Position numbers and translations under genes: made by a program. Shown piece after piece: positions 1 through 16,514 of a stretch of 16,514 nucleotides of DNA; position 1 is the first letter of the stretch; each line of letters opens with the position of its first letter. The stretch lies in NCBI GenBank assembly GCA_040220235.1, contig JAVJTO010000111.1, one strand, 5' to 3'. Origin of the DNA: Coleofasciculus sp. B1-GNL1-01 (GTDB lineage Bacteria; Cyanobacteriota; Cyanobacteriia; Cyanobacteriales; Coleofasciculaceae). The notes beneath the pieces were generated by a model. That model saw only the letters and a program-made list of their open reading frames with translations. It ran no database searches and had not been told where the DNA came from.

Positions 1-35
1 GGAATAGGGAATGGGCAATGGGCAATGGGCAATGG
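1..35. repeat. Heptamer short tandem repeat (STRR), GCAATGG-type, about 5 units, cut by window edge
   Basis: ggaatag ggaatgg gcaatgg gcaatgg gcaatgg; typical cyanobacterial STRR. Confidence 0.85.
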
Positions 36-240
36 TTTCACCCCTCTGTCGAGGGAAAATTTGGTGCTGTTGTCGGCGAAAAGTTCAGGATACAAGAGGG
101 GGGTAGTATAAAAACCTTGCACTTGTTGGGTCGAAAAATGGATGGAAACCCCTATCTGGTCTACCTTACACATCAGGGTAAGCTCATCTAATTTGGTATA
201 AATTGTACTTGACAAAAGTCAGACTCATTATGGAGTAAGA

Positions 241-355
241 GAAGGGGTTTGCGATCGCGCCCCTAACGGGGTAAGCCAAAACTGTTATCGAGCGGTCATT
301 GTGGAGGAAGACGAAGGGGTTTGCGAGTACGCCCTTGATGGAGGTAAGTCAAACT
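241..355. repeat. Two imperfect ~43-bp direct repeats, each with an AGGGG...CCCCT/CCCTT hairpin, in the IS leader
   Basis: Copy 1 from 241 (...ggtttgcgatcgcgcccct...gtaagccaaaact) and copy 2 from 313 (...ggtttgcgagtacgccctt...gtaagtcaaact), followed by a tandem aaactataatctat duplication (351-378). Confidence 0.7.
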
Positions 356-411
356 ATAATCTATAAACTATAATCTATTTTAATTTGAGTCAATAAAGGG
401 AGAATTCGCCC

Positions 412-1065
412 ATGACAAAGGGTTTTGGGTCTCAATTAAAAACCGCAGCAATATCTTACTCTCAAACAGTTGAAAAACCTCAGTTTAACTCGATCAATGC
501 CATCCAAGATAATTTATTAAGTTATATCGAAGACATCCAAGACCCTCGGGTTCCCAGAACTCAAAAACATCTCTTCAAAGATGTTTTAGTCATTGCCATC
601 TTAGCTGTTATTGCTGGAGCCAAGGGTTGGGAAGATATGGAAAATTATGGCATCGCTAAACAACAGTGGTTACAAGAATTTTTAGATTTACCCAATGGCA
701 TTCAAGCGTGATGATACTTTTCGGCTAATTTTTGAACGAATCAATCCTGAATCTCACTAAACACGAAATTACAGCGATTCCTGCTCTTTTAAAATTATTA
801 GATATTACGGGCGCAATTGTTACCCTTGATGCCATGGGTACTCAATATGATATTATTCAGCTCATTCGAGACAAAAAAGCTGATTATATTGTCTCTCTTT
901 CGTTCTTTTCATAGCCCTCGTAACTTGGCTCTTTTAAAACGCTTGGCACTTAATGCACTCAATCAGGAGACATCCTTTAAACGTAGTCTTAGACAAAAAA
1001 GCCAACAGGCGGCCATGAATAATGACTATATGATTACTGTTCTCAACTCCTTTTGTCAAGCTTGA
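412..1065 (+). pseudogene. ISAs1-family DDE transposase, frameshifted and with two internal deletions
   Basis: Fragments in different frames: IEDIQDPR...AILAVIAGAKGWEDMENYG...LPNGI; DDTFRLIFERINPES; HEITAIPALL...IVTLDAMG...DYIVSL; RSFHSPRNLALLKRLALNAL...FCQA. Segments between them are missing. Confidence 0.9.
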
Positions 1066-1659
1066 TTGAGATGCTCTTACCCTGCCTTACGCATTTATAC
1101 AGCAAGCCCTACGTATCAGTAATAACCTTCTGCCTTTTGCGATAAGTTCGATACTTCGATTACTGAACTGATGGGATTAGGTGAGCATCTACCTAAAGAG
1201 ACAGAAATTAGCGTAGTCAATTCAACCCAAAGATAGGATAAAAATCCTTATACATGAGTCATTGACTCAGCGAGTTGGCATTCAGGCTGCCGATAATGAT
1301 TTAGGTCAGGTAAATTGTATATAAGCAGGCACTATATTACTGAAATACGTCTTCGCTTATACTGAATTTATATCTTAAGTTAGTAATAATTTACAGGAGT
1401 CGGATGTTAATCTGAAACTTGAAAATTAGGAATCGCCTAAAACTACTAAGCTCATGTTTCTAGATTCATAATCCAAAATCGATAAAATATAACCGTATGA
1501 ATGTTATAATAACCAGCCTATTTATTCAGTGTGATTCTAAGATGGCTTTTGTCGGGAAGCAATATACTCTGCTTAAGTAGTTTTCTTGGTTTTAACCGGA
1601 ATGAATTTATGAACTATCTGGATATAACTTTTGTTAATTGACTGAATAAAGAATTCTAA

Positions 1660-1793
1660 TAAGTAGGTGGGGACAATTAAAGTTAACGGTTGGGAACTCG
1701 CTGTCCTTGAGAAGCAAGTTACGTCCTTTGTAAGGGTGTGATGTTTGTTAACATAACTTCATAAAGTTGAGTTTATTTCCACCAACCTACTTA
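1660..1793. mobile_element. MITE with TAAGTAGGT(G/T)GG terminal inverted repeats
   Basis: Left taagtaggtggggacaattaaa; right tttatttccaccaacctactta; ~134 bp, TA at both ends; related ends at 6067-6191 and 9246. Confidence 0.7.
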
Positions 1794-1837
1794 ATTCTCA
1801 ATTCCTTGTCGCCCAGTCTAAATCCTAAACTTTATTC

Positions 1838-1865
1838 TTGTCTGACTCCTTATGATATCTATAAT
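1838..1865 (+). promoter_or_regulatory. Candidate sigma70-type promoter of the diguanylate cyclase gene
   Basis: TTGTCT-N16-TATAAT ending 46 nt before ATG 1912. A second candidate is the extended -10 TGtTATAAT at 1502-1510. The region is AT-rich, so chance matches are possible. Confidence 0.35.
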
Positions 1866-1911
1866 TTAAGCTAAACTTTAGATCTACTTAATAACTCATA
1901 GGATTATAACC

Positions 1912-3438
1912 ATGAATGGACTAAAATTAAATCAACCATTTTTAGTAGATAGTCAAAATCTCAAAATTCTCTTAATTGAAGATAATCGTGTAGAAGCTGA
2001 ATTAATCCAAGAATTATTTTCAGCAGTAAACACGAATCAATTCGCCATAACCCATGCTCAACGATTGAGTCAAGGCATAAAAAAATTGATAGAGTTTACC
2101 TTCGACATTATTTTACTCGATCTATCTCTTCCGGATAGTCAAGGATTAAATACTGTAATTCAAGTCAAAGCAAAAGCGCCCACGACTCCAATTGTTGTTT
2201 TAACCTCTCTTAACGATCAAAAGTTAGCAATTCAAGTGGTTCGTGAAGGCGCTCAAGATTATTTAATCAAGGGGCAATTTGCTGGAGAAAACTTGATACG
2301 GGCTATACGCTATGCCATTGAACGGGAGCGCGATCGCGAGGCAATTCGACAGCAGGCTAAACGGGAGCGAATCTTAGAGCGTATGGTTGAGCAGATCCGA
2401 CGCTCATTAGATCTCGAAGAAATTTTACACACCACTGTCACCCAAGTCCGTCAATTCCTGAAAACTGATCGGGTTCTCATCTATCGCTATCAGGCAGACA
2501 AATTTCCTACTATGCTTTTAGAAGCGGCTGACTATAGCAATAGTTATCCGGAGATTCCGGCAATTCATGAACTTTTAAATTTGCCTCAGATATTGTTCTA
2601 TAATGAACAGTTTATTCAAGTTATTAACAATCAAAAACCATCTAACCTAAAACCAAAATTGATCCATTGGCACAAGCAATCCGTTTTAGCGATACCCATC
2701 TGTAACAGTGAATCCGATCTAAAAAAACCTCAGTCTCCTGTGTTCCATCGATTATGGGGGATAATTATTGCTCATCATTGTACCCCTAATCGTCAATGGC
2801 AAACTTGGGAAATTGATTGTTTAAACCAGTTAGTCAAACAGGTCTCTATTGCGATTCAACAGTCAGAACTTTATCAAAAGGTAAAGAGAGATAACCAACA
2901 CCTACAGAAACTGGTCAAAATAGACAGTTTAACCGGAATCGCCAATCGCCGCCGTTTCGATCAAGTCTTAGCCGAGGAATTAAGCTGTTCTCGACGTAAC
3001 TTAACTCCTCTATCCTTGATCTTGTGTGATATTGACTTTTTTAAAGCCTACAACGATACCTACGGTCATTGGGTTGGAGATAATTGTTTAAAAGAAGTTG
3101 CCGAAGCCATCTGCCAAGCGGCTCAACGACCGAGTGATTTAGTTGCTCGCTATGGCGGTGAAGAATTTGTCGTGATTCTTTCCAATACAGATAATCCAGG
3201 CGCTTTTATCGTTGCCCAAAAAATCCGCTACCAAATGGATAAACTCAAGCGTCCCCATGCCAAATCTCCGATTCATCCCTGGGTAACGCTCAGTTTAGGA
3301 ATTGCTACAACGACTCCATCCCGTCAACTTTCGTCCAGTGAATTAGTCCAACTAGCCGATCGCGCCCTCTACAAAGCCAAAGCCTTAGGACGCGATCGTA
3401 TTTTCTCCGCTAACTCTGACCCGGATTTTCAGGTGTAA
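1912..3438 (+). CDS. Response regulator diguanylate cyclase (REC-GAF-GGDEF)
   Basis: REC: KILLIEDN...DIILLDLSLPD...VVLTS...DYLIK. GAF: DRVLIYR...LWGIIIAHHC...RQW. GGDEF: DSLTGIANRRRF, DIDFFKAYNDTYGH, I-site RPSD, active site RYGGEEF. Confidence 0.95.
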   Translation: MNGLKLNQPFLVDSQNLKILLIEDNRVEAELIQELFSAVNTNQFAITHAQRLSQGIKKLIEFTFDIILLDLSLPDSQGLNTVIQVKAKAPTTPIVVLTSLNDQKLAIQVVREGAQDYLIKGQFAGENLIRAIRYAIERERDREAIRQQAKRERILERMVEQIRRSLDLEEILHTTVTQVRQFLKTDRVLIYRYQADKFPTMLLEAADYSNSYPEIPAIHELLNLPQILFYNEQFIQVINNQKPSNLKPKLIHWHKQSVLAIPICNSESDLKKPQSPVFHRLWGIIIAHHCTPNRQWQTWEIDCLNQLVKQVSIAIQQSELYQKVKRDNQHLQKLVKIDSLTGIANRRRFDQVLAEELSCSRRNLTPLSLILCDIDFFKAYNDTYGHWVGDNCLKEVAEAICQAAQRPSDLVARYGGEEFVVILSNTDNPGAFIVAQKIRYQMDKLKRPHAKSPIHPWVTLSLGIATTTPSRQLSSSELVQLADRALYKAKALGRDRIFSANSDPDFQV

Positions 3439-3442
3439 ATCC

Positions 3443-3850
3443 CTACCAAAGACGATTACGACTGGCGTTGACTCGCGCTCCCTGAGTGCGATTGACTTCA
3501 TCCAAAAATATCTCGGTTTCCTCAACTAAACGATTCAAATCTAGACAATCTGCACAAGCCGGATTCGGAGTTCCCGGTTCTCTAGCAAATCGACGCGGAG
3601 CCTCTGGCTGAACCGCATTACAGCAACCCTCAGCCGCTTCTTCTAAGGCTTGATCCAGACGACGGGCATTCTCTAATATAGCTGGATCTAATTCGCCATC
3701 TTGATCAAAAATAGGTGCAGTATTATTCCAGATATTCGTTCCGGTAATATCTGATTGGTTGGGGGGTTGAGCATTGGTAGATGTTGTGATTAACCCAGTA
3801 CCCATGACTAACGTTGTTATAGTCCAAACTATCTGTTGCTTTACTTTCAT
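3443..3850 (-). CDS. Small secreted hypothetical protein (signal peptide; CC and CxxC cysteines); start more likely 3850 than 3883
   Basis: MKVKQQIVWTITTLVMGTGLITTSTNA looks like a Sec signal; ATG at 3850; co-oriented with the upstream 576-aa gene. Confidence 0.75.
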   Translation of the reverse strand: MKVKQQIVWTITTLVMGTGLITTSTNAQPPNQSDITGTNIWNNTAPIFDQDGELDPAILENARRLDQALEEAAEGCCNAVQPEAPRRFAREPGTPNPACADCLDLNRLVEETEIFLDEVNRTQGARVNASRNRLW

Positions 3851-3886
3851 CAAAGTTACTCCATATTCCAATTTATACAACACTCA

Positions 3887-4019
3887 GTCAGGGCGGGTTT
3901 TGCACAAACGTTATCATCAATGCAAAAAGAAAGTCCCATTACCCGCCCCTACGTCAGGGTAGATTTTGCACAAATGTTATCATCAACAGCGAAAAGAAAG
4001 TCCCATTACCCACCCCTAC
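3887..4019. repeat. Tandem duplication of a 66/67-bp GTAG-type REP-like element
   Basis: Units 3887-3952 and 3953-4019, each gtcaggg(cgggt/tagat)...tcccattaccc(g/a)cccctac with inverted-repeat ends. Confidence 0.85.
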
Positions 4020-4023
4020 ATAC

Positions 4024-5754
4024 TCAAAACTTAAACGCGAACCCTGCACCCAAAACAAATCGCGCCCCATCTCCAGCCCCGGCAATATCTCGCAATGCTG
4101 GGGTAATCACCAATGGAATATTTTTAAAGGGAGCAATGGACACACCCACGCCCAAGTCTTGTCCACTCCATTCAGCAATTAAACTCACAGGTTCAGCCAC
4201 CCGCACCGCAACGTTACCAAATACATTAATCGTGCCATTATCATCCTCTACCGCCTCCTCCGTGCGAAACTGTCCATTACCGATTCCCGCCGTTATCGCC
4301 ACACGACTAAAGGGTTGATTAATATCCTCTCGCGTCCGAATAATCTTACTCACCACGCCATAAACGGAATTCTCAAAGTCATTATCATCACCCAGGTTAA
4401 TCAAGCCATTCCAACCCGCTGCAACTGCCCAACCTTGAGGTAAGCGACGATGCACTTTAGCGTTAAAACCACCACTGCCAAAATCTCGATTAGACCCTAA
4501 ACTGGCAAGTGCGTATGAAAGTTCTACCCCCACAGACTTCTCCGCATCACCCAACCCAATCCCAATGCCTAACGCCCCATCATCAACATCACTATAGCGG
4601 GTGCGTTCTTGATAGGTAGCGCTAACAAACCCTGTATTGCGATGAGCGCCATAGGCTGTAGGAATGACAATACTCAAAGCTGGGGAGGCACGTAAGGGTG
4701 CTTGAGGGTCTATATCTTCGAGCGATCGCAACTCCTCTTGCAAGCGGTTAACCTCCCGACAGGGTGCGGGTTGTGTCCGTTGATTGGGTGCTTGTGCCAA
4801 CATCGTTTGTTGAGTCGCACTACAGGGCTTTTTCGGATTAAGGGCAACAGGTTGGCTGTTTTCCTTATCCTCCTTGTCTGCGTGATTTTCCCTGTCTATG
4901 GCAAAAGTCTTGACATCAGGATCATCTCGTGTATATTTTTCCTCTCTAGGTTGGCGATTTTTCCCTGTCTGTCTAGCACTCACCACGGTTGGCACAACTT
5001 GGTCGAGAGGTTCTAATTCTGGCGATGCCATCTCCAACTTAGATGTGTCTAGAGTGGGCAAGGTTAATTCAGACTCCCCGGAAAACTCCAGTCTGACTCT
5101 ATCTTCCTCAATGGGGGATTGGTGAGTGATTGGTGACGGGTGAGTCGGAAATTCTTCCCATTTTTCTATCTCGCCAACTTCCCTATTTTCCTGATCATCT
5201 TGCCTGACTAAGCCAACCGAACTATCAGAGTTTATATCAGGTTCATCTAAACAGTTATCATTTCCTTCTACCTTGCCACATACTTCCTTCTCTTCTGCCC
5301 GATTGGTGAGCCTGTCGAACCTCTGCCCGATTGGTGAGCCTGTCGAACCTCTGCCTCCTGCCTGCAAAAAGCCTTCTGGCGTAAATTCCTGGACAATCAT
5401 AGATTCTGGTGAGGCAACCGCTTGAGCGCTAGTTGTTGAGGTTACTGATGATCCTGCCTGGATTTCACTGGGTTCAATTGGGGTTGGGATAATAATATCA
5501 GGCTGATAAGTCGTCTTCACTGAAGACGTTGCCCAAGCGGGATGGGACAAACCTGGGACAGCAATTGCCGCTACGCTATAGAGGGCAAGGCTAGAAACAT
5601 TCTGTAGCGATGTGTTTAGGCGGCTATCGCTTTTTTTATCTAACGTTTGCGGAACAGGTTGATGTTCCCTTGTGTAACATTTATTAGCAGGATGTAAATT
5701 TTGATAACGGCCATTCGCATTCAGTTGGGCTGTCACAGTCTTAAATCCTTCCAA
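4024..5754 (-). CDS. Exported protein with long disordered N-region and a C-terminal putative outer-membrane beta-barrel domain
   Basis: 576-aa ORF (TTG start, uncertain); signal-like LALYSVAAIAVPGLSHPAWA; C-terminal ~220 aa Gly-rich with alternating hydrophobic strands, ending in GFAFKF (terminal Phe typical of OMPs). Confidence 0.75.
   Translation of the reverse strand: MEGFKTVTAQLNANGRYQNLHPANKCYTREHQPVPQTLDKKSDSRLNTSLQNVSSLALYSVAAIAVPGLSHPAWATSSVKTTYQPDIIIPTPIEPSEIQAGSSVTSTTSAQAVASPESMIVQEFTPEGFLQAGGRGSTGSPIGQRFDRLTNRAEEKEVCGKVEGNDNCLDEPDINSDSSVGLVRQDDQENREVGEIEKWEEFPTHPSPITHQSPIEEDRVRLEFSGESELTLPTLDTSKLEMASPELEPLDQVVPTVVSARQTGKNRQPREEKYTRDDPDVKTFAIDRENHADKEDKENSQPVALNPKKPCSATQQTMLAQAPNQRTQPAPCREVNRLQEELRSLEDIDPQAPLRASPALSIVIPTAYGAHRNTGFVSATYQERTRYSDVDDGALGIGIGLGDAEKSVGVELSYALASLGSNRDFGSGGFNAKVHRRLPQGWAVAAGWNGLINLGDDNDFENSVYGVVSKIIRTREDINQPFSRVAITAGIGNGQFRTEEAVEDDNGTINVFGNVAVRVAEPVSLIAEWSGQDLGVGVSIAPFKNIPLVITPALRDIAGAGDGARFVLGAGFAFKF
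5294..5355. repeat. 28-bp perfect tandem repeat (2.2 copies) inside the CDS, small dispersed repeat type
   Basis: tctgcccgattggtgagcctgtcgaacc at 5294-5321 and 5322-5349, plus tctgcc. Confidence 0.9.
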
Positions 5755-6066
5755 GGGTGTTGTCTTGTTTTACAGAAATTGCCTTCTGGATCAGGACAAA
5801 ACTAGCCACCCCGGAAAGGTCGCGTAAACTGGGTTATTTTCTTTTCGCCAGAGATTCCCCTGCCTGCTTTTGAATTATGGCAATTGAATCAGATGCTTAT
5901 GACTTCAATCTGATTCCTCAGAGTAATTATACAGAATTATACAGAATTATGAGGATTTTAAAAAGTTTATAAATTATCTTGAACACGGAAAAAAATCAAT
6001 AAAAAACGCCGATAAAATAAATAACGGAATTCATTAAGCCAAAACATCTGTGGTTTACATCTTGCC

Positions 6067-6191
6067 TAAGTCGCTGGGTAAAAACAAACTATATTAATTT
6101 ATGTAAAATTTTCTCAACCCCTGACCCCTGACCAATGACCCATGACCCATGACGATCCCCGCCTTTACCCTTAATTTTTCCCACCTACTTA
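6067..6191. mobile_element. MITE of the TAAGTAGGTGGG family containing a heptamer STRR
   Basis: Left taagtcgctgggtaaaaa; right tttttcccacctactta; internal ccctgac ccctgac caatgac ccatgac ccatgac. Confidence 0.7.
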
Positions 6192-6198
6192 AATAAAT

Positions 6199-7299
6199 AT
6201 GCCTCGACCTACTGTATACATCGCGATCACCAACCATGGCTTTGGTCATGCGGTTCGTGCGGCTTGTGCCGCCGCCGCCATCCAAAATCTCTGTCCAGAC
6301 ATCCTGCTAATTTTAGTAACCACAGCCCCACGTTGGTTATTGGACTCTTATATTCCCGGAGATTTTATTCATCGCCCCCGCGCCTTTGATATTGGCGTGA
6401 TTCAGTCGGATAGCTTGACCATGGATAAGGCGGCGACGTTGGCAAAACTTAAGCAAATTCGTGCCTCCGAAAATTCAATCATTGCCAGTGAAGTTAGTTT
6501 TATCCAAACCAATCGTGTCGGACTTGTACTCGGGGATATTCCTCCCTTAGCTGCCAAAATCGCTAAAACAGCAGGGATTCCCGGTTGGATGATTAGTAAC
6601 TTCGGTTGGGACTTTATTTACCGGGCGTGGGGTGGAGAATTTGTCGAGATTGCCGATTGGATTAGCAAATGTTACAGCGTCTGCGATCGCTTGTTTCGTC
6701 TCCCCTTACACGAACCGATGACAGCATTCCCCCAGATCACCGATGTAGGACTCACAGGGGGGACACCCAGTTATCCAGTCAGCCAGTTGCGGGAAAAGCT
6801 GGGTTTAACCTCACCCCCAGAGAAAACAGTATTACTCACCTTTGGTGGACTTAGTTTGCAGGCAATTCCCTACAGTACACTGTCCCAGTTTCCCGACTGG
6901 CAATTCATCACCTTTGATCCCAATGCCCCCGATTTACCCAATTTAGTGAAAATTTTGGGTCGAGACTACCGCCCTGTGGATATGATGCCCTTGTGTGGAC
7001 GAGTGGTATCTAAACCGGGATACAGTACCTTCGCCGAAGCACTACGTCTAGACATTCCCATCGTCTCCCTCACCCGCGAAGATTTTGCCGAATCTCCCTT
7101 CCTACTGGAAGGTATTCAAAATTATGCGTACCATCAAATTGTGACCCCTAAAGAATTTTTCCAAGGTCACTGGGAATTTTTACACCAATCTCTCAATCCT
7201 CCCAGACAATCCCAGCCTATCGCCAAAGATGGGGCTGACGCGATCGCGCAAGCTGTTGTCCATTATTTACAAACTCACTCATCCCGTTCTCGAACCTGA
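6199..7299 (+). CDS. GT-B fold glycosyltransferase-like protein (similar to the N-terminal domain of plant L-arabinokinase)
   Basis: ITNHGFGHAVR N-terminal motif, ISNFGWDFIY, LLTFGG, VVSKPGYSTFAEA sugar-nucleotide-binding region. Confidence 0.85.
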   Translation: MPRPTVYIAITNHGFGHAVRAACAAAAIQNLCPDILLILVTTAPRWLLDSYIPGDFIHRPRAFDIGVIQSDSLTMDKAATLAKLKQIRASENSIIASEVSFIQTNRVGLVLGDIPPLAAKIAKTAGIPGWMISNFGWDFIYRAWGGEFVEIADWISKCYSVCDRLFRLPLHEPMTAFPQITDVGLTGGTPSYPVSQLREKLGLTSPPEKTVLLTFGGLSLQAIPYSTLSQFPDWQFITFDPNAPDLPNLVKILGRDYRPVDMMPLCGRVVSKPGYSTFAEALRLDIPIVSLTREDFAESPFLLEGIQNYAYHQIVTPKEFFQGHWEFLHQSLNPPRQSQPIAKDGADAIAQAVVHYLQTHSSRSRT

Positions 7300-7300
7300 C

Positions 7301-8143
7301 ATGATAGCTACTGTGAATTCTCTGCTAGACAAAACCGCACCTACCTCGAAAACCGTAGATACACCGGAAACGCCCACAAAAGGCAATAGTTCAGATCTGA
7401 CTCAAACGTCAGACAAGCCAAAAACGCCTGACAAGCCAAAAACGCCAGAGACTACAGAGAAGACGAAGACGGCTAAAACGCCCAAGACAACGGAAACCGC
7501 CAAAAACCAGAAAGGTTCAGAACCCGCTGAAACCGTCAAACCTGCCCAACCCCCTAAAACCCCGGAGGTGACGAAGACTAAAACAGCCAAGACGACGAAA
7601 ACCACCAAGACGACTAAACCCTCAGACCAGAAAAAAGAGGGTAAAGAGAGTTCCACATCGTCTACCCTGGAATTAGCCGCTCATGATGTCCGCTTGGTCA
7701 TTGATCAGCAACGGGAGCAAAGCCAAACCTTAACCACGAAGTTAAATATCTTATTTGTTACCAACGGCGCTTTGTTCACTAGCTTAACCATATCACGGTT
7801 GTTATTCTTTCCCAACGGCTTTAGCCTTGCCGAACTTTTCGGATTTCTGGTAAATTTTACCCTGCTGATCAACGCCTTCTTACCGCGCCAGTTAGCGGTT
7901 AGCCCCAATTTGGGCGATAAGAAATTTTTGGAACGTTATCTCGTCCTGTCGCCAGATGAATATCAACTACGAATGATTGTTAACCTAGTAGAGACCTATA
8001 ATGCAAACAAGCAGCGATTGGAGGATGTCTCATCATCCTTACAATATTCTGCCTATGTGACCTGGGGGTTAGCCTTGGTTGTTACCTTGCATGTTGTAGG
8101 GATTTACTTCGTGCCGTTGATTGACCTGAGTAGTTTTGGCTAG
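7301..8143 (+). CDS. Hypothetical membrane protein: Lys/Thr/Pro-rich disordered N-terminus plus about 3 C-terminal TM helices (280 aa from ATG 7301)
   Basis: ATG 7301 follows the upstream TGA (7299) by 1 nt; KTP/KTT repeats; hydrophobic segments NILFVTNGALFTSLTI, LFGFLVNFTLLINAFL, YVTWGLALVVTLHVVGIYFV. Confidence 0.8.
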   Translation: MIATVNSLLDKTAPTSKTVDTPETPTKGNSSDLTQTSDKPKTPDKPKTPETTEKTKTAKTPKTTETAKNQKGSEPAETVKPAQPPKTPEVTKTKTAKTTKTTKTTKPSDQKKEGKESSTSSTLELAAHDVRLVIDQQREQSQTLTTKLNILFVTNGALFTSLTISRLLFFPNGFSLAELFGFLVNFTLLINAFLPRQLAVSPNLGDKKFLERYLVLSPDEYQLRMIVNLVETYNANKQRLEDVSSSLQYSAYVTWGLALVVTLHVVGIYFVPLIDLSSFG

Positions 8144-8154
8144 GTCTTGCGATT

Positions 8155-8769
8155 ATGACTTCTCAACACGTTCACAAAAACTCTTCTGGGAAACGGTTAA
8201 ATTTACCCGAACCCGACGCAGACAACATCACGGTGTTGACGCGCAACCTGCCCAACAAGCCAATTCTACCGTGGAATCGTTATGATTCTCCTTGGCGTGA
8301 TCCTCAGGTAGAACAGCTAGATGAATCGGGGGTATTAGATACCGATGAGGTAGCAGATACTGATGAGATAGACGGTTCTGAACAGGTTATGGCTGACACT
8401 CCAGAGGAATTGGAGGATGACATTGAGGATGACATTGAGGATGAGGCAGATGAGACAGAATTGGTAGAGGTGGTTACTGAGTGCGTCGAAACATCGGTAA
8501 CTAATGAATGTGATCAAGAATCCGATGAAACAGAAGCGTTAGAAACCTTAGAACAGGTAGAATCCGCCGAGATAGAATCTGAAGCACCCGACATTAACGT
8601 AGAAGACGAATATGATGAAGTAGAAAACGTAGATGAGGAAGACCCTTTAGTCGCCCACCTGTCAGAGAAATTAGGAATTGGCGATCGCGAAGAAGACGAT
8701 GAGGAGGATGACGAAGAATTCGCTGAAGACGAAGAAGACGAAGACCACGAACTCAAGCAACTGGGTTAG
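8155..8769 (+). CDS. Highly acidic (Asp/Glu-rich) hypothetical protein with short N-terminal motif
   Basis: 204-aa ORF in operon position; N-terminal LPEPD...PNKPILPWNRYDSPW followed by D/E-rich low-complexity tail. Confidence 0.8.
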   Translation: MTSQHVHKNSSGKRLNLPEPDADNITVLTRNLPNKPILPWNRYDSPWRDPQVEQLDESGVLDTDEVADTDEIDGSEQVMADTPEELEDDIEDDIEDEADETELVEVVTECVETSVTNECDQESDETEALETLEQVESAEIESEAPDINVEDEYDEVENVDEEDPLVAHLSEKLGIGDREEDDEEDDEEFAEDEEDEDHELKQLG

Positions 8770-8816
8770 CCTTCTAGCCAACAACTTGAGACTCTATATC
8801 CTAATTCAATGAATCA

Positions 8817-9233
8817 ATGACCCATTATCAACAGAAATTTACAATTAAGACAACCGCAAAATCCTTTACCCGCATCACCTCAAACATCAAAGACATCGTT
8901 GAGGAGTCAGGAATTGACACCGGACTGTGTACCGTATTTTTGCGCCACACGTCAGCCAGTCTGGTGATTCAAGAAAATGCTGACCCCGATGTCCTGACGG
9001 ATTTATCAAATTTCTTTGCCAAATTAGTGCCAGAAGATGACAGCTACATCCACGATACCGAAGGACCCGATGATATGCCCGCCCATATCCGGACGGCTTT
9101 AACTAAAACCTCAGAACAGATCCCCATTGGCAATGGCAGATTGATGTTAGGAACCTGGCAAGGAATTTATATTTGGGAACATCGCCAGCAGAGACACAAT
9201 CGGGAAGTAGTGGTTCACATTTCCGGAGATTGA
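8817..9233 (+). CDS. yjbQ: YjbQ/UPF0047 family protein (secondary thiamine-phosphate synthase)
   Basis: HTSASLVIQENADPDV, HDTEGPDDMPAHIR, LGTWQGIYIWEHR signature motifs. Confidence 0.95.
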   Translation: MTHYQQKFTIKTTAKSFTRITSNIKDIVEESGIDTGLCTVFLRHTSASLVIQENADPDVLTDLSNFFAKLVPEDDSYIHDTEGPDDMPAHIRTALTKTSEQIPIGNGRLMLGTWQGIYIWEHRQQRHNREVVVHISGD

Positions 9234-9245
9234 TTGGGGAATGGT

Positions 9246-9294
9246 TAAGTAGGTGGGGATTGTCCTTTGTCATTGGTCATTTGTCATTTGTAAG
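9246..9294. repeat. Single MITE end (TAAGTAGGTGGGG) followed by a TTGTCAT-type STRR
   Basis: taagtaggtggggat, then tgtcctt tgtcatt ggtcatt tgtcatt; no partner TIR found. Confidence 0.6.
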
Positions 9295-9351
9295 AGTTTG
9301 AGGGTTAAAGTGAGTTGGAAGATGGATCAACAGAAACGGTAATCAAGCCTG

Positions 9352-11524
9352 ATGAGTTGGGAACAGGTAAAACGGGCAACGGTTGCGATCGCGTCGGTTG
9401 AGGATGGTAGTATCCGAGGGACGGGGTTTTTTGTCTCGTCTCACGGGTATTTGCTCACTTGCGCCCATGTCGTGGAAGCGGCTGGTGGTTGGGAAAAGAT
9501 ACGAGTGCAGGGAAAATCGGCATCCTTGGTCTATCTGGGGAATAGTCAGCAGGATGATTTTGCCGTCTTACAGATAGCTGGGTATCAGGGGAAAGGTGTT
9601 CCGTTGTCTTTCTCCGTCACACCCATGCACCGCTTCTTAAGTATCGGCTATGGGCGTCCAGATTTTCCAGAAGGCGCGTCCATTGATGGGGCGATTACCG
9701 ATATCAATCCCCAAGCCAATTTTAGTAATTTACCCATGCTGCGGCTGCGGGTAATGGCAGATGCTCAACGGGTGCAGGGAGGCTATAGTGGTTCCCCTGT
9801 CTTTGATGCGGAAACTCAGGCGGTGATTGGCTTAATTGCGGCGTTTGACCATAGCCAAGGGGCGCTAGCATTGCCATTAACCACCATCAGTAAAAAATGG
9901 TCAACCCTTCAAGACTTCTTAACCCCAACATCTCCTCATCCTATCGCCTCCCCTTCACCTCAAACTGCCAAAATCTTTATCAGTTACCGCAGCCGTGATC
10001 CCGATGTCAGTTTGGCACAGCAATTCTATGAAGCCTTGAAAGCGGCTGGACATCAACCGTTTATGGCGGGAGCGAGTATTCGCTTAGGGGAAAATTGGGC
10101 GGAACGGATTGATCAGGAATTAGAACACTGTGATTATTTCCTCCTCTTATTATCCTCACAATCAGCAACCAGTGAAATGGTCACAGAGGAGGTGCGACGG
10201 GCGAGGGAATTGCGGGATAGACGGGAGGAAAAGAAACCCATAATTCTGCCAATTCGGGTCAACTTTCCCATGGATTCCCCGTTAAATTATGACCTGCGCG
10301 GGTATTTACAGCGGATTCAGCAACGGGAATGGCATTCTCCTGACGATACGCCAGTGATTGTGCAGGAACTATTGGCGCTGATATCCCAGGAAGATGGCGG
10401 AGAACCTTGGCTGACTCCCCTGGCGGAGACTCCAGAACCTGCTGCACCTGCAATCGCCAGTCCCGATTCTCCCCCGTTACCTGTAGCGGAACCGGAATTA
10501 CAACGGGAACCGGGAGGGGCGGTTTCACTCAAATCTGGGTTATATGTAGAGCGTTTGCCGATAGAAACTGATTGTTATCAAGAAATTTTACAACCCGGTA
10601 GCTTGATTCGGATTAAAGCGCCTCGACAGATGGGAGAAAACCTCGTTAATGGCGCGAATTCTGCATCATGCTAAAGAACAAGGGTATCATGCCATTCCCT
10701 TAAGTTTACAACGGGCAGATAGTCAGCTTTTAGGCAATCTAGATCACTTTTTACGCTGGTTTTGTGAACAGGTGGGGCGGCGACTCAAGCGGTTAAATCA
10801 GTTGGATGACTATTGGATTGGGTATGGGAGCAAGGATAAATGTACAGCCTATTTTGAGGAATGTTTATTAGAAGAAATTGACCAGCCATTAGTTTTGGGG
10901 TTGGATGAAGTGGATCGGGTATTTCCCCATCGAGCTATTGCGGATGACTTTTTTGCCTTATTGCGCTCTTGGTATGAGGGGGCGAGGTATGGGGATTTTA
11001 GTAGTGAATTGTGGGAAAAGTTGCGGTTAGTGGTAGTCCATTCAACGGAGGTGTATGTGCCGTTGGATATTAATCAATCACCGTTTAATGTGGGCAAAAA
11101 TGTGGAGTTACCGGAATTCAATCCGGAGCAAATGTTAGATTTAGCGGGGCGGTATGGACTGAATTGGACAACAACTCAGGTCGAGGAATTAACGCAGTTA
11201 ATCGGGGGACATCCCTATTTAGTACAAAAAGCATTATATCATTTACGGCGTCAGGATGTGACGTTAGAAGAGTTAGCAGAAACAGCGGCGACAGAAGCGG
11301 GGATTTATAGTGACCATTTGCGGCGACATTGGTGGAATTTGAAGGAATATCCCAAATTAAAGGAAGCGTTTCGTCAGGTAGTGGTTAAAAATAAGTCAGT
11401 GGAATTAGATGCAGAGTTAGCGTTTAAATTAGACAGTATGGGGTTAGTGCAGTTGGAGGGGAATGAAGCAATTCCGCGCTGTGATTTGTATCGGAATTAT
11501 TTCCGCGATAATTTGGGGGATTAA
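9352..11524 (+). pseudogene. Trypsin-like serine protease + TIR + AAA_35 (STAND-like ATPase) protein, split by a +1 frameshift at ~10636 (723 aa if restored)
   Basis: Protease triad LTCAHVV / DDFAVL / GYSGSPV; TIR KIFISYRS...SEMVTEEV; AAA_35 PGGAV..SGLYVER, IKAPRQMG|KTSLM across the frameshift, Walker B LVLGLDEVD, QSPFNVG, GGHPYL. May be intact if the extra base is a sequencing error. Confidence 0.85.
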
Positions 11525-11527
11525 ATC

Positions 11528-11589
11528 CTTCGTACTTCACCCTCATCCCCTAACCCCAACTCCGGCCCCCCTCGTTCCCCCCTACGAAG
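11528..11589. repeat. C-rich intergenic repeat remnant with short inverted ends
   Basis: cttcgta ... ccctcatcccctaacccc ... tacgaag; resembles common cyanobacterial dispersed repeats. Confidence 0.4.
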
Positions 11590-11657
11590 AAACGATAAAA
11601 CTATGTAAGTTTTTAGGTAAAATATTAAAAGCACTTTTGACTTAGTTACTGCCACCT

Positions 11658-11870
11658 ATGCAAGTCACTCTTAACCTTGATGAAGCTCTGCTCAACGAAG
11701 CCTTGAAATTAACAAAACTCACTACCCAAGAAGAGTTACTGAACCTTGCTTTGCAAGAGCTAATACGATCTCGCCGCAAGAAAAATTTGCTTGATCTGGC
11801 AGGGCAAATTCAGTTCGTTCCTGATTTTGATTACAAGGCTCTGCGCGAAACTCGCTATGCTGCTGATTGA
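11658..11870 (+). CDS. vapB: Type II toxin-antitoxin antitoxin, VapB family (DUF2191-like)
   Basis: 70 aa, MQVTLNLDEALLNEA...LALQELIR...LLDLAGQI...FDYKALR; 3' end overlaps a PIN-type start. Confidence 0.85.
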   Translation: MQVTLNLDEALLNEALKLTKLTTQEELLNLALQELIRSRRKKNLLDLAGQIQFVPDFDYKALRETRYAAD

Positions 11871-11913
11871 TACATCTGTAAATCTATATGAATATAAATG
11901 TAGGGTGCGTTAG
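11857..11913 (+). pseudogene. vapC: VapC/PIN toxin stub (MLLIDTSV, then unrelated sequence and a stop inside the REP)
   Basis: ATG 11857 overlaps the vapB end; MLLIDTSVNLYEYKCRVR*; IDTSV is the canonical PIN first-Asp motif. Confidence 0.75.
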
Positions 11914-12082
11914 GCGCTTATTGAGTGAAAATTGTGAGAATTAAATCATTCAGCGCCGTAACGCACCAATTCTGGGAAAGCATCAAGGGAAATTGTTAGG
12001 ATAAAATAATTTAACGCCAGAATGCACCAATTCTGGGAGATAATAAAGGGCGGTGCGTTACGCTACGCTAACGCACCCTACA
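11897..12082. repeat. ~185-bp GTAG-type REP/REPIN-like element, copy 1
   Basis: Ends gtagggtgcgttag ... ctaacgcaccctac; internal palindrome ggtgcgttacgctacgctaacgcacc; gcaccaattctggga twice; highly similar to 12947-13132. Confidence 0.9.
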
Positions 12083-12103
12083 AACCAAAAAGACTTGGAA
12101 TGA

Positions 12104-12748
12104 ATGATGAATCCATCAGTGCAAACAATTGCGGCTCAAGACATCACCTTACATCAACTGAGTGAAACCTTTGGGTTAGTACGAACTGACGAAGCCCAGT
12201 TTTTTCCAGAATGGCAGGACAATTTACCCGAACTGAGTCCAGTAGAACAGCAATGGCTGGATCAGGTTAAGGATGATTATCTCCATTTGTCTCAGTATCC
12301 CATGTTAGAACCCATTGTTAAAATGGTGGTGCTATCCCCCTTATTGAGTGTGGCTGGGTTTTATCGTTCACCATTTTATTTAGCGGCTGAACATGAGGTG
12401 AGAATTACCTCCCAGGATAACGGGACAATTGTACACGGAAAAATTGATATTTTAATTTGTCAACCCCAGTTTTGGATTACGGTAATTGAGGCAAAACGAG
12501 CAGAATATTCCTTAAAGGTGGGTATTCCTCAAGCCTTGGCTTATATGATGGCACATCCTCAACCGGAAAAGCCAGCCTTTGGATTAGTCACGAATGGGAC
12601 AGAGTTTATCTTTATTAAATTGAGTCAACAACCGACATCGCGATATAGTTTTTCTAATGAGTTTTCGGTATTGAATCAGGGAAATGATTTATACAGAGTA
12701 GCTGGCATTTTGAAACAATTAGGTCGAATAGCACAGTCCTTAAGTTAG
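12104..12748 (+). CDS. HsdR N-terminal-like PD-(D/E)XK restriction-endonuclease-fold protein (stand-alone)
   Basis: GKIDIL...VIEAKR...GIPQALAYM...FGLVTNGTEF motifs; no helicase, HsdM or HsdS in the window. Confidence 0.85.
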   Translation: MMNPSVQTIAAQDITLHQLSETFGLVRTDEAQFFPEWQDNLPELSPVEQQWLDQVKDDYLHLSQYPMLEPIVKMVVLSPLLSVAGFYRSPFYLAAEHEVRITSQDNGTIVHGKIDILICQPQFWITVIEAKRAEYSLKVGIPQALAYMMAHPQPEKPAFGLVTNGTEFIFIKLSQQPTSRYSFSNEFSVLNQGNDLYRVAGILKQLGRIAQSLS

Positions 12749-12946
12749 TTTGTAGTTGCGCTTTAGCGCCCTAATCTGGCATCATTGACTACAAACATTA
12801 AATCAGAAATATAATAAACGCGATCGCCTTCATTTTACGAAACCATAAACATGGGGTAGCGGGCGTAGTAAAAGGGCGCACGTCAGAAGGGCGCACGTCG
12901 GTGCGCCCCTACAGAAATGGAATGTAGGAATGTAGGGTGCGTTAGG
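12748..12946. repeat. Cluster of small REP-like palindromes and partial duplications
   Basis: gtttgtagt...actacaaac (12748-12796); HIP1 at 12820; aagggcgcacgtc twice plus gtgcgcccctac (12872-12912); stuttered ggaatgta / ggaatgtagggtgcgtta. Confidence 0.7.
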
Positions 12947-13132
12947 AATGTAGGGTGCGTTGGGCGCTGATTTAGTATCAATCGTGAGGATTAAATGAGT
13001 TAGCGCCGTAACGCACCAATTCTGGGAAAGCATCAAGGTAAATTGTTAGGATAAAATAATTTAACGCCAGAATGCACCAATTCTGGGAGACAATAAAGGT
13101 GGTGCGTTACGCTACGCTAACGACACCCTACA
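12947..13132. repeat. ~185-bp GTAG-type REP/REPIN-like element, copy 2 (direct repeat of 11897-12082)
   Basis: Shares agcgccgtaacgcaccaattctgggaaagcatcaagg.aaattgttaggataaaataatttaacgccagaatgcaccaattctgggaga with copy 1. Confidence 0.9.
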
Positions 13133-13167
13133 GGTACAAGATACACACCGTTTCGGGGGATTTGAGG

Positions 13168-15003
13168 ATGAGTACCGCATCCCATCCAGACTACAGCTAT
13201 CAAGTCGGCGGGAGTCTTAAACAGGATGATCCCACCTATGTGGTGCGCCAAGCGGATCAGGATTTCTATGAAGCCTTAAAAGCAGGCGAATTCTGCTATG
13301 TTCTCAATTCCCGCCAAATGGGTAAATCTAGCTTGCGGGTGCAAACCATGCGGCGATTGCAAAACGAGGGAGTTGCTTGTGGTGTGATTGATATTACCGC
13401 CATTGGAAGTCACAATATTGCCCCATCTGAATGGTATCTGGGTTTAATTCGCCGACTGGCGCGGAGTTTGGGAATTAAAGTTAAGGTGATCAAATGGTGG
13501 AATGAACGGGAGGGATTGTCCCCGACACAGCGTTTGGGTGAGTTTATCGAGACGGTATTACTAGCCGAGATTTCCCAACCAATTGTTATTTTTATTGATG
13601 AAATCGATAGTATTCTCAAGTTAGACCTAAAAGACGATTTTTTTGCCCTGATTCGCGCTTGTTATAACGAACGGGCAGACAATTCAGACTATCAACGTCT
13701 GACATTTGCCTTGTTGGGAGTGGCGACACCTTCAGATTTAATTCAGGATAAAACTCGCACGCCGTTTAATATTGGTAGGGCGATTGAATTGCGGGGGTTT
13801 GGTTTATCGGAAGTATCGCCCTTAGCGCCGGGATTGGCGGGTAAGGCGGAGAATCCGCAAACGGTTCTCAGGGAGATCATAAACTGGACAGGGGGACAAC
13901 CCTTTCTGACGCAAAAGTTATGTCAGTTGGTGCTGACTTCTCCCTTTGCCATTGCGTCTGGTCGTGAGGCAGAATTATTAATCGAAAAGTTAGTGCGATC
14001 GCGTATACTGGAAAACTGGGAAGCCCAGGATGAGCCAGAACATCTCCGGACTATCCGCGATCGCGTTTTAAGCAATGAGCAACGGGCAGGGTATTTACTG
14101 GAACTCTATCGGCAGATTTGGCAGGATAGGGAAGTCGCCGCCACAAATAGTGATGATGAAGCCCGATTAAAGCTGGCGGGGTTGGTGGTGAAGCAGAGAG
14201 GAAGTTTAAGGGCTTACAATCCTATTTATCGCGAAGTCTTTAACCAAAATTGGATTGACCAAGAATTAAAGAATCTACGCCCCTACTCTGAGACATTTAG
14301 AAGGTGGGTAGCCTCTGGGTATCAGGATGATTTTCTGTTGCAGGGTAAGGCGTTGCACGAGGCGCAAGCTTGGGCAAAGGGGAAAAATTTAAGTTATTTG
14401 GATCAGCAGTTTCTTGCTGCTGGTGAAAAGAAGGCAATTGAACAGCAAATTGCGGTAGCGGAAAAGGAAGCGGAATTAGAACGGGAACGGAAAGATAGAG
14501 AAGCCGCAGAACAAAGAAACCTGGCTCTAGCTGAGGCGAATCGCAAAGCCAAAAGACGGATTAGTATTGGTGGAGTAGTGCTAATCGTTGCCGTGTTTGG
14601 GGCGGTAATTTCCGGGGTACTTGCCGGAAATAAAGTTATTGAAGCCAATTCCAAAGTTGATAAGGCAAACTCTCAGGTAGCCGAAGCCAACACCAAGGTT
14701 GAGCAGGCAAACTCTCAGGTAGCCGAAGCGAACCAAAGAGCGACAGCAGCCGAGAAACGAGAAGAACAAGCGATAGAAAATGAGAAACTCATGCAGACAA
14801 GTGCTGAAGAGGCAGCCCAGAAAGTCAAAGCTTCACAGAAAGCTTTAGCGGTAGCGAACGATAAACTGGAAAATTCCCGTCAACAGTCCCAACAATTAGC
14901 GCGACAAGCGCAACAAGCCGCTCAAGAAACTCGACAGGCTCAAGCCAAGCTGGGGGAAGCTCAGGAAAGAGTGAAAAAAGCCGAACAAAATGTTCAACAG
15001 TAG
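13168..15003 (+). CDS. AAA_35 STAND-like ATPase with TM helix and coiled-coil stalk (N-terminal part of a probable 887-codon gene interrupted by TAG)
   Basis: Start [17 protein letters not shown] at 13168 (upstream ORF extension lies in the REP); Walker [11 protein letters not shown], Walker [28 protein letters not shown] 14560-14628; Q/A/E/K coiled coil. Confidence 0.9.
14641..14733 (+). repeat. 42-bp (two-heptad) in-frame tandem repeat encoding the coiled coil
   Basis: [14 protein letters not shown] / [14 protein letters not shown] / EAN; aggcaaactctcaggtagccgaagc is identical in both units. Confidence 0.85.
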
Positions 15004-15831
15004 TATCAGGAATTGGATCAGCAAGAAAAAGCGCAAGACTATTGGAGTAAAGCTGAACAAGCAATTAAAGAAAGTCAGGAGTTATTACCGTCAAAGATTA
15101 CTGGAGAGACGCCTGAACAATGGTCAATTCGTGTCCATGTCCAGCGAGTGCGGGGCAGTTGGTATCGGGAAAAGGGAGAAACGCCAAAGGCAATAGAGGC
15201 GTATCGGCAAGCCTTTACTCGGCTGGAGGCGGCTTGGAAAAAACTGCCAAATATTGATATAGACACGGAGATTCCTATTCCGCAGTATCTGCCTCAAAAA
15301 CAACCGATTCTCTCGGCAAATGCCATTGAGAACTTACATCGTGAGTTTATGGCATTGCTGGCAGAAACAGGTGAAGATGATTCCCGGATCAAAGAATCGC
15401 TCAAACGTCACCTACTAGCAGAACTAAACTTTTTGATGGAATCAGGCAACTGGAAAGATGCTGATAGAAAAACTTATGATTTAATTGCTTTTGCTGGTAG
15501 TACCGAAACAGGTTTTGAGATAGAGAATATTTCCTGTCGAGACTTGAGTAGTATCGATAGGCTTTGGGTAGAACGCTCAGATGGGACGTTTGGTTTCAGT
15601 GTGCAAAAGATTATTTTGGATGAATTGGCCTCCCAGCGCGGTCATTATGATAATGATGTAATCTTGTGGGAAGGATTTTATGAGAAGATAGGATGGAAAG
15701 AAGGAGAGAAGTGGCTGGATGGGAAAGGTATTTTTAATCCGGCAGCAGCAAAAAGAGGACACCTCCCATATTTGGGTTATTCATGGTTGCAAAAACAACT
15801 CCTCTCTCTCACTGCGACTTGTAGACTTTAA
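15004..15831 (+). CDS. TPR-like + GUN4-domain region, in frame with the upstream AAA_35 gene (continuation past TAG, or TTG restart at 15013)
   Basis: GUN4 motifs NWKDADRKT, ISCRDLSSIDRLWVERSDGTFGFSVQK, IGWK, GHLP; TPR-like RGSWYREKGETPKAIEAYRQA. Confidence 0.8.
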   Translation, partial: YQELDQQEKAQDYWSKAEQAIKESQELLPSKITGETPEQWSIRVHVQRVRGSWYREKGETPKAIEAYRQAFTRLEAAWKKLPNIDIDTEIPIPQYLPQKQPILSANAIENLHREFMALLAETGEDDSRIKESLKRHLLAELNFLMESGNWKDADRKTYDLIAFAGSTETGFEIENISCRDLSSIDRLWVERSDGTFGFSVQKIILDELASQRGHYDNDVILWEGFYEKIGWKEGEKWLDGKGIFNPAAAKRGHLPYLGYSWLQKQLLSLTATCRL

Positions 15832-15898
15832 CATACAAGCGCTCCAGCCTTCTGTAAAAATTCCTTAACAAACTACATTTCTACGAATTCATAGTTAG

Positions 15899-15965
15899 GT
15901 AGGGTGGGCAAAATTTATAAACCTCAAATGCTTAGGCTATTGTTCGCTACTTTTGCCCACCCTAC
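15899..15965. repeat. GTAG-type REP element: 15-bp perfect inverted repeat with 37-bp spacer
   Basis: gtagggtgggcaaaa (15899-15913) and ttttgcccaccctac (15951-15965). Confidence 0.9.
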
Positions 15966-16025
15966 GGTATTTGGTGTGATGTGGTAACAGTATCCAGGTT
16001 GAATGGTTCGAGGTTGGCGGCACAT
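15924..16025 (-). pseudogene. N-terminal stub of an IS200-like/RAYT (Y1 HUH) transposase
   Basis: Minus strand ATG 16025 reads MCRQPRTIQPGYCYHIT, then runs into the REP and stops at 15924; matches the MxRxxR...PG..YH(I/V)T start of RAYT-type TnpA; GGAG upstream. Confidence 0.65.
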
Positions 16026-16144
16026 CAATATTCAATACTCCAAACGGATCATCCAAACAATCGCAAGCATTAGATTTCCCAGGTAACGTAATGAGCGATC
16101 GTATCAGAGTAAAATTATATGTAAACTCACGCTAAAAACGTCCG

Positions 16145-16492
16145 ATGCTACAAGTCAAAACAAAAATTTCTGAAGGTGGCAGAGTTGCGATTCCAGCCGA
16201 GTATTTCAATCAACTGGGATTGGAGGTGGGAGATGACGTAATTGTCCGCCTTGTGGATGGAGAAATCAGAATTTTCACCCTTGCTCAAGCTATCCAGCAA
16301 GCACAAGCCTGGGTGCGGAGTTTTACTCCACCAGATCGCTCCCTTGTCGATGAACTAATTCAGGAACGGCGTCACCCGCATTTCTCACAAGAAGCGCGAT
16401 CGCAAATCACAAAAACCTTGCCAGACAAGGATTTAATCCCATTTATTCCCCCCAGCCGCACACAACAGTGTGTTGCACCTTCAAGCCTCTGA
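16145..16492 (+). CDS. AbrB/MazE/SpoVT-family antitoxin with an apparently foreign C-terminal extension
   Basis: KISEGGRVAIPAEY...LGLEVGDDV...DGEIRI...SLVDELIQERR; sequence after ERR (from ~16373) looks like repeat DNA. Confidence 0.85.
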   Translation: MLQVKTKISEGGRVAIPAEYFNQLGLEVGDDVIVRLVDGEIRIFTLAQAIQQAQAWVRSFTPPDRSLVDELIQERRHPHFSQEARSQITKTLPDKDLIPFIPPSRTQQCVAPSSL

Positions 16493-16514
16493 ATAATCAT
16501 GCTCCTCAACCTAA
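16373..16514. mobile_element. Possible MITE/IS end starting cacccgcatttctcacaag, running off the window
   Basis: Abrupt end of antitoxin-like sequence; contains HIP1 and a ccttg-ccaga-caagg hairpin; partner end not visible. Confidence 0.35.

Follow-up and report, generated by a model that had tools for sequence, protein, structure and literature searches.

The locus analysed here is a pseudogene, the broken copy of a three-gene module. It occupies positions 9352..15831 of a 16,514-nt stretch of DNA, referred to below as the window, from contig JAVJTO010000111.1 of Coleofasciculus sp. B1-GNL1-01 (GCA_040220235.1). Gene A encodes a trypsin-like protease, a TIR domain and an AAA_35 ATPase, while gene B encodes an AAA_35 ATPase followed by a transmembrane (TM) helix, a stalk, a helical domain and a GUN4-like domain (Table 1). 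The system cannot work in this genome as the first-pass annotation drew it, because every proposed step is cut: Pepco is deleted, A is frameshifted and B is truncated before its sensor. For the undamaged module we see about an even chance that B was a single-pass receptor, A an executor acting through a mixed oligomer and Pepco a pore-forming substrate, so that a ligand outside would have led to cell death.

Table 1. Features of the locus in window coordinates
Feature	Positions	Strand	Evidence
Trypco1/Pepco 3' remnant, 13 codons to stop, gene deleted	9304..9342	+	translates like the orthologue's Trypco1 end
Gene A, trypsin-like protease domain, triad motifs present	9352..9936	+	Trypsin_2 E 7.6e-17
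Gene A, TIR domain, Glu of VTEEV	9961..10386	+	TIR_2 E 8.6e-21
Gene A, A-type AAA_35 ATPase, extra base in Walker A at ~10634-10636	10504..11524	+	ORFs, orthologues, run contigs
vapB antitoxin; overlapping vapC cut after eight codons	11658..11870	+	PF09957 E 7.8e-16
153-nt direct repeat, copy 1; copy 2 at 12947-13099 (92%)	11897..12049	+	flanks inserted nuclease-like gene
HSDR_N / PD-(D/E)xK-like gene between A and B	12104..12748	+	PF04313 E 5.1e-6; PADLOC PD_DExK 2.4e-7
Gene B, B-type AAA_35 ATPase: P-loop, helical bundle with GxP, winged helix	13168..14232	+	profile scan, E 1.4e-35
Gene B, single predicted TM helix after KAKRR	14566..14622	+	hydrophobicity
Gene B, coiled-coil-like stalk, ends at deletion-junction stop	14623..15003	+	orthologue comparison
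Gene B, remainder of helical (TPR-like) domain, cut off by stop	15004..15390	+	profile, model
Gene B, GUN4-like domain without LxNxLR bilin motif	15391..15831	+	PF05419; motif test; structure matches
Allele-private segment, at the position of the bilin-binding loop in true GUN4	15769..15799	+	allele comparison
Constant block, similar helix-Cys-x-Leu/Ile-stop end in all three frames	15799..15838	+	homologue comparison

Decay of the window copy

Gene A reads as two ORFs (9352-10674 and 10649-11524) because of one extra base in its Walker A codons, and its AAA_35 match is split accordingly (profile positions 2-43 and 48-330). The extra base is missing in all six same-genus orthologues, and the contigs of four out of four public runs omit one base at 10636. 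A programmed frameshift was ruled out, since the extra base is private to the window copy. Stop read-through in gene B was likewise ruled out, because the stop at 15001-15003 is not a point change and marks the junction of a 354-nt deletion relative to two orthologues.

Lesions in draft assemblies can be errors, and the assembly is a draft of 172 contigs for which no run contains the window strain (best share 0.28). However, we find it highly improbable that the breaks come from faulty assembly and that the organism has an intact system: there are four separate losses (Pepco, the frameshift, vapC and the 354-nt deletion), the Pepco deletion is common to the window and a relative (G003), the extra base in A is not a homopolymer extension, and a relative's frameshift was seen again in two more metagenome contigs. 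Five of the seven same-genus copies carry lesions, each different, and the locus is missing from two of nine genus genomes and occupies two different sites. The pN/pS values of 0.06-0.15 in the protease, the TIR and the ATPases support purifying selection on the catalytic residues in relatives, as judged from sequence. Such low values together with differing lesions make up the birth-and-death pattern that is expected of costly immune genes.

Gene A and the two ATPase types

The Trypsin_2 and TIR_2 matches of gene A lie at residues 23-161 and 208-327, and the calls of the first-pass annotation, a protease with an intact triad and a TIR with its Glu in VTEEV, held on profile scanning. The His/Asp/Ser triad motifs were found in 13 of 14 aligned loci and the TIR Glu (SEMVTxEV) in all 14. 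We take this Glu to be the catalytic position, as judged from the motif, and with it the TIR would be a candidate NADase.

The two genes had been assigned to one ATPase family. Both do match AAA_35, but they represent distinct subfamilies that are 24% identical. A Walker A of the xPRQMGKT type is present in 61 of 61 A-type domains and a Walker B of the hhhhD(E/D)xD type in 57; the B-type Walker motif is present in 52 of 54 domains, and the GxP motif is invariant as GGHP or GGQP. By these motifs both types appear to be STAND NTPases that keep Walker A and B, and the frameshift breaks Walker A in the window's A copy. The model of a gene B orthologue (pLDDT 86) has a five-strand core, a bundle and a beta-hairpin wing, and its fold neighbours are, nearest, archaeal SSO1545 and Paby2304, then ORC/Cdc6, Avs4, NRC and CED-4. 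A search of solved-structure sequences with either ATPase profile gave no matches. In AP-ATPases and NACHT proteins the sensor-1 motif is hhhhT[TS]R; strand 4 ends in VVVHSTE in A and ALLGVATP in B, and an AP-ATPase or NACHT identity was ruled out because the motif is missing.

From the fold neighbours, we assume that A and B belong to the Npun2340/2341 family in the MNS clade of STAND NTPases, where Leipe et al. reportedly placed that family in 2004. Npun2340 and Npun2341 are said to be adjacent cyanobacterial genes and, compared by description only, resemble our pair as two related cyanobacterial STAND-like ATPases in tandem. Literature searches found no tested function for this family. The name appears in the available part of one article (PMC8195603), and the passages seen on it mention neither a Pepco gene nor a hypervariable GUN4 ectodomain.

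Pairing of A and B across cyanobacteria

A survey of 60 genomes of the class gave 95 A and 96 B matches. Both types are held by 34 genomes, only B by three, only A by none and neither by 23, and the A and B counts correlate at 0.93 among the 37 carriers. A co-oriented B lies within 3.5 kb downstream of 61 of the 95 A genes and upstream of one, while 34 A genes lack a B inside that distance; in five small genomes with unlinked copies, A and B still stand at 1:1 or 2:2. The ATPase trees are congruent (Mantel r 0.65 for 34 pairs and 0.82 for nine paralogous pairs). Joint duplication of any two neighbouring genes would be expected to give such congruence, and related copies do not count as independent. 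The family thus extends to 34 of 60 sampled cyanobacterial genomes, with up to about 20 pairs per genome. The proposed two-gene pair is therefore real in relatives, where the A-then-B arrangement is conserved and co-inherited, but the genes are not adjacent in the window and a third gene had been missed.

In the window, 1.6 kb (11525 to 13167) between A and B hold vapB, the vapC stub and the HSDR_N-type gene. Relatives have a whole PIN gene in place of the stub, and the HSDR_N-type gene is optional among them (present in G002, G004 and G007, absent in G003 and G006). Scanned for promoters and terminators, the stretch from A to B gave three, which is at chance level (4.1 expected).

These data bear on whether A and B are co-inherited without forming a complex, each assembling its own ring and A being switched on by a cytoplasmic cue or second messenger. 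Each ATPase could work alone because both types keep Walker A and B, and the 34 A genes without a nearby B and the intervening genes of the window are consistent with such independence. Yet A occurs without B in none of the 34 genomes, the counts match even when the genes are unlinked, the order is almost always A then B, and gene A has no sensor-like repeat and gene B no effector. We consider independent action improbable.

Effectors and ectodomains are swapped while the ATPase trees track each other. Gene B and its paralogue C12 are 62% identical in the ATPase and 81% in the helical domain; compared with its G004 counterpart, gene B is 95% identical in the ATPase and 23% in the stalk, and a CHAT domain replaces GUN4. 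Most pairs of this genome have non-lethal components: a TIR is carried by only two of its 20 other A genes, the rest starting with an HTH, kinase or GGDEF domain or with nothing recognised at the N terminus, and its B genes carry WD40 (6), CHASE2 (4), GAF (2), PBP (1), GUN4-LRR (1) or unknown (2) domains. The survey for variable effectors and sensors that the first-pass annotation had proposed thus found both to vary. The TIR-A module also occurs with kinase or cyclase domains and stands alone among ordinary genes in small genomes. At eight of 11 other GUN4 receptor loci the partner is an HTH-ATPase; given this and the CHAT replacement, a specific link from GUN4 to protease and TIR is not supported.

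No system model of PADLOC 2.0 or NCBIfam 20 matches the pair; there were partial domain matches, those of NCBIfam under cut-off. Contigs from RNA runs span both genes of relatives, which cannot show transcription. A metagenome pattern scan returned three loci, two of one known allele and one unrelated. Literature searches, some of them swamped by the word 'stand', found nothing on point for the AAA_35 pair or its three-frame end and no experimental study of the A/B family.

The third gene and a possible link to cell death

Trypco1/Pepco is whole upstream of gene A in nine of 14 loci (PF19493 on whole orthologues, E 1.6e-16 and 2.8e-17). In another genus an intact three-gene locus (G062, L091) runs Pepco, A and then, five bases on, B. 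The relatives therefore have the arrangement that defines a Pepco-protease module, a Trypco1/2 gene adjoining a protease, and the window copy does not. According to the part of a 2025 preprint available to us (10.1101/2025.11.14.688446), Trypco1/Pepco is a protease-activated pore-former, Pepco-protease pairs are death modules where tested, and 'transmembrane STAND ATPases' are listed among Pepco partners. A Pepco cleavage site is marked by a conserved Ile before the site and a removable tail; in an alignment of the Trypco1 orthologues alone, the last strand has an invariant Val102 and Val/Ile/Leu at 104, followed by a tail of 7-20 aa. Pepco is the likely substrate of A's protease.

Plain signalling is a live rival because most GUN4 receptors pair with HTH partners. 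The pair may serve transmembrane signalling in general, in the manner of a two-component system but coupled to ATPases; its protease and TIR output would then be regulatory and non-lethal, and Pepco an accessory gained and lost. The range of sensors (CHASE2, GAF, PBP, WD40) and outputs (HTH, kinase, GGDEF, cyclase) favours it, as do the small genomes that keep one A and one B, and Pepco was lost in G003, where A and B are whole, and in the window lineage before A and B decayed. The death-module activity of the Pepco-protease pairs in that preprint argues against it, as do the breakage of the GUN4 pair in five of seven same-genus copies, when open frames are kept in the genome's other eight tandem pairs, and the absence of the locus from two genus genomes and its two sites. 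On balance we regard this alternative as possible but somewhat unlikely.

The predicted receptor and its hypervariable tip

As first annotated, gene B has one hydrophobic helix after KAKRR (residues 467-485, mean KD 2.65), and exactly one TM helix was predicted in 31 of 32 GUN4-bearing homologues, with stalks of 4-190 aa. The TPR-like unit stood only as a helical bundle in the model; its TPR match is below the Pfam cut-off (18.6 of 27 bits) and the structural matches are weak (E 0.07 or worse). The GUN4 call held (PF05419, E 4.9e-22), and GUN4 structures rank 1-10 in the fold search (E 0.001-0.009). The proposed position of the sensor past the membrane is supported by paralogues in which CHASE2 (4) and Peripla_BP_6 (1) domains follow or flank the TM helix. 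GUN4 need not be outside, because a TM helix is lacking from all four kinase-GUN4 genes of this genome. The GUN4 part also matches the C-terminal half of the PADLOC PD-T4-6 model (E 2e-17), which we did not count as defence evidence.

Tetrapyrrole sensing by this domain, whose fold had been noted as tetrapyrrole-binding, is not supported by these data: the LxNxLR bilin motif is missing in the window GUN4 and in 32 of 32 homologues, and the corresponding loop is hypervariable. In this genome the motif is present only in C140, a separate gene for the true GUN4 orthologue. Gene B thus shares the fold of GUN4 orthologues of the sll0558 type (PMC10156173) but is of a paralogue type without the motif.

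Each allele has its own version of the tip loop, with 13% identity where the ATPase reaches 97%, and the variation stays within loops (0.57, 0.43 and 0.13) that conserved blocks (0.88-0.91) separate. Positions 15770-15795 had no cover in four of four runs, and two contigs join across them with other letters. In the constant block that follows, TGY codons are spaced 7 nt apart, the third having drifted in the window copy. All three frames are used (by 12, 8 and 7 of 31 homologues), alleles differ in length and frame, and none of 200,000 random windows closed all three frames alike. No second copy of the tip that might be a DGR template or donor was found in this genome, and none for G003's segment in five genomes, in searches of draft genomes that may miss a template. 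The tip does not fit a DGR target, as no template repeat turned up in these draft genomes and the alleles change in length and frame rather than by substitutions alone. Positive selection on the tip found no support, pN/pS there being not above about 1.

We speculate, with low confidence, that the module is an antibody-like surface receptor of mat-forming cyanobacteria. Some mechanism other than a DGR would rewrite the ligand loop on the GUN4 scaffold and would tolerate any length because the gene end reads alike in three frames; two STAND ATPases, joined as a hetero-oligomer, would pass the signal across the membrane and the protease would open a Pepco pore, in recognition of phage, predator or non-self. 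A doubtful alternative is that the tip varies neutrally or through mutational noise because the C-terminus tolerates change, the domain being structural or porphyrin-binding and not a diversified recognition site. The rise of tip pS along with pN, at a ratio at or under about 1, is consistent with noise, as are the missing template and the stable tips of genus g33 (87-100% DNA identity); Chlamydomonas GUN4 still bound porphyrin after losing the bilin Asn, as stated in the part seen of PMC10156173. Set against noise are the placement of the changes between conserved blocks and the three-frame block, unmatched in random windows and used in all frames.

Proposed mechanism and relation to known systems

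For the receptor-executor-pore module that we favour, GUN4 would lie outside the cytoplasm, in the periplasm or the thylakoid lumen, where a ligand binding the variable loops might cluster B through the stalk. B's ATPase would then nucleate a ring with A's, both with intact Walker motifs; clustering could activate A's protease, which would clip the Pepco tail, and could align the TIRs for NAD+ cleavage or scaffolding. The cell would die and the filament or mat be spared.

In sensor/helper NLR pairs, known from plants and animals, and in Toll-like receptors, sensor and executor are divided, the output is a TIR and a variable sensor is set on a conserved ATPase. By analogy the A/B pair seems to share these features, although its ATPases form a distinct clade and single-pass membrane anchoring is not a trait of NLRs. 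To our knowledge each bacterial NLR-like protein that has been tested is one chain in the cytoplasm, whereas the A/B family puts its predicted sensor and executor on separate ATPases and anchors the sensor in a membrane.

In SsPepco-SsAvs4 too, as far as the preprint was available, the Pepco gene immediately precedes one for a trypsin-like protease that is fused to a STAND ATPase. However, Avs4 is described there as a single protein of the cytoplasm whose TPRs sense phage portal, and our module places sensor and effector on two ATPases, adds a TIR and has its sensor beyond the TM helix. The nSTAND2 operon, in the sections seen of PMC8195603, also comprises two STANDs, with a toroidal hetero-multimer proposed, but one is active and one inactive; A and B both keep Walker A and B, and one is membrane-anchored. 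The STAND-FGS (C-type lectin) DGR systems of multicellular bacteria, in the accessible parts of PMC8195603 and PMC10907252, have the same order of effector (TIR, trypsin, caspase), STAND and variable C-terminal sensor, some sensors being predicted periplasmic; they differ from the present system in its GUN4-fold sensor, its length changes and frame switches, and the lack of a template copy in its genome.

The Pepco link connects the hypervariable GUN4 ends with a possible role in immunity or self/non-self recognition, and the Pepco-bearing version would offer a simple read-out, pore-dependent death, for signalling across a membrane by a STAND pair. The window copy is dead, and testable loci are found in G062 and G004.

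Generality and inheritance of the A-B pair

The pairing of gene A (trypsin-TIR-AAA_35, ATPase last) with gene B (AAA_35-TM-stalk-helical-GUN4, ATPase first), for which the first-pass annotation had asked a survey, is general among cyanobacteria. Of 60 genomes, picked in handle order out of an evenly drawn sample of the class, 34 have both types, 3 have B alone, none has A alone and 23 have neither. These genomes hold 95 A and 96 B matches, the two counts being correlated among the 37 carriers (0.93), and B lies within 3.5 kb downstream of 61 of the 95 A genes (43 within 300 nt) and upstream of one, an adjacency count that is lowered by contig breaks and drawn from related, non-independent genomes. 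The source genome (G000) alone carries 21 A-type and 17 B-type genes, and a co-oriented B follows 9 of the 21 A. Among 32 fetched TIR-A loci (12 from one search, 20 picked from the 84 matches of another), B is downstream in 22 and on the opposite strand in 2, while 4 have no B and 4 end at a contig break; in five genomes of the TIR-A family without a linked B, A and B are equal in number elsewhere in the genome. Four small-genome cyanobacteria (L126-L129, from G081, G105, G263 and G314) each have one long TIR-AAA_35 gene among ordinary genes, which is kinase-TIR in the single case scanned, and one unlinked B gene of about 1,200 aa. These loci are a conserved, apparently non-mobile version of the pair.

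The A and B ATPase types share 24% identity, and both keep Walker A and Walker B. GxP and a winged helix are present, and the sensor motif of AP-ATPases and NACHT proteins was not found in either. In structural comparison the B ATPase model (pLDDT 86) is nearest to archaeal SSO1545 and Paby2304, followed by ORC/Cdc6, Avs4 and NLRs, and the ESM Atlas contains AAA_35-GUN4 clusters with 64 and 72 members, most of them cyanobacterial. We tentatively take both ATPases to fit the Npun2340/2341 family within the MNS clade of STAND NTPases. That family is named in PMC8195603; the STAND tree of PMC12803255 includes MNS, and the tables of that paper may already cover the A and B clades.

The A and B ATPase trees are in agreement: Mantel r is 0.65 over 34 pairs (39 less 5 that were near-duplicates or truncated) and 0.82 over 9 paralogous pairs, in which G003 replaces the window. 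This agreement speaks for shared inheritance, not binding, because co-duplication alone would produce it. The mosaic structure of B is more telling. Against paralogue C12, B shows 62% identity in the ATPase and 81% in the helical domain; against the orthologue in G004, it shows 95% in the ATPase and 23% in the stalk, and G004 has a CHAT domain where GUN4 would be. From these identities we infer that the ATPase pair is constant and that both ends are exchangeable. The G004 CHAT, past the TM, seems to be without the catalytic His and Cys at the usual motifs; such a loss fits a binding role, and a pseudo-caspase sensor is possible.

Receptor topology

The single TM helix claimed for B was recovered as a hydrophobic stretch (residues 467-485, KD 2.65) after KAKRR. 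Exactly one TM precedes GUN4 in 31 of 32 GUN4-bearing homologues, with basic residues richer on the ATPase side and a stalk of 4-190 aa, and in paralogues the equivalent helix is accompanied or followed by CHASE2 or a periplasmic-binding domain. This layout, the charge bias and the paralogue domains make it likely that the GUN4 of B is, as predicted from sequence, outside the cytoplasm, in either the periplasm or the thylakoid lumen. GUN4 also works on the inside, as kinase-GUN4 genes of the source genome without a TM indicate.

The three-gene locus: defence or signalling

In G002, G004, G006 and G007 a gene for Trypco1 (111-113 aa) lies immediately upstream of A; its last 13 codons alone remain in the window and in G003. 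The name comes from Kaur et al. (PMC7159879), and a 2025 preprint (10.1101/2025.11.14.688446) equates Trypco1 with Pepco and shows that a beta-barrel Pepco of Streptomyces kills once the trypsin domain of its neighbouring STAND protein has cut it. The preprint counts transmembrane STAND ATPases as partners of Pepco, and its Fig. 5A may already include an architecture like that of the window locus. Trypco1 is directly upstream in 9 of 14 aligned trypsin-TIR-A loci, one of the nine being a weak match (25% identity), and these 14 keep the protease triad in 13 and the TIR Glu in all. In G062, of another genus, the set is complete and has no insert: Trypco1, trypsin-TIR-A and, 5 bases on, B-TM-helical-GUN4.

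It could be argued that the trypsin-TIR-A/B locus would serve defence. Its Pepco-protease pair and TIR, and the toxin-antitoxin and nuclease genes inserted in it, are consistent with such a role, as are its two different chromosomal sites, the fact that 2 of 9 genus genomes lack it, and the distinct lesions in 5 of 7 copies (G000, G001, G002, G006, G007) despite pN/pS of 0.06-0.15; of these seven copies only G004 has all three genes whole, and G003 keeps A and B. However, the outputs of most pairs are HTH, kinase, cyclase or GGDEF and their inputs CHASE2, GAF, PBP or WD40, no catalogued system matches the A-B pair, and among 15 helical-GUN4 loci the A found upstream in 11 is HTH-type in 8, trypsin-TIR in 1, TIR in 1 and other in 1. 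The A-B family probably serves as a transmembrane switch of general use, and the window locus would be a version of it wired for death. The first-pass reading of a sensor/helper pair for immunity or cell death is supported in part, and its observations were confirmed in part.

The three-gene module combines known parts: a STAND pair of MNS type, a death module made of Pepco and a protease, and a variable sensor. The last resembles the DGR-varied sensor of STAND-FGS systems as described in PMC8195603, PMC10907252 and PMC7517822; unlike these, the module is built on a GUN4 scaffold, its sensor and executor would be separated by a membrane, and a search turned up no DGR template. We found no experimental study of the A-B pair in the literature covered, largely that outside subscription journals.

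State of the window copy

The window is one entire contig of an 8.66-Mb draft genome, and its closest named records are Coleofasciculus MAGs (92-95% protein identity). Pfam matched trypsin, TIR and AAA_35 in A and AAA_35 and GUN4 in B; the TPR unit proposed for B fell below the cut-off. The two co-oriented genes described earlier hold up in their domains, and both are broken. One extra base in the Walker A codons of A, absent from 6/6 same-genus orthologues and from the contigs of 4/4 sequencing runs, splits it into a protease-TIR product of 440 aa and a 291-aa piece of the ATPase that lacks Walker A. The stop in B is the junction of a 354-nt deletion (compared with G003 and G006) that costs the stalk and helical domain 118 aa. 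A and B are separated by vapB, a vapC stub of eight codons and an HSDR_N-type gene that sits between the copies of a 153-nt direct repeat, an insert whose content differs between relatives. A and B as carried in the window are non-functional. In other families too, HSDR_N-type genes are found between A and B or directly behind them (L112, two in tandem; L114).

Coordinates of features in the window and at related loci
Location	Feature	Remark
Window 412-1065	Transposase in fragments	First piece matches DDE_Tnp_1_assoc
Window 7229-8769	Thr/Lys/Pro-rich membrane protein and very acidic 204-aa protein	Syntenic in genus; no Pfam match for either
Window 9304-9342	Trypco1 remnant	
Window 12104-12748	HSDR_N-type gene	
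Window 15001-15003	Stop in gene B	
Window 15391-15780	Part of B orthologous to GUN4 part of L016	
Window 16145-16514	AbrB/MazE-type antitoxin running into 141-nt element at contig end	Element in 5 copies in the genome
G112:C25:19901-33871	Four tandem B genes after one A gene	
L018:6542-10108	G004 orthologue of B with CHAT	
L040:2026-5607 (G000:C12)	Paralogous receptor, GUN4 continuing via short repeats into LRR domain	Pairs with HTH-ATPase; GAF-bearing B gene divergent from it
L122:8338-8673	Trypco-like gene	Downstream, not upstream, of TIR-A/B pair; that A has no trypsin match

Variable tip and three-frame end of GUN4

The bilin motif of GUN4, LxNxLR according to PMC10156173, is carried in the source genome solely by the true GUN4 and is absent from all 32 GUN4-bearing homologues, and the region where it would sit differs in every allele. 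Six alleles share an identity of 0.97 in the ATPase and of 0.88-0.91 in two core blocks of GUN4; in the loops and tip the values drop to 0.57, 0.43 and 0.13. The 31-nt tip segment of the window has no cover in 4/4 runs, and two contigs span the gap with 84 and 116 other letters. A tip pN/pS of 0.7-1.1 with raised pS, a stable tip in genus g33 and a search that found no template or donor caution against over-reading this variation.

The constant block 3' of the variable segment is read by orthologues in different frames. In two kinase-GUN4 genes of the source genome (C170, C158) and a relative (L082), the DNA running from the GUN4 end block to the region downstream of it is identical and is used in three frames by three genes, C170 and C158 taking two and L082 the third. 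Whichever frame of the end block is read, it encodes a short helix that in most cases is followed by Cys-x-Leu/Ile and then a stop; Cys-x-x-stop in all frames occurred in 0 of 200,000 random windows. The three endings account for 12, 8 and 7 of 31 homologues, 4 matching none. A paper search did not turn up such a three-frame GUN4 end in print. The last helix is modelled confidently, the tip not. The GUN4 part of L016 matches positions 311-427 of the PADLOC PD-T4-6 model (E 2e-17), which may merely reflect kinase-GUN4 proteins within that alignment.
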